Shown here piece after piece: positions 1 to 64,000 of a stretch of 64,000 nt of DNA. The notes under the pieces are model-generated. The model was not told the origin of the DNA, ran no database searches, and saw only the letters and a list, made by a program, of their open reading frames with translations. This DNA comes from a virus: IMG/VR virus record IMGVR_UViG_3300009163_000019; one strand, written 5' to 3'. Both the position numbers and the translations under genes were made by a program. The stretch's first letter is position 1. Every line of letters starts with the position of its first letter.

Positions 1-31
1 ATTTAACTAAAGTGTTTTGAATAAAGTATTG

Positions 32-39
32 ATATTTAT
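32..39 (+). promoter_or_regulatory. Recurrent ATATTTAT putative phage late promoter
   Basis: Also at 2620, 3809, 4870, 15829, 20689, 22898, 28098, 30782, 38363, 39292, 42669 and 46040, each shortly upstream of a gene start. Confidence 0.65.
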
Positions 40-60
40 TACTAGATAAAAATAATATAA

Positions 61-1863
61 ATGGCCGAAACACTTATTAGCCCAGGAGTTTTCTTAAATG
101 AAAACGATTTATCCCAGATAACACAAGGACCAATAGCTGCAGGCGCAGCAATTGTAGGCCCTACTGTAACAGGTCCAGTAAATCTTCCTACATTAGTAAC
201 TACCTATTCACAATACAAAGCTCTATTTGGAGCTGCGTTTATTTCAGGAGGTGCTAACTACGAATATTTAACTAGTATTGCAGCTCTTAATTATTTTGAA
301 CAAGGAGGAAGTTCTCTTCTTGTTACGAGAGTGGCTTCAGGATCTTATACACCGGCAACTGCATCTATTCAAGCACAAGACGGAACTAGAACTTCTTTTG
401 TGTTAGAAACACTTTCAGTTGGTGATGTAATGGATAACTTTAGTGCATCTATGTATAGCGTAACTGCATCTTCTGGATTATTATCTTCTGGTTCCTCTGC
501 TAATATTCGTTGGGAAATTACTTCCGCAGATACAGGATCAGGATTATTTAGTCTTATTATACGTCGTGGTGATGATTATAACAATAGTAAAACTATTTTA
601 GAAAGCTGGAATAATCTTTCTCTTGATCCTAATCAAAATAACTATATTTCTTATGTTATTGGTGATCAAGCAGTAACTGTAAAAACAGATGAATATGGTG
701 AAAATTATATTCAATTAAGTGGATCATATCAAAATAAATCTAGATATGTAAGAGTTAAATCTGTAAATTTATCTACTCCTGGATACTTTGATCAAACAGG
801 TCAACCAAGAGCCCAATATACAGCATCTTTACCAGAAACTAGTTTCCCTCTTATAAGTAGTTCTTTCCAAGCATCAGGTGGATACGGTGGATTTGGTAGC
901 GCAATTGGAGCAATTTATGGATCTTTTGGAAAAGCTGCGGTTAATTTGTTTGAAGCAATTCCTAGTCAAAATTCAGTAGTTTCTAGTCCTGCTACAAATA
1001 TTCAAGGATTGCACGCTAGTGATTATAATGTAGCTCTTAGTCTATTAGCTAATAAAGATGCTTATGATTTCAATGTGATCTATGCACCAGGATTAACTAC
1101 ACAAAATGCTTCTAGTACTGTATCTGATATTTTACTTCTTGCACAAGGTCGTGGAGACGCTATTGCAGTAGTAGATATGGTAGGATACGGACAAAATATA
1201 TCAACAACTGTAAGTAATGCATCAACTTATGATAACTCATATGGTGCAACATATTGGCCGTGGGTTCAAATTAGAAGTCGTGAAACAGGAAAAATTAATT
1301 TCGTTCCAGCTTCTACATTAGTTCCTGCTGTATATGAATACAATGATAAAGTATCTGCTGAGTGGTTTGCACCTGCAGGTATGAATAGAGGTTCATTATC
1401 TACAGTGCTTCAACCAGAAAGAAAATTAACTGTTAATGATAGGAATACACTTTATCAAGGTAAAGTAAATCCAATAGCAACCTTCCCAGGTGTTGGAACA
1501 GTAATCTATGGACAAAAGACACTTCAACAAAAGCCATCTGCTCTTGATAGAGTAAATGTAAGACGCCTGTTAATTGCCCTTAAAAGTTATATTGGTCAAA
1601 TTGGTGAGACAATTGTATTCGAGCCAAATACTCAAGTAACTCGTAATAAATTCTTAAACCAAGTTAATCCTTACTTAGAAACAGTACAACAAAGACAAGG
1701 TCTTTATGCTTTCCAAGTAGTTATGGATGAAACTAATAACACACCAGACGTAGTAGATCGTAATCAATTAGTTGGTACAATCTATTTACAACCAACAAAG
1801 ACTGCGGAATTCATTCAACTTGATTTCAACATTCTTCCAACTGGTACTTCATTTGGCCAATAA
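61..1863 (+). CDS. Contractile tail sheath protein (T4 gp18-like)
   Basis: N-terminal SPGV..E.D and C-terminal WFAPAG..RG, NPI..FPG.G...GQKT, RVNVRRL and PTKTAEFI motifs typical of sheath proteins. Confidence 0.95.
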   Translation: MAETLISPGVFLNENDLSQITQGPIAAGAAIVGPTVTGPVNLPTLVTTYSQYKALFGAAFISGGANYEYLTSIAALNYFEQGGSSLLVTRVASGSYTPATASIQAQDGTRTSFVLETLSVGDVMDNFSASMYSVTASSGLLSSGSSANIRWEITSADTGSGLFSLIIRRGDDYNNSKTILESWNNLSLDPNQNNYISYVIGDQAVTVKTDEYGENYIQLSGSYQNKSRYVRVKSVNLSTPGYFDQTGQPRAQYTASLPETSFPLISSSFQASGGYGGFGSAIGAIYGSFGKAAVNLFEAIPSQNSVVSSPATNIQGLHASDYNVALSLLANKDAYDFNVIYAPGLTTQNASSTVSDILLLAQGRGDAIAVVDMVGYGQNISTTVSNASTYDNSYGATYWPWVQIRSRETGKINFVPASTLVPAVYEYNDKVSAEWFAPAGMNRGSLSTVLQPERKLTVNDRNTLYQGKVNPIATFPGVGTVIYGQKTLQQKPSALDRVNVRRLLIALKSYIGQIGETIVFEPNTQVTRNKFLNQVNPYLETVQQRQGLYAFQVVMDETNNTPDVVDRNQLVGTIYLQPTKTAEFIQLDFNILPTGTSFGQ

Positions 1864-1880
1864 AATAAATAAAATTTAAG

Positions 1881-2600
1881 ATGAACGATAATACAATCCT
1901 AAGAATTAAAGTACCTGCTCACTTATATGAAAGTGTAAAAGAGCAATTAACATTAAAGGAAAATAAAAAGCAGCTTCAAGAAGAGATTACTGCAACTGAT
2001 GAAGAACTTATGGCCTTCTATGAGAAAGTTAAGCAAGAAGTAGAAGCCGGAACAGATTTAGAATCAGCAATTCACTATGCAAAGTTTGATATGAATAATC
2101 CAGACGCTGCTAAAGAATTATCTTCTATGAATGAAGCCAAAAAACAAAATTATGGTGCTGGTTATTCTGTAGTAAAAGAAAAGAAAATGAAAACTCCTAA
2201 AGACGGAATGAAAAAAGTTGAAGAAGATAAAGGATACATGGGAACCGGATATGATTCTCCTGAAGAGATGGGAGTATCTATGATTAAAAAAGAAACAAAA
2301 GATAAAGAAATGGAAAAGAAAACTCGCACATTAGACGAATTAAAAGCTGCTAAAGCTAAACTTAATAAGAAGATTGAAGAAATGGAAGGTGGAAATGAAA
2401 AAGGAGAAAAAATTGAAGAAGGTGGTGTTTTTGCTGATCCTAATTTCTGGGCTGGTATTGGAGGTCTACTTCTTGGATCTGTTCCTTTCATCAAATTAAA
2501 ATATGATCAATGGAAGTATGCTAAGACTCCTGAAGAAAAGAAGCAAATGGAAAAAGAGTTGGCTAATGCTATTCAAAGTAAGATGTCTGGTGGCATGTAA
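1881..2600 (+). CDS. Glu/Lys-rich hypothetical protein, possible head-packaged protein
   Basis: 239 aa ORF in the structural operon with many [ILVM]-x-E motifs. Confidence 0.5.
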   Translation: MNDNTILRIKVPAHLYESVKEQLTLKENKKQLQEEITATDEELMAFYEKVKQEVEAGTDLESAIHYAKFDMNNPDAAKELSSMNEAKKQNYGAGYSVVKEKKMKTPKDGMKKVEEDKGYMGTGYDSPEEMGVSMIKKETKDKEMEKKTRTLDELKAAKAKLNKKIEEMEGGNEKGEKIEEGGVFADPNFWAGIGGLLLGSVPFIKLKYDQWKYAKTPEEKKQMEKELANAIQSKMSGGM

Positions 2601-2634
2601 TAAATAATTTTGTTATCGAATATTTATAAGTAGA

Positions 2635-3219
2635 TTGCCAATAGTTTACAGACATATAAGAAAAGATAAAAATAAGCCGTTTTACATAGGAATAGGAGAG
2701 TCTGAAGATAGAGCTTACGAAACAAAAGGTAGAACAAGAGCTTGGAAAAATATATCAAAGAAAGGTTACGACGTAGAAGTTCTTTTTAATGATCTGAGTT
2801 GGGAAGAAGCCTGTGAGAAAGAAGTAGAGTTTATAGCTCTATATGGTAGAAGAGATAAAAAGGCTGGCACTTTAGTTAATATGACTGATGGAGGTGAAGG
2901 TACCGTTGGATATAGACACACAGATAAGACAAAAGAAAAGTGTAGATTAGTTACATCAGGAGAGAATCACCCTTTTTATAATAAAAAAAGGCCTGATCAC
3001 GCTGATAAAATGAAAGGTGAGAATAACCCTTGTTTTGGTAGAATTGGAGATAAACATCCGTTTTTTGGAAAAGAGGGGTATTGGAAAGGAAAAACTACTT
3101 CGGTTGCTAAAAAAATAGTTTATGAAGGAATAGAATTTGAATCACAAAATAAACTAGCAAAATATTTAAATAAATCAAGGTCATACATCACAAAATTGAT
3201 TAAACAAGATAAATTATAA
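2635..3219 (+). mobile_element. Free-standing GIY-YIG homing endonuclease with NUMOD3-like repeats
   Basis: VYRH...FYIGIG, E...IA.YGR, N.TDGGEG and three GENHPFY-like repeats; TTG start. Confidence 0.85.
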
Positions 3220-3223
3220 CAAT

Positions 3224-3709
3224 ATGCCTGTCCTCGATCCGAATGAGATAATGTTTACGGCGTTTGAACCTACAGTATCAAATCGCTTTGTCATGTACAT
3301 AGATGGTATTCCATCTTATATGATTAAAAAAGCTGATGCTCCTGGTGTTACTTTAAACGAGATCAAAATAGATCATATTAATGTTTATCGTAAGATCAAA
3401 GGTAAAGCTGAGTGGAAAGACATGACTTTAGCACTTTATAACCCTATTTCTCCTTCTGGACAACAAGCTGTAATGGAATGGGTACGTCTTCACCATGAGT
3501 CAGTAACTGGTCGTGATGGTTACTCTGACTTTTATAAGAAAGACCTAAACCTTTCTATCATCGGTCCAGTAGGTGATATTGTAAGTGAGTGGATTATTAA
3601 AGGTGCTTTCATTAAAGAAGCCTCTTTCGGAAGCTATGACTGGTCAACATCTGATCCAACTGAATTAACTATCTCAATAGGAATGGATTATTGCGTTTTG
3701 AACTACTGA
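3224..3709 (+). CDS. Tail tube protein (T4 gp19-like)
   Basis: 161 aa, downstream of the sheath; NRF...IDGI, W...TL and W...GAF..E..FG..DW pattern. Confidence 0.9.
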   Translation: MPVLDPNEIMFTAFEPTVSNRFVMYIDGIPSYMIKKADAPGVTLNEIKIDHINVYRKIKGKAEWKDMTLALYNPISPSGQQAVMEWVRLHHESVTGRDGYSDFYKKDLNLSIIGPVGDIVSEWIIKGAFIKEASFGSYDWSTSDPTELTISIGMDYCVLNY

Positions 3710-3760
3710 TATAATATTAAGTGTTTAACTACTAATAGAAAAAAACAAATATTTAAAAAG

Positions 3761-3786
3761 AAGCTCCTTACTAGGGGCTTTTTTTA
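3761..3786 (+). terminator. Rho-independent terminator after the tail tube gene
   Basis: AAGCTCCT-TACT-AGGGGCTT followed by a T run. Confidence 0.85.
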
Positions 3787-3833
3787 TTTTAAAAAACTAA
3801 ATATTAGTATATTTATATATAAATACATAGTTT

Positions 3834-4595
3834 ATGTCAGAACAAAAGTTTACGATTCCAACAGAAATGATAGACCTACCTTCAAAAGGTCTAATTTACC
3901 CTAAAGAAAGTCCTCTATCATCAGGACAAATTGAAATGAAGTATATGACAGCAAGAGAAGAAGACATTCTTACGAATGTTAATCTACTTCGTCAAGGCCT
4001 TGCAATTGAAAAAATGCTTAAATCACTTATTAAGTCTCCTATTAATTATGATGATCTCACTTTAGGTGATAGAAATGGTCTTCTTATTGCAGCTAGAATA
4101 CTAGCTTATGGTAAAGACTACTCCTTTAAGTACAAGAACTCGAATACAGACGAGGAAGAGACCGTGAATGTAGATCTTCAAGATCTTAAATATAAGGTCA
4201 TGGATGAGTCCCTATTCAACAATAAGAATGAATTTGATTTTATCCTACCATATTCAAAAAATACAGTTACATTTAAAGTACTTTCAGTAGCAGAAGACAA
4301 AAAAATTGATGAAGAGATTAAAGGTATGAAAAAAATGGTTGGTCAAGAAGCCGGCTTAATTTCTACTAGATTAAAACATCAGATCCTTTCTGTTAATGGA
4401 GATTATTCTACAAAAACAGTTCGAGATTTTGTTGATCAAGGATATCTCCTATCCAGAGATGCAATAGAGCTTCGTAGACAGATTGAAAAGGTAACCCCTG
4501 ATATTGATCTTAATATTACATTTCTTTTAAAGGATGGCACGGAGGTATCTTCAGGCCTTCCAATGACGGCTGAATTCTTTTTTCCCGGGGCATAG
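3834..4595 (+). CDS. Tail assembly chaperone / baseplate hub assembly protein (T4 gp26-like)
   Basis: LPSKG..YP, MTAREEDIL, GDR..LL..ARI..YG; lies between the tube and tape measure genes. Confidence 0.75.
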   Translation: MSEQKFTIPTEMIDLPSKGLIYPKESPLSSGQIEMKYMTAREEDILTNVNLLRQGLAIEKMLKSLIKSPINYDDLTLGDRNGLLIAARILAYGKDYSFKYKNSNTDEEETVNVDLQDLKYKVMDESLFNNKNEFDFILPYSKNTVTFKVLSVAEDKKIDEEIKGMKKMVGQEAGLISTRLKHQILSVNGDYSTKTVRDFVDQGYLLSRDAIELRRQIEKVTPDIDLNITFLLKDGTEVSSGLPMTAEFFFPGA

Positions 4596-4611
4596 TTATA
4601 GATCTCAATTC

Positions 4612-4869
4612 ATGACAGAAGTATTTGAACTCACCTACCATGGCGGTGGTGGCTTCACTTATTCTGAGGTCTGGAACATGGACATTCCTAAACGCCGATT
4701 TAATCTAAAGAAGATAAATGAATATCTTGAGAAGGTTGAAGAGATTCGTAATGAGTCCAGACAGAAGATAACAGAGAAGACAGATCCCAATAAATTAAAG
4801 ATCCCAGATTTTGTAAAATCTAAATCTGAAGAAAGTACCTTTGTTTCTAAAGTAAAAACAAAAAAGTAA
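4612..4869 (+). CDS. Second tail-chaperone ORF, probably the frameshift extension of 3834..4595
   Basis: Frame is open from 4567, overlapping the end of the upstream gene across TTTTTTCCCGGGG; EVWNM.I..RR resembles GT-type chaperone tails. Confidence 0.65.
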   Translation: MTEVFELTYHGGGGFTYSEVWNMDIPKRRFNLKKINEYLEKVEEIRNESRQKITEKTDPNKLKIPDFVKSKSEESTFVSKVKTKK

Positions 4870-4896
4870 ATATTTATTTGTAGGTAATACTAATAA

Positions 4897-7206
4897 ATGG
4901 CAAACGACAATAAATCACAGCAGAATATTCAAGAGACGGCATCATCTTTATCGACTGCTCAATCTGCTGCTGCGTCTAGTGTAACTGGCGCATATATTGC
5001 TACTAATAAAGAATTCAAAGAATCTATCAATTTACTCAATAAAATGAATAAATTAATAGACGATTCTGTATCAAAAACTCAAAGTTTTGAAAAGTCTACT
5101 ATTAATATAAAAAGAATTGAGCAAGAAAGAGAAAGAATTCAAAGAAAACAATTAAATTTAGAAGCCCAATTAAAAACCGTATCTGACGCTGATCAGCAAA
5201 AAGCATCGGAATATGTTAAAAAATTAGAAGATAGAAAAAAGTTAGAGGAAGAAATTATTAGAAAAAGATCATTAGGACAAAGAATAAGTACCGCGGCTTT
5301 ACAAACTTTAGAAACAGAAATTACAGATATAGAAAAGATACTAACTGCTGAACAATTAACAGCAGTTGCAATTCAACAAAGTAATAAAGGATTAGAAGAA
5401 AGAATCAATCTTGTAAATGAAGAACTAAAAAAGGAAGAACAAATAAAAAAAGAGTTAGGTTTTATAGGCGGCGGTTTAAAACTGATGAATAAGTACTTAC
5501 TATTCGGTAAAGACTTATACGGTAAAATGGTTGAAGAAGCGAGAGAGGGCGATAAAGCTACTAAGAATTGGGTAGCTACCGCAGCTTTATTAAGTGTTAG
5601 TTTATATGCTGCTGGAAAAGGAATACAAAAATTCGCAGAATATGGAAATAAAGGCATAGGAGCATTAACAGGTACTGGAGGTCCTATCTCTAAATTAGTT
5701 TCTCCATTTACTGAATTAATAAGTAAGATTCCTATTGTTGGAGGACTAATTGGAGGCGTAGTTGATATGTTAGCTAATGTTGCAGATTATGCAACAGAAG
5801 CAGGATCACAAGTGCAACTATTCGCTAGAAATCTTTCAATGTCTGTTACCGATGCTACAAATTTAAATAAGCAGTATAGTAATACAGCACAGGCTTCAGG
5901 AGATTTATTATTTAATGCAAAAAAGTTTAGAGAAACTCAATTAGAAATTGCAGAAGCTACAGGCAGAAACAATTTACTATCAGATAAAAGTTTACAAACT
6001 CAGATACAATTAAAAGAGCTTGCAGGAATAGATCTTGAAACAAGAAAACAACTTGTAGACACAGAAATTATTTCAGGCGTTCAACAAGATAAGATTGTTA
6101 AAGCTTCAATGGGGACTTCTAATTTTATACAAAAAACATTAGGAATTTCTATAAAATGGCAAACTATACTTAAAGAAGCTTCTAGTTTATCAGGAGTTTT
6201 AGGATTATCTTTTGCAAAATATCCAGAAAAATTAACTAGATCTTTAGCTACAGTTAAGTCAATGGGTCTAGAATTAAAACAATTAGATGGAATAGCAGAT
6301 TCATTTTTAGATTTTGAATCGTCTATATCAAAAGAGTTTGAAGCTCAATTATTAACAGGTAAAGATATTAATCTAGCTAAAGCTCGTGAAGCATTTTTAA
6401 ATAACGATTTAGTAACTGCAGGGAAAGAGTTAGTGTCGCAATTAGGAACATCGGGAGAGTTTTTAAGTTATAATAGAATACAACAAGAAGCTCTTGCTGG
6501 ATCTGCTGGTATGACTAGAGATCAAGTTGCTGATATGTTAAAACAGCAAGAACTATTTTCTAGATTACAAGTTAATGATATTAAAGGATACCAACAAAAG
6601 GTATCTTTAATGACACAAACTATAGAAGGTCAAAAAGAGCTGGTTAGTTTATTAGGTGAAGAAGAATATAGTAAAGTAATGAGTCAAACGGCTACTGAAA
6701 AAATAGCTAACTTTATAGAAAAAATAAAACAATCCTTTGCAGACTTATTAAGTAGTTCTAGTTTTAAAGGATTCTTAGATAAGGTACTAAATTTTATATC
6801 TGATCCTAAAAATATAGAGGCTTTTATGTCTAAAATAACAGGTTTTGTTTCTACTATGATTAGTGCTATTGCTGGTGTAGTTAATGCTTTAGATTATATA
6901 TCATTTGGATCTATAGACAATAAAATAATTGATAATTTAAATTCATACGCTAGTGAAATAGGAGGATTAAAAATAGGCGCTTTAGCACCTGCAGGAGGAG
7001 TATCAGTAGAACAGAATCAAACAAAATCTAGTATAGCGGCAACTGCGGCTCCCGCTGTAGCAGTTGATAATATGAGTATGAGATCAAATAATAATGCATC
7101 TAAAGTTTATAACGTTATTATAGTAGATCCTATAACAGGAAAATCAGTAGAAAAGGTTATAGATCAAGCAACTTATGAAAAGTTTGGCGGAACAATGGGA
7201 AAATAA
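4897..7206 (+). CDS. Tape measure protein
   Basis: 769 aa helical Ala/Gly/Leu-rich protein after the chaperone pair; FESSI..EFEAQLLTGK.INL.KAR motif. Confidence 0.85.
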   Translation: MANDNKSQQNIQETASSLSTAQSAAASSVTGAYIATNKEFKESINLLNKMNKLIDDSVSKTQSFEKSTINIKRIEQERERIQRKQLNLEAQLKTVSDADQQKASEYVKKLEDRKKLEEEIIRKRSLGQRISTAALQTLETEITDIEKILTAEQLTAVAIQQSNKGLEERINLVNEELKKEEQIKKELGFIGGGLKLMNKYLLFGKDLYGKMVEEAREGDKATKNWVATAALLSVSLYAAGKGIQKFAEYGNKGIGALTGTGGPISKLVSPFTELISKIPIVGGLIGGVVDMLANVADYATEAGSQVQLFARNLSMSVTDATNLNKQYSNTAQASGDLLFNAKKFRETQLEIAEATGRNNLLSDKSLQTQIQLKELAGIDLETRKQLVDTEIISGVQQDKIVKASMGTSNFIQKTLGISIKWQTILKEASSLSGVLGLSFAKYPEKLTRSLATVKSMGLELKQLDGIADSFLDFESSISKEFEAQLLTGKDINLAKAREAFLNNDLVTAGKELVSQLGTSGEFLSYNRIQQEALAGSAGMTRDQVADMLKQQELFSRLQVNDIKGYQQKVSLMTQTIEGQKELVSLLGEEEYSKVMSQTATEKIANFIEKIKQSFADLLSSSSFKGFLDKVLNFISDPKNIEAFMSKITGFVSTMISAIAGVVNALDYISFGSIDNKIIDNLNSYASEIGGLKIGALAPAGGVSVEQNQTKSSIAATAAPAVAVDNMSMRSNNNASKVYNVIIVDPITGKSVEKVIDQATYEKFGGTMGK

Positions 7207-7214
7207 TAAATTAA

Positions 7215-9140
7215 ATGGCACTAATAGATTTAAGAACAAATTTAAAAAGTTTAAAATATGGGTCTGATAGACCTGGTGGTGGATCATCTGGCCAACCCTA
7301 TATACAAACTAATATACCACCTACCAATTTAGTAACTCTAAATCCAGATACTATTGGTGGAGCAGGAAATACAAATCCAATATACAGAATTAATTCTACT
7401 GGAGGTTTAGATTTTCCTATTAGAGGTGGAGCTATAAATTTTCAATTAGGAAATCAAACTTTTACACTATCTAGCCAAATAGATAAATCTAGAATAAAAA
7501 AATTTTTTGAAGATGCACCTAGAGGTAAAGCTTTTATAGATAAACAAGTAGGATTACAATTATCTAATCCTAAAATGGAAACAGGTAATACTCTAGTAGG
7601 ATTTAATCAATCAAATCCTTTACCTGGATTATTAGAAAACACAAGGGTTTATAATTTAGGTAAAAATACACTTGCACAAGTAGGAGTTCAAGGTACTGGT
7701 GTTCATGCAATAAGACACGGTATAATTCCTTTTAATCCATTCCAAAAAAATTATTACGCTATAGTAGATGCACAAAATATAAATAATAGTGGAGCTACAA
7801 ATAGATTACTAAATCTAACAGCATTAAAAATATCTACTGGTCCAACAGAATTCAATGATGTAAGAAATATCCCAGATATTAATTTAATTAATACTCTTGG
7901 AATATCTCTAAACAGAAATCTTATATTTCAATATCTTGGAGGACCTGGATCTACATATGGCGTTGGAGTAACAACTATTAAAAGAGCGGTAGATACAACT
8001 AGATTAAAATCTAGCAGAACTATGGTTTATGATCAATTAAGAATTCAAGATATTAATAATATAACAGATGGAGTTGCTACTACTAATATACAAGATTTTA
8101 GAACTCAATTACAAGAATACGATCCTGAAAAAAATTGGTTAAAGCAAGATAGCCTTGAATATAAATTCTTTATTGATAAAGAAGATAAGATGAATTTAAT
8201 GGAGACTTTTTCATTTGAAAATAAAAAAGCTCCGTGGGATGATATAGATAATAAAACTAATTCAAAAGATATAATAAAATTTGTATTTGAAGCAATCAGC
8301 AATGATAATACTAATAGTTCACAAGCAATATTTTTTAGGGCATTTTTAACTGCTGGAATTACTGATAATAATTCAGCTCAATTAAATGCATTTAAATACA
8401 TGGGTAGAGGAGAAAATTTTTATACATATCAAGGTTTTGATAGATCTATAAGTTTTTCATTTAGAATAGCTGTTGGATCTAAAAATGAATTAATGCCACT
8501 ATACAGAAAATTAAATGCTTTAATGAATCAAGTTTATCCTGATTATAGTTCTAAACAAGGAATCATGAGAGCTCCTGTTGTTAGAATTACTATAGGAGAT
8601 TATTTACATAGAGTTCCTGGATTTATAGAAAATGTAAATGTAACTATAGATAATAACACTACTTGGGAAATTAATCCACAAGATTTAGAATATATTGGAT
8701 TAAATGGAAACATAGCGCAACTTCCACAAGTTGTAGATGTATCTATATCGTTTAAACCTATTATGGATATACTTCCTAACAGAGGACAATTTAATTCTTC
8801 TTTAATAGTTAATAGCCCATTAAAACAAACAAATACTGAACAAACTAGTATTCCTAGTCCTAATCCTGATGTTTCTGAAAATATGGATGCTATAGTATCT
8901 GGAACAGACACTGATGCAAATCAACAAGCGGCCAAAAAACTTAATATAAATACTGGACAAACACCTCAGCAAGCTAAAAAAGCAAAAGCAAAAACAAAAC
9001 CTATTGAAAATATGCCTCCAAAATTACCACAAACAAGAAAAAATGGTTGGATGATTGCAGGTGGTGACGAATCATTAGCTGTGCCAGAAAAATATAATAA
9101 ATTAAGTTTGATCTCAGGAGATTTATACTTTGAAAAATAA
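7215..9140 (+). CDS. Baseplate / tail tube initiator-like structural protein
   Basis: C-terminal half FRAF....D......Y.GR.E....Y.GF.R.ISF.F; position after the tape measure gene. Confidence 0.6.
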   Translation: MALIDLRTNLKSLKYGSDRPGGGSSGQPYIQTNIPPTNLVTLNPDTIGGAGNTNPIYRINSTGGLDFPIRGGAINFQLGNQTFTLSSQIDKSRIKKFFEDAPRGKAFIDKQVGLQLSNPKMETGNTLVGFNQSNPLPGLLENTRVYNLGKNTLAQVGVQGTGVHAIRHGIIPFNPFQKNYYAIVDAQNINNSGATNRLLNLTALKISTGPTEFNDVRNIPDINLINTLGISLNRNLIFQYLGGPGSTYGVGVTTIKRAVDTTRLKSSRTMVYDQLRIQDINNITDGVATTNIQDFRTQLQEYDPEKNWLKQDSLEYKFFIDKEDKMNLMETFSFENKKAPWDDIDNKTNSKDIIKFVFEAISNDNTNSSQAIFFRAFLTAGITDNNSAQLNAFKYMGRGENFYTYQGFDRSISFSFRIAVGSKNELMPLYRKLNALMNQVYPDYSSKQGIMRAPVVRITIGDYLHRVPGFIENVNVTIDNNTTWEINPQDLEYIGLNGNIAQLPQVVDVSISFKPIMDILPNRGQFNSSLIVNSPLKQTNTEQTSIPSPNPDVSENMDAIVSGTDTDANQQAAKKLNINTGQTPQQAKKAKAKTKPIENMPPKLPQTRKNGWMIAGGDESLAVPEKYNKLSLISGDLYFEK

Positions 9141-9149
9141 ATAATAAAA

Positions 9150-9458
9150 ATGGCATCAAGATATCAAAATATACAAATAACAAAATATCAAGATAAAGGA
9201 GATCAATATTACTTAAATAATATTTATCCAGAAATTCCGCTATCAGAAAATGATAATTATGTTATAGCAACATTAGGAGATAGATTAGATTTATTAGCAT
9301 TTGATTTTTATGGCGATACTAGTTTTTGGTGGGTCATAGCGTCTGCAAATTCACTGCCAGGAGATTCTTTATATCTAGAGCCTGGAATACAATTGCGAAT
9401 ACCTAATGATATATCTGTAATATTAAATCAATATAAGTATACAAATTTAACTAGATAA
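9150..9458 (+). CDS. LysM-like baseplate wedge protein (gp53/tail X-like)
   Basis: GDRLDLLA..FYGD...WWVIA.AN......PG.QLRIP. Confidence 0.85.
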   Translation: MASRYQNIQITKYQDKGDQYYLNNIYPEIPLSENDNYVIATLGDRLDLLAFDFYGDTSFWWVIASANSLPGDSLYLEPGIQLRIPNDISVILNQYKYTNLTR

Positions 9459-9459
9459 T

Positions 9460-12400
9460 ATGGCAGGACTAGATAATAATATATCTAATATAATAGGAAA
9501 AAAACTGCCTCAATGGGTTTTAAATCAATTAGAAATAAGAGCAAATCAAAATTCTAAAGACTCAAGAGACAATGATAATATTTTATATCTAGCAAATAAA
9601 ACTGCTTGGGTAAGATTAGTATCTTCTGTTAATCTAAGTGAATCAGATCAGAAATATTTTAAAGGAATAGTAGGAGAATCTAGTATAACTAGTCCAGAAT
9701 CTTTAGCAAAAGAATTTGTTCTTTTTGCAGGAACTTCTAAATATTTAGGAAAAAATTCTTATGGAATAAGATCTGGATTAGGTAAAGGCGGAGCTTACGG
9801 AATGTTAGGAGAAAAAGAAATTCAAGATTATGGTTATAGACCAATGCCAGGCATTACTAGTGTTAATATAGAAACTCAAGGGCGTTTAGGATCTGTTAGA
9901 GCTGCTACAATTAATTTTAAATGCTGGGATAAAAATCAATTAGATATATTAGATGCATTGTATTTTAAGCTTGGGTTTACTATGTTTTTAGAATGGGGAC
10001 ATACATTTTATTATCCTAATAATTCTAATAAAATAGAGACAACGGAAATATATAGCATAGATCCTTTTGAAGAAAATTTAACAAAAGAAGAGATATCAAT
10101 TCAGATAGCTAAAAATTCAAGAGATTCAGATGGTAATTATGATGCCATGCTTGGAATGGTTACTAATTTTAATTTTTCGTATAATCAAGAAGGGGGATTT
10201 GATTGTACTTTAAAACTTATGGCTTTAGGAGTTCTTGGAGACTCAATAAAAATTAATAATGCGGGAGTACTTCCTAATTTATTAAAAGAAGAAATATTAT
10301 CGTATAATAATACGTTAAATACAATATCTCAAGATCTAGCAAAAAAAGCAGCTGCCGCAGCAAATATAGCTAATCTATCAAATCAGCCTCCAAAAATAGA
10401 TAAATTAAAAGCTGATGACTTTTTTAATACATACATAAAACCTAATCCAAATCCAGAATCAAACACAACGGCGGTTCCAACAAATGCTCCAGGTGGTGGT
10501 TATACAATAGAAACTAAAACACGTTTAAATTCTAAATATATTGGAGGAAATATTAGTCTTAATGCTACAGATAATGAATCTTATAAAACAATAGATGCAA
10601 CTTTTAATACTCCTGCATATGGTACTGTGTATTTTATAAGAAAGCAAAAAGGTTTTATTCCACTAAGAGAAGATTTAATTAAAAATGTAAAAGTTAGTTT
10701 AGATGCCCCTAGAATATTTAGTAAATTAGATAGCGTAGTTATAGGTGGTATAAAAGGATATCAAGATCCTAGAGTTTGGGATATTCCTACCCAATATTTA
10801 GAGAGCACAAAAGATATAATACAAAAACCAATAACTAGTATTCAAAAGTTTTTTAGCGCATTAACTATACCTAATTTAGCGGTTACTGCTATTGATCTTT
10901 TTAGCGATGTTCTTAAATCTGATATAAAAACTGGAACAAGTGAATTAGATAAAGCTAATGATATAGCAGTTTTAAAAGTGCCCTATAAAAGTACAAATGG
11001 ATTTTCATATAATTTAAAAATACAAAGAAAATTATGGGCAATTTCTGATAGAACAGACATTGTAGGATCTTATGGAGCCGCAGCAGCCGGCAGGACATAT
11101 ACAAATAATGCATACTACTACATAACTACTGAAGAATTTGTAGAGCAACTTAAAGGAGTTTTAGAACTTGGAACAAATACTTTTGAAGTAAAAAATGCAG
11201 GTCAAAATACAACAGTAAAATTTACAATACCGTTTACTAGAGACTCAGCTATTGAGGTTGCTGGAAGTGAAAAAATAAACGGAGACGGAAGTGTTACAAA
11301 AATTCCACAGACTGTAAAAAAAGAAAGTGTAATGTATCAATTATATGTAGAAATATCTGTAGATGATAGTTCATTAATAAGTGGCATTATAGTTTCTGAT
11401 CCTAATATTATAGAACCTTTAGATTTTATATCTCAAAAAAAGCTAGTAGATCAAGATCAAAAACAAGTTAATACAGAAGAAGAACAAAAGAAAGCGCAAG
11501 AAGCTATATCAACACAAATAACTCAAGCAATTAATTTACAATCTTCTTTAGAAATAACTCTAAGAACAATTCAAGTACATGCTTTAAATCAGGCTATTAA
11601 TAAAGCCGGAAACGATTTAGAAATAGGTCGTAAAGTATATAAACTTGATATGTTAGAATCATCTCAAAGATCATTTACAAATCAAATATTTACAAACGGA
11701 ATATTTAGTCCATTTTTAAATGAATTATTATCTGAGCCTTCAAAAATAGACGATTCTTTATATTCACAAAAAAATGGAAAAGAAAAAATAAATGTATTAG
11801 ATAGACTTAAAATATATTCAAAATATGGTTTTGCTACAAGTTTATTAGGAAATAAAGCTACTATTGATACAATAGAACCTACTGATTTTAAACAGATATT
11901 AAATGCCTATGTAATACCGTATCAAATTAATCAAGAAATCATTAAAGGTGTTTCAACAAACCACCCAGTGTATATTCCTTTAAGTTTATTATTAATGATA
12001 GTAAATCACACATGCACTATTTATGATACAAAAAAATTAATTGATTTACAAACTCCTTTAGTTTATGTAGATTTTAATACAGAAATAAATTTCTTTTTAA
12101 GTAATAAAAAACAATTAACTACAAATCCTTGGGTTACGTTAATTCCATTTGAAGGAAGTAACTCTGATTTTGCTACATTGTTTGATCCAAATATATTACA
12201 AAACAAAGGTACTGAGATTAAACCAGTTTCAGGAAGTGTAGAAGTAATTAAATTATATAAACCAGAAACTGATGATCTACTTTCTGGAAATTTACCTTCT
12301 ATTAAATTTGGAGATATTAAAATAAGTAATGTTTATAGAGGAAAAACTATGAATATATTACTTAATATAGACTACTTAGTTAAGTTAGTTGAAGAATACA

Positions 12401-13830
12401 GTTTAAAAGATGGTACAAATAGTGTTTATTTAAAAACATTTTTAGAGAAAATACTTTCAGATGTAAATAAGTACTTAGGTAATTTTAATGCTTTTAGATT
12501 AGCATATAATGATGCAGCAAATACTTTTCAAATAGTAGATGATCAATTTATACCTGCACTATCTGGAGAAGATCAAGTTACACCGGATAATAGACCTACA
12601 TCAAATACAGATAATAGAACCGGACTTCCTTTATATGGTAAAAAATCTATAGCAAAATCATTAGAAATAAAAACAGAAATAAGTAGTAAATTAAGTAATT
12701 TAATTGCTATATCTGCTAATTCTAATGCAACTAATAAAGCAACACTATCAACTAATGGTGATAATGTAGGATTTATAAATACATCATATGTAGATAGATA
12801 TGTGCAAGATAGATTAGAAGTAAATCCGCCTAAAATAAATAGCGATAGTGGTTTAGATACAATAAAAACATCCGCTGCTCAATTTAATCAAACAATTAAT
12901 GATTTTTATAGTAAAATTAATCCTTCTGAAAATTCAGTAGGACACGCAACAAATTACTATATTGATAAAATGAGTAAAATAAAAAATAATGATTATGCTA
13001 CTAGAGCATCTACTATGATACCTGTATCTGTTAATTTTAGTACTGATGGAATTTCTGGTTTAGGAATGGGGCAAGCATTTACTATTCCTGATCAATTACT
13101 ACCATATACTTATAGTGCTAGAAATTCTAAGGAAAATTTAGATACTAAAAAAGATTTCATAAATAAAGTAGGTTTTGTAATGGTTGGTCTTACACATACT
13201 ATTGAAAGTAATCAATGGAATACAGCAGTAAGAGCGAATATGATATTCTTAAAAGATAAAACAGACTTCTCAGGTTCTGTAGAAAAATTACCTCCTAAAG
13301 ATGAAGTATTTGGAGTAGATCAAAATATTTTCAATACTATTAATACTACGCCGCAAACAAATTTTGTTGCAGAAAATAATGAAGCTAAAAAATCAGCAGA
13401 TGCATATATAGGAAGAACTTTAACTGCTGATGAATGGAATCAATTAATTAGGGCAACATTTGCAGAAGCATCTGGTAATCAAACAGAAAGGGCGTATGTA
13501 ATGGGAGTAATATTAAATAGAGCTAGAACAAATTTTAGAAATTATGGTAGAAATATTACAGATCAATTAACTGCGGTAAATCAATTTCAAGCCGTTACCG
13601 GTACTAAATATGAACCCGGACCCTCAGTTAATTATAGAACAGGACCTAATAAAACATCATCAGATAGTATATATGGTGCTGCTGTAAATATATTAGCAGA
13701 AGTTCCAAAAAATTATTTATCATTTACGTCGGCTCTTCCTAGTGCCTATGGAAAAGGTACAGACATAGGATACATACAAGTTCTTTTAAATAAAGGCGGA
13801 AAACGAATAGGAGACACAATATTCGCATAA
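9460..13830 (+). CDS. Large baseplate hub protein with C-terminal SleB/Hydrolase_2-type cell-wall hydrolase domain
   Basis: 1456 aa; N-terminal RPMPGI and EWG motifs; C-terminal LIRATFAEA...VILNR...QFQAV. Confidence 0.7.
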   Translation: MAGLDNNISNIIGKKLPQWVLNQLEIRANQNSKDSRDNDNILYLANKTAWVRLVSSVNLSESDQKYFKGIVGESSITSPESLAKEFVLFAGTSKYLGKNSYGIRSGLGKGGAYGMLGEKEIQDYGYRPMPGITSVNIETQGRLGSVRAATINFKCWDKNQLDILDALYFKLGFTMFLEWGHTFYYPNNSNKIETTEIYSIDPFEENLTKEEISIQIAKNSRDSDGNYDAMLGMVTNFNFSYNQEGGFDCTLKLMALGVLGDSIKINNAGVLPNLLKEEILSYNNTLNTISQDLAKKAAAAANIANLSNQPPKIDKLKADDFFNTYIKPNPNPESNTTAVPTNAPGGGYTIETKTRLNSKYIGGNISLNATDNESYKTIDATFNTPAYGTVYFIRKQKGFIPLREDLIKNVKVSLDAPRIFSKLDSVVIGGIKGYQDPRVWDIPTQYLESTKDIIQKPITSIQKFFSALTIPNLAVTAIDLFSDVLKSDIKTGTSELDKANDIAVLKVPYKSTNGFSYNLKIQRKLWAISDRTDIVGSYGAAAAGRTYTNNAYYYITTEEFVEQLKGVLELGTNTFEVKNAGQNTTVKFTIPFTRDSAIEVAGSEKINGDGSVTKIPQTVKKESVMYQLYVEISVDDSSLISGIIVSDPNIIEPLDFISQKKLVDQDQKQVNTEEEQKKAQEAISTQITQAINLQSSLEITLRTIQVHALNQAINKAGNDLEIGRKVYKLDMLESSQRSFTNQIFTNGIFSPFLNELLSEPSKIDDSLYSQKNGKEKINVLDRLKIYSKYGFATSLLGNKATIDTIEPTDFKQILNAYVIPYQINQEIIKGVSTNHPVYIPLSLLLMIVNHTCTIYDTKKLIDLQTPLVYVDFNTEINFFLSNKKQLTTNPWVTLIPFEGSNSDFATLFDPNILQNKGTEIKPVSGSVEVIKLYKPETDDLLSGNLPSIKFGDIKISNVYRGKTMNILLNIDYLVKLVEEYSLKDGTNSVYLKTFLEKILSDVNKYLGNFNAFRLAYNDAANTFQIVDDQFIPALSGEDQVTPDNRPTSNTDNRTGLPLYGKKSIAKSLEIKTEISSKLSNLIAISANSNATNKATLSTNGDNVGFINTSYVDRYVQDRLEVNPPKINSDSGLDTIKTSAAQFNQTINDFYSKINPSENSVGHATNYYIDKMSKIKNNDYATRASTMIPVSVNFSTDGISGLGMGQAFTIPDQLLPYTYSARNSKENLDTKKDFINKVGFVMVGLTHTIESNQWNTAVRANMIFLKDKTDFSGSVEKLPPKDEVFGVDQNIFNTINTTPQTNFVAENNEAKKSADAYIGRTLTADEWNQLIRATFAEASGNQTERAYVMGVILNRARTNFRNYGRNITDQLTAVNQFQAVTGTKYEPGPSVNYRTGPNKTSSDSIYGAAVNILAEVPKNYLSFTSALPSAYGKGTDIGYIQVLLNKGGKRIGDTIFA

Positions 13831-13840
13831 ATAAAAATAT

Positions 13841-14470
13841 ATGTTAAGATATTATCCAGCATTTAAAATTATAACTAATCTAAATACAAAAGGAGAGGAG
13901 TTTACTTTAAATAATAAACCCTATGCCGGAAAGTATTATGAAACATATGACAATAAAGCATTTACAGGATCTGATCCTGAATCAGGTCCTAGTGAACAGC
14001 TAAAAAGAATTCCTAGATATAAATCAGCTCCTGGTTTAAATAATTTAAATATAACAGATAAACAAAGAAGTGAATTAGCAAGTAAAACAGAAGTAAAACC
14101 AAATAGAATACAAGGAAAACCAAATTCTTTTTATCCAATACCAGACGAAGAAGATTATAGAAGGGGATATTTGATAAGATACTTTACTAAAAAAGAAAAT
14201 GAAAAAGGTTTTATTATAGAAATATCTAGAGACGAATACAATTCTATTATAAATGGAACTGCAGATTATGATATTACTATATATCAAACAATTCAGATAC
14301 TTTGGAAAATAACTGGTCCATTAAAAAGTACAAGACTATCTCAATATAATGTAATTGCCGGTATTATTAATACAAATGAAAGGCTAGTAGAATCTGCAAA
14401 TAAAACTTTTTTAGGAATAAAAGAGTTTATAGGAGGCGACTATATAAAATTTGCAAAACCTACTATGTAA
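13841..14470 (+). CDS. Hypothetical structural protein
   Basis: 209 aa ORF closing the tail/baseplate operon. Confidence 0.5.
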   Translation: MLRYYPAFKIITNLNTKGEEFTLNNKPYAGKYYETYDNKAFTGSDPESGPSEQLKRIPRYKSAPGLNNLNITDKQRSELASKTEVKPNRIQGKPNSFYPIPDEEDYRRGYLIRYFTKKENEKGFIIEISRDEYNSIINGTADYDITIYQTIQILWKITGPLKSTRLSQYNVIAGIINTNERLVESANKTFLGIKEFIGGDYIKFAKPTM

Positions 14471-14523
14471 ATAGTTTATATATGATCAAATAAGTTTGTT
14501 ATATTTAGTTTAAATAAAAGGTT

Positions 14524-15819
14524 ATGTATTTCATTATTGAAGATAAAGAACAATTGGATAAACTAGAAATGTCAGATCAGGCATTTATCCAAGTAGTTAC
14601 TTCTAATGATTATTATCATCCTAAACTTACTAGAGTAAGTCTTATTTACTACAATAATTCAGAAAAAGGCTATATATTTGTTATTAATCATGAAGAAGGA
14701 TTTTCACTAGATATTAAATTAGTAGAATCATTTCTTCAAAAGCATAATAAGATCTACTTACTAGATAGTAAATTACATTCTTATTTTTTAGATCTTTCAA
14801 ATTCTATAGATGTTCAATTTATATGCTTAGATAAAAATAATGAATATAGTTCTTTTGAGTGTAATAGCAATGTACATAGAGACTTTTATATAAAGTATCC
14901 GGTTCTACCTACTATAAATGAAATTATTCCAATTTCTAAACATTATGAAAAATGTCAATGTCTATATCAATTAGTTAAAGACTATTTTGAATTAGAAATG
15001 GACATTGAATTGCAAAATAAATTAATTGATGCATATAAACATGTAGAAGAGACTGGAATAAAAATAGATCTTAATTGTTTTCATGATAAGTTTACATTCC
15101 AGCATAAGGAGTATTCTCTATTAGGAGATAAGATTTATTCTTATTATAACTTATATAATTTAACTGCAAGACCAACTAACTCATTTAATGGAGTTAATTT
15201 TTTAGCAATACCTAAAGATCAAGATTTTAGAAAGTGTTTTATACCTCAAAATGATTTTTTAGTTGAGTTTGATTTTGATGCGTATCATTTAAGACTTATT
15301 TCTGGATTAATTGGTTTTGAATGTCCCAAAGAGTCTATGCATGAATATCTAGGTAAATTATATTTTAATGTAGATAAATTAACTCCTGAGCAGTATAAAG
15401 AATCTAAGTCTATTACATTTAAGCAGCTTTATGGAGGTATAGAAAAACAATATCAAAATATTGACTTCTTTAAATCTCTTAATGAATTTATAGAACAGGA
15501 ATGGAAAAAATATAATGCACATAAAGCACTCATTTTACCTACAGGAAGGATTCTAAGAAAGTTGCCTGATATGAATAAATTAAAGTTATTTAACTACATT
15601 GTTCAGAATCTAGAAACTAAAGAAAACATATTCAAGATATTAGAGATAAACAAACTACTAACTAAAAAGAAAACAAAGCTTATTTTAATCACGTATGACT
15701 CTTTTCTGTTTGATTTTTCACAAGAGGATGGTAAAACCCTACTAAAAAAGATCAAGACTATCTTAGAAGGGAAAAACATGCTTGTCAAGCACAAATACGG
15801 ATCTAACTATGCTTTCTAG
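14524..15819 (+). CDS. Short, divergent family A DNA polymerase-like protein
   Basis: Motif A FDFDAYHLRL, motif B KSITFKQLYG, motif C TYDSFLFD; no intact exonuclease motifs; 431 aa. Confidence 0.75.
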   Translation: MYFIIEDKEQLDKLEMSDQAFIQVVTSNDYYHPKLTRVSLIYYNNSEKGYIFVINHEEGFSLDIKLVESFLQKHNKIYLLDSKLHSYFLDLSNSIDVQFICLDKNNEYSSFECNSNVHRDFYIKYPVLPTINEIIPISKHYEKCQCLYQLVKDYFELEMDIELQNKLIDAYKHVEETGIKIDLNCFHDKFTFQHKEYSLLGDKIYSYYNLYNLTARPTNSFNGVNFLAIPKDQDFRKCFIPQNDFLVEFDFDAYHLRLISGLIGFECPKESMHEYLGKLYFNVDKLTPEQYKESKSITFKQLYGGIEKQYQNIDFFKSLNEFIEQEWKKYNAHKALILPTGRILRKLPDMNKLKLFNYIVQNLETKENIFKILEINKLLTKKKTKLILITYDSFLFDFSQEDGKTLLKKIKTILEGKNMLVKHKYGSNYAF

Positions 15820-15855
15820 TAATATTCAATATTTATTAACAGTAAACAAAAGGTT

Positions 15856-16284
15856 ATGGAGCAAATGATCGCAGCAGAAATTACATCAGACCAGCTTATG
15901 AATAAATTATTTTGTACTTTTTCGCCAAAAGATGGCTTAGAAGATACACTAAGAGAAATAAATAAAGAATACACAATTCTATATAAAAAGATATTTGTTT
16001 TATCCTCAATAGATTCAAATGAGTACTTATGTACTTATAATATTGAAATTGAAGGAGCACAAACTAAAATTCTTCCAAATACTATCTTAGTGCATAGAAA
16101 GAAAGAAACTAACACTTTATATACTATTAACGCCCTAAATACTTTAATTAAGAAATTAAATGGCGGCGTACTAGATACTTCTTTCCCAATCACTTGGGAT
16201 GATTATAAAAACTCGGTTATCCTTACTCAAGGAGATGATCTTAAAAAGTTAAATACTGCTATTCATAAAATAGTTGCTATCTAA
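15856..16284 (+). CDS. Hypothetical protein
   Basis: 142 aa ORF preceded by the ATATTTAT motif. Confidence 0.5.
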   Translation: MEQMIAAEITSDQLMNKLFCTFSPKDGLEDTLREINKEYTILYKKIFVLSSIDSNEYLCTYNIEIEGAQTKILPNTILVHRKKETNTLYTINALNTLIKKLNGGVLDTSFPITWDDYKNSVILTQGDDLKKLNTAIHKIVAI

Positions 16285-16345
16285 CTTAAAAGAAAAACTG
16301 TTTTAGTTCAAGTTTTTTTGTTACATTTATAAAAATCAGTTACGT

Positions 16346-17155
16346 ATGGACATTTCAGTGTTAAAATCAAGACTGTCGGCTCTACAAAATCCACGTGGAG
16401 GACAGAAGAAAGACCTCGCTCAAACCCTTTGGAGGCCTACCGTGGGCAAACATTCAGTAAGGATTGTACCTTCAATGTTTGACAAACAGAACCCATTTAA
16501 AGAGGTTCTAATGCATTACGGGATCAATAACAGATCCATGATTAGTTTATCAAATTTTGGCGAAAAAGATCCAATCGTTGAATTTGCACAAGGCTTAAGA
16601 AAGTCTAGTGAAAAAGACAATTGGCAAATGGCTAAAAAGCTCGAACCAAAAATGCGTATCTTTGTTCCTGTCATTGTGCGAGGAGAAGAAGATAAAGGCG
16701 TTAGGCTTTGGGAATTTGGTAAGCAAGTTTATATGGACTTGTTAAGTATCGCTGAAGATGAGGATGTAGGAGATTATACAGATCCTATTACAGGAAGAGA
16801 TGTTACAGTTGAGACAGCTGGTAAAGAAACCACTGGATTAATGTATAATACTTCTACTGTTAGGGTACGTACTAAATCTACTCCGCTATCTGATGATGCA
16901 GCTAAAGTAAAACTATGGTTAGAAACACAACCAGATCCGCTAACTCAATTCAAAAGGTATAGCTATGAAGAAATGAAAACAGCTCTTCTAGCACATCTAA
17001 ATCCTGAAGAAGAAATTAAGCAACAAGCAGATCAAGTAGTTACAAAACCAACAGGCGATCTGCCTTGGGAACAATCAGCGCCTAAACAAGGTTACAGTTT
17101 GAATACTACAAAAGCAAGTGTAGATTCAGAAATTGACAGCCTATTTGACATCTAA
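16346..17155 (+). CDS. Single-stranded DNA-binding protein (T4 gp32-like)
   Basis: VRIVP...PF, LW.FG..VY and D...GRD patterns; acidic C-terminus DSEIDSLFDI. Confidence 0.8.
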   Translation: MDISVLKSRLSALQNPRGGQKKDLAQTLWRPTVGKHSVRIVPSMFDKQNPFKEVLMHYGINNRSMISLSNFGEKDPIVEFAQGLRKSSEKDNWQMAKKLEPKMRIFVPVIVRGEEDKGVRLWEFGKQVYMDLLSIAEDEDVGDYTDPITGRDVTVETAGKETTGLMYNTSTVRVRTKSTPLSDDAAKVKLWLETQPDPLTQFKRYSYEEMKTALLAHLNPEEEIKQQADQVVTKPTGDLPWEQSAPKQGYSLNTTKASVDSEIDSLFDI

Positions 17156-17160
17156 CAAAA

Positions 17161-17186
17161 AAGCCCCTTCTTCGGAAGGGGTTTTT
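17161..17186 (+). terminator. Rho-independent terminator (cUUCGg loop)
   Basis: GCCCCTTC-TTCG-GAAGGGGT followed by TTTT. Confidence 0.9.
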
Positions 17187-17203
17187 AAACTAAACAGTTT
17201 CGC

Positions 17204-18268
17204 ATGGGAAAATCAACATTAAATAGCACTATATCTAGTGCAATCAAAGGCACTAATAGTTTAGAACAATTTAAGAAAGGTAAAAATTTATCTTCTGGTG
17301 TAATATTCAAGCAGCCTTCTTGGATTCCACTATCACAAGCATTTCAAGACACACTACAAATTCCTGGTATTCCTATCGGGCATATTACTCTACTTCGTGG
17401 ACACTCTGATACAGGTAAAACAACAGCTTTATTAGAGGCCGCAGTTTCTGCACAAAAGATGGGAATACTTCCTGTTTTTATTATTACAGAAATGAAATGG
17501 GATTGGAGCCATTCAAGAGCTATGGGATTTCAATATGAAGAAATAGCAGATCCTGTAACAGGAGAAGTTGTGGATTATCAAGGATTCTTTTTATATATTG
17601 ATAGAGAGAAACTTAATTGCGTAGAAGATGTATCAGCATTTATTGCAGATATTCTTGATGAACAAAAGAAAGGTACTTTACCTCATGATATTTGTTTCTT
17701 CTGGGATTCAGTAGGATCTATTCCTTGTAGAATGAGTATAGAAAAATCTACAAATAATAATGAGTGGAATGCAGGAGCAATGTCTCAACAATTTGGTAAT
17801 TTCATTAATCAAAGAATTGTATTATCTCGTAAAGCAAGTCAACCATATACTAATACATTAGTAGCAGTAAATAAAATTTGGGTAGCTAAACCTGATAGTC
17901 CAATGTCGCAACCAACTATGAATAATAAAGGTGGCAATACGATGTATTTTGATTCATCACTTATTATTACATTTGGTAATATTGCTAAAGCAGGAACAAA
18001 CAAAATCAAAGCTACTAAAAATGGCAAAGAGATTGAGTTTGCTAAAAGAACTAGAATTAGCTGTGATAAAAATCACATAACAGGAGTTACCGCAGTAAAT
18101 AAAGTGCTTATGACTGTTCATGGCTTTATTAAAGATGATAAAAAAGATCTTGAAGAATATAAAAAGAAGTATAGCGATGAATGGACAAAAGTCTTAGGAT
18201 CTGGAACATTTGACGTAGTAGAAGAGGAAACAGAATTGTCACCAGATATATTTGATCTACAAGATTAA
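17204..18268 (+). CDS. RecA/UvsX-like recombinase
   Basis: GIP.G.I..L.G.SDTGKT (Walker A), WDSVGS (Walker B), GG....F.SSL. Confidence 0.85.
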   Translation: MGKSTLNSTISSAIKGTNSLEQFKKGKNLSSGVIFKQPSWIPLSQAFQDTLQIPGIPIGHITLLRGHSDTGKTTALLEAAVSAQKMGILPVFIITEMKWDWSHSRAMGFQYEEIADPVTGEVVDYQGFFLYIDREKLNCVEDVSAFIADILDEQKKGTLPHDICFFWDSVGSIPCRMSIEKSTNNNEWNAGAMSQQFGNFINQRIVLSRKASQPYTNTLVAVNKIWVAKPDSPMSQPTMNNKGGNTMYFDSSLIITFGNIAKAGTNKIKATKNGKEIEFAKRTRISCDKNHITGVTAVNKVLMTVHGFIKDDKKDLEEYKKKYSDEWTKVLGSGTFDVVEEETELSPDIFDLQD

Positions 18269-18270
18269 TA

Positions 18271-19284
18271 ATGAATAAAGAATACCAAAAAATATTCGAA
18301 TCTTTAAAAGAGGAGAAAGTGGATGATAGTGTAAATAGTAGAGTCTTAATCATAGACTCTCTAAACACTTTCTTAAGAGCTTTTACAGTAATAAGACACA
18401 TTAATCCTCAAGGAAATCATATAGGAGGTCTAACAGGATTTTTACGATCCTTAGGATATGTTATTAATCTAGTTAGACCAACTAGAGTGATTTTAGTCTT
18501 TGATGGTCAAGGTGGATCTACAAATAAAAGATATATCTATCCTGAATATAAAGGAAATCGTGGAATTAATAGAGTAACAAATTGGGATGCATTTGAATCT
18601 CAAAAAGAAGAGTCAGAGTCTATTACAAATCAAATTGTAAGATTAATTTTTTATCTAAAACAACTTCCTGTAGATCTTATATCAATTGATAAAATTGAAG
18701 CCGATGATGTTATAGGATATATGGCAGGAAAATTAGATGGAGAAATTACAATCATGTCTTCTGATAGAGATTTTTTACAGTTAGTTAATAAAAAAATATC
18801 TGTATATTCTCCTATTAAGAAAAAATTCTATGATAAAGATATGGTATTAACTGAATATGGAGTTACTACAGATAATTTTTTAACACAAAAGATTTTATTA
18901 GGTGATTCTGGAGATAATGTACCTGGAGTAAGAGGACTAGGATCTAAAACAATGCTTAAGTTATTTCCAGAGCTAGGATCAGAAAATGAAATATCATTAG
19001 ATCAAATATTAGAAAAGTGTAAAGCCGGAGATAAAAAATTACACGAGTCAATAGTTAATTACGAGTATCAACTAAGAATTAATAAAAGACTTATGGATTT
19101 AAGAGAACCTAATATCCCGGACGAAGCAAAAGAAGAGGTAGATTTTTTGATACTTCATCCTAATAAAGAGCTTAATTCACAAGAATTTATTAATTTGTAT
19201 AACGAAGATAATCTAGGCAATTCAATTGCTAATTTGCCAAATTGGTTATTTAAGCACTTTAATCAAATCGCAAAATATAAATAA
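18271..19284 (+). CDS. 5'-3' exonuclease / flap endonuclease (T4 RNase H-like)
   Basis: LIIDS.N, VFDG, YK.NR, EADD, SSDRD, GD.GDNVPGV.GLG.KT. Confidence 0.9.
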   Translation: MNKEYQKIFESLKEEKVDDSVNSRVLIIDSLNTFLRAFTVIRHINPQGNHIGGLTGFLRSLGYVINLVRPTRVILVFDGQGGSTNKRYIYPEYKGNRGINRVTNWDAFESQKEESESITNQIVRLIFYLKQLPVDLISIDKIEADDVIGYMAGKLDGEITIMSSDRDFLQLVNKKISVYSPIKKKFYDKDMVLTEYGVTTDNFLTQKILLGDSGDNVPGVRGLGSKTMLKLFPELGSENEISLDQILEKCKAGDKKLHESIVNYEYQLRINKRLMDLREPNIPDEAKEEVDFLILHPNKELNSQEFINLYNEDNLGNSIANLPNWLFKHFNQIAKYK

Positions 19285-19287
19285 GTT

Positions 19288-20673
19288 ATGAGTTCACTAA
19301 ATCAGTTGCAGCAGTACGGAATGAGTTTCCAAGTTAAGGTTTTATCAAGTTTATTAAAGCATAAAGAATTTCTTCAAAACATTAATGATATATTAGATAC
19401 AGAGATGTTTGATAACCCAGCACATAAATGGATTGTTGGAGAAATTATAAGATACTATTACAAATATAATACTACGCCGTCCCTAGATTCTCTTCAAGTT
19501 GAAGTAAGAAAAATTGAAAATGAAGTTTTAAAGATTAGTGTAGTTGATCAATTAAAAGAGGCTTATAAAGCCGCTAATGAAGATCGCGAATATGTAGAGC
19601 AAGAATTTTCAAATTTTTGTAGAAATCAACAACTTAAAAAAGCCATTCTTAATTCAGTAACTCTTTTAGAAAGAGGTCAATACGACGATATTAAGTATAT
19701 GATGGATGCTGCTTTAAAAGCAGGCCAAGATAAGTCTATTGGGCATGAATATGAAAAAGATATTGAAACTAGATATCGTGAAGAAGAAAGAGCGGCAATA
19801 CCAACAGCATGGCCAAACATTAATGAACTTTTAATGGGAGGACTTGGTAAAGGTGACCTAGGACTTATATTCGGTAATCCTGGAGGCGGTAAAAGTTGGA
19901 TGTTAGTTAATCTAGGAGCTATGGCGGTACAGTCAGGATTTAATGTATGCCATTATACTTTAGAACTATCTGAGTACTACGTAGGCAAACGTTATGACGC
20001 GTTATTTACAGGTATAGATGTTCAACAAGTTCATAAACATCGAGGCTCTATTGAGGAATCTGTGGTTAAATTAAAAGGCAAACTAATCATTAAAGAATTC
20101 CCTATGGGTAAAGCAACTATCCATACTATCGAATCACATATACAGAAGTGTAAAGATTTAGGATATCCTCCAGATCTAGTTATTATTGATTATGTTGATC
20201 TACTAAAAAGTAAAACAAAATCTATTGATCCAAAAGATGCAATTGATGATGTATATACAGCAACTAAAGGAATGGCAAGAGAACTTAAAGTTCCAATTTG
20301 GACAGTTTCTCAGGTAAATAGGGCAGGTGCTAAAGATGATGTAATTGAAGGAGACAAAGCAGCTGGATCTTATAATAAAATGATGATTGCAGATTTTGCA
20401 ATGTCTTTATCAAGAAAGAGACAAGATAAAGTAAATGGAACTGGCCGTATGCACATTATGAAAAATAGATATGGAATGGATGGAATGACATATGCCGCCA
20501 AAATTAGTACCAATAATGGTAGTATAGAGATCAATTCAGATACGATGAATGAAGATGAATTAAATATAGAAGGGCAAAATCAAAACTATAATCAGCCTAA
20601 AACGTTTAGTTCTTCATTAGACAGGGATGAAAAAGCATATTTGTCTAATAAATTTTTTGAGTTAGGACTATAA
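19288..20673 (+). CDS. Replicative DnaB/gp41-like helicase
   Basis: GNPGGGKS Walker A, IIDYVD Walker B, SQ.NR, KNRYG. Confidence 0.9.
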   Translation: MSSLNQLQQYGMSFQVKVLSSLLKHKEFLQNINDILDTEMFDNPAHKWIVGEIIRYYYKYNTTPSLDSLQVEVRKIENEVLKISVVDQLKEAYKAANEDREYVEQEFSNFCRNQQLKKAILNSVTLLERGQYDDIKYMMDAALKAGQDKSIGHEYEKDIETRYREEERAAIPTAWPNINELLMGGLGKGDLGLIFGNPGGGKSWMLVNLGAMAVQSGFNVCHYTLELSEYYVGKRYDALFTGIDVQQVHKHRGSIEESVVKLKGKLIIKEFPMGKATIHTIESHIQKCKDLGYPPDLVIIDYVDLLKSKTKSIDPKDAIDDVYTATKGMARELKVPIWTVSQVNRAGAKDDVIEGDKAAGSYNKMMIADFAMSLSRKRQDKVNGTGRMHIMKNRYGMDGMTYAAKISTNNGSIEINSDTMNEDELNIEGQNQNYNQPKTFSSSLDRDEKAYLSNKFFELGL

Positions 20674-20714
20674 ATTAGCAAAAAAGCTATATTTATAAGA
20701 GAAAAACAGATACC

Positions 20715-20933
20715 ATGAATTTTATAATTGATTTATTCAAGAAGGCACCAAAAGGAGATAGCTATAGAGCATCTGATCCTCAATTTAAGTATGTTGATAA
20801 TATTGCCCAACTTAATTCTGCGTCCCCAAACCAGTATAGTAAGTTGACTACGAATAGTATCAATAAAATTCAGAAGACTAAGGCTACTTTAACCCAGTCT
20901 ACCAATGGTGGTTCGACTCTTCCTGGAAGCTAA
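20715..20933 (+). CDS. Hypothetical protein
   Basis: 72 aa ORF with upstream ATATTTAT motif. Confidence 0.45.
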   Translation: MNFIIDLFKKAPKGDSYRASDPQFKYVDNIAQLNSASPNQYSKLTTNSINKIQKTKATLTQSTNGGSTLPGS

Positions 20934-21047
20934 GTAGTTAGCTTTAATCATTAAATATTAACAAAGGGTTTTGATCTGTGCTAGAAAGCTATATAGTTTT
21001 CTAGGATAAATTTTATTTTTTAAACTTTAATAAAAAAACAATTAAAA

Positions 21048-22898
21048 ATGGACATTACACAACAAATTTTGTCTGAAATAACAGTCTACAACAAGTATGC
21101 AAAGTATTTACCAGGACCAAAAAGAAGAGAAACATGGGAAGAGATAGTTACCAGAAACAAAGAAATGCATTTACAAAAGTTTCCGAAATTACAAGACGAA
21201 ATTGAAAGTGTATATAAACTAGTTTACGACAAAAAAATCCTGCCTTCTATGCGCTCTATGCAATTTGCAGGAAAGCCTATTGCTATTAATAATGCCAGAA
21301 TATTTAATTGCTCATTTGCACCAGTCGATGATTGGCGCGTATTTTCAGAAGTAATGTTTTTACTTTTAGGAGGTTGCGGTGTAGGATATTCTGTTCAAAA
21401 ACATCATGTAGATCAACTTCCTGAAATTGTTAAACCTAGTAAAGAAAAAAGATATCTTATTGGAGACTCTATTGAAGGTTGGGCAGATGCAATAAAACTA
21501 CTAATGAAATCCTATTTAGTAGGAGGTCCAAGACCTAAATTTGATTTTAGAGATATTAGACCAAAAGGATCTATGCTTATTACCGCAGGAGGAAAAGCTC
21601 CTGGTCCTGAGCCATTAAAAGAGTGTTTATTTCAAATTCAAAAAATATTAGATCGTAAAGATACCGGAGATAAATTAACTCCAATTGAGTGCCATGATAT
21701 GATTTGTTATATTGCGGATGCAGTATTATCAGGAGGTATTCGCCGTGCTGCTTTAATTAGTTTATTTTCTTTTGATGATGAGGATATGCTAACTTCTAAA
21801 TTTGGTGCCTGGTGGGAAAATAATCCACAAAGAGGTAGAGCAAATAATTCTGCGACTATTCTTCGTGATCGTATCCAAAAAGAAGAGTTCATGGATTTAT
21901 GGAAAAAAATTGAATTGTCTAATGCAGGTGAGCCAGGATTTTTCTTTACTAATGATAAAGATTGGGGAACTAATCCTTGTGCTGAAATTGCATTAAGACC
22001 TTTTCAATTCTGTAATCTTTGTGAAGTTAATGTATCTAATTTAGAATCTCAAGAAGATTTAAATCAAAGAGTTAAGGCAGCATCATTCATCGGAACTCTT
22101 CAAGCTTCATATACTGATTTTCATTATCTTCGTGATATCTGGAAAAGAACAACTGAAAAAGATGCACTAATCGGAGTTGGTATGACAGGTATTGCTTCTG
22201 GAGCCGTGTTAAAATTAAGTATGAAAGAAGCTGCAGGAATTGTAAAAGAAGAAAATGAAAGAGTTGCTAAAATTCTTGGAATTCATAAAGCTGCTAGGTG
22301 TACAACAGTAAAACCTTCAGGAACCACTTCATGTGTTCTTGGAACTTCATCTGGAGTCCATGCTTGGCACGATGAGTATTATTTCAGAAGAATCAGACTT
22401 GGTAAAAATGAATCTCTATATACTCATTTATTGATGAATTATCCAGAGTTAATTGAAGATGAATACTTTAAACCTCAATCTCAAGCGGTAGTTACAATTC
22501 CTCAAAAGGCACCAGAGGGAGCAATTACAAGAACTGAATCTGCAATGGATTTACTTCATAGAGTAGAAAAAATGCATAAAGAGTGGATTAAGCCAGGTCA
22601 TAGAACTGGACGTAATACACATAATGTATCTGTAACTATTTCTCTTAAAACGGAAGAATGGCCTGAAGTTGGTGAGTGGGCATGGGCTAATAGAAATAAT
22701 TATACAGCATTGTCTTGCCTACCTTATGATAATGGATCTTATGTACAAGCTCCTTTTGAGTCAATAACTAAAGAACAATTTGATAACTTCATTTCAACTT
22801 TACATAAAGTAGATCTTTCTAAAGTAATTGAATTTGAAGATTATACAGATCAAAAAGGAGAATTAGCCTGTGCAGGAGGTGCTTGCGAAATTGTCTAA
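21048..22898 (+). CDS. nrdJ: Class II (adenosylcobalamin-dependent) ribonucleotide reductase
   Basis: FNC, TNPCAEI, VKPSGT, C-terminal CAGGACE; no beta-subunit gene nearby. Confidence 0.9.
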   Translation: MDITQQILSEITVYNKYAKYLPGPKRRETWEEIVTRNKEMHLQKFPKLQDEIESVYKLVYDKKILPSMRSMQFAGKPIAINNARIFNCSFAPVDDWRVFSEVMFLLLGGCGVGYSVQKHHVDQLPEIVKPSKEKRYLIGDSIEGWADAIKLLMKSYLVGGPRPKFDFRDIRPKGSMLITAGGKAPGPEPLKECLFQIQKILDRKDTGDKLTPIECHDMICYIADAVLSGGIRRAALISLFSFDDEDMLTSKFGAWWENNPQRGRANNSATILRDRIQKEEFMDLWKKIELSNAGEPGFFFTNDKDWGTNPCAEIALRPFQFCNLCEVNVSNLESQEDLNQRVKAASFIGTLQASYTDFHYLRDIWKRTTEKDALIGVGMTGIASGAVLKLSMKEAAGIVKEENERVAKILGIHKAARCTTVKPSGTTSCVLGTSSGVHAWHDEYYFRRIRLGKNESLYTHLLMNYPELIEDEYFKPQSQAVVTIPQKAPEGAITRTESAMDLLHRVEKMHKEWIKPGHRTGRNTHNVSVTISLKTEEWPEVGEWAWANRNNYTALSCLPYDNGSYVQAPFESITKEQFDNFISTLHKVDLSKVIEFEDYTDQKGELACAGGACEIV

Positions 22899-22921
22899 TA
22901 TTTATTATTACAAAGTAAGAA

Positions 22922-23164
22922 ATGGCCCTAATAAGCAAAACCAGTAAATACGGAGCGCCTGAACCCTTAAAATACTATAAAAGTAAAGAACAAATTAAGG
23001 CTAACGGAAGTATGGCTCTGGCCTCAGAGGGATCTTTTGATAGCCAAGTAAATCCAAATATTTTACCAGGAGAACTATTTGTACCACAAGATAATACCTC
23101 TTTTTTGGTTTCTGAATTAGATGAGTTTCTTATTACAGAAGATAATAATAATATAATACTATAA
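22922..23164 (+). CDS. Small virion-associated protein (possible fibre adaptor)
   Basis: C-terminal LVSE..FLITED motif; late-type motif upstream; precedes a fibre-like gene. Confidence 0.4.
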   Translation: MALISKTSKYGAPEPLKYYKSKEQIKANGSMALASEGSFDSQVNPNILPGELFVPQDNTSFLVSELDEFLITEDNNNIIL

Positions 23165-23166
23165 CA

Positions 23167-24084
23167 ATGGCAAATGTAAAAATTAGTCAATTACCAGCAG
23201 TATCATCTGTATTAACTACAGATGTAGTTGCTACGGTAGCTAGTTCTGCAACATCTCAAATAACAATACAAAATTTAGCTAACTCGCTACCTAATGTATC
23301 TTCTGCATCTTTTGCAAGTACTGCATCCTATTTTGTAACTAGTTCTGTAACCAATGCCAGTACAGCATCTTGTGTAAATAGATTAAATCAAAATTTAGTA
23401 GTTAGTGGATCTCTATTAATGTCCGGATCTATTATTCCAAATGTTGGAAACGGATCATACACTTCTAGTTTTGATTTAGGAAGCGCTACTGCTGCATGGA
23501 GGGATTTGTATATTTCTAACGGAACTATCTATTTTACAGATCCTGCAAATAATCAAAAATCTACACTATCTGTAACTTCTGGATCCCTAGTAAGTTCAGG
23601 ATCAGGACAAATAAATTCTGGATCTATTATACATAGGACTTCAATTGGTACACTTACTTCAAGAACAGATCGGATGTCTGGATCTTATTTAGTGGGATCT
23701 CAAGTAGATGCAGTTATTCCAGAAGGATATCAACTATATAATTTATTTAATAACGTTCAGTATAATGGAGAATCTATAGTCTATTTGTATACAATACTTA
23801 GACCAGGTACTTCTCAATTAAAAAGTCCATTGAGTAGTTCACCTATAAGAATTGTTAATAGAAAAGCTGGTAATCCAATAATGAGTGTAAGAGTTAATCC
23901 GATTGATCAAATTAGATCTTTAAGCTTTACAGATGCTGGATCAACTAGAAGCTACGATCCTAGTGCATCTATTAATTTACCAACAGGTAGCTATGTAGAT
24001 TTATATGTAGATACAGGCGCTTCAGGTTATTCAGGATTTTCTTGGGTAGTATTAGCAACTGGCTCCGCTTATGGGTCAATATAA
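23167..24084 (+). CDS. Ser/Thr-rich fibre-like virion protein
   Basis: N-terminal ANVKISQLP; IIP......DLGS...AW.DLY motif seen in phage fibres; six SGS tripeptides. Confidence 0.55.
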   Translation: MANVKISQLPAVSSVLTTDVVATVASSATSQITIQNLANSLPNVSSASFASTASYFVTSSVTNASTASCVNRLNQNLVVSGSLLMSGSIIPNVGNGSYTSSFDLGSATAAWRDLYISNGTIYFTDPANNQKSTLSVTSGSLVSSGSGQINSGSIIHRTSIGTLTSRTDRMSGSYLVGSQVDAVIPEGYQLYNLFNNVQYNGESIVYLYTILRPGTSQLKSPLSSSPIRIVNRKAGNPIMSVRVNPIDQIRSLSFTDAGSTRSYDPSASINLPTGSYVDLYVDTGASGYSGFSWVVLATGSAYGSI

Positions 24085-24093
24085 TTAGTTTAA

Positions 24094-24279
<186 letters not shown>

Positions 24280-24309
24280 TTTTGTATATTTGATTTATAT
24301 AATAAAGTT

Positions 24310-24540
24310 ATGGTATTAACAATCGGCGAAGGAATAGTATATTTAGTAGTCACTTTAATTTTAATGGGAATTCAAGTTTGGCAGGTAAGAAAATTTCATT
24401 TACAAAATAAAGAAATAGATCTTCTTTGGGAACAGATAGGAATACTAGCTATGACTACTAGTCTTAATATAGAAAAACTTCAAAAATCAATAGATGAAAA
24501 AGAATCAAAAAATAAAACAAGACTTAAATCAAAAGTCTAA
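24310..24540 (+). CDS. Small membrane protein
   Basis: N-terminal hydrophobic helix. Confidence 0.5.
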   Translation: MVLTIGEGIVYLVVTLILMGIQVWQVRKFHLQNKEIDLLWEQIGILAMTTSLNIEKLQKSIDEKESKNKTRLKSKV

Positions 24541-24694
24541 AGGTCTTGGAGACACTATTGCTAAAGTAACTAATTTTTTTGGTATAGATATTTTAGCAGA
24601 TAAAATAGCAAAATTCTTTGGTAAAGAAGACTGCGGCTGCACTAGAAGAAAAGACAAATTAAATAAACTTGTTCCTTATAAAAAAAATAAATAG
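24494..24694 (+). CDS. Small phage protein with CGC motif
   Basis: GLGDTIAK.T...G......DCGC..R...LN. Confidence 0.55.
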   Translation: MKKNQKIKQDLNQKSKGLGDTIAKVTNFFGIDILADKIAKFFGKEDCGCTRRKDKLNKLVPYKKNK

Positions 24695-24696
24695 TT

Positions 24697-25716
24697 ATGA
24701 AATTAGAAAAATTTGAAAAACTTAAGGTACGATTAGAAATACTTAAGTTAGAAAAAAACTTTTTTACTTTAGATAAGGTTTTATATTATTTTTCTTTTTT
24801 AGGAAATATATTTCTTATTTATTTCGGATATTTCTTTATCAAATCAATTACAGATACCCTACCTAATTTATTTCCATATCAAAATACATTTTTAGCAATT
24901 TTTATTGCTCTATTTTTAACTGGTTATGAATTAACAAAAAGATTTGTAGTAGAACAATTCACTATTTTTGCTTTAAAAAGTAAATCATTTACAGCAGGAT
25001 TAGTTTTTGGATTAGCAGTTTCTTTAATGTTGATAGCAGGATCTTTTTATTTATCAATTAATGGTGCTCATAGACTTGTAGATAATACTCAAATAATTGT
25101 AAGTAAGATAGATGAAACGGCATCAATAAAATTAGATTCAGTATCTAAATATTATGATAAAGAAATTCTATATTATAGGACTCAACCTGCAAAAACAAGA
25201 CAAGATAGAAAATATAGGGATTCTATAGTCGCTGAATTACAAATCAGTAAAGATAAAAGACTTGCAGAAATAGAAACAAAAATTAAAGCAGGTTCTAAAT
25301 TAGATATAGATAAAAATAAAGAGAATGACACAGCATTTATCTTTATGACTTTTTTCTTAGAGTTTATTATAGTTTTAGGAGTTGGATTTAATTCATTCTA
25401 TACAGTTGGATCATATAATGAAACAAAAACTCTTTTACAAACTCCAAAATATAAACAAATACAACTTAATTTACAACTACTTAAATTATATTATCAAGCA
25501 GGAAAAAAGAATTCTGGAGACGCAGTATTATCTGCTAGTAAATTTCAATCTATAGTAAAAAATCAAAAAATAGGATGCACTCAGTCTGAAGTAAAAAACT
25601 TTATAGTACTTTGTTTTGAATTAGGTATAACTAAAGAGATTAGAAGCAGAAAAAAAGAGTATCAAGTATCTTATGAAGAGGCTAAAGCATTGATTCTCAA
25701 GGACGAAATACTGTAA
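24697..25716 (+). CDS. Multi-pass membrane protein
   Basis: About four hydrophobic segments plus a coiled coil. Confidence 0.55.
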   Translation: MKLEKFEKLKVRLEILKLEKNFFTLDKVLYYFSFLGNIFLIYFGYFFIKSITDTLPNLFPYQNTFLAIFIALFLTGYELTKRFVVEQFTIFALKSKSFTAGLVFGLAVSLMLIAGSFYLSINGAHRLVDNTQIIVSKIDETASIKLDSVSKYYDKEILYYRTQPAKTRQDRKYRDSIVAELQISKDKRLAEIETKIKAGSKLDIDKNKENDTAFIFMTFFLEFIIVLGVGFNSFYTVGSYNETKTLLQTPKYKQIQLNLQLLKLYYQAGKKNSGDAVLSASKFQSIVKNQKIGCTQSEVKNFIVLCFELGITKEIRSRKKEYQVSYEEAKALILKDEIL

Positions 25717-25747
25717 GCCAATATTTTTTTATTGTAAAATTATTTTG

Positions 25748-25755
25748 TATATTTG
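25748..25755 (+). promoter_or_regulatory. Bacteroidetes-type -7 promoter element (TAnnTTTG)
   Basis: TATATTTG ending 5 nt before the polA ATG; same element at 24285 and 31146; TAnnTTTA variants at 14500, 16322, 34754, 42821, 43290. Confidence 0.6.
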
Positions 25756-25759
25756 ATAT

Positions 25760-28063
25760 ATGAATAAAAGTTATGTAACCGTAGACACAGTAGACAAACT
25801 AAAAAGTGTAATAGAACACATTAAAGCAAACGAAGTAATAGCGTTTGATACTGAGACAAATAGTCTTAATCCACGTAAAGGCAAAATCATAGGCTTCTCA
25901 GTTTCAGGAGAAGAAGGTAAAGGCTATTATATGCCAACTATGATATTCAAAGATAATGAGCTTCAAGACGCTATGATTGAAGATAAACTTGCTCATGATC
26001 TTGCAAAGAAAACAATATCACTACTTATTGGAAAAAAATTAATTATGCATAACGCATCTTTTGATACAAGATTCGTTAAGTGTTTTTATGGTATTAATTT
26101 ACTTCCTAGTCTTTATGCAGATACGCTTTTATTAGTTCATACAGTAAAAGAAGAAGGCGCAGGTTATATGGCAGGTTCTCCATTCGGTCTTAAGGATATT
26201 GCTAAAATGATTCAAGCACATATCGGTTTAGATATTGAAAAATCTGCTAATGAAGAACAAATAGCTCTTAAGACTTCTATTAAAGAAAATGGCGGATCAA
26301 TTACAAGAGAGAGTTATGAAATATGGAAAGCTGATCTAGAACTACTTTCAGAATATGCTGCTGCAGATACTGACTTAACTTTAAGAGTTTATAATCATTT
26401 TATTAAGCAGCTTTACGCAGAAGGTCTAGAAAAGTTTTTCTTTGAAGATGAGGTTATGCCTTTATATAAAGAGGTTACAATTCCAATGGAGCAAGTAGGT
26501 GTTAAATTAGATCTTCCTTTAATTAATAAAGCAAAGACAGATATTGAAATACATTTAAAAGAATATTCTGATCTTGTAACGAAAGAGTTATTACAAAATT
26601 CAGATGTAAAAGCTTGGGTAGTTTATAAAGCTAAAGATGCATATCCAGCAAATAATAAAGGAACATTTGCTCAAGAGTTATGTAAAGAGTTTGATCTACC
26701 TTTAGAAAGGTCAGAAAAAACACAAAAATTTAATATAAATAAATCTGCACTAACAAGACTTCCTGAATCTCAAATAAAACACTTTTTAATACATGGAGAT
26801 CCTGCAGTACTAGATAAAGACCTATGTATTAAAATTAGTCTTCGTTTATGGAAAGAAGATAATGATGGGGCATTCTTTAATATACAGTCTAAAGATCAAA
26901 TGGGTGAAATTGCTTTTGGAGTTCTTGGTATTAAACCAATGTCAAAGACTGCAAAAGGTAAACCTCAATTTGATGATGATATGGTCCAATCAATAGCAGA
27001 GAAATATAGCTGGGCAAAAAACCTTAGAATATATAATAGACTACTTAAAATTAGATCTACTTACATAGAAAGATTTTTAACAGCTCAAGAAGATGGTAGA
27101 TACTATTTCTATTATAAACAACATGGTACAGTATCTGGTAGATATGGTTCTGATGCTCAACAATTACCTAGACCTAAAGAGGAAGGCGATGATGATCCAA
27201 TAGTTATTGAATATAATAATTTGATCCGAGCATTTTTTATACCTGATGTACATAATATTTTTATCGATTGTGACTATGAATCTCTTGAGCCTCATACATT
27301 TGCTCACGTATCTGGTGATGAAGGCTTAAAAGATATTTTTAGAAATGGTTGGGATTTTTATTCTACAATTGCTATAAAAACAGAAAAACTAAATCAATAT
27401 TCTCCAGATAAAAAAGCACCAAACTATCTACGTAAGTTAGATCCTAAACTAAGAAATAAAGCTAAAGCTTATTCATTAGGTATTCCTTATGGAATGGGTG
27501 CTTATGCTCTAGGTATGAATTTAGGTATTCCTACTAAAGAAGCAAAAAAACTTGTTGAAGGTTATTTAAGTGGGTATCCGCAACTTAGAGAGTGGATGGA
27601 TTCTTCTAAAGCTCAAGCAAAAGCTGTAGGATTTGTTAAGACTCAAGTTGGTCGTGTAAGACACTTACCTAAAGTAAAAGCGATCTATGATAAAATTGGA
27701 GACGATCTACTCGACTGGAATATCAAGAAAGAGATGGAGTATCAATATGGCGTAGATAAAGTAAAAAACCTCTCGAGAGACTATATAAATGGATTAAATA
27801 ATAGTTGTAATGTTCAAATTCAAGGTCTTGCTGCATCTATTGTAAACAGAGCGGCATTAGCTATCAATAGAAAGTTTAAGGAACTAAATATACGTGGCTG
27901 GGTATGCGCACAGATCCATGACCAGTTAGTTATTGAAGTAGATCATGATATCGCAGAAGATGCGGCCAAAATAGTCCAGGATTGCATGGAGAATACAACT
28001 AAACTTAGTATTGCTTTGAAAGCACCACCATCCCTAGCTAAAAACCTTCGTGATGGTCACTAA
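25760..28063 (+). CDS. polA: Family A DNA polymerase with 3'-5' exonuclease
   Basis: ExoI FDTET, ExoII HNASFD, ExoIII YAAAD; TVSGR, motif A DYESLE, motif B KAYSLGIPYG, motif C QIHD. Confidence 0.95.
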   Translation: MNKSYVTVDTVDKLKSVIEHIKANEVIAFDTETNSLNPRKGKIIGFSVSGEEGKGYYMPTMIFKDNELQDAMIEDKLAHDLAKKTISLLIGKKLIMHNASFDTRFVKCFYGINLLPSLYADTLLLVHTVKEEGAGYMAGSPFGLKDIAKMIQAHIGLDIEKSANEEQIALKTSIKENGGSITRESYEIWKADLELLSEYAAADTDLTLRVYNHFIKQLYAEGLEKFFFEDEVMPLYKEVTIPMEQVGVKLDLPLINKAKTDIEIHLKEYSDLVTKELLQNSDVKAWVVYKAKDAYPANNKGTFAQELCKEFDLPLERSEKTQKFNINKSALTRLPESQIKHFLIHGDPAVLDKDLCIKISLRLWKEDNDGAFFNIQSKDQMGEIAFGVLGIKPMSKTAKGKPQFDDDMVQSIAEKYSWAKNLRIYNRLLKIRSTYIERFLTAQEDGRYYFYYKQHGTVSGRYGSDAQQLPRPKEEGDDDPIVIEYNNLIRAFFIPDVHNIFIDCDYESLEPHTFAHVSGDEGLKDIFRNGWDFYSTIAIKTEKLNQYSPDKKAPNYLRKLDPKLRNKAKAYSLGIPYGMGAYALGMNLGIPTKEAKKLVEGYLSGYPQLREWMDSSKAQAKAVGFVKTQVGRVRHLPKVKAIYDKIGDDLLDWNIKKEMEYQYGVDKVKNLSRDYINGLNNSCNVQIQGLAASIVNRAALAINRKFKELNIRGWVCAQIHDQLVIEVDHDIAEDAAKIVQDCMENTTKLSIALKAPPSLAKNLRDGH

Positions 28064-28111
28064 AAAGAAAAATTATTTATCTCTACAAAAATTATATATA
28101 TTTATAATAAA

Positions 28112-28615
28112 AGGTACGGTAGGCCTTTAGTTACGAAATAAACAATTATAAACCGTTCACCGGAAGGGAACACAAAACAAAAAAACATGGGAACATTAAG
28201 ACCATTAGAGCTTGATCCATTCGACTTGCTCTGGAAAGACCTCTTCGAAACAGTACCACACTTCTCTGCAATTACGCAGAAAATATCGCATCCAGTAGAC
28301 ATTTATGAAACAGAAAACGGCATCTCTTTTGAGGTTGCTGCAGTAGGCCTAGACAAAGAAGACATAGACATTCTAGTTGACGGAGACCAACTTCGTATTA
28401 AATACGAAAAAGTAAAACCAGTAAATCAAGAATCTGTTATTTATCGAGGAATTAAAAGATCAGGATTTGATCTAAGTTGGAAAATCTCAGTTAAATTTGA
28501 AATTTCTAAATTAGAAGCAAAACTTGAAAAAGGACTTTTAATTTTAGATATTCCTTACGCAGAATCTAAAAAACCAAAACAAATAGAAATTAAATAAAGT
28601 AAGGCCTACCTACCT
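28112..28615. repeat. Inverted repeat pair flanking hsp20
   Basis: AGGTA(C)GGTAGGCCTT at 28112-28127 is complementary to AAGGCCTACCTACCT at 28601-28615. Confidence 0.75.
28187..28597 (+). CDS. Small heat-shock protein (Hsp20/IbpA family)
   Basis: PVDIYE, G..KEDI.I, YRGI..., A.LE.GLL.L.IP. Confidence 0.9.
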   Translation: MGTLRPLELDPFDLLWKDLFETVPHFSAITQKISHPVDIYETENGISFEVAAVGLDKEDIDILVDGDQLRIKYEKVKPVNQESVIYRGIKRSGFDLSWKISVKFEISKLEAKLEKGLLILDIPYAESKKPKQIEIK

Positions 28616-28620
28616 AAGTT

Positions 28621-28809
28621 ATGTTTTCAATCTGCAAAAATTTCATTAAAGTAAATGATGACTTATTTTTAGTCAAGCGAGTTCTATTCGAAGATCGGAT
28701 AAAAGATCTTGAAGGAATTAAACAATGGCTTGGAGCAGATTCTGTTTATAAAAAAGATAACCTACTCTATTTTTGTATTAAAATAGATGAATTAGAAATT
28801 GTAAATTAA
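28621..28809 (+). CDS. Hypothetical protein
   Basis: 62 aa ORF between hsp20 and groES. Confidence 0.45.
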   Translation: MFSICKNFIKVNDDLFLVKRVLFEDRIKDLEGIKQWLGADSVYKKDNLLYFCIKIDELEIVN

Positions 28810-28815
28810 CAATAT

Positions 28816-29106
28816 ATGAATAAAATAACCCCGCTAAATGGTTTCATTTTGTTGAAACCAATAGAGACACAAGAAGAGACATTCGGTAATATCATTATTC
28901 CTGATCTAGGCAAAGAAAGACCTGAAATGGGAGAAGTAGTAGCAACCTCTGATATCTACAATTATCATACAGATAAATTTGTAGTATCCAATATAGAAGT
29001 AGGAGAGATTGCACTAATCCCTAAAATGGGATCTCAAAGAATTGTTCTTGACGGACAAGACTATTTCATTTGCAAAGAAACGGATATTTTAGGAATTATT
29101 GAATAA
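28816..29106 (+). CDS. groES: Co-chaperonin GroES
   Basis: I.PL....L, mobile loop GNIIIPD..KE.P..GEVVA, E.DILGI. Confidence 0.9.
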   Translation: MNKITPLNGFILLKPIETQEETFGNIIIPDLGKERPEMGEVVATSDIYNYHTDKFVVSNIEVGEIALIPKMGSQRIVLDGQDYFICKETDILGIIE

Positions 29107-29123
29107 AAAAATTAAATAATATT

Positions 29124-30749
29124 ATGAGTACAACAAAAAATGTTTTCGGAACAGAACTTAAAGAAAAGTTATTGTCCGGTATAGAAAAATTAAATGCATC
29201 AGTATCATCAACACTAGGTCCAGGTGGACGCACTGTTTTAATTCGTGAACAGAATGGAGAAGTCAAAGTTACAAAAGATGGTGTAACAGTTGCTAAAGCT
29301 TTTCATAAACTAGAAGATGATATTGAAGATCTTGGTGCACAACTTGTAAAACAAGTAAGTATTAAATCTGCAAATGAAGCAGGTGATGGTACAACAACAT
29401 CTACACTTATTGCAACTGAAATTGTAAAAGCTGGATTAAAAGAAATTCGCCAAGGTTATAATGCTGTTGAGATTAAAAATGAAATTGATAAAATTGTTTT
29501 AGAAGTAATTCAAGAAATTAAAGATAAAGCAATTGAGATTTCTTCTGAAGAACAAATTAAACAAGTAGCAACTATTTCAGGTAATAATGATCCAGAAGTT
29601 GGAAATTTAATTGCTACCGCAATTGATAAAGTTGGTCGTGAAGGTGTTGTAACTATTGAAGAATCTAAGACAGGAGAAACTTGTCTTGAAGTTGTTGAAG
29701 GTATGCAATTTGATCGTGGATATAAATCTCCATATTTTGTTACTAACAATACAACAATGCAAGCAGGTCTTGAAAATCCTTATATCTTATTGTATGATGG
29801 ACGTATTACAACTGCACAAGAATTGCTTCAAGTACTTACAAAAGCAAATTCAGAAAATAAATCGCTATTAATTATTGCAGAAGATATTGGAGATGAAGCT
29901 CTAGCAACATTAATTGTAAATAAAATGCGTGGCATTATTCAAGTATGCGCAGTAAAAGCACCAGATTTTGGTGAAAGAAAAACCCTGATCTTAGAAGATA
30001 TTGCTATCTTAACCGGAGGTCAAGTTGTTTCTAAAGATAAAGGACATAAGCTTGATAAATTAACCCCAGCTCAACTTACAGATTTCTTAGGCACTGCTAG
30101 AATGTCAACTATTACTAAAGAAGAAACTACTATTGTAGATGGTAAAGGAGACGAAGCTAAAATTGAAGCTAGAGCAATTGAGATCAAAGATCAAATTGAA
30201 AAAGCTACTTCATTTTATGAGAAAGAAAAACTACAAGAAAGACTTGGTAAGTTGATTGGTGGTGTTGCAATTATTTCTGTAGGTGGTAATTCTGATATTG
30301 AAATTAAAGAAAAGAAAGACCGAGTAGAAGACGCACTATTTGCAACTAAAGCAGCGCTTGAAGACGGAGTAGTTCCAGGAGGAGGTACAGCATTGTATCA
30401 ATCTTCTCTTAATCATAGAGCAGAGACAAGTGTTAATGTTGCAATTGCTAGGTCAATTTTATTAGATGCACTACAAGCTCCATTTAAGAAAATCCTTGAT
30501 AATGCAGGAGTAAAAGATTGGTGGAATTATATTCCAAGTGAATTAGTCAAAAATAAAATTTATGATGCAAAGAATCATAAAATGGTAGATGCTTTTGAAG
30601 CTGGTATTATTGATCCTGCAAAAGTGGTTATCACAGCGCTTAAAAATGCTGCATCGGTAGCCGGAACAATTCTAACAACAGAAAGTGTTATTTTTGAAAA
30701 ATTAAATAAAGATGAGAAACCAGCAGATCCTATGATGGGTATGATGTAA
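29124..30749 (+). CDS. groEL: Chaperonin GroEL
   Basis: [40 protein letters not shown], Met/Gly tail. Confidence 0.97.
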
Positions 30750-30753
30750 AAAT

Positions 30754-30778
30754 AAAGCCCCACTTTGGTGGGGTTTTT
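30754..30778 (+). terminator. Rho-independent terminator after groEL
   Basis: GCCCCAC-TTTG-GTGGGGT followed by TTTT. Confidence 0.85.
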
Positions 30779-30807
30779 CATATATTTATTATAGTAAATA
30801 ATAAAAA

Positions 30808-31065
30808 ATGAAATCACAACTAAACGAAGTAAATAAGCTACAAAAGACAGCGGGTATTAAAATTAATGAATTGTTTGGCAAAGCATCTAAAGCACCAGAT
30901 GATCAAATAAATTACCTTTCTTCGGTTTTTAATTTCATGCCTGATGATGTAGTCTATGCAGCAGAAGACTTAGAAAAAGAATTAAAAAAAGTAGGCGTAA
31001 AATTTAGTGGTGAATTAATAAATGCCATAAAAGACTTAGTCGTAGCTGCTAGAAATTCAAAATAA
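30808..31065 (+). CDS. Small protein with N-terminal LNE..KLQK.AGI..NE segment
   Basis: 85 aa; has its own ATATTTAT motif and flanking terminators. Confidence 0.5.
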   Translation: MKSQLNEVNKLQKTAGIKINELFGKASKAPDDQINYLSSVFNFMPDDVVYAAEDLEKELKKVGVKFSGELINAIKDLVVAARNSK

Positions 31066-31076
31066 AAAAATAAGTG

Positions 31077-31102
31077 AAGCCCTCAATTACGAGGGCTTTT
31101 TT
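31077..31102 (+). terminator. Rho-independent terminator
   Basis: AAGCCCTC-AATTAC-GAGGGCTT followed by a T run. Confidence 0.85.
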
Positions 31103-31169
31103 ATTATACTTAATAGATAAAGTTTCTAAGTAATTAGAAATTGTTTATATTTGAATAAATAAACAGGTT

Positions 31170-32102
31170 ATGAAAGCAGCAATTGTAGGAATGCTAAATA
31201 ATGTGAGTAACAGTCAAAATCACCATGGCGGAGGTTATTCGCGGATCATGGTAAGTATACTAAAAGAATCTATTCCAGAAGTAGAATTTACACTTAATCC
31301 AGAACCTAGTACTTGGAATGAGTATGACTGCCTTTGCATTTTAGAAGGAGTCAACTATCAAGAAAATACTTTTAATTTTATTGGAGGTCCTCAACCTGAA
31401 CATACTGAAAAGCTAAAAGCTATTCTTGATTATAAAGGTACTATTAAATTTATTAATAAATCATTAGACTTTTCTCAATTCAATAAAAGATTTGCTCTTG
31501 AAGGAGAATTTCCTACCGGTAAAACTATTGACTTTGCTACTAAGTATGGTGAAAAAACTAAAAAAATAGTTGTAGGAGATTCACATTCACTTAGTGTTTG
31601 GAAGCCTGGTTTTGGTATTAATAGAACAGATGGAAAAACTTTATTTGGTTTCTTAAAAAATGCAGATTCTTTAGTTGAAGAGTGGAATCAAAAGTATGAT
31701 GAAGTAATTTTATACTTTGGTAATATTGATCTTCGTTTTCATTTAATGAGACAAGAAAATCCAAGAGCGGCGGTAGGAGACCTATTTAGAAGGTATATAG
31801 AGTTTGCTAAAAAATTAAATAACGCAACTCTAGTTAATTTGTTACCTGTTGAGCATGAAAGTCGTAAATTACCTGGTACAGGTTTATATCTTAAACAACC
31901 ATTCTTTGGAACAAGACAAGAACGAATGAATTTAAGAGACGCTGCAAATAGAATCATAAATAATTCAGGACTTAATACAATTCAATGGCCTGATGAATGG
32001 ATTGATGAAGATGGTACAAAAATGTTTGAGTACATGGAACCTAAACAATCTGTACATTTAAAGCCTAAATATTATAAGTACTTTAACCAATATAATGACT
32101 AA
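31170..32102 (+). CDS. Protein with SGNH-hydrolase-like C-terminal domain, first gene of the DNA-modification cluster
   Basis: VVGDSHS (block I), FGNID (block III-like), C-terminal SVHL (catalytic His-like). Confidence 0.5.
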   Translation: MKAAIVGMLNNVSNSQNHHGGGYSRIMVSILKESIPEVEFTLNPEPSTWNEYDCLCILEGVNYQENTFNFIGGPQPEHTEKLKAILDYKGTIKFINKSLDFSQFNKRFALEGEFPTGKTIDFATKYGEKTKKIVVGDSHSLSVWKPGFGINRTDGKTLFGFLKNADSLVEEWNQKYDEVILYFGNIDLRFHLMRQENPRAAVGDLFRRYIEFAKKLNNATLVNLLPVEHESRKLPGTGLYLKQPFFGTRQERMNLRDAANRIINNSGLNTIQWPDEWIDEDGTKMFEYMEPKQSVHLKPKYYKYFNQYND

Positions 32103-33145
32103 TGCAAAAATTTATAATTAACGAAAAACTTCTAGATGCATTAGATGAATATGATAAGCGAAGTCTACTAATGCAACAGCATGGTAGTTTAAAACTTCCG
32201 TATCAAGGAGATCTATATAAAGATATAAATGATGATCTAATTTATCACGTACCTATTTATGATACTGCGCATCGTAGATTTGCTGCATTCTGTGCATTTA
32301 CTGAAGCTATATGGTATAAAGAAAAAGATATAAGGGGAATGGGTAATCACTTTACCAATCATGATATTAAAGATGATTTTAATTGGTTCATGTTATTTTA
32401 TTTATTTAGGTTGTGTGGTTCAGGAATTAATTATGTACCTAGATATAAAACAGATCATATCAAGGACATATTAGGAACGCATGGTTTCGGTAATTTTTGG
32501 ATCGTAAATTCTATATTGAAAGAGCATTACACATGGCCAGAATGGAAGCAAGACCTTTATAATAGGATAACTCCATTTACAGATAATAAAGGTTATCTAC
32601 TTCCACAATTTACATTTGAAGGTGAAACTAGAGGACACTTAAGAAGATTTATTCTTGATCATGCAGAAGGTTTAGTTAGACACATATATGAAGCTGTTAC
32701 TACAAAAAGACTCGACATATATCAAGTAACTGATTTAGGTAATGAATATCTAAACAATATTGGATTTAAAAGACAGAATTTTGTTGTAACTGCATTTGCA
32801 GCCGATTTAGCAGAGTATTTTCCACAGTACGTTAATCCTAAAGGTTGGGTATATGCTGGAACAAATGCAGTTCGTTGTATTAAAGCAATATTTCCTAAAG
32901 TAAGTCCTAAAATAAAAGAGTTCGAATATATTAATGAAGTACTACAATTCTTATCAAATAGATATAACTTAAATCCTATTGATTGTGAAGATAGTAGAGC
33001 TTGTGACGTAGTAAGATATTTTCAAGAATATCAGTCCGAAGATCATATTATTAAAAACAATGGTAGAAGAATGTATAATAATTCAATTCTCAAACAAACG
33101 TGGGGTCATGATAAATACTATGACTTCGCAACTAAATTAAAATAA
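32102..33145 (+). CDS. Amino acid:DNA transferase-like protein (aGPT-Pplase, HhH-glycosylase fold)
   Basis: C-terminal G....F....AADL...YAGTNA..CI..IF...D.ED..C...RY parallels the aGPT-Pplase pattern (G.G.F....DL...GPGA..GL...D.E..LCE..KY); cluster context. Confidence 0.6.
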   Translation: MQKFIINEKLLDALDEYDKRSLLMQQHGSLKLPYQGDLYKDINDDLIYHVPIYDTAHRRFAAFCAFTEAIWYKEKDIRGMGNHFTNHDIKDDFNWFMLFYLFRLCGSGINYVPRYKTDHIKDILGTHGFGNFWIVNSILKEHYTWPEWKQDLYNRITPFTDNKGYLLPQFTFEGETRGHLRRFILDHAEGLVRHIYEAVTTKRLDIYQVTDLGNEYLNNIGFKRQNFVVTAFAADLAEYFPQYVNPKGWVYAGTNAVRCIKAIFPKVSPKIKEFEYINEVLQFLSNRYNLNPIDCEDSRACDVVRYFQEYQSEDHIIKNNGRRMYNNSILKQTWGHDKYYDFATKLK

Positions 33146-33154
33146 AACAAAAAA

Positions 33155-33838
33155 ATGAAAAAAATCACAATCATAGTAGTAGGTCTACTAGTAACATTAT
33201 TCAGTTGTAAAACAAAAAATGAAGACATTAAATTTGATAAAGCTGTAAAAATTCACCAAGGATCTTTTGCATTCTGTGGAGCATCAGCAGCAATTCCTAC
33301 TGGAAAAAAGATTATTGTTCAAGGAGTAGAATATGATGAAGGATGCGCTGTATGTCCTGTATTAACAGGTCCATCTATTTCTAATTTAGTAATGGAAGGT
33401 GTAAGCGGAACTTATGGAAAGTTTAATGTAAATAAAAACTTTCAAACTCCTGATGGAAGTGATACTACAGTATGGTCTTTATTTTGGTATTATGATTCAA
33501 CAACTACTGTACCACAATTTAATCCAGCAACTAAAGAGTGGGAATTTTTACCTCCTATAAATCGTTCGTTTATTGTAAATTTAGATTCTCCAAGTACGAG
33601 TGAAAGTAATATGTTTGCAATGCCAGGAGTTATCTTTGATACAACATCTACTGGTATTATATTAGCAAGAGTATATGGACCACTTAATGAAGCAGCAGTT
33701 CCATTACGTAAAGCAGTTCCTATTACATCTGGAATGAAATCTATTACTGCAGCTAAAGAAGGATTTCCATATCCAGTAGGAACCCCAGTGCCTATTATTG
33801 AATTAAGCAAAGAACTTCAAAAAGAAGAAAAAAAATAA
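33155..33838 (+). CDS. Lipoprotein of unknown function
   Basis: Signal peptide with lipobox LFSC followed by KTKNED. Confidence 0.65.
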   Translation: MKKITIIVVGLLVTLFSCKTKNEDIKFDKAVKIHQGSFAFCGASAAIPTGKKIIVQGVEYDEGCAVCPVLTGPSISNLVMEGVSGTYGKFNVNKNFQTPDGSDTTVWSLFWYYDSTTTVPQFNPATKEWEFLPPINRSFIVNLDSPSTSESNMFAMPGVIFDTTSTGIILARVYGPLNEAAVPLRKAVPITSGMKSITAAKEGFPYPVGTPVPIIELSKELQKEEKK

Positions 33839-33841
33839 CTA

Positions 33842-34729
33842 ATGTTTTTAAACAAAGCTACAGATCAATCAAATTTAGATATGTCAGATGGTAGAGATTT
33901 AAACTATTATCTTGAAATGACAAAAGACTATAAACATGATTTTCAGTTTGAATTAAAACAAGCAGAAGGTTATACTATAGTAGATGATGGAACATTTCAA
34001 TACGGAAGTAAAGCTAAAATGGCCGACTTCATGATTAGTCAAGTAAAAGAAGATACTTTAATTTATGTAGCGCCAAGAACAGGTTATGCTCCTTATTCAC
34101 TTACTTATCTTGCAAAAAAATATAATAAGAAGTTGATCCTGTTTATGCCAGCATCTAAAGAAGCATCAGAACACCAACTAAGAGTTATTGAAGATGGTGT
34201 GACTCCTATATTTTTAAAAACTCCTGCTATGCCAACTATTAATGGTTGGGCAAAAGATTTTGCAAAAAAAATTGGAGCGAAGTATTTACCATTTGGACTT
34301 AAACATGAACAAGTTGTAGCAGGGGGAGTAAGAATATTTCATGATGCATTTAAAGATAAAATAATTCCAAATATGTGGACTGTATTTTCTACAGGAGTTT
34401 TATCTAGAACATTACAAATCGCTCTACCTAATACAAATTTTAATGCTGTAGCAGTCGCAAGAAATGTGCAACCAGGTGAATTAGGTAGAGCTAAATTTTA
34501 TACACACCACAAAGACTTTCTAAAAAATGCTGAAACAGAAACTCCATTTGATTGTATAAAAACTTATGATGCAAAAGGTTGGGAATACATGAAAAAATAT
34601 GGACACTTAAAAGATTGGTTTTGGAATGTAGCTAGAAATATGCCAAAGCCAACAATTAAGCCAAGTGATATTGATTCTCAACGAGAGTGGGGCGATAAGT
34701 CTGATATTATTAAGTACTTAGGAGAATAG
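33842..34729 (+). CDS. Fold-type II PLP-dependent enzyme
   Basis: IVDDG...GSKAK (Schiff-base Lys), G.APYSL...AKKY..KL.LFMP, STGV phosphate loop. Confidence 0.75.
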   Translation: MFLNKATDQSNLDMSDGRDLNYYLEMTKDYKHDFQFELKQAEGYTIVDDGTFQYGSKAKMADFMISQVKEDTLIYVAPRTGYAPYSLTYLAKKYNKKLILFMPASKEASEHQLRVIEDGVTPIFLKTPAMPTINGWAKDFAKKIGAKYLPFGLKHEQVVAGGVRIFHDAFKDKIIPNMWTVFSTGVLSRTLQIALPNTNFNAVAVARNVQPGELGRAKFYTHHKDFLKNAETETPFDCIKTYDAKGWEYMKKYGHLKDWFWNVARNMPKPTIKPSDIDSQREWGDKSDIIKYLGE

Positions 34730-34765
34730 TTTTATTAGATTAATAAATTTAATTATATTTACTTT

Positions 34766-35071
34766 ATGAATATATTAGAACAAGCAAATGAGATCATTTA
34801 TAAAAGAAATGAAGAAAAAGCTAGACAGTATGGACCAATGCAAGAAGGCATGCAAGAAGCGGCTAAGATAGCCTCTCTATTGTCTCACAAAGAAATTACT
34901 GCTGTAGATATGTACAATTGTATGATAGCCTTAAAACTATCTAGACAAGCATATAATCATAAAGAAGACAATTTGCTAGATGCAGTTGCATACATGGCAT
35001 CATTAAACGATTATCAAAATAATTTACAAAATGAAAATTCTAAAGACGAGAGACGTAAAGACACCAAGTAG
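34766..35071 (+). CDS. DUF6378-like (nucleotide-modification-associated, all-alpha pyrophosphatase-like) protein
   Basis: ILEQA..I...R....YG......A.I.S......MIALK.SR......DN..D...Y. Confidence 0.7.
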   Translation: MNILEQANEIIYKRNEEKARQYGPMQEGMQEAAKIASLLSHKEITAVDMYNCMIALKLSRQAYNHKEDNLLDAVAYMASLNDYQNNLQNENSKDERRKDTK

Positions 35072-35459
35072 AGGAACATCTGAAAGTGCTGGTATAGATT
35101 TTTATGTGCCTAATGATTTTGAAGATGTAGTATTACAACCAGGAGAATCAGTATTAATTCCATCAGGAATTAAAGCTCAAGTTCCAAGAGGAAATGCATT
35201 AATTGCATTTAATAAATCTGGAGTTGCTACTAAACAAGGTCTTATGGTTGGAGCTTGTGTAGTTGATGAAGACTATGAAGGAATTATACATCTTCATATG
35301 ACAAATACATCAAATAAAGAACAGCTTATAAAATCAGGACAGAAACTAGTACAATTTATTTTACTACCTGTAAACTATTCTGAAGTACAAGAAGTACATG
35401 AATTACAATCTAGAAATACAGAAAGAGGATCCGGAGGATTTGGATCAACAGGACTTTAA
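35031..35459 (+). CDS. dut: Trimeric dUTPase
   Basis: SAGIDF, KSG, VVDEDYEG, Q, RGSGGFGSTG motifs. Confidence 0.92.
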   Translation: MKILKTRDVKTPSRGTSESAGIDFYVPNDFEDVVLQPGESVLIPSGIKAQVPRGNALIAFNKSGVATKQGLMVGACVVDEDYEGIIHLHMTNTSNKEQLIKSGQKLVQFILLPVNYSEVQEVHELQSRNTERGSGGFGSTGL

Positions 35460-35473
35460 AATTATAAATCATC

Positions 35474-35686
35474 ATGCTTGAATTCAAACATCCAATACCA
35501 GTAATAGTAGAAGGAGGAAAAGAGGGGTATGCTATTTATGTTGTTAATGGTGGAACATTTGAAAATGATATATGGTGTATTGTATTATGTGAAGGTGGTA
35601 CAGTTAGACATTATAGAAGTGATCAAATTAAAATGCATCATAATTCAACTTTAGATTTATCAAAAGATGAAAAAAATAATAAATAA
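35474..35686 (+). CDS. Hypothetical protein
   Basis: 70 aa ORF in operon. Confidence 0.45.
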   Translation: MLEFKHPIPVIVEGGKEGYAIYVVNGGTFENDIWCIVLCEGGTVRHYRSDQIKMHHNSTLDLSKDEKNNK

Positions 35687-35897
35687 ATTTGGTCTAGAAT
35701 TAGAAATTGGAGACAAATTATTAATAATAACAGATAGGATAGACGATAAAATGTTAGCAAATGTTAGCCTAAATGAAATAATAACAATAACTGGATTCTC
35801 TGATAATGAAAAAATAATGTATCATCATAATTCTTTAGCATTACCTGTAGATTGTAATATTTACAAAAAATTAGAGGGTGATAAAAATAATGAATAA
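35667..35897 (+). CDS. Hypothetical protein
   Basis: 76 aa ORF in operon. Confidence 0.4.
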   Translation: MKKIINKFGLELEIGDKLLIITDRIDDKMLANVSLNEIITITGFSDNEKIMYHHNSLALPVDCNIYKKLEGDKNNE

Positions 35898-36291
35898 ATT
35901 AGATAAAGTATTTATTAATATAGCAAAGGAAACATCTACTCTGTCACACTGCGTTCGATCTAAGGTCGGCGCAGTTTTAGTTAAAAGTGGAAATATAATT
36001 TCTTTTGGCTATAATGGAACTCCTGCAGGAATGAATAATGAGTGTGAAGAAAATGATGTTACTCTATCTCATGTTATACATGCTGAAGTAAATGCTATTC
36101 TTAAAGCGGCAAAAACAGGAAACTCTGTAGATGGATCTACTTTGTATCTAACTCTTTCACCATGTTTAGACTGCTCTAAACTTATTTTGCAATCAGGAAT
36201 TAAAAAAGTTGTATATTTAACTAACTATCGTAATCTTGAAGGCGTAGATTTTCTTAAACAATTTATAGAAGTAGAACAATATGGAGAATAA
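35878..36291 (+). CDS. dCMP deaminase
   Basis: S.C.R.KVGAV, GYNG, HAE.NA, PCLDC (true start may be Met5 at 35890). Confidence 0.92.
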   Translation: MIKIMNKLDKVFINIAKETSTLSHCVRSKVGAVLVKSGNIISFGYNGTPAGMNNECEENDVTLSHVIHAEVNAILKAAKTGNSVDGSTLYLTLSPCLDCSKLILQSGIKKVVYLTNYRNLEGVDFLKQFIEVEQYGE

Positions 36292-36925
36292 AATATATAA
36301 AACACCGACTATAGCATTTGAATATCTTTATCATTATATATTAGGTAAAGGTGAAGACTTTGCTGGTACTAAAGCTATATTCAATTCAGTATTTAGTATA
36401 CAAGATCCAACACAAAAAGTAATTGAAACTCCTAAACGTAAGTTTAATAAAGACTATGCTGACTATGAATGGGATTGGTATGTAAAAGGTGATAGAGACG
36501 CAAGTGAAATAGCAGAGAGAGCAAAGATCTGGAAACAAATGATGGTTCCATTTACTACAGAAGTAAATTCCAATTACGGATACTTTTGGAATTATAATGA
36601 TCAGCTTAAAAGAGTTATTGATGAACTAAAAAGAAATAAAGAAACACGTCGTGCAATTGTTGTACATTACATATTACATGAATTAGATAGATATCAATAC
36701 GATACTCCATGTAATGATGTACTTAATTTTTATATTAAAGATAATAAATTACAATTAACAGTATTTGCAAGATCTATAGACTTAGTTTACGGATTTTGTA
36801 ATGATCAATATACCTTTGCAAAGCTAATGGAATTAGTATCAGAAAAAACTGGTTATCCCGTTGGTGAAATGCACTGGATGATAACTAATCTTCATATATA
36901 TCCAAGACATTACGATTTATTATGA
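36281..36925 (+). CDS. Thymidylate-synthase-family enzyme with cytosine-type specificity residue (dCMP hydroxymethylase-like)
   Basis: TRRA, catalytic TPC, RSIDLVYGFCND (Asp at R+11, as in T4 gp42 RSND...GFRND; Asn in ThyA), NLHIY. Confidence 0.75.
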   Translation: MENKIYKTPTIAFEYLYHYILGKGEDFAGTKAIFNSVFSIQDPTQKVIETPKRKFNKDYADYEWDWYVKGDRDASEIAERAKIWKQMMVPFTTEVNSNYGYFWNYNDQLKRVIDELKRNKETRRAIVVHYILHELDRYQYDTPCNDVLNFYIKDNKLQLTVFARSIDLVYGFCNDQYTFAKLMELVSEKTGYPVGEMHWMITNLHIYPRHYDLL

Positions 36926-37389
36926 TTATACCAACAAGATTATCAAGAGAAACTTTAGAGGCTAAACTATCTACTTTACCTAATAAAACATATAATAAAT
37001 TTATGTGGTGGAGAAGATATCAATCTAGGCAAACTATGCCTGATAAATCTACATTCTATGATAAGATTGTAAATGGCGATTTTGAAACCTCTGACTATTA
37101 TTATCAAGCAGAATATGAAAATTATCTTTTAGAAGATACTATAAAAGATATGAAGCACTACGAAGATAAAGTTACTCATATAGGTTTATTTAGAGCCAGA
37201 CATAAAAGACTTATGGAAGATTACCAAAAAGAAGAGGCTGAAATTTTACGTAAATTAAAATTAGAATTTAAAAAAGTATTCAAAATATCTAAAGAGGATT
37301 TAGAAAAGATTATGGAAACTTTTGATGGAACAACTTTAGATCTATATATTTATGTTAAAGACTTAGTAAAAAATAATATACCCTCCTAA
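36922..37389 (+). CDS. Hypothetical protein
   Basis: 155 aa ORF coupled to the TS homologue. Confidence 0.5.
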   Translation: MIIPTRLSRETLEAKLSTLPNKTYNKFMWWRRYQSRQTMPDKSTFYDKIVNGDFETSDYYYQAEYENYLLEDTIKDMKHYEDKVTHIGLFRARHKRLMEDYQKEEAEILRKLKLEFKKVFKISKEDLEKIMETFDGTTLDLYIYVKDLVKNNIPS

Positions 37390-37408
37390 TTTAAAATAAA
37401 TAAAGTTT

Positions 37409-37981
37409 ATGAATGTACAATTTCAAGATTCTTTTTTTAAATCACTGAAGCGTTTATCTTGGCACGAAAGTAAGCCGTATAAATTTTATAAGCTTTTTTC
37501 TAATGATATTCCATTATTTTTAAAAAATATTTGGGCTTTTCGCCGTGAACTTTGGTCACATAGATGGTGGGATTATCATTTTACTTTAGAAGTATTTCAG
37601 AGATCATTAAAAATTCAAGAACAAGGAATTAGAACTAAGGGCATGGAAATAGATTCCAGTAGACAAAAAAAAGAATATAAAATTAGAAAAGCAATTCAAC
37701 TTCTACAAAATAAATTAGATTCTAATTATATAGATAGAACAGAAGAAAAGTATGGTAAATTAAGTGATAAAGAGTGGAAATTTGAAAAAACAGAAAATGA
37801 CAATTATATTTTAGTAGACGAAGATTCAGAGGAAGAAAAGGCTCATAATAGAATGATCTTTGATAAAGCACATAGATTAGAAGAAAAAGAATGGAAAGAA
37901 TTATGGGAAATCATAGAAGGAAAAAAATATAAAGAATATAAGGATTGGGATGGATCTGATCTTAGAACCTGGTGGGATTAA
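37409..37981 (+). CDS. Hypothetical phage protein
   Basis: 190 aa, Trp-rich, ends in WWD. Confidence 0.5.
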   Translation: MNVQFQDSFFKSLKRLSWHESKPYKFYKLFSNDIPLFLKNIWAFRRELWSHRWWDYHFTLEVFQRSLKIQEQGIRTKGMEIDSSRQKKEYKIRKAIQLLQNKLDSNYIDRTEEKYGKLSDKEWKFEKTENDNYILVDEDSEEEKAHNRMIFDKAHRLEEKEWKELWEIIEGKKYKEYKDWDGSDLRTWWD

Positions 37982-38187
37982 TAATTAAAAAATTTAATAA
38001 TATGATAGGCGTTATCGTTTTAATTTTAGCAATTTCAGGATCCTTAGCTTGGTTATGGGCTGGAGGTATAGAATACATGCGTAAAAATCATCCAGATTAT
38101 AAAGGAAAAGATTTTTTAGATTTTGATCAAGATGAGATAAATAAAAAAGCAGGTAGAGACTCTTGGGATGATCATTTGGAAGATTAA
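37972..38187 (+). CDS. Small membrane protein
   Basis: One TM helix followed by HPDYKG.DF. Confidence 0.5.
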   Translation: MGLIIKKFNNMIGVIVLILAISGSLAWLWAGGIEYMRKNHPDYKGKDFLDFDQDEINKKAGRDSWDDHLED

Positions 38188-38199
38188 ATAAAAAAAGTT

Positions 38200-38397
38200 A
38201 TGAGTTGGTCAAGTTATGAACAAAGAAGAGACTTCTTATTAAAAACAATGAAAAAACAAACTGATCATTGGTTAAAGGAAGATCAATACGAAGAATGGCA
38301 GAAAAAAAATAAACCAAAAAAAACGTATACTTTTATTCCAAAAAGAACAATACGAACCCAGGATATTTATAATAAAAAATGTTTAGATTATTATTAA
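38200..38397 (+). CDS. Hypothetical protein
   Basis: 65 aa ORF. Confidence 0.4.
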   Translation: MSWSSYEQRRDFLLKTMKKQTDHWLKEDQYEEWQKKNKPKKTYTFIPKRTIRTQDIYNKKCLDYY

Positions 38398-39023
38398 TAA
38401 TATCAATAGTTCCTTTTCTTAATGTACCATTAAAGGCACAAGATACAGTGAGATTGGTCCATAAAGAGTACATTACAGTATTTTCAAAATCTTTAAAATA
38501 TCCGGTATTAGTTGAATGGTGGGAAACAAAAGCTAAAGTAACTTGTGTAAATCCAATTCCTAGAAAAGACCAATTTGCGCCTGATCCTCTTTTAGCAAAA
38601 GAAACAGATCTAATGGCTGATTATAAAGGATCAGGAACTGATCGCGGCCATATGGCCCCAGCAGCTGATAATCAATGTTCTGGAGATCAAGCTATGAAAG
38701 AGTCTTTTTATTTTTCAAATATGACTCCACAATATCATAGTCTTAATGCTGGAGATTGGAAAACATTAGAAACACTAACTAGAGATTTAGGAGCAAAAGA
38801 AGATTCAGTTAAAGTGTGGGCGGGATCTATTGGGTCTTCAAAAAAAATAGGATCAATACATGTTCCTACAAAATGTTGGAAAATTTTATATATAAAGAAA
38901 ACAAAGGAATGGATGGCATATATATTCAATAATGATACATCTAAACCTGATGGAATAAATAATAATAAAGTAACAGTAGAAGAAGTAGAAAAATTAACTG
39001 GTTTTAAATTTAAAATAAATTAA
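38379..39023 (+). CDS. Secreted DNA/RNA non-specific endonuclease (NucA/EndA family)
   Basis: Signal peptide; DRGHMAPA, SF.FSNM.PQ...LN.G.W..LE. Confidence 0.9.
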   Translation: MFRLLLIISIVPFLNVPLKAQDTVRLVHKEYITVFSKSLKYPVLVEWWETKAKVTCVNPIPRKDQFAPDPLLAKETDLMADYKGSGTDRGHMAPAADNQCSGDQAMKESFYFSNMTPQYHSLNAGDWKTLETLTRDLGAKEDSVKVWAGSIGSSKKIGSIHVPTKCWKILYIKKTKEWMAYIFNNDTSKPDGINNNKVTVEEVEKLTGFKFKIN

Positions 39024-39024
39024 T

Positions 39025-39282
39025 ATGAATGTTATGTATTTTAGCGCTGATTGGTGCGCTCCGTGTAAAGTATTTAAACCAATTGTTCAGCAGGTATCTC
39101 AAGAATTAGGAATCGGAGTACAATATATTAATGTAGATTACGATGCTTCTTATGGTGAAAAATATTCTATAACATCAATACCTACAATTATAGTATTAGA
39201 TAATTTTGGAACCGTTGTATATAGAAATTCCGGAGTTGTGTCAAAAGATCAATTAATTAAGGAATTAACTAAATTTAAGTAG
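39025..39282 (+). CDS. Thioredoxin
   Basis: WCAPC, SIPT. Confidence 0.9.
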   Translation: MNVMYFSADWCAPCKVFKPIVQQVSQELGIGVQYINVDYDASYGEKYSITSIPTIIVLDNFGTVVYRNSGVVSKDQLIKELTKFK

Positions 39283-39321
39283 ACTTCGTAGATATTTATT
39301 TCTGAATCAATAGAAGTAAAT

Positions 39322-39921
39322 ATGGACATTAGTAAACTTAAAGGGCATATTCCTGAGACAGTTATAGCTCAAATACCTGATACTGCGGCAAAATTTGAAC
39401 TTAATACACCATTAAGATTAGCTCATTTTCTTGCTCAATGTGGTCATGAGTCTGGTGGATTCAAATTAGTTAAAGAAAACTTAAACTATGGAGCAAAAGG
39501 TCTCCGTGGTATATTTGGAAAATACTTCCCAACAGATGCAAAAGCTTTACAATATGAAAGAAAGCCTGAAAAAATTGCAAATTTGGTTTATGGAAATAGG
39601 ATGGGCAATGGACCAGAATCATCAGGAGATGGTTTTAAATATTGTGGCCGGGGCTTTATTCAATTAACAGGTAAAGATAATTATACATCTTTCGGTAAGG
39701 CTATCAATGAAGATATTGTAGCTAATCCTCAATTAGTTGCAGACAAATATCCTTTATTATCTGCTGCATGGTTTTTTCATAAAAATGGTTTACATAAAAT
39801 TGCAGATAAAGGTGCTACTGATCAAGTAGTTACAGAAGTAACCAAAAGAGTTAACGGAGGTACAATAGGACTCCCAGATCGCATAAAACACTTTAAAGAA
39901 TATTACGAATTGCTAAAGTAA
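39322..39921 (+). CDS. Endolysin, glycoside hydrolase family 19
   Basis: AHFLAQ..HES.G, ENLNY, GRG.IQLTG..NY, SA.WF, T...NGG..GL.DR. Confidence 0.92.
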   Translation: MDISKLKGHIPETVIAQIPDTAAKFELNTPLRLAHFLAQCGHESGGFKLVKENLNYGAKGLRGIFGKYFPTDAKALQYERKPEKIANLVYGNRMGNGPESSGDGFKYCGRGFIQLTGKDNYTSFGKAINEDIVANPQLVADKYPLLSAAWFFHKNGLHKIADKGATDQVVTEVTKRVNGGTIGLPDRIKHFKEYYELLK

Positions 39922-39968
39922 TAGGTTTCATAAAGGTTGTATATTTTTTAAAATTAAAAATAGACCTT

Positions 39969-40211
39969 ATGAAAAAGTTTTTTTCTGACTTATTTAATGA
40001 TAATAATTCTATCAATGAAAAAGCCGTTATTGGTTTTTTAGCATTTTGCATGATGTGTATATTTGCAATTGCCGATATAGTAACAGGTACTATGGATAAA
40101 CCATTATTAGTAAATGAGTTTATTTATGATTCATTTAAAATATTAACAATTGCGTGCTTTGGTATAGCTTCTGTAGATAAGTTTATTAACAAAAAGAAAG
40201 ATAATAATTAA
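39969..40211 (+). CDS. Putative holin
   Basis: 80 aa, two TM helices, charged C-terminus, directly after the endolysin. Confidence 0.6.
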   Translation: MKKFFSDLFNDNNSINEKAVIGFLAFCMMCIFAIADIVTGTMDKPLLVNEFIYDSFKILTIACFGIASVDKFINKKKDNN

Positions 40212-40222
40212 AAACCAATATT

Positions 40223-40471
40223 ATGGAAAAGATCCCAACAAAAAAAGCAGAATCTCTAATTAGTGCCTTAAAAGGAAAAAAACCAGTTGTTATCATTGCT
40301 TGTGTAGTAATCTTTATTGTAGGTATATTTGCAGTTAAAAAAGGCTACATTGCAGAAGACATGTTAAATGTTGATACTATTGTATCATTTGTTAATGGAG
40401 CTCTTGGAAGTGACTCAACTAAAGCTGCTGTTGATACTGCTGCTCATGTAATTGATAGCTTACCTAAATAA
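40223..40471 (+). CDS. Single-pass membrane protein
   Basis: One TM helix; C-terminal DST/DTA/DSL sequons. Confidence 0.5.
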   Translation: MEKIPTKKAESLISALKGKKPVVIIACVVIFIVGIFAVKKGYIAEDMLNVDTIVSFVNGALGSDSTKAAVDTAAHVIDSLPK

Positions 40472-40477
40472 TTAAGT

Positions 40478-40837
40478 ATGAAAAAATTAATTATTTTATT
40501 GTGCTTATGTTTAAGTATTTTTGTGGTTGATGCTCAAACATCAAAATTAAAACCTAAATTAATTGAAGGATCTATTATGGGATTCAGTAATGGTAAAGGT
40601 AAGGTCGGAATTGGAGGAGTATCATCTTCATTTTTAAAAGTAAATATTTCTAAAAAATTATCAATAGGAACTGCATTAGCTCCTATTCTTTGGTTTGACA
40701 CTGAAAAACATAATCACAGTTATGGTACAGCAGGTTTTGCTATAAGAGCAGATTATAAAAAAATTAGCCTAGGTTGTAATTTATTAACAATTGCCGGTGT
40801 TGATACAAAATTTGTAGGCATCGGTGTAAAATTATAA
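40478..40837 (+). CDS. Exported small beta-strand-rich (outer-membrane-like) protein
   Basis: Signal peptide ending VDA-Q; alternating hydrophobic strands; ends FVGIGVKL. Confidence 0.5.
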   Translation: MKKLIILLCLCLSIFVVDAQTSKLKPKLIEGSIMGFSNGKGKVGIGGVSSSFLKVNISKKLSIGTALAPILWFDTEKHNHSYGTAGFAIRADYKKISLGCNLLTIAGVDTKFVGIGVKL

Positions 40838-40844
40838 TACCCCT

Positions 40845-41249
40845 ATGTCACAGATTTCGCAACAAGAAAAAACAGCTGAATTAGAAAAATCAATAGCCAT
40901 TGATAAAGGTAAATCGGATCTAATAGAAAAATTAGTATTTATTTTATTCCCTATATGTGTATCAGCAATCGGATGGTTACTTACTCAAGTAAATAGTTTG
41001 AGTGATAATATTACAGTCCTTAACAATAAAGTTAATATTGTAGTAAATGCTGAAAATAAAGCAATACCGCCTCAAGGTACTACTATAGAACTTGAACAAT
41101 TAAGAGCTAGTGCTATGCAAGCTAGAGCTGATATGAAAATGGATATAAATGAAAAAATAACTGCTATTCAAATAGGAGCAATGCAAGAAAGAGCCGATAT
41201 TAAAGCTCGTTTAAGTGTAGTTGAATCTAGATTAAATAATCACAAGTAA
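40845..41249 (+). CDS. Membrane-anchored coiled-coil protein (spanin-like candidate)
   Basis: One TM helix followed by a coiled coil, in the lysis cassette. Confidence 0.4.
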   Translation: MSQISQQEKTAELEKSIAIDKGKSDLIEKLVFILFPICVSAIGWLLTQVNSLSDNITVLNNKVNIVVNAENKAIPPQGTTIELEQLRASAMQARADMKMDINEKITAIQIGAMQERADIKARLSVVESRLNNHK

Positions 41250-41257
41250 TAAAATTA

Positions 41258-41944
41258 ATGAACCAACAATTAAGTATAATTATTCCATGTAAAAATGAAG
41301 GCAAAGGAATAATTGAAGTACTTAAGTTAATTTTATCTCAAATTGATTGTAGAATAATAGTAGTGGACTCCTCAACTGAGGAGTCTTCTATTTTATTATT
41401 AACAGAATATCAATCAATACATAAAAATATAGAAATAATTAAAGGCGGTTTACCTGCTATTGCTCGAAATAATGGAGCTAAATTAGTAACAACTCCATAT
41501 ATTCTATTTTTAGATGCGGATATATATCCATATGAGAATGCAATTAAAAATTGTATTAGAACTGCTGTTAAAGGTAAGTATGATTTAGTTACTTGTAAAT
41601 TTACCACTGATAAAAAATATAACTGGGTTTATAGAATTTTTGATATATTTCAATGGTATAGTTCAAAAACAAAACCTTTTGCTTTAGGTGGCTTTATGCT
41701 ATTTAAAACAGAAACATTTAATAAATTAAAAGGATTTAATGAAGAAGATAAAATTGCCGAGGATTACCATCTCAGTTCCAAAATTAAACCTAATCGTTTT
41801 AAAATCACAAACGATTTCGTTTATACTTCAAGTAGAAGATTTGATAAAAAAGGTATATGGTATATGATTAAATTAGCATGGAAATCCTGGCTAAATAGAA
41901 ATAATGATGAATTTTTTAAAAAAGATTTTAATTACTGGAAATGA
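41258..41944 (+). CDS. Glycosyltransferase family 2
   Basis: SIIIPCKNE, ARN.GA, FLDAD, ED. Confidence 0.88.
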   Translation: MNQQLSIIIPCKNEGKGIIEVLKLILSQIDCRIIVVDSSTEESSILLLTEYQSIHKNIEIIKGGLPAIARNNGAKLVTTPYILFLDADIYPYENAIKNCIRTAVKGKYDLVTCKFTTDKKYNWVYRIFDIFQWYSSKTKPFALGGFMLFKTETFNKLKGFNEEDKIAEDYHLSSKIKPNRFKITNDFVYTSSRRFDKKGIWYMIKLAWKSWLNRNNDEFFKKDFNYWK

Positions 41945-42687
41945 AAAATTACAAAGCAATAATAGTTTCTGATTTGCATTTAGGTACTAAGGATTCTAAA
42001 GCTGAAGAATTTTTAGAATTTTTAGAAAATCATCCAACAGATCTACTAATTTTAAATGGTGATATAATTGATGGTTGGGCTTTAAATAGAGGAAGTAAGT
42101 GGAAAAAACAACATACTAAAGTATTAGGTAAAATTTTAAAACTATCTAATAAAATACAAGTAATTTGGATAAGAGGTAATCATGACGAATTTATTCAAGA
42201 ATTTATAGGATCTCATTTTGGAGGTATAGAATTTAGAGAAGACTATAAAATTGAATATGCTGAGCATATAGAATATGATAATTGGGAAAAAAAATGTTTT
42301 TATGTTTTCCATGGCGATGTTATTGATGTGTTTATAACAAAGTATACTTGGTTAGCTAAAATTGGTGCTGTTGGATATGATGTAGCATTAACTTTAAATC
42401 GTTGGTATAACAAATATCGTAAATGGCGTAAACTTCCATATCAATCAATATCTAAAAAAATAAAAAATAGCGTTAAAACAGCAACTAGTTACATTAACGA
42501 TTTTGAAGTAACAGCATTAAAAATGGCAGAAAAGAAAGGCTGTGACGGAGTTATTTGTGGCCATATACACCAACCAGAAGACAGAACTATAAATGGTAAA
42601 AGATATTTAAATTCTGGGGATTGGGTAGAAAATATGAGTGCTATATTAATAGATACTTATGGGCGGGTATATTTATATAAAAATTAG
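41941..42687 (+). CDS. LpxH-like calcineurin-family metallophosphoesterase
   Basis: SDLHLG, GDIID, GNHD, HGD, GHIH, NSGDW. Confidence 0.85.
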   Translation: MKNYKAIIVSDLHLGTKDSKAEEFLEFLENHPTDLLILNGDIIDGWALNRGSKWKKQHTKVLGKILKLSNKIQVIWIRGNHDEFIQEFIGSHFGGIEFREDYKIEYAEHIEYDNWEKKCFYVFHGDVIDVFITKYTWLAKIGAVGYDVALTLNRWYNKYRKWRKLPYQSISKKIKNSVKTATSYINDFEVTALKMAEKKGCDGVICGHIHQPEDRTINGKRYLNSGDWVENMSAILIDTYGRVYLYKN

Positions 42688-42690
42688 TTT

Positions 42691-42810
42691 ATGATTAAAG
42701 TACTAGACACTTTATTTAATTTTAATAGTGGTAAAAAAGTCAACTTCGAACAAGGATTCTTTCTTGGAATAATAACATTCACACTCTTATTATTTCTTTT
42801 TATGGTATAA
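42691..42810 (+). CDS. Small membrane peptide (39 aa), not in the ORF track
   Basis: MIKVLDTLFNFNSGKKVNFEQGFFLGIITFTLLLFLFMV; ATATTTAT at 42669-42676. Confidence 0.4.
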   Translation: MIKVLDTLFNFNSGKKVNFEQGFFLGIITFTLLLFLFMV

Positions 42811-42856
42811 AATAATTTTGTATATTTATACTATATAAAAAAGTTCTTTAACTTAT

Positions 42857-43252
42857 GGGGATAACCGGTATCGATCTGAATGATGAGATAATACCACATG
42901 CAGGCGTTTGGTAGAGTCGCCTTAGAAAACTGCAAACAATAACTGACGAAATGTCAACAATGACCTTCGAAGACTTAATGTCTTTCGTAGGCGCTGATTA
43001 CGCTCTAGCAGCCTAGTCCGCATCGGGTGGTAGAGAACCTAGGAACAGAACACAACAGCGAGTCATACGCTAAAGAGATGGCATCCGGACGCATATTGCG
43101 AGCCGTAGTTTTCTTGATAGTCATAAAATCAAGTGGTGGAAACGACCATAAAGGTCAGCCCTTACTGATCAAAAGCAATTTAGATCTAAGCATGTGAGAC
43201 GTTGGTGTTATTATCACTTTTAGAGACGTGGGTTCGAATCCCACTATCTCCA
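42857..43252 (+). ncRNA. ssrA: tmRNA
   Basis: Acceptor stem GGGGATA/TATCTCC-A with G3.U70; T arm GTGGG-TTCGAAT-CCCAC; long helix 2; tag ORF 42945-43016 ending YALAA; CCA not encoded. Confidence 0.95.
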
Positions 43253-43321
43253 CTTAAAATATATATTTTTATTATCTTAAATTTATTTGTACATTTAATT
43301 AATAATCAAAACAAATAAAAA

Positions 43322-43504
43322 ATGAAAAAATCAGTTTTCGTAATCATTGCAGGAATTTTTTTAATGTCATGTGGTGGATCTTCAAATTCAACGGTAGCTA
43401 CAGATTCTACAGCAGTAGATAGCACGAAAGTAGCAGACAGCGCAGTAGTAGCTACAGATTCTACAGTAGCACAAATTCCAGCAGATAGCACAAATACTAA
43501 GTAA
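43322..43504 (+). CDS. Small Ser/Thr/Asp-rich lipoprotein
   Basis: Lipobox LMSC; mature part is mostly DST/DSA repeats. Confidence 0.75.
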   Translation: MKKSVFVIIAGIFLMSCGGSSNSTVATDSTAVDSTKVADSAVVATDSTVAQIPADSTNTK

Positions 43505-43512
43505 TTAGTGGA

Positions 43513-43607
43513 AACACAGAAACCATAATATAGCGTTAAAATAAGGAGGCGTGGTTGCCGAGTCGCAAGCTATGCGAGCGTATGAGGTTCGATTCCTCTC
43601 TGTGTTC
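43513..43607 (+). ncRNA. tRNA-like RNA (intact acceptor and T arm, non-canonical middle)
   Basis: AACACAGA/TCTGTGTT stem; GAGG-TTCGATT-CCTC T arm; internal AACCAT/GTGGTT and TCGCA/TGCGA helices. Confidence 0.55.
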
Positions 43608-43625
43608 AAAATAAAAAAATAAATT

Positions 43626-43856
43626 ATGATTTGGTACATTTATATTATTAGTATTACATATTGTATTTGGAAAATGTCAAAAGGCTATAAAAGAACTTTT
43701 GGCGAAGGGAATCCTATAGGGCCAACCCCAGGACTAGAAACACTTTTTATAATTCCTTTTGCTCCAGTTTTAGCAGTCCTTGATATTAGTTTAACTTGGA
43801 TTCGTAGATTTCATGAAGTAGAAGAATATAAAATAAGAAACAATAAGATATTTTAA
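43626..43856 (+). CDS. Small membrane protein
   Basis: Two hydrophobic segments. Confidence 0.5.
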   Translation: MIWYIYIISITYCIWKMSKGYKRTFGEGNPIGPTPGLETLFIIPFAPVLAVLDISLTWIRRFHEVEEYKIRNNKIF

Positions 43857-43859
43857 TAT

Positions 43860-44014
43860 TGTCGGGTGGTGAAAAGCGTACGCACGGTAGACACACCCTC
43901 TCGTCTCGAGGGCGCTGAATTTGAAATAGGTAATTGGATATGGGTTGACCACAAAGCCGGCTATTTTGTCCACTACCGAATCACAGCGTGAAGGTTCAAA
44001 TCCTTCCTCGACAG
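43860..44014 (+). tRNA. Aberrant ~155-nt tRNA-like RNA with GUC at the anticodon position and ~75-nt variable arm
   Basis: TGTCGGG/CTCGACA acceptor; GTG/CAC D stem with GGTAGA; CCCTC-TCGTCTC-GAGGG; GCTG...CAGC long arm; GAAGG-TTCAAAT-CCTTC T arm. Confidence 0.75.
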
Positions 44015-44016
44015 CA

Positions 44017-44337
44017 AGTTATCGTTCTTTGACATATAAGGAGAAATAAAATATGGAAACACTATCATTCGTTTTAGGGATAGCATTCATTGTGGTTATA
44101 GCTTTAGCTATAGTTGCTACTTATGCTTTCGTTAAAGTAATAAAAGTACAAAAAGAAATCAATGATCTAGACAGAAGATTTGCAGACATCTATCAGTGTA
44201 TTGCTGAAGAGAATGCTCAGATTAATCGGAGAGTCGATGATTTTGAAAAAGAGATATTCTCTCAGTTAGATTCAAGATTAGATAAGTTAGAAAATAAATT
44301 AATAATTAAAAAATAAATAAGTTAAAGAACGATAACT
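44017..44337. repeat. Inverted repeat pair flanking ORF 44053..44316
   Basis: AGTTATCGTTCTTTGAC (44017-44033) pairs with GTTAAAGAACGATAACT (44321-44337): 17 bp, one G.U. Confidence 0.8.
44053..44316 (+). CDS. Membrane-anchored coiled-coil protein
   Basis: N-terminal TM helix, coiled coil; AAGGAG RBS upstream. Confidence 0.6.
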   Translation: METLSFVLGIAFIVVIALAIVATYAFVKVIKVQKEINDLDRRFADIYQCIAEENAQINRRVDDFEKEIFSQLDSRLDKLENKLIIKK

Positions 44338-44357
44338 AAATTTTTAAAAATAAGACT

Positions 44358-44606
44358 ATGAATAATCCAATTGAACTTTGTGTAATATGCGGTAAAGAAA
44401 CTCCTTATAGATTCAATGATCATATTGATCTTAGAATAGGATATGTAGAAGGATCAGGACAGGGTTGTTATAATCCATCATTATGTAATAATGAAAGAAG
44501 TAGAAAACTAATTACTATTAGTGAGCAAACTATATATGATACACCTAATGATCAACAATTAGGAGAAATAGTAAGAGCCTTATATTTTAAAAATAAAAAT
44601 AAATAA
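44358..44606 (+). CDS. Small Zn-ribbon-like protein
   Basis: CVIC...HID.R..YVEG.GQ.C. Confidence 0.5.
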   Translation: MNNPIELCVICGKETPYRFNDHIDLRIGYVEGSGQGCYNPSLCNNERSRKLITISEQTIYDTPNDQQLGEIVRALYFKNKNK

Positions 44607-44607
44607 T

Positions 44608-44841
44608 ATGAATCAGCAAAACATGAAATTAAATATTTCATTAGATAAAACTACTGGAGTATCATGTGATAGTTGTGAAAATACAACTTTTCAAGAAGCA
44701 TTAATTTTAAGAAAAGCTTCTAAGTTTTTAACTGGAACAGAACAAGACGGAATAATTCCTATTCCTACATTTGTTTGTTCTAAATGCGGACATGTTAATG
44801 ATGATTTTTACCCTAAAGAATTAAGTCGTGACCAAAAATAG
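44608..44841 (+). CDS. Small Zn-ribbon protein
   Basis: CDSC...CSKC. Confidence 0.55.
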   Translation: MNQQNMKLNISLDKTTGVSCDSCENTTFQEALILRKASKFLTGTEQDGIIPIPTFVCSKCGHVNDDFYPKELSRDQK

Positions 44842-45094
44842 TGACATGTACGGAAAAATAACCGAGTATACTTCTGAAAATAGTAGAACTATTTTAAAAG
44901 CTGATTCTATTGTTGATTCTATAATAGATCAATTTATTGATAGAGCTAAAATAGGAAAAAGAAAATATGGTACTGATCTAGATAGGGAAGATCTATCTTT
45001 AGAACAGTGGTTAAATCATGCTATAGAAGAACACCTCGATGCTATTTTATATCTTCAGAAAATTAAGACTATTGTAACCGGTAAACAAAAATAA
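44828..45094 (+). CDS. MazG-like all-alpha NTP pyrophosphatase-like protein
   Basis: R...G..KYG..L.R.DL....W..HA.EE..DA..Y. Confidence 0.55.
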   Translation: MTKNSDMYGKITEYTSENSRTILKADSIVDSIIDQFIDRAKIGKRKYGTDLDREDLSLEQWLNHAIEEHLDAILYLQKIKTIVTGKQK

Positions 45095-45999
45095 TGCCCA
45101 AACCAAAAATTGATATTAACTGGGCTTATCAAAAAGCAGTTTCTTATTCTCAGTATTCTATATATTCTCAATGTCCATATCAATGGTATCTATCTTATAT
45201 TAAGAAGGAGTCAAGTTTTAAACCTTCTATATATTTGATCTATGGTACTTCAATACACGAAGTAATTCAAGAGTATCTAAAGACTATGTATGAAAAATCT
45301 GGTAAAGCTGCTGACGAATTAGATCTAGATAAACTATTAGAAGATAGATTAGTATTTAATTATAAGGAAAGTCTTGCAGATAATAAAGGAGAGCATTTTA
45401 GTTCTAAAGAAGAATTAAAAGAATTTTTAGCAGACGGCCAAGCCTCTCTTAGTTGGTTTAAAAAAAATAGAGGCAAGTACTTTTCTAAAAAGAATACTGA
45501 GTTATTAGGAATAGAAATTCCTATTTTACAACCTGTTTTAGAAGATATACCAAATGTTTTTATTAATGGATCTATTGACTTTATTATCTATGAAAAGATT
45601 ACAGATACATATACTATTTATGATATAAAAACTTCTACTAAAGGTTGGTCTGATTATGAAAAGAAAGATCAAACTAAAATAAATCAGATTCTACTCTATA
45701 AAAGATTTTATTCTAAAGTTATGAATATCTCTGAGGATAAGGTAGATGTTAAGTTCTTTATTATTAAAAGAAAAGTATTTAATAGCCCAGATTATCCAAC
45801 ATATAGAGTGCAAGAATTTATTCCCGCAAATGGTAAAAAGAAAGTACAAGATGCTGTAGATAGTTTATCTAAGTTTATAAGAGAATGTTTTACCCCAGAA
45901 TCAAAATATAACACAGATAGAGTCTATACCAAAAATATAAATAGTTGTAAATTTTGTCCATATAATGACAAACCTGACTTATGTAATAAAAGTATATAA
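45094..45999 (+). CDS. PD-(D/E)XK (RecB/Cas4-like) nuclease
   Basis: SYSQ....QCP, G..IH, E, GSID, DIKT, Q...Y, C-terminal C.FC.....C. Confidence 0.85.
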   Translation: MPKPKIDINWAYQKAVSYSQYSIYSQCPYQWYLSYIKKESSFKPSIYLIYGTSIHEVIQEYLKTMYEKSGKAADELDLDKLLEDRLVFNYKESLADNKGEHFSSKEELKEFLADGQASLSWFKKNRGKYFSKKNTELLGIEIPILQPVLEDIPNVFINGSIDFIIYEKITDTYTIYDIKTSTKGWSDYEKKDQTKINQILLYKRFYSKVMNISEDKVDVKFFIIKRKVFNSPDYPTYRVQEFIPANGKKKVQDAVDSLSKFIRECFTPESKYNTDRVYTKNINSCKFCPYNDKPDLCNKSI

Positions 46000-46058
46000 A
46001 TATATTTTACTTATTTACGTATTTATTTTGTATTTCCATATATTTATTATAAAACAAT

Positions 46059-46277
46059 ATGATTGCAAAAACAAAGAGAGTTATTACGTCGGTAAAAATA
46101 CCGGAAACTCTATATGATGATTTTAAAATAACATCCATTAAAAGTAAAATGAATCTTCAAGATATTGTTGAAAGATCTATCTTTATGTATCTAACAGATT
46201 CAAAATTTAGACAGACTATTCACGAACAGTACAATACCTACTATACAGGATCAAGTTTAATTGAAGCAATAAAATAA
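46059..46277 (+). CDS. Ribbon-helix-helix-like DNA-binding protein
   Basis: TSVKIP..LY..FK.......LQ.IV...I..YL. Confidence 0.5.
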   Translation: MIAKTKRVITSVKIPETLYDDFKITSIKSKMNLQDIVERSIFMYLTDSKFRQTIHEQYNTYYTGSSLIEAIK

Positions 46278-46282
46278 GTTAT

Positions 46283-47725
46283 ATGATTAATGGTTATATT
46301 CCTCAAGCACAAAGAAAAAAAATACTTCTTTTGTGCGATGATATTAGAATGACAAGTGGTATTTCTACCATGGCTAGAGAGATAGTAATAGGAACATCTC
46401 ACGTATTTAATTGGGTAAATTTAGGAGGCGCAATAAATCATCCAGATCAAGGAAAGCGTCTAGATATTTCTCAGGATACTAATAAAATTATGGGTCTAAA
46501 TGACACTAGTGTTTTTATATATCCTACTAATGGTTATGGATCTCAAGAATTAATTAGGCAACTAATCAGTTTAGAAAATCCAGATGCTATAATGTTTTTT
46601 ACTGATCCTAGATATTGGATTTGGTTATTTCAAATGGAGAATGAAATTAGAAAAAAAATCCCAATGATTTATTTAAATATATGGGATGATCTACCTGCTC
46701 CATTATATAATAAGCCCTATTATGAATCATGTGATACTTTAATGGCAATATCTAAACAAACCCTAAATATTAATAAAATGGTTTTAGGAGATAAGGCTAA
46801 AGGTAAAATATTAAAGTATATTCCTCATGGAATTAATGAAAATATCTTTTTTCCTATTACAGAATTTAATAAGCCTTATCAAGAAGCTTTAGAAAAAAAG
46901 AAAGAACAAATATTTGGAAATTTTAAACCTGGATTTGTAGCTTTTTATAATGCTAGAAATATTAGACGTAAATGTACATCTGATCTAATTGCAGCATGGG
47001 CTGTATTTTGTGATAGTATAGGAAAAGAAAAAGCTAGTACATGTGCCTTATTATTACATACACAAAGAGTAGACGAAAACGGGACAGACCTAAATTCAGT
47101 AGTTGATCTGCTATGCGATCCTGAATATCAAAAGGTATATTTTTCAGATGCTAGATTAAATGCAGAGGAAGTTAATCTATTATATAATATGTCTGATGTT
47201 ACATGCCTGGTTAGCTCTAATGAAGGCTGGGGATTATCTCTAACAGAATCTATGATGGCTGGAAGAATGATTATTGCAAATGTTACAGGAGGAATGCAAG
47301 ATCAAATGAGATTCGAAGACGAAAATGGAAATTGGATCAACTTCAATGATAAATTCTGTTCTAATCATTTTGGAAAATACAAAAAACATGGCGAGTGGGC
47401 AATTCCAGTATTTCCAACTAATATGAGTATTGTCGGATCTATTCCAACTCCATATATTTTTGATGATCGTTGTGATTTTAGAGACGCGGCAAAAGCTTTA
47501 GAAGAAGTTTATAACACGCCTTTAGAAGAAAGATCTAAAAAAGGTTTATTAGCTAGAGATTGGGTTTTATCAAATGAATCTATGATGAGTGCTAAACATA
47601 TGTGTGATAATGTTATATGGACTATAAATGAAAGTATAACAACATTTAAACCTAGAAAGAAATTTGAATTAATTAAAACAGAAAAATTAGCAAAGAAAAA
47701 AATTGTACACCCTTTAGTTTATTAA
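46283..47725 (+). CDS. Glycosyltransferase (GT-B, GT4-like)
   Basis: SG......E, HGI, RN.RRK, EGWGL...ESM.AG. Confidence 0.85.
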   Translation: MINGYIPQAQRKKILLLCDDIRMTSGISTMAREIVIGTSHVFNWVNLGGAINHPDQGKRLDISQDTNKIMGLNDTSVFIYPTNGYGSQELIRQLISLENPDAIMFFTDPRYWIWLFQMENEIRKKIPMIYLNIWDDLPAPLYNKPYYESCDTLMAISKQTLNINKMVLGDKAKGKILKYIPHGINENIFFPITEFNKPYQEALEKKKEQIFGNFKPGFVAFYNARNIRRKCTSDLIAAWAVFCDSIGKEKASTCALLLHTQRVDENGTDLNSVVDLLCDPEYQKVYFSDARLNAEEVNLLYNMSDVTCLVSSNEGWGLSLTESMMAGRMIIANVTGGMQDQMRFEDENGNWINFNDKFCSNHFGKYKKHGEWAIPVFPTNMSIVGSIPTPYIFDDRCDFRDAAKALEEVYNTPLEERSKKGLLARDWVLSNESMMSAKHMCDNVIWTINESITTFKPRKKFELIKTEKLAKKKIVHPLVY

Positions 47726-47726
47726 T

Positions 47727-49034
47727 ATGAAACAGTTTTGTGTAATATCATGTCCAATAGATACCTATTCAGGTTATGGCGCTAGAAGTAGAGATTTTGT
47801 AAAAGCAATATATGAACTTAAAAAAGATGAATATGAGTTCTGTATCGTTAGTCAAAGATGGGGACAAACTCCATGGGGATATATAAAAGATAACATAGAA
47901 GAGTGGGATTGGGTTTCCCCTTTAATTAGTAAAGATGGGCAACTTAACAGGCAACCTGAAATATGGATACAAATTACTGTTCCTAATGAATTTCAACCAA
48001 TAGCTACTAAATGTAATATTGGAGTTACAGCAGGTATAGAAACAACTCTTTGTGACGCTAGTTGGATTCAAGGTGTTAATAGAATGGATATTACATTAGT
48101 ATCATCTGAACATGCTAAAAAAGTATTTCAACAATCAACATTTGAAAAAAGAGATGATAAAAATAATGTTATAGAAAGAATTAAATTAGAAAAACCTGTA
48201 GAGGTTTTATTTGAGGGATTGGATCTAAATAAATACTTCTATATTCCTGATGAAGAGTTAGAGGAGACGGATTTAGTTTTAGAATTAGATGAAATAAAAG
48301 AAGATTTTTGTTTTCTATTTGTAGGACACTGGATGCAAGGTGAAATTGGAGAAGATAGAAAAAATGTAGGTCTGATGATTAAAACTTTTTTTGAAACTTT
48401 TAAAGACAAGAAAAATAAACCAGGACTAATATTAAAAACTTCTTCTTTTGGATCTAGTATTATGGATAGAGAAGAAATATTAAATAGAATTAATATTGTA
48501 AGATCTACTGTAGATGGAAAACACCTTCCAAATGTATATTTGCTACATGGTGAATTAGATGACAAAGATATAAACGATCTATACAATCATAATAAAGTAA
48601 AAGCCATGATTAATATAACAAAAGGAGAAGGTTTTGGTAGGCCTCTATTAGAATTCACAACTTCAAAGAAACCCATTATAACATCAGGTTGGTCAGGACA
48701 AATTGATTTTTTAAATCCAGAATTTTCATTATTACTTTCTGGAGAATTAAAGCCAGTGCATCCTTCCGCACAAGTACCTAATATGATTTTAGGAGATTCT
48801 CAATGGTTTAGTCCAAATATTTCTGAAGTAACCCACTATTTAAAAGAGGTATTTGAAAAATATGAGAAATTTGAAGAAGGCGCAAAAAGGCAAGCTCAAA
48901 TATCTAAGACTAAATTTAGTTTTGAAGAAATGAAAAAAGTATTACTTACTTATTTAGATAAAATACCTAAAAATATACCTTTAAAACTTCCTCAATTAAA
49001 AAAAATAGAATTACCAAAATTAAGTAAGGCATGA
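47727..49034 (+). CDS. Glycosyltransferase (GT-B, GT4-like)
   Basis: SGYG..SR, DRKN, GEGFGRPLLE. Confidence 0.85.
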   Translation: MKQFCVISCPIDTYSGYGARSRDFVKAIYELKKDEYEFCIVSQRWGQTPWGYIKDNIEEWDWVSPLISKDGQLNRQPEIWIQITVPNEFQPIATKCNIGVTAGIETTLCDASWIQGVNRMDITLVSSEHAKKVFQQSTFEKRDDKNNVIERIKLEKPVEVLFEGLDLNKYFYIPDEELEETDLVLELDEIKEDFCFLFVGHWMQGEIGEDRKNVGLMIKTFFETFKDKKNKPGLILKTSSFGSSIMDREEILNRINIVRSTVDGKHLPNVYLLHGELDDKDINDLYNHNKVKAMINITKGEGFGRPLLEFTTSKKPIITSGWSGQIDFLNPEFSLLLSGELKPVHPSAQVPNMILGDSQWFSPNISEVTHYLKEVFEKYEKFEEGAKRQAQISKTKFSFEEMKKVLLTYLDKIPKNIPLKLPQLKKIELPKLSKA

Positions 49035-49387
49035 CAAGTTCAGAATTTGTTTATTGGGTAAAAGGATACCTAGCAGCTCAGACGGATAGTCAATTTAAAA
49101 TAGATATTGAAAAGGCATTAGATCAAGTAAAAGATTATGATGATAATCCTGATATTTGGGAAACAGAAGACTGGAATGATTGGTATAATAATGAAACACC
49201 ATTAACAGGAACAATATCAGGTTCAGGAACAATAGGATGTACTACTAACGATTCAAGTAGATATACTACCACTGTATGGAATGATAAAATGGGTTGTTGG
49301 CACTATACAAATTATCCTGAAGGATTTGGGTATTACGTAAATAGCACAGCAGAAAATAAAAAAGAAAAACAACAATTAAATGATTGA
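49031..49387 (+). CDS. Hypothetical protein
   Basis: 118 aa; N-terminal MT..EF.YW.KGY. Confidence 0.45.
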   Translation: MTSSEFVYWVKGYLAAQTDSQFKIDIEKALDQVKDYDDNPDIWETEDWNDWYNNETPLTGTISGSGTIGCTTNDSSRYTTTVWNDKMGCWHYTNYPEGFGYYVNSTAENKKEKQQLND

Positions 49388-49823
49388 CAAGTTAATAACA
49401 TGTGATAAATGTAAAGCAGAAGTTTCTTGCTACGCAACTCCGATTAATGAATTTCATAATTCATATACATGTTTAAATTGTGGTTTTCATACCAATGATT
49501 TAATGGTAGAAGGAGAATTTAATTTTGAAGAATATGAAGCAGAACTTCCAGAACTCTATAAAGATATAAAATATAAAGATGAAAAAAATAGAGTGTGGTA
49601 TCCTCAAGTAATTAATGTAGAAGGTAAAGGAACAGTGTTTGTTAACGGAACATCAAAAGATGATTGGAAATGGAGTGGAATTAAAAGTGTGTCATTAACA
49701 CAAGAAGAAAAACAAAGCGGAAGATTCAAAGATAAAGAGTATAAATCAGATTCAAAAACTTTAGAAAATTTTGGAGACAATTATTATGATGCCTGCGACT
49801 ATGTAGGATTTTTTGATATATAA
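49380..49823 (+). CDS. Hypothetical Zn-binding protein
   Basis: CDKC...CLNC. Confidence 0.5.
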   Translation: MIDKLITCDKCKAEVSCYATPINEFHNSYTCLNCGFHTNDLMVEGEFNFEEYEAELPELYKDIKYKDEKNRVWYPQVINVEGKGTVFVNGTSKDDWKWSGIKSVSLTQEEKQSGRFKDKEYKSDSKTLENFGDNYYDACDYVGFFDI

Positions 49824-49832
49824 AATAGAGTT

Positions 49833-50450
49833 ATGACAATAAGTTATGCAATACCAGTTTGTAATGAACATGAAGAATTAGATAGACTATTAAATCTTTT
49901 AATAAAAAATAAAAGACCAGAAGATGAAATAGTAGTTCAAGCAGATTTAGGAAATGCGACAAAAGAAGTCTATAGTGTAATAGATAAATTTATACAAAGT
50001 ATTAAATTAGTAGAGTTTCCATTAAAAGCAGATTTTGCTACATTTAAAAACAATCTAAAAAAGAATTGCTCAGGAGACTGGATATTTCAAATCGATGCAG
50101 ATGAATACTTAAGTTATCAATTAATACATGACTTGCATTTAATACTGCAACAAAATCCTGAAATTGATGTATTTTTATTAGCTAGGATAAATACTGTTGA
50201 AGGATTAACTCAACAACATGTAAATACTTGGAGATGGAATGTAAATGAAAAAGGCCGGGTAAATTTCCCAGATTTTCAAACAAGAATATTACAGAATTCT
50301 CCTAAAATAAACTGGGTTAATAAAGTTCATGAAGTATTAACTGGACATAATTCATATTCTTTTTTCCCATTAGAAGATGAATATTGTTTGATTCATCCAA
50401 AAACAATAGAGAGACAAGAAAAACAAAATACATTTTATAATTTAATTTAG
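49833..50450 (+). CDS. Glycosyltransferase family 2
   Basis: ISYAI.V.NE, IDADE, PD.Q.R, VHE. Confidence 0.85.
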   Translation: MTISYAIPVCNEHEELDRLLNLLIKNKRPEDEIVVQADLGNATKEVYSVIDKFIQSIKLVEFPLKADFATFKNNLKKNCSGDWIFQIDADEYLSYQLIHDLHLILQQNPEIDVFLLARINTVEGLTQQHVNTWRWNVNEKGRVNFPDFQTRILQNSPKINWVNKVHEVLTGHNSYSFFPLEDEYCLIHPKTIERQEKQNTFYNLI

Positions 50451-50452
50451 TT

Positions 50453-51817
50453 ATGAAAGAAGCATATCAAGATTTAGAAGGTTATAAAAATAGTTTAGTT
50501 ACCGAGAAACAAATTTTAGAATTAGTAGATAAATTTATAAAGCAAAAGCATAGTAGAAAATCTTGGGAAGCTGGTAAAGATTGGGTACAATATGCTGGCC
50601 CTTATTTTTCCTCAGATGAGTATGTAGCTGCTGTTAAAAGTTTATTAACTGAGTGGTTAGTATTAGGAGCAGAAGCAAATAAATTTGAAACTAAATTTCC
50701 TAAAAAGTTTGGTAAAACTTTTGGTCTATTAGCAAATTCTGGATCTAGTGCTAATTTACTTATGATGTTAGCATTAACATCTAAAAGAGGGCATAATCTT
50801 CCTAAAGGAACAAAAGTAATTACTCCTATTGCAGGATTTCCAACAACAATTAATCCTATATTGCAAGTAGGATTTACTCCGGTATTTGTAGATATAGAAC
50901 TTAAAACTCTTAATCTAGATTTAGATCAAGTAGAAAAAGTTTGTATTGATAATCCTGATGCTAAGATTATTACCTTTGCTCATGTACTTGGAAATCCTCC
51001 TAATATGAATAGATTAATGGAGATAGTTGAAAAGTATAAATTAATATTATTAGAAGATTGTTGCGATGCCTTAGGATCTACGTATGAAGGGAAACCTTTA
51101 GGATCTTACGGAGAATTAGCAAGTTGCTCATTTTATCCAGCGCATCATATGACTATGGCAGAAGGAGGATTTGTTGCTTGTAAAGATGAAAATACAGAAA
51201 AGATTATTAGAAGTTTTAGAGAGTGGGGTCGTGGTTGTTATTGCATTGGTAAACAAAACTTATTAGAAAAAGGATCATGCGGTTGTAGATTCAATACATG
51301 GCTACCATCACTACCTAATGATTTGTTCGACCATAAATATGTCTATGAAGAGATTGGCTATAATTTGAAACCCATTGAGCTTCAGGCAGCAATTGGATTA
51401 GTACAAATGGAAAAACTTGATGAGATTGGTAGACTTCGTAAAGAAAATTATAAAAATCTATTTAGTGCATTTAAAAAGTACGAACAATACTTTCATTTAC
51501 ATGAAGCACAACCAGGAGCAGATGTAGATTGGTTCGCATTTCCTGTAACACTTAAAGATGATGCACCTTTTAAGAGATCTGATATTTGTCAATTTTTTGA
51601 AGCAAATAAAATACAAACAAGACCATATTTTGCAGGAAATATTATGCTACAACCAGCGTATGAAGGTTTAATGGATCCAGTAGAAGTTGTTACTAAATTT
51701 CCAATTGCAAGGAAAGTAACCACAGATACATTTTTTCTAGGAACATCACCAGTAATTAATAAACAAAAAACAGATTATATAGAATCAATTTTAGACAATT
51801 ATATAAATACACTATGA
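50453..51817 (+). CDS. rfbH: NDP-4-keto-6-deoxyhexose 3-dehydratase (E1, RfbH/DdhC)
   Basis: NSGSSANL, EDCCDALG, SFYPAHH (His in place of the Schiff-base Lys), WGRGCYC...CGCRF Fe-S cysteines. Confidence 0.9.
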   Translation: MKEAYQDLEGYKNSLVTEKQILELVDKFIKQKHSRKSWEAGKDWVQYAGPYFSSDEYVAAVKSLLTEWLVLGAEANKFETKFPKKFGKTFGLLANSGSSANLLMMLALTSKRGHNLPKGTKVITPIAGFPTTINPILQVGFTPVFVDIELKTLNLDLDQVEKVCIDNPDAKIITFAHVLGNPPNMNRLMEIVEKYKLILLEDCCDALGSTYEGKPLGSYGELASCSFYPAHHMTMAEGGFVACKDENTEKIIRSFREWGRGCYCIGKQNLLEKGSCGCRFNTWLPSLPNDLFDHKYVYEEIGYNLKPIELQAAIGLVQMEKLDEIGRLRKENYKNLFSAFKKYEQYFHLHEAQPGADVDWFAFPVTLKDDAPFKRSDICQFFEANKIQTRPYFAGNIMLQPAYEGLMDPVEVVTKFPIARKVTTDTFFLGTSPVINKQKTDYIESILDNYINTL

Positions 51818-52791
51818 GTAAAAAAAGAGCATTAATAACAGGAATCAATGGAATGGATGGTTCACATCTAGCAGACTTTTTATTAGCAAGAGGAGACTAT
51901 GAAGTATTTGGTCTTGAAAGAAGGAAAGCAACGTACTATTCACCAAATATTTCACATTTAGCCGGTAAAATCACGCTCTTAAAAGGAGATCTTTCTGATC
52001 AAAATTCTTTATTAAGAGCAATAAAAGAATGTGAACCTCATGAAGTTTATAATTTAGGAGCTCAATCATTTGTTGGAGAAAGCTGGGCAATGCCAGAACA
52101 AACATCTGATATTACTGGTTTAGGTGCATTAAGAGTACTTGAGGCAATTCGAGAGAATGGTAATAAAGAGATTAAATTTTATCAAGCATCATCTTCTGAG
52201 ATGTTAGGTAAAAAAGGTGGAGTTGCAAATGAAGAAACTACATTTTATCCGTGCTCTCCTTATGGAGTATCTAAACTATATGCTCATTGGATTACTAAAA
52301 ATTATAGGGAGTCTCATGGCATGTTTGCCGTAAGTGGTATATTATTTAATCACGAATCAGAAAGAAGAGGACATGAATTTGTTACTCGTAAAATTTCTGA
52401 TGGTGTAGCTAAAATTCATTTAGGTTTAGCAGACTATATTTCATTAGGTAATTTAGATGCTTCTAGAGATTGGGGATATGCGCCTGATTATGTAGAAGGG
52501 ATGTGGATGATGATGCAACAAGAAAAATCAGATGACTATGTTTTAGCAACAGGAGAAACACATTCAATTAGAGATTTTTTAGATAATGCATTTAATTATG
52601 TAGGTATACAAGACTGGTCTAAATATATTAAAACAGATCCTAAATTCCTTAGACCAGTAGAAGTAAGTTATCTTTTAGGAGACGCAAGTAAAGCTAAAAA
52701 TGTTTTAGGTTGGAAACCAAAAACACCTTTTAAAGATCTAGTAAATATTATGGTAAAAAACGATATTAAATTATTAACTCAAAATAAATAA
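51814..52791 (+). CDS. gmd: GDP-mannose 4,6-dehydratase
   Basis: ALITGI.G.DG, YNL.AQS.V, YQASSSE, SPYG.SK, NHES.RRG..FVTRK, RDWG. Confidence 0.93.
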   Translation: MSKKRALITGINGMDGSHLADFLLARGDYEVFGLERRKATYYSPNISHLAGKITLLKGDLSDQNSLLRAIKECEPHEVYNLGAQSFVGESWAMPEQTSDITGLGALRVLEAIRENGNKEIKFYQASSSEMLGKKGGVANEETTFYPCSPYGVSKLYAHWITKNYRESHGMFAVSGILFNHESERRGHEFVTRKISDGVAKIHLGLADYISLGNLDASRDWGYAPDYVEGMWMMMQQEKSDDYVLATGETHSIRDFLDNAFNYVGIQDWSKYIKTDPKFLRPVEVSYLLGDASKAKNVLGWKPKTPFKDLVNIMVKNDIKLLTQNK

Positions 52792-52797
52792 ATCAAA

Positions 52798-54021
52798 ATG
52801 AAAGTTGTAACATTAGGAGATCACTATGTATCCGATTTTATTAAATCAGAATCTGATTATCAAGGAAGAAAAAAGTATAGTTTAGATTTAGTATTAAATG
52901 AAGAAATAGGTGCGCCGCATCTTACTGAAATACCACCTTCAGAAACAATGTGGGGACAATATTGGTATCGTTCTGGAATTAATGCTACAATGACTAAAGA
53001 ACTTGGAAACATTGTTGAAGAAATTAAATCAAGAATTAAATATAAAGAAGGTGATGTTTGGTTAGATATTGCATGCAATGATGGAACTTTACTTAAACAA
53101 GTACCTAATGAGTTTATCAAATTAGGTATAGATCCAGCAGACGATACATTTGTTGCAGAATCATCTAAAGTAGCTAACTCTATTATACAAGATTACTTTA
53201 GTTACGACGCGTATAAAAAAACAGGATGTGGAGATAAAAAAGCAAAAGTAATAACTACAATTGCTATGTTCTACGATTTATTAGATCCTAATCCATTTAT
53301 TAAAGATGTTATTAAAGTATTAGACGATAACGGAATATGGGTATTGCAATTGTCTTATACTCCCTTAATGATTAAACAATTAGCGTTTGATAATATTTGT
53401 CACGAGCACGCTTACTATCATTCAATGGAATCATTTAAAAAATTATTTCAACAACATGATCTAAAAATTGTAGATTGTAGTTTGAATGATGTAAATGGTG
53501 GTAGTTTTAGAGTTTATGTCCAAAAGAATATAGCAGATGTAACTTCATTTGGAACTAGTCCATTAAGAGACGTTTGTAATTTTAGAGTTCAATCACTACT
53601 TGATTACGAGAATGCTCATTTTAATATGAACGACATTAAGGTTTGGGAAAAATTCCAATCTGATATTGAAGAATTAAGAGAAAAAACTGTTGCCTTTATT
53701 AAGGAAGAAAAAGCCAAAGGTAAAGTTATTTGCGGATATGGTGCTTCAACCAAAGGAAATACTCTATTACAATGGTTTGGTTTAGATCATACTTTGATTG
53801 ATGCTATTGCTGAACGTTCTCCTTATAAATTCGGTTTAAAAACAATTGGAACTAACATTCCTATTATCTCAGAAGAAGAAATGAGAAAATTAAATCCTGA
53901 TTATATGTTAGTATTACCTTGGCATTTCATAGCTGAATTTATTCAAAGAGAAGACGAATATCTAAGTAATGGAGGAAAGTTTATTGTACCATGTCCTAAA
54001 TTTGAAATAATAGGAAAATAA
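52798..54021 (+). CDS. NDP-hexose C-methyltransferase
   Basis: LDIACNDG.LL, FD.ICHEH..Y, NGGS, YGA..KGNTLL. Confidence 0.88.
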   Translation: MKVVTLGDHYVSDFIKSESDYQGRKKYSLDLVLNEEIGAPHLTEIPPSETMWGQYWYRSGINATMTKELGNIVEEIKSRIKYKEGDVWLDIACNDGTLLKQVPNEFIKLGIDPADDTFVAESSKVANSIIQDYFSYDAYKKTGCGDKKAKVITTIAMFYDLLDPNPFIKDVIKVLDDNGIWVLQLSYTPLMIKQLAFDNICHEHAYYHSMESFKKLFQQHDLKIVDCSLNDVNGGSFRVYVQKNIADVTSFGTSPLRDVCNFRVQSLLDYENAHFNMNDIKVWEKFQSDIEELREKTVAFIKEEKAKGKVICGYGASTKGNTLLQWFGLDHTLIDAIAERSPYKFGLKTIGTNIPIISEEEMRKLNPDYMLVLPWHFIAEFIQREDEYLSNGGKFIVPCPKFEIIGK

Positions 54022-55550
54022 TGAAGATATATTTTATTAATAGCAAGAAAAAAAATTGCGGAGTATATCAGTATGGTCTTAGAATATGGGACTCTGTAAA
54101 AGATTCTAATTTAGATATTGAATATTTTGAAATAGAAAATATTGAAGAATTTAATAAATTAGATTTCAATGGAGTAGATATTATATTTTTTAATTGGATA
54201 GAAGGTGGATCTACAGGACCATTTGGATGGTACAATTATGTTGTAGCATTAGAATTAAAAGCTAAATATAATATAACTACAGTAACAGTAATGCACACTC
54301 CTGATTTTAGTAGTACTGTTTTTGACTATTATATAGATCAAAATACTGTTAATAGTGGTTTTATTAGGCCTCTATATAATTATGATATTTCAAAACCTAA
54401 ACTTAAAAATGATATTGTTAATATAGGATCTTTTGGATTTGCAGGAGATCACAAAGGTTTTGATGATATAGTGGCAATGGTTAATGAACAATACGATCAA
54501 GCACAAATTAATTTACATATAACTAATGCACATTACGGTGACGCAGAAGGTATACATCAACATAGAATAATAGATAAAATACAGGCTATAGAAAGAAAAC
54601 CTGAAATTAAATTAAATATTACTAGTGAATTTCTTACTAATGAACAAATATTAGATTTTGTTTATAAAAATGATATCATCATACTAGGATATAAAGGAAC
54701 TAGAGATATATCAGGAGTTCCAGACTATGCCATATCTGCAAATACACCAATTGGAGTTACTAGCGTAGGAAGTTTTAATCATGTATATAAAGAAGATATA
54801 GATATCTCTTTGCATACAATACCAGAAATATTAGAGTATAATCTAAAAAACAATTATCCAGAGGTTTTAAGAAAAGAATGGTCTAGAGAAAATATGATTT
54901 CTTGTTTTGAAAATCTTATGAAACTAATATATGAAAATATGGAATTAAAATCTTATTCTCAAGTTTGTCAAGATCAATTTGCTCTAAAATTAATTGGCAA
55001 GAATGGATATTTTTTAGATCTAGGAGCTGGATGGGATCCTTCATTAGTAAATAGTAATACTTTACTATTAGAAGAAAATGGTTGGAATGGAGTGTGTATA
55101 GAAGGAAATCCACAGTCTGCTGAAAGACGTAGAGAAGCTGCTATAAGAGCAGAAGTACTTTGCGTATATGTTCCTCAAACAACAATATCAGAAATATTAA
55201 AATCTGTAAATGCACCTAAAGTTATAGATTATGTTTCTTTAGATATAGAACCTATGACAATAATAGGATTAGAAAATTTTCCTTTTGATGAATATGAATT
55301 TAAAGTATTAACTTTTGAACACGATTTTTATGTTCATGGACCTAAACAAAAAGATGATGCTCATGAAATATTAACTAAACAAGGATACATTAGATTATGT
55401 AATAATGTAAATATTCCTGAAGAGGGTGGATTAGGTTTATATTTTGAGGATTGGTATATTAATCCAAAATATTTTTCTAAAGAATTCATTGAGCAAAATA
55501 CATTCAGTGAAATTTTAGGTCCTAGTGTTATAAAAAAATTAAAAAAATGA
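54021..55550 (+). CDS. Glycosyltransferase-like domain fused to FkbM-like methyltransferase
   Basis: N-terminal CGVYQYG and FGF....KGF; C-terminal SQ..QD, FLDLGA, SNT..LE..GW.G, SLDIE. Confidence 0.7.
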   Translation: MKIYFINSKKKNCGVYQYGLRIWDSVKDSNLDIEYFEIENIEEFNKLDFNGVDIIFFNWIEGGSTGPFGWYNYVVALELKAKYNITTVTVMHTPDFSSTVFDYYIDQNTVNSGFIRPLYNYDISKPKLKNDIVNIGSFGFAGDHKGFDDIVAMVNEQYDQAQINLHITNAHYGDAEGIHQHRIIDKIQAIERKPEIKLNITSEFLTNEQILDFVYKNDIIILGYKGTRDISGVPDYAISANTPIGVTSVGSFNHVYKEDIDISLHTIPEILEYNLKNNYPEVLRKEWSRENMISCFENLMKLIYENMELKSYSQVCQDQFALKLIGKNGYFLDLGAGWDPSLVNSNTLLLEENGWNGVCIEGNPQSAERRREAAIRAEVLCVYVPQTTISEILKSVNAPKVIDYVSLDIEPMTIIGLENFPFDEYEFKVLTFEHDFYVHGPKQKDDAHEILTKQGYIRLCNNVNIPEEGGLGLYFEDWYINPKYFSKEFIEQNTFSEILGPSVIKKLKK

Positions 55551-56206
55551 TACATTCAAATTCAGAAGCAGATACTCCTAATTTAGCATTTGATGCATTA
55601 TACGAAAATTTTTTAAAAAAAATAGATGAAAATATTTCTTCACATGAATTAGTAGTTGTTGATGTTGGTGCTGGACCTCCTTTTGATTATTCAAATATGA
55701 AAATTTTTAGAGAAATGGGAGCTAAAGTAGTTTGTATAGATCCTATGCCTAGTCATATAAAAATGTTTGAAAGTGTAGGACTCCCTATTTTACAATATGC
55801 AGTAATAGAAGACGATTCATTATCAGAAGTTTTATTTAGAGAATTTCCTAACTCAGGACATCGTGGATTAGCTGGATCTACAATAGCTTCTGTATCAGAT
55901 TCACTTAAAGGATGCGAGCCACATTTAGGAGATCCGGTTCATTACATGGTCCCAGCTAAATCTTTAACCTCTATACTAAAACAACATCACCCAGAAATTA
56001 CTGACATAGACGTATTAGATATAGATACTGAAGGAAATGAAATTGGGATATTAAAAGGATTGGATTTAAATTATTATAAACCAAAAGTATTAATAATTGA
56101 AAACATATATGTAGAAACTAGTGGTTATGATGATTATTATAAATCAATAGGATACACTAAATATGCTAGATGTACACATAATGATATTGTTATAAGAAAT
56201 ATATAA
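55547..56206 (+). CDS. FkbM-family methyltransferase
   Basis: VDVGA, LDIDTEG.E..IL.G, IIE. Confidence 0.8.
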   Translation: MIHSNSEADTPNLAFDALYENFLKKIDENISSHELVVVDVGAGPPFDYSNMKIFREMGAKVVCIDPMPSHIKMFESVGLPILQYAVIEDDSLSEVLFREFPNSGHRGLAGSTIASVSDSLKGCEPHLGDPVHYMVPAKSLTSILKQHHPEITDIDVLDIDTEGNEIGILKGLDLNYYKPKVLIIENIYVETSGYDDYYKSIGYTKYARCTHNDIVIRNI

Positions 56207-56207
56207 T

Positions 56208-56459
56208 ATGGAAACTATAGGTAACTTAATTGATAAATTGACAATTGCTAATATTCGTATTTGGATGGCAGAAGATATTAAAAGAGATAAGAATGCCACT
56301 GATAAACAAATAGCTGATGCTACTAAAATTACTAATACAGCAAATTCGTATAGGACAGATCTAATACAGGAAATAGATGAGACTATAAATGAAATGATTA
56401 GCACAGGAAAATTACAAAAATTATATAAACAAGGATCAAGTAAGATGTATGGTAAATAA
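56208..56459 (+). CDS. Small helical protein (DUF4254-like)
   Basis: ET.G.LIDKL.I..IR.W ... N..R..LI.EID. Confidence 0.55.
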   Translation: METIGNLIDKLTIANIRIWMAEDIKRDKNATDKQIADATKITNTANSYRTDLIQEIDETINEMISTGKLQKLYKQGSSKMYGK

Positions 56460-57249
56460 TTTTTTAATGGGAGGTAAGTTAGGGGATTTTTTACATGCAA
56501 TGTTTGCAGTAAAGCATATCTGTAAAGAACAGAATATAAAAGCTAACATCTATATGTATGATATAGGTTGGGAATTTGGTATAAATAACACCTACTCAGA
56601 ACTTAAAACTATAATGTTAAATCAAGATTATGTAAATTCATTTAATATATTAGAAAATTACGAATTAGATCAAGAACAAACATCAGAAAAAAATAGTCCT
56701 ATAAAAATATTTAATCCTGTTTTATTATCTGAGGGATATATTGATTTAGGGTCATATATAAGGTCTCCTTGGTTATATAAAACTTGCTGGTCAGAATTAT
56801 ATAGTAAAACATTTAATTTTTCTATTGGTAAAGATTACTCTTGGATAAAATATAATACTATAGATGAAAAATTTATAGGAAAAGTATTAATTCATAGGAG
56901 AAATAATCCTATTAGAATGAATAATAATTTTCCATATTTAGAAATATTAGAAAGATATAAAGACAATATTTTATTTATATCTTCAAGTGATAAAGACTAT
57001 GAAGTATTTCCATATAAAGAAAATATACCGTTTTTAAAAGTTAATACACTAGATCAATGGTTTACTGCAATTAATTCATGTTCTTTAATAATATCCAATT
57101 TATCTTCCCCAGCAGTTATGGCACATGCAATAGATAAATTAAGAATAATAGAACTTCCAAATGTTATAGATATAATTCATACTGTTGGAGAAGAGAAATA
57201 TTCTAAAAATATACACTGGTATTTAGATAATGATCATCATAATTTATAA
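56449..57249 (+). CDS. GT9-like glycosyltransferase / hypothetical
   Basis: N-terminal GKLGD; C-terminal I..C...I.N.S.P...A.A. Confidence 0.5.
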   Translation: MVNNFLMGGKLGDFLHAMFAVKHICKEQNIKANIYMYDIGWEFGINNTYSELKTIMLNQDYVNSFNILENYELDQEQTSEKNSPIKIFNPVLLSEGYIDLGSYIRSPWLYKTCWSELYSKTFNFSIGKDYSWIKYNTIDEKFIGKVLIHRRNNPIRMNNNFPYLEILERYKDNILFISSSDKDYEVFPYKENIPFLKVNTLDQWFTAINSCSLIISNLSSPAVMAHAIDKLRIIELPNVIDIIHTVGEEKYSKNIHWYLDNDHHNL

Positions 57250-57251
57250 AA

Positions 57252-58094
57252 ATGAAAAAATTTTTAATTAGTACGCATGGATTTAATATGGGAATTGGGG
57301 GTTTAAAAGTACTGCATAAACTATGCCATCTCTTAAATGAAAAAGGATACGATGCTTATTTAATACCATTAAATTTTAATGAACCTTTTGGCATTTATGA
57401 AAATTATAATGTTAAAATGGTTACCCAAGAAGTATTAGACAATTTAGAAAATGTAGTTGTCATATATCCTGAGAGTTGGTATGGAAATTATTTAAATGCA
57501 CCAAATGTTGTTAGGTGGATGATAGGACCTCCTAGCGAAGTCCATATAAATACCTGGTCAGATAAAGATTTATGGTTTTGGTATATTCCATATTATATTA
57601 CAGAAAAATATAATAAAAATAAAAATAATGTATTGTATATAGGAGAACAACATAGAGATATATTTTATGATCAAAAATTATATAGATCAGGATCTTGTTG
57701 GTCTTTACGTAAAGCACAAAATATAGTAAAGCCAGAAGATTATATACATCCACAAGATAGTACTTTTATACCGTATAATGCAGCAGGTGATTTAATAGGT
57801 CTATCAGATTTATTTAACTCAAAAGATACTTTTTATTGTTATGACAATTATACTTATATTAGCATACAGAGTTTAATGTGTAATACAGATACTGTTATAA
57901 TCCCCTCTAAAAAGACTAAACAAGAATTTCAAAATGGATATGAACTAAATAAATATTTAGCTTATGGTATAGATGATTTACCAAGAGCTAAAAGTATTAG
58001 AAATGAATTCTTTGATCATTTAAATAGGATAGAAGAAAATACAGAAAAACAATTAGATAAGTTTATAGAAATATGTTATGACTACTTTAAATGA
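57252..58094 (+). CDS. WavQ-like putative glycosyltransferase
   Basis: GG..VLH.LCH.LN..G.DA, IYPE...GN.L.A..VVRW. Confidence 0.55.
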   Translation: MKKFLISTHGFNMGIGGLKVLHKLCHLLNEKGYDAYLIPLNFNEPFGIYENYNVKMVTQEVLDNLENVVVIYPESWYGNYLNAPNVVRWMIGPPSEVHINTWSDKDLWFWYIPYYITEKYNKNKNNVLYIGEQHRDIFYDQKLYRSGSCWSLRKAQNIVKPEDYIHPQDSTFIPYNAAGDLIGLSDLFNSKDTFYCYDNYTYISIQSLMCNTDTVIIPSKKTKQEFQNGYELNKYLAYGIDDLPRAKSIRNEFFDHLNRIEENTEKQLDKFIEICYDYFK

Positions 58095-59097
58095 TTTTAG
58101 TTTTTTAATAGTTACATTAGCAAAAGATGTAGAGAGGCTTCATCTAGCGTATGAATCAATAAGATCCGCATATCCAGATAATGAGATCGTTATTGTTTAT
58201 GATAATATAAATGATATACAACTTAATAAAGAAGATAAAAATCTTATAGAAATATATACTGATAAGAGAGTCTATGTTAGTGGTGGTTATAATCTAGCGC
58301 TTAAACATAGTACTAAAAAATGTTTTGTATTATTCCACGATGATACTTTTTTAGCTAAAGGGTTTTTAGAAAATATAATACCGTATATATCAGAAAAAAC
58401 TTTTTGTAATTTTAGTACAGTAGAACCTCCAATATACAATGATCCTAATACATTTCAAAAACCAATAAAAGATTTTGGGAGGGATCCAAAGACATTTGAT
58501 CTCTATAAATTTAATGAGTTTTGTGAAGAGCATATAAAAAAATTACCTGCCCAAACTGCAGAGTCTCCATTTGGAGGTTTCTTTATGGCCGGATATAAAA
58601 GTTCTATGGAAAGTGTTGGAGGTTTTGATGAGTATTTTCAACCTTATTTTTATGAGGATTCTGATTTAATGATAAGACTTCATGAAGCAGGATATAATTT
58701 TATCCACGTATTTGGAAGTCTGGTATATCACATGGGTAGTTTAACTTCTAGAGCCGGCCAAGAAGGTATAGATGCATCAATAATAACTAGAAATTTATTT
58801 ATAAAAAAATGGAAAACTCCTTTTGAGTATATTAAACATTATACACTATCAAATGGAATACCATATAAAAAAATACCTGTACAAATTATATGTGAAAATT
58901 GTAAACCTGAATTATCAGAATATATAAGTTTAATAAGTGAATCAGGAAGTGATATTAAAATATTCTTTGATCAAAATAAATTAACTCAACAAGATTTTGA
59001 ATATTTGCAAGCACTTCCGTATATATTACAATCTATAGAAGAACCAGGTGATTATGAAATTGGATGTTTAAAAGTAAAATATAAAGTAAATGAATAA
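58078..59097 (+). CDS. Glycosyltransferase family 2
   Basis: HDD, GGFDE.F..Y.YED.DL..R, YH..S.T. Confidence 0.8.
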   Translation: MTTLNDFSFLIVTLAKDVERLHLAYESIRSAYPDNEIVIVYDNINDIQLNKEDKNLIEIYTDKRVYVSGGYNLALKHSTKKCFVLFHDDTFLAKGFLENIIPYISEKTFCNFSTVEPPIYNDPNTFQKPIKDFGRDPKTFDLYKFNEFCEEHIKKLPAQTAESPFGGFFMAGYKSSMESVGGFDEYFQPYFYEDSDLMIRLHEAGYNFIHVFGSLVYHMGSLTSRAGQEGIDASIITRNLFIKKWKTPFEYIKHYTLSNGIPYKKIPVQIICENCKPELSEYISLISESGSDIKIFFDQNKLTQQDFEYLQALPYILQSIEEPGDYEIGCLKVKYKVNE

Positions 59098-60058
59098 AAT
59101 AGTAGTATCTAATTTAATGAGGGCAAAAAATAAACAATCTTTTTTTGCACTACATCAACTACAGTCTAAAATAAGAAGCGTCTATCCAGATGTGCAAATA
59201 GATTTTCACATTCTGTGGGATAATGAAAACGAATTAAATCTTAAAGATGAAGAATATTGGAGTAATTTAATTGATAATAAAATAGAAAATTTATATTCCT
59301 ATAATAAAACTTTCTTTGATAACTATGTAGAAGAATATTATGGTTTAGACTATAAAGATAAATTTAAATTATGGAAACCAATATATTTCATATTAATGGC
59401 CCACTATTTAAGAAGAGTTAAGTTAGAGCATTACTATTTAATATATGATGATGATGTTTTAATTAATGATGATTTTAAACATATAACAGATTTATTAATA
59501 GAAAGAATACCTTTCGGTATAACAGAACCTGTAAATCCCGGATGTGATAAGGTATTATTTAAAAAATTACTAGATTTATATGGAATAGATTTTCAAAACA
59601 TATACCTTACTAGAAATCCAAAAGCTTTGGGATTTAATGCAGGATTTCAGGGTATGGATTTAAGTATATATGATAATTTTTTATCTACTGATAGATTTGA
59701 ATTATTACTAAATATATTTGAATATCAATCAATATATGATGAAAATGGAAATGAGATATGGGATAATAGAAGATTTTTTATAGATACCCAACAACAATCT
59801 TTTATGGGATTAATGAATACAGCAATATCTAAAAAAGATATTCATATATTAGATCCTGAAAAATATTTTGTTGTACCTAATTTTGGGCCACATCCAAAAT
59901 ACGGGCAATTAGATCCTGATGACGAACCAGATGGCGGTTGGAGATGGGGATTAGATTCTAAAATAACACACTTTATAGGACACACAAGAGGTAAAGGAAA
60001 GCCAAAACAATTTTTAGATAGGGTAGATCAATATTTAATAGAGAATAAATTTATGTAG
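59090..60058 (+). CDS. GT-A fold glycosyltransferase-like protein
   Basis: YDDD, FNAG, QQ, HF.G..KP. Confidence 0.6.
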   Translation: MNKIVVSNLMRAKNKQSFFALHQLQSKIRSVYPDVQIDFHILWDNENELNLKDEEYWSNLIDNKIENLYSYNKTFFDNYVEEYYGLDYKDKFKLWKPIYFILMAHYLRRVKLEHYYLIYDDDVLINDDFKHITDLLIERIPFGITEPVNPGCDKVLFKKLLDLYGIDFQNIYLTRNPKALGFNAGFQGMDLSIYDNFLSTDRFELLLNIFEYQSIYDENGNEIWDNRRFFIDTQQQSFMGLMNTAISKKDIHILDPEKYFVVPNFGPHPKYGQLDPDDEPDGGWRWGLDSKITHFIGHTRGKGKPKQFLDRVDQYLIENKFM

Positions 60059-60059
60059 T

Positions 60060-61016
60060 ATGAAAAAAGTAGTTTATGTAACAGGTTGTTTAGGTCTTAT
60101 AGGAAGTCATATAACAAGAGCTTGTTTAAATAAAGGTTGGTATGTTAAAGGAGTTGATTCAATTACTTATGCCGCAAATGAAGATTTACTCATTGAATTT
60201 ATTTCTAATCCTAAATTTTCTTTTGTACACGCTGATATAAATGATCTTAAATTTTTATATGAATGTGATTACATTATTAATACTGCAGCAGAAACTCATG
60301 TAGGTAATTCAATTGCTAATTCAGATAAGTTCATAACTTCCAATATTAATGGAGTTCATAATTTGTTAGAGCTATTAAGAAATTATAGACAAGAGACAAC
60401 TAAAGTTCCTGTATTTTTACATTTTTCTACAGATGAAGTATATGGTGATATTGAAGAAGGAGCACACACAGAAAGTGACCTTCTTAAACCATCTAATCCA
60501 TATTCAGCTACTAAAGCTGCGGCAGATCAATTAATATTAGCTTGGAGCCGAACATATAAAATTCCTTATGTTATAGTAAGACCAACAAATAATTATGGTG
60601 TGGGTCAATATGTAGAAAAACTTATTCCTAAAGCTTGTAAGTACTTAACATTAGATAGAAAAATACCTCTTCATAATGGTGGATCACCAGTACGTAATTG
60701 GTTACATGCTGGAGATACTGCAGAAGCAATAATTAAAATAATAGAATCTAAAGTTAAAAATGAAATATTCAATATTGCAGGAGGATATGAGCAAACAAAT
60801 TTAGATACTATAAAGAAAGTTATTCATAATTATACAGGATTAAGTACATTTAATGTAGATAATTATATTGATACAGACTATTCTAGACCGGGACAAGACG
60901 TGAGGTACGCATTAGATGATAGTAAACTTAGAAATCTTGGATGGAAACCTGAAAAAAAGTTTGATATAGAAATTCATGAAATAGTTAGATACTATAAATC
61001 AAAATTTATATGGTAA
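60060..61016 (+). CDS. rfbB: dTDP-glucose 4,6-dehydratase
   Basis: TG..G.IGSH, TYAA, AAETHV, STDEVYG, NPYSATKA, NNYG..Q..EKLIP, RPG.D.RY. Confidence 0.9.
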   Translation: MKKVVYVTGCLGLIGSHITRACLNKGWYVKGVDSITYAANEDLLIEFISNPKFSFVHADINDLKFLYECDYIINTAAETHVGNSIANSDKFITSNINGVHNLLELLRNYRQETTKVPVFLHFSTDEVYGDIEEGAHTESDLLKPSNPYSATKAAADQLILAWSRTYKIPYVIVRPTNNYGVGQYVEKLIPKACKYLTLDRKIPLHNGGSPVRNWLHAGDTAEAIIKIIESKVKNEIFNIAGGYEQTNLDTIKKVIHNYTGLSTFNVDNYIDTDYSRPGQDVRYALDDSKLRNLGWKPEKKFDIEIHEIVRYYKSKFIW

Positions 61017-61846
61017 AAATCAGTAAAGAATTAGCAGAGCAAATGTATCAATTTAATGTTGTTCATGGACAATACTTAGTTGGAGAATCAATAAATCATT
61101 TAGATGTATTTTCAAAAAGCATAGAAATCTCAGATGATTTACAAATAGTTTGTGTTACAGAAAAAAACTCTCCTAGTTTTTTAAAAGGAAAAAAAATAAT
61201 AGGAAGACCAATTTATTGGCAAAGTAATTATGAAACTTATACTAGATGGAGTACAAAAATTATAGGATTATATGATTATTTTAAAGATAATTATAATACA
61301 TTACCAAAATATATAATGTATTTAGATTCTTATGATACTATGCTTATTAAAGATATTTTGAATCCTAAAGAAATGCTAGACTATTATGGATGTAAAGTAC
61401 TTTTTAATTCTGAAAATAAGTTTTCAGGGCTTGGATATCCAAACCCAGACGGATATTCAAACTACTGGCAATCAATGCAACATCATTTTGACTCCTACAA
61501 AGAACTAACTGAAAAAAAATATGGAAATCCAGGACCTGAACCAGGTCTTAATGCCGGTGTTTTTTTAGGAGAAAAAGAATTTATGATTGAGATGATTACA
61601 ACTATGTATGAATATCTTATTGGAAGCCCTGCAAATGGATTTCCATATGGTACAGGTGCAGATCAGGAAGTATTTAAATATTTTCAAATGCAAAATTTTG
61701 ATAGTGTAGGTTTAGACATATTTAATAAGTATTTTTATTGGGGATGCGCTGGGTATTTAAATCCTGGTCCTGATGACGATTTTGGAATAGATTATTTTAG
61801 AATCAAATATAAAAATCATTACGAATCTAAAATAAATAATAATTAA
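61010..61846 (+). CDS. PLOD/GT-A-like glycosyltransferase domain protein
   Basis: LDSYD, LF.SE, LNAG.F.G, DQ. Confidence 0.65.
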   Translation: MVKISKELAEQMYQFNVVHGQYLVGESINHLDVFSKSIEISDDLQIVCVTEKNSPSFLKGKKIIGRPIYWQSNYETYTRWSTKIIGLYDYFKDNYNTLPKYIMYLDSYDTMLIKDILNPKEMLDYYGCKVLFNSENKFSGLGYPNPDGYSNYWQSMQHHFDSYKELTEKKYGNPGPEPGLNAGVFLGEKEFMIEMITTMYEYLIGSPANGFPYGTGADQEVFKYFQMQNFDSVGLDIFNKYFYWGCAGYLNPGPDDDFGIDYFRIKYKNHYESKINNN

Positions 61847-61886
61847 TTTAATAATAAATAATATTTTATTATTTAAAAAAAAAGTT

Positions 61887-63674
61887 ATGCTTAAAAAAGT
61901 AAGTGATCTTATTGCTGAGTTTTTAAAAGAAAAAGAAATTGATGTTGTATTTGGTATTATAGGATCTGCCAATTCACATATATTTGATTCAATTAATAAA
62001 TTAGGATACACTAAAATTATTAATACTCATCATGAACAAGCAGCAGTGCTTGCAATGGGAGCTTACTATAGAGCATCTGGAAAATTATCTGCTGCAATAG
62101 TAACTGCCGGCGGTGGTGTAACAAATGCTGTTACAGGCGTTGTAAGTAATTGGGCTGATTCTATTCCTGGAATTATTATATCTGGACAAGAAAATTATAA
62201 CTATGTTAGTACACAAGAAAACCTACGAATGTATGGTACTCAAGGATTAAATATAACTAAGATGGTTAAAGATGTTACTAAATTGGCTATACCTTTTGAT
62301 GATAATTCTGATATACAAACTACACTAGAAATACTTGATAAAGTAACAATCGAGGGTAGACCCGGTCCAGTATGGTTAGATATTCCAATGAATTTACAGG
62401 CAAAAATGGTTCAAGAAAGAAATTGGAAATTTAATGTGCCAAAGAAAAAATACTTTAATGCTGAAGATATTATAGATGAAATTAATTTATCAAAAAGACC
62501 GGTAGTAATAGGAGGGAATGGAATTAGATTATCAAAATCTAAAAAAATTTTCCAAAAATTTATAGATATATCGAGAATTCCAACCCTGTTATCATGGTCA
62601 GGTATAGATCTGCTAGATGATAATAATGAAAACTTTTTTGGAAGATTTGGTTTATATGGACAAAGAGCCGCAAACTTTATTGTACAAAATGCAGATCTAG
62701 TTATTGTATTAGGAAGTAGATTATCTCTACCACAAGTTGGATATGATTTTAGTCAGTTTGCAAGAGGCGCGAAGATAATAATAGTCGACATAGATGAACT
62801 AGAAGGGGCTAAATATCAAGTATATAAACATATAAAAGAAGATTGCTTTAATGTAATATCAGGCATTATAGAAAAATCTTATATGATGTGGGGATATAAA
62901 CAAGAATGGGTATCATATTGTCAAGTTATAAAAAATAAATATCCTCTGATAGAAAACTATCACAAAGATAATGAATATCTGAACTCATATAGATTTATAA
63001 CTAAGATGTCCGATTATTTAAAAGATGATCATATAATAGTAACTGATATGGGAACGGCTTTACTCAGTGGACATCAGAATATAAAAATAAAACAAGATCA
63101 AGTAATGTTTACATCTCAAGGTCTTGGTGAGATGGGTTATGGTCTTCCTGGTGCATTAGGAGCTGCTCTTGCATGCCCAAACAAGCCTGTGCTATGTATG
63201 AATTGTGATGGTGGTATTATGATGAATTTACAAGAGTTACATACTATAATTGAAAATGAATTACATAATATAAAAATCATTATATTCAATAATGATGGTT
63301 ATTTAATGATCAAGCATACACAAAAAATGCTATTCAAAGGAGACTATGTTAGTGTAAATAAAAAAACAGGAATTGGATTGCCTAATTTTAGTAAGCTATT
63401 ACCTGCATTCGGATATGATTATTATGAATTAAAAGATTGGGATAGTTTAGATTCTACAATGAATAATTTTTTAAATAATTCTAAAGCTGCTGTATTAGAA
63501 GTATTCATGGATCCTGAGCAAGACTTTATTCCTAAAGTAAAAGGAGTTCTAAAAGAAGATCTAACTATATTAGCTCCACCAATTGAAGAGATGTCTCCAC
63601 TACTTTCATTAGATGAAGTTAGAAGTAATATGATAATAGACATTAGTGAAAAAAGTAAAATAATAAAGAGATGA
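61887..63674 (+). CDS. Thiamine-diphosphate-dependent carboligase (acetolactate-synthase/YerE-like)
   Basis: HEQAA..A, GRPGPVW.DIP, G.MG.GLP, DGG..MN.QEL ... NN.GY. Confidence 0.88.
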   Translation: MLKKVSDLIAEFLKEKEIDVVFGIIGSANSHIFDSINKLGYTKIINTHHEQAAVLAMGAYYRASGKLSAAIVTAGGGVTNAVTGVVSNWADSIPGIIISGQENYNYVSTQENLRMYGTQGLNITKMVKDVTKLAIPFDDNSDIQTTLEILDKVTIEGRPGPVWLDIPMNLQAKMVQERNWKFNVPKKKYFNAEDIIDEINLSKRPVVIGGNGIRLSKSKKIFQKFIDISRIPTLLSWSGIDLLDDNNENFFGRFGLYGQRAANFIVQNADLVIVLGSRLSLPQVGYDFSQFARGAKIIIVDIDELEGAKYQVYKHIKEDCFNVISGIIEKSYMMWGYKQEWVSYCQVIKNKYPLIENYHKDNEYLNSYRFITKMSDYLKDDHIIVTDMGTALLSGHQNIKIKQDQVMFTSQGLGEMGYGLPGALGAALACPNKPVLCMNCDGGIMMNLQELHTIIENELHNIKIIIFNNDGYLMIKHTQKMLFKGDYVSVNKKTGIGLPNFSKLLPAFGYDYYELKDWDSLDSTMNNFLNNSKAAVLEVFMDPEQDFIPKVKGVLKEDLTILAPPIEEMSPLLSLDEVRSNMIIDISEKSKIIKR

Positions 63675-64000
63675 TAATTAAAGCTGGAATTATAGGAACA
63701 GGAAATATTGGAACAGATTTATTATTAAAAATATTAAAGACAAAGGAAATCTATCCAGTAATATTTGCAGGTCGTAGAATGGATTCAGATGGAATTAAAA
63801 TTGCAGAAAGTAAAAGAGTCCCAGTAACTGATCAAGGTATTAATTATTTTATAAAAAATCCTAAGTGCTGTGATGTAGTTTACGATTGTACAAGTGCGGC
63901 GGATGCTATTGAGCATGCTAAAATATTTAAAGATCAAGGAATTAAAGTAATAGATCTAACACCAGCAAAAGTTGGACCTTTATGTGTTCCTAGTATAAAT
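63671..64000 (+). CDS. mhpF: Acetaldehyde dehydrogenase (acylating), DmpF/MhpF family, truncated by the window edge
   Basis: MIIKAGIIGTGNIGTDLL.K...S.G...A...DCTSA..A..H...IDLTPAKVGP..VP..N; overlaps the upstream stop (ATGA). Confidence 0.85.
   Translation, partial: MIIKAGIIGTGNIGTDLLLKILKTKEIYPVIFAGRRMDSDGIKIAESKRVPVTDQGINYFIKNPKCCDVVYDCTSAADAIEHAKIFKDQGIKVIDLTPAKVGPLCVPSIN

Follow-up and report, generated by a model that had tools for sequence, protein, structure and literature searches.

A phage-borne, giant-armed tRNA-like RNA of the Bacteroidota and its possible role as an aspartate-to-asparagine carrier

The bacterial aspartate identity set consists of G73, G10, G34, U35, C36 and C38, while the serine set consists of G73, C72, G2-C71, R4-Y69, C11-G24 and a large variable region (PMC9976931). 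Bacterial GatCAB selects its substrates at the first acceptor pair, with U1-A72 promoting amidation and the G1-C72 of tRNA-Asp preventing it (PMC1635274, PMC2811023), and it also reads the D loop, where an extra base is an antideterminant (PMC1635274). The T-stem pairs G49-C65 and A51-U63 of tRNA-Asn lower the affinity of EF-Tu for aspartylated tRNA, whereas tRNA-Asp has G49-U65 and G51-C63 (PMC1904265). A natural case of a tRNA kept from translation is the staphylococcal non-proteinogenic tRNA-Gly, which is charged by the normal synthetase, has low affinity for EF-Tu, is held out of translation by T-stem pairs and is used as a glycine donor for the cell wall (PMC1904265).

The window (the whole 64,000-nt stretch of viral DNA that was analysed) carries at positions 43860–44014 of the plus strand a real, conserved and intact tRNA-like RNA gene of 155 nt that is under selection. 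It is the phage-borne copy of an uncatalogued Bacteroidota RNA family, and has the following parts.

43860–44014, + strand: giant-armed tRNA-like RNA gene, 155 nt from position 1 to the discriminator G73; 185 bits with covariance model R1
43860–43866, + strand: 5' strand of the acceptor stem, U1 G2 U3 C4 G5 G6 G7; the partner strand is at 44007–44013 and all 7 pairs covary
43869–43894, + strand: D arm with a 3-bp stem, GTG (43869–43871) and CAC (43892–43894), and a 20-nt loop in which GG at 43886–43887 stands for G18 G19
43876–43883, + strand: perfect palindrome GCGTACGC inserted in the D loop, a feature of one phage subclade
43896–43912, + strand: anticodon-like arm CCCTC/TCGTCTC/GAGGG with its loop at 43901–43907 (C33 at 43902, G34 U35 C36 at 43903–43905, U37 at 43906, C38 at 43907)
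43913–43988, + strand: 75-nt variable arm, made of a base stem, a 4-nt bulge, a 3-bp stem, a conserved internal loop (GAAAUAG/CGAAU), two distal stems and an elaborated tip
43942–43952, + strand: arm-tip motif GGGTTGACCAC, invariant in 11 copies recovered without the motif as query
43955–43962, + strand: apical perfect palindrome AGCCGGCT at the tip of the variable arm
43990–44006, + strand: T arm GAAGG/TTCAAAT/CCTTC, carrying G49-C65 and A51-U63
44014–44015, + strand: discriminator G73 followed by C74; CCA is not encoded, the bases after G73 being CAA

An earlier note on this DNA had described a cloverleaf with a hairpin in the D loop, a UCGUCUC loop bearing C33 and U37, an arm of ~75 nt, G73 and no encoded CCA, and this description is accurate throughout. 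The acceptor stem (TGTCGGG/CTCGACA) comprises 7 bp, one of them G-U, and the single-sequence fold of the gene is exactly the cloverleaf, with a z of -1.3 that is not significant alone. The comparison with ARAGORN and Rfam that the note had suggested returned no tRNA call under default ARAGORN settings and no Rfam match, either at the gathering threshold or at E ≤ 10 (RF00005 included). The RNA also gave no match to tmRNA (RF00023); it has an anticodon-like arm and no tag frame. Searches of GenBank phages by blastn and megablast, using the locus and 12 kb around it, found no match, nor did an exact 24-mer of the T arm among viral contigs; no publication on the family, which is absent from Rfam, was found in the literature. 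With the intron option, ARAGORN did report a tRNA-Asp(gtc) interrupted after position 31 by a 75-nt intron, a call that would suit an ordinary tRNA misread as something unusual. That explanation is extremely improbable, for the GGTAG/CTACC stem of the window copy is absent in three relatives (L002, L005 and L008) and the same bases covary within the long arm, so that no reading as a spliced tRNA survives.

The family comprises at least 61 phage and 64 bacterial copies aligned to covariance model R1, the window copy matching positions 1–155 of 155. When the 61 distinct phage copies are compared, pairing holds in 95.8% of cells, and both partners have changed in 30 of the 35 pairs; this level of covariation was reached in none of 500 shuffles, and slid controls were ~47% paired. 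The helices of the variable arm, numbers 3 to 7 of the whole structure, all covary. The compensatory homologues that the earlier note had proposed to look for therefore exist, and its view that intact stems argue against simple decay is borne out. Many of the pairs are G-U, which settles that the plus strand is functional and that it acts as RNA. The fourth pair of the anticodon arm covaries (UA 25, AU 20, UG 8 and CG 6 in the phage copies), which settles the register of 5 bp with a 7-nt loop over the RNAalifold alternative of a triloop on 6 bp together with GGUG/CACC; in insert-free copies, the D stem pairs with CAC beside position 26. The A10-U25 and C11-G24 variants of the D stem are compensated in relatives. 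A pseudoknot between GUGGU (positions 7–11) and ACCAC of the tip was rejected, since it is the D stem, and not the invariant tip, that compensates for changes at positions 10 and 11, as were a GUCU-AGAC pairing in the D arm, whose middle base varies uncompensated, and a hammerhead or kink-turn in the internal loops of the arm, whose consensus does not fit in a by-eye check. The internal loops may contain a loop-E-like motif with a bulged A. Positions G58, A59, A69, A120, A121 and C125 of the arm are invariant.

Of the Bacteroidota genomes sampled, about 10% have the RNA, as do many freshwater phages (>100 copies in total), and on bacterial chromosomes it forms tandem arrays of up to five copies. 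The D-loop hairpin is limited to one phage subclade, and the D arm of host copies and of diverged phage copies is an ordinary one of tRNA-Leu type. Some host paralogues are short forms (112–116 nt) without the tip motif GGGTTGACCAC, which is therefore dispensable for the core function. This motif served as the query in part of the searches, and its invariance was counted only in the 11 copies found otherwise.

Judged by sequence, the conserved positions would be exactly the determinants of bacterial AspRS. All of the aspartate marks are present in the window copy, the strong ones (G73, G34, U35, C36 and C38) as well as G10. Throughout the family, G73 and the C at the following position each occur in 125 of 125 copies, GUC is found in every phage copy (61 of 61) and is missing, among the aligned full-length copies, only from the degenerate bacterial copy L186, and C38 is shared by all intact host copies and 55 of the 61 from phages. 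Position 10 is G or, in the remaining copies, belongs to a compensated A10-U25 pair. AspRS does not read positions 32 and 33, and these vary; the family loop has the form NNGUCUC. The second way in which an ordinary tRNA might have been misread, as a serine-accepting class II tRNA, was already contained in the earlier note, which took the long arm and G73 for the SerRS identity set. G73, G2-C71 (121 of 125 copies) and the large arm do fit that set, but position 72 is A rather than C, 54 of 61 phage copies have U11-A24 in place of C11-G24, and R4-Y69 is found in about half, with a purine at position 4 in only 35 of the 61; the absence of C72 and C11-G24 is what defeats the SerRS reading. The D arm had likewise been compared to class II tRNAs for Leu and Ser, and in insert-free copies it resembles that of tRNA-Leu. 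The family does depart from AspRS substrates at the first pair. In bacterial tRNA-Asp, G1-C72 is strictly conserved and helps to place the 3' end, whereas the tRNA-like RNA has U1-A72 (124 of 125 copies); tRNA-Asn has U1-A72 too and is charged by non-discriminating AspRS.

At this pair the RNA has instead the form expected of a GatCAB substrate, and the G49-C65 and A51-U63 pairs are conserved in the family. The host's own tRNA-Asp has G1-C72, G49-U65 and G51-C63, and the host tRNA-Asn has U1-A72. The combination suggests that the RNA is an aspartate-charged, GatCAB-amidated and non-decoding carrier for asparagine synthesis that has been captured by the phage, a reading given a probability of about 0.45. 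AspRS would read G34, U35, C36, C38 and G73 and charge the RNA with aspartate; the tRNA-Asn-type T stem (G49-C65, A51-U63) would hold Asp-RNA off EF-Tu; the first pair U1-A72 would allow bacterial GatCAB to amidate the bound aspartate to asparagine; and U37, C33 in the phage copies and the giant arm would bar the product from decoding, which would otherwise place Asn at Asp codons. What may count against this carrier is its D loop, which is large, of class II size, and extended by an 8-nt hairpin in the window copy, given the antideterminant rule for the D loop in GatCAB (PMC1635274). An ordinary tRNA-Asn, having U1-A72, could also serve GatCAB. The Asn-charged form should bind EF-Tu like Asn-tRNA-Asn, so that exclusion from decoding would fall to U37, C33 and the arm alone; that these suffice is conjecture.

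Position 37 is a purine in nearly all tRNAs. The window copy (C33, U37) lacks the canonical combination of U33 and purine 37 in a 7-nt loop, and U37 is shared by every intact host copy and 59 of the 61 from phages. At position 33 the phage copies have C (40 of 61), U (19) or A (2), and the host copies mostly U (62 of 64). These counts agree with the previous suggestion that the loop was not made for decoding. A tRNA that decodes GAC/GAU, be it an extra tRNA-Asp or an Asp-to-Asn recoder, would have the complete cloverleaf, the intact G18 G19 and T loop, the invariant GUC and the U33 of host copies in its favour, and its giant arm might be tolerated like the body of tmRNA, in which a large domain leaving at the variable-arm position can pass through the ribosome. 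Such a tRNA is nevertheless quite improbable in view of U37 and of C33 in most phage copies, of T-stem pairs expected to weaken EF-Tu binding of the Asp-charged form, and of a link to an amino-acid regulator (below), whose control would be unusual for an elongator tRNA. The hosts keep several canonical tRNA-Asp genes, and the tRNA-like RNA is therefore presumably not the decoder.

Self-complementarity distinguishes the phage copies from the host copies. A perfect palindrome of at least 8 nt is present in 91% of distinct phage tips, compared to 13% of shuffles, and in 47% of distinct phage D segments, compared to 4% of shuffles; in the host copies palindromes are much rarer (32% of tips and 5% of D segments, with 3% of D-segment shuffles). 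More than 20 different palindromes occur at the same tip site, and therefore it is self-complementarity that is kept and not a particular sequence. The palindromes and C33 could mean that the phage copy has a separate role, pairing with itself or competing with or replacing the host RNA, with the tRNA body mainly a stable and processable scaffold, and the same phages encode other RNAs with tRNA-Leu-type scaffolds and unrelated middles. This is improbable: the AspRS, GatCAB and EF-Tu marks are still conserved in the phage copies, which makes the tRNA body more than a mere scaffold, the palindromes could be a by-product of the way in which hairpins originate in DNA, and dimers are putative. A tRNA scaffold displaying an RNA domain, as the earlier note had put it, has parallels in the same phages and falls short at the conserved marks.

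The RNA stands in the phage within a cluster of RNA genes, and two of its upstream neighbours recur with it.

43626–43856, + strand: gene for a small two-helix membrane protein (76 aa), ending 4 nt before the RNA
42857–43255, + strand: phage tmRNA gene (ARAGORN; Rfam RF00023, 72.3 bits), in the same RNA gene cluster, 600 nt upstream of the RNA

About 20 phage loci have a gene of this membrane-protein family whose end lies 2–6 nt ahead of the RNA, and the bacterial loci have none; the gene is probably co-transcribed with the RNA. At least 20 phage loci combine the RNA with a related tmRNA no more than a few kb away, and a second tRNA-like element (43513–43607) has no relative among the phage loci compared. 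The phage record gave no match to GatB_N (PF02934) or to the Lrp/AsnC ligand-binding domain (PF01037). The Asn content of the phage proteins (6.4–6.5%, compared to 5.0% in the host sample) lends weak backing to a role in asparagine supply.

On the bacterial side, the only recurrent protein partner beside the RNA at 46 loci was an AsnC orthologue, all other neighbours being housekeeping or variable. Its best family match is NF008384 AsnC (158–169 bits, compared to ≤90 bits for others), its best structure match is E. coli AsnC (2CG4), and in 17 of the 46 loci it is divergent to the 5' end of the RNA. In an evenly sampled set of 151 Bacteroidota genomes, the orthologue was present in 16, of which 15 have the RNA, compared to 0 of the 135 others (Fisher P = 9e-20, uncorrected for shared ancestry), and it adjoins the RNA in 10 of the 15 RNA-positive genomes; one orthologue was also found in each of five further genomes (5/5) with unlinked RNA arrays. 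Within one order (n = 71), GatB occurred in 27 of 27 RNA-positive genomes and the RNA in 0 of 12 GatB-negative genomes (one-sided P about 0.002, uncorrected for shared ancestry). GatB is also present in 32 of the 44 RNA-negative genomes of this order, and GatCAB is therefore independent of the RNA; at phylum level it does not discriminate (126 of 151 genomes positive). RNA-positive hosts possess GlnRS, AsnRS and GatB together, the combination with which the function of GatCAB is asparagine biosynthesis (PMC4206432). Because few genomes of the phylum have asnA (4 of 151), its absence from all 10 RNA-positive genomes searched is uninformative. For the proposed carrier, these associations would place the host gene under control of the AsnC orthologue, at the site that asnA takes beside asnC in E. 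coli, and the phage, which has the RNA without the regulator, would presumably gain more asparagine, or keep the pathway running, during infection.

The tRNAs carried by phages often offset tRNA-cleaving defences, and a decoy for anticodon nucleases had been considered from the start. The RNA keeps Y33-G34-U35 and its phage gene lies in an RNA cluster with a tmRNA, as might suit a bait for nucleases that cut tRNAs with GUN anticodons or for other tRNA-targeting defences. A decoy of this kind is very improbable all the same for a family that is native to bacterial chromosomes, where it stands in tandem arrays of up to five copies, and is tied to the AsnC orthologue and to GatB-positive genomes; a decoy would account neither for these features nor for the conserved G73, U1-A72 and T-stem pairs.

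A closer competitor, possible though doubtful, is that the RNA is charged with aspartate and works off the ribosome in some role other than asparagine synthesis: as an aspartyl donor (to envelope, lipid, protein or small molecule), as a sponge or sensor for AspRS or GatCAB, or as a starvation signal controlled by AsnC. The evidence from identity marks, EF-Tu pairs and regulator fits it equally, the conserved arm could be a protein-binding platform, and a few genomes have genes for M28 or M20 peptidases next to the array of RNA copies or next to the regulator. An AsnB-type synthetase was found in 4 of 5 RNA-positive hosts examined and AsnRS in all, so that a second route to asparagine is not obviously needed. 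However, no transferase or other partner gene recurs at the 46 bacterial loci, and the near-invariant U1-A72 and the restriction to GatB-positive genomes would be left unexplained. The non-ribosomal aminoacyl donor of the earlier note is close to the best-supported reading, with the asparagine carrier preferred over the aspartyl donor.

In its widest form the proposal is more tentative. Some Bacteroidota and their phages may have a dedicated RNA cofactor for amino-acid biosynthesis, with an Asp loop for charging, tRNA-Asn marks for GatCAB and against EF-Tu, an arm that blocks decoding, control by AsnC and, in phages, the status of an auxiliary metabolic RNA whose self-complementary inserts assemble copies. 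If true, it would be the first tRNA-derived RNA kept solely as a biosynthetic carrier and not also for translation, the first RNA gene in the asnA position beside asnC, and the first phage-carried gene for a metabolic RNA cofactor; the phage auxiliary metabolic genes known to us encode proteins. The identity marks of a synthetase, an amidotransferase and EF-Tu would have been recombined in nature to route an amino acid off the ribosome. Mechanism aside, the RNA represents a large and strongly structured family that is missed by tRNA finders and absent from Rfam.

Among known systems, the phage T4 species 1 and species 2 RNAs are presumably comparable as stable tRNA-shaped RNAs in phage tRNA clusters, without a conserved anticodon-like loop or identity marks, and anticodon-less scaffold RNAs from these freshwater phages have the D arm of tRNA-Leu type in common with the RNA and likewise have neither a conserved anticodon-like loop nor identity marks. 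Bacterial class II tRNAs, especially tRNA-Leu (RF00005), resemble the RNA in having a 3-bp D stem, the D-loop GGUGGCGAAAUUGGCAGAC of less derived copies, a variable arm that emerges between anticodon arm and T arm, and a T loop of the standard kind. The arm of the tRNA-like RNA, by contrast, has five- to tenfold the normal length, contains conserved internal loops and is combined with GUC, G73 and U1-A72. The tmRNA is similarly tRNA-like, chargeable, often carried by phages and furnished with a large domain at the class II variable-arm exit, but has no anticodon arm, contains pseudoknots and an open reading frame for its tag, receives alanine through G3-U70 and does its ribosomal work with SmpB. 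The staphylococcal tRNA-Gly is of normal size with a usable anticodon loop, carries a different amino acid and has FemXAB as its acceptor. The tRNA-Asn of the indirect pathway (non-discriminating AspRS and GatCAB; Thermus, Deinococcus, Bdellovibrio, Neisseria) shares U1-A72, G73, G49-C65 and A51-U63 with the RNA. It differs in that the tRNA-like RNA has GUC (Asp) rather than GUU, and could therefore be charged by a discriminating AspRS, has U37, a class II body resembling tRNA-Leu and an arm of 35–120 nt, probably does not decode, is accompanied by an AsnC-type regulator and is carried by phages. The hosts have GatCAB beside AsnRS and GlnRS, and the chemistry proposed for the RNA, in which aspartate would be charged and then amidated on the RNA, is that of the indirect pathway.

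The 155-nt tRNA-like RNA gene (giant RNA) lies in a 136-kb uncultured virus record with ~31% G+C. Refolding returned the same cloverleaf at 43860-44014 (+) that an earlier note had described from the sequence, with the following features.

Features of the giant RNA and the gene preceding it
43626-43856 (+), small membrane protein gene, ending 4 nt 5' of the giant RNA
within 43860-44014 (+), acceptor stem of 7 bp (folding)
within 43860-44014 (+), D stem of 3 bp closing a 20-nt loop with the palindrome GCGTACGC (folding)
within 43860-44014 (+), stem of 5 bp with the 7-nt loop UCGUCUC (folding)
within 43860-44014 (+), interrupted helix of 75 nt (folding)
within 43860-44014 (+), standard T arm (folding)
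within 43860-44014 (+), discriminator G, CCA not encoded (sequence)

With default settings, ARAGORN called only a tmRNA in the window (42857-43255) and missed the giant RNA, which also had no match in an Rfam search even at E ≤ 10; a literature search found no paper describing the family. When introns were allowed, ARAGORN called a tRNA-Asp with a 75-nt intron. This reading is wrong: the GGTAG/CTACC stem it requires belongs to the covarying arm, and relatives lack that stem.

Relatives were first gathered with short exact patterns from the 5' part and the anticodon hairpin (13 viral contigs), and a second pattern limited to the arm tip and T arm, blind to the anticodon loop, recovered many more. 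A covariance model built on 11 copies was then used to pick 61 distinct phage copies (147–176 nt). In their alignment, 95.8% of cells were paired (slid controls, ~47%), and the covariation check on homologues that had been suggested earlier returned compensatory changes, with both-sided changes in 30 of 35 pairs, a level reached by 0 of 500 shuffles. Covariation settles the anticodon hairpin as 5 bp with a 7-nt loop and the long arm as real over its whole length. G-U pairs are frequent and selection therefore acts on the RNA of the + strand.

Scanning prokaryotes, with one genome for each species, first by the tip and T-arm pattern and then by the covariance model, yielded 65 bacterial matches (64 complete copies plus a truncated fragment) on chromosomes of Saprospiraceae, Chitinophagaceae, Cytophagaceae, Roseivirgaceae, and Flammeovirga, often in tandem arrays of up to five copies. 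The family comes from bacteria, the source from which the phage copies derive. It is present in ~10% of Bacteroidota genomes (even sample, n = 151) and in 27 of 71 genomes sampled from one order. Short (112–116 nt), medium, and long (190–204 nt) arm versions are mixed within the same arrays, so the core role does not require the tip motif GGGUUGACCAC. Flammeovirga pacifica and one Saprospiraceae chromosome also hold ordinary tRNA-Asp genes (G1-C72, G49-U65, G51-C63), so the giant RNA is an extra molecule and not the decoder.

G34, U35, and C36 occur in all 61 phage copies, including those gathered without using the loop, followed by U37 (59/61) and C38 (55/61), while positions 32 and 33 are variable (33: C, 40; U, 19; A, 2). 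Host copies have U33, with a UUGUCUC or CUGUCUC loop in 62 of 64. At the acceptor end, G73 and the following C (window 44015) are invariant among the 125 copies even though CCA is not encoded, and U1-A72 (124/125) and G2-C71 (121/125) are nearly so; in the T stem, G49-C65 (53/61 phage, 60/64 bacterial) and A51-U63 (48/61 phage, 59/64 bacterial) predominate. The D arm is of the bacterial tRNA-Leu type in less derived copies, and the hairpin in the D loop of the window copy was inserted in one phage subclade and is absent from host copies. Across all copies, A stands at position -2 almost without exception, and -1 is mostly a pyrimidine able to pair with G73 (window 43858-43859); together with the C after G73, these bases are a hint that the 5' or 3' end is processed in a special way. 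The stretch immediately 3' of the giant RNA (window 44016-44040, GTTACCGTTCTTTGACAT) is conserved in five related phage contigs (L007, L009, L011, L012, L014) and could serve the next gene as a promoter or a processing signal.

The serine identity proposed earlier fails on two required elements, C72 and C11-G24, both absent from the giant RNA. The bacterial aspartate identity set (G73, G10, G34, U35, C36, C38; PMC9976931) is fully present, and loop conservation parallels the AspRS contacts, with 34, 35, 36, and 38 fixed and 32 and 33 free. The conserved positions suggest AspRS as the matching synthetase, by which the RNA would be charged. In bacteria, U1-A72 promotes GatCAB amidation of tRNA-bound aspartate and G1-C72 prevents it (PMC1635274, PMC2811023), while G49-C65 and A51-U63 are the tRNA-Asn pairs that cause EF-Tu to reject Asp-tRNA-Asn and, when transplanted, lower EF-Tu affinity for any aspartylated tRNA ~tenfold (PMC1904265). 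The giant RNA carries all three pairs and thus combines an anticodon loop of the Asp type with a tRNA-Asn acceptor end and T stem.

Clustering of gene neighbours for 46 bacterial loci identified a sole recurrent neighbour, an Lrp/AsnC-family regulator gene, divergent from the 5' end of the giant RNA at 80–310 bp in 17 of 46 loci. The regulator (identity between loci down to ~50%) best matches AsnC (158–169 bits; Lrp-type models, ≤90 bits), and E. coli AsnC is its best match among solved structures. At an orthologue cut-off of ≥54% identity, 16 of 151 Bacteroidota genomes possess this AsnC and 15 of those 16 the giant RNA (including two fragments cut by contig ends beside the regulator), compared to 0 of 135 genomes without the orthologue (P = 9e-20, phylogeny ignored). 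The two are adjacent in 10 of the 15 genomes holding both; five further genomes with unlinked giant RNA arrays have one orthologue each, and the neighbours of the unlinked orthologue vary from genome to genome. By eye, host loci have Bacteroidota-type promoter motifs 35–45 nt 5' of position 1. GlnRS, AsnRS, and GatB occur together in RNA-positive hosts, and in genomes with both synthetases GatCAB is an asparagine-biosynthetic enzyme (PMC4206432). Within the order sample (n = 71), GatB was found in all 27 RNA-positive and in 32 RNA-negative genomes, and the 12 GatB-negative genomes all lack the giant RNA.

M28/M20 metallopeptidase genes (bacterial loci L171:2723-3682, L216:5373-6818, L256:2041-3456) either adjoin the giant RNA array, as in Flammeovirga and three other loci, or are divergent from the unlinked AsnC orthologue, as in genome G069; such a peptidase could conceivably be a hydrolase freeing the amino acid, or its position may be chance. 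In one host, the giant RNA lies 250 nt 3' of a class IIb synthetase gene on the same strand, probably lysS (G073:C6:179691-181445).

A domain search of the phage record returned no Lrp/AsnC ligand-binding domain (PF01037) or GatB_N (PF02934) match. The phage giant RNA sits in an RNA cluster with tmRNA, which is nearby in at least 20 phage loci. The preceding membrane protein (72–88 aa, two helices, charged tail, holin-like shape) is conserved in phages, its gene stopping 2–6 nt before the giant RNA in ~20 related loci, an arrangement most simply explained by co-transcription and a conserved order of genes. C33 sets the phage copies apart from those of hosts, and so do perfect palindromes at two sites: 91% of phage tips (shuffles, 13%; hosts, 32%) and 47% of phage D loops (shuffles, 4%; hosts, 5%) hold one of ≥8 nt. 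With >20 different palindromes among the phage copies, self-complementarity itself seems to be under selection, possibly for a putative pairing between RNA copies. Asparagine is modestly more frequent in phage proteins than in those of the host sample.

ARAGORN called no ordinary tRNA gene in the 136-kb record; its only other tRNA-like call, outside the window (C1:109866-109951), is reported either as a tRNA-??? whose anticodon loop is oversized or as a tRNA-Leu(aag) with a 3-nt 'intron'. A second tRNA-like element in the window (43513-43607, +), at one of only three GGTTCRANTCC sites there, combines a terminal stem of 8 bp (AACACAGA/TCTGTGTT) with the T arm GAGG-TTCGATT-CCTC; it shows no recognisable D or anticodon arm, and none of the fetched phage loci holds a relative. 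Phages bearing the giant RNA also encode many 93–181-nt RNAs with tRNA-Leu-type ends (AGTCAGGTGGCGGAATTGGTAGACGC ... ACAGGTTCGAATCCTGTCCTGACTA) and unrelated sequence in place of the anticodon and variable arms (phage contigs L003:14131-14555, L038:4212-5099, L013:6000-6120, L047:1224-1512, and others).

Judged from sequence comparison, the giant RNA is probably charged with aspartate, takes no part in decoding, and is linked to the metabolism of aspartate/asparagine (probability about 0.7). A more specific role as a carrier is tentative, at slightly under even odds: AspRS would charge the RNA with aspartate, EF-Tu would ignore the product, GatCAB would amidate the bound aspartate, and the ribosome would not use it, with synthesis under AsnC control placing, in effect, an RNA in the position of asnA. 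The carrier role has weak points, as AsnB is also present in most RNA-positive hosts, ordinary tRNA-Asn could serve as the GatCAB substrate, GatB may be impeded by the large D loop, and the model accounts for neither asparagine release nor what the arm does. tRNA-Asn has its acceptor-end and T-stem marks in common with the giant RNA, which differs in its Asp-type anticodon loop.
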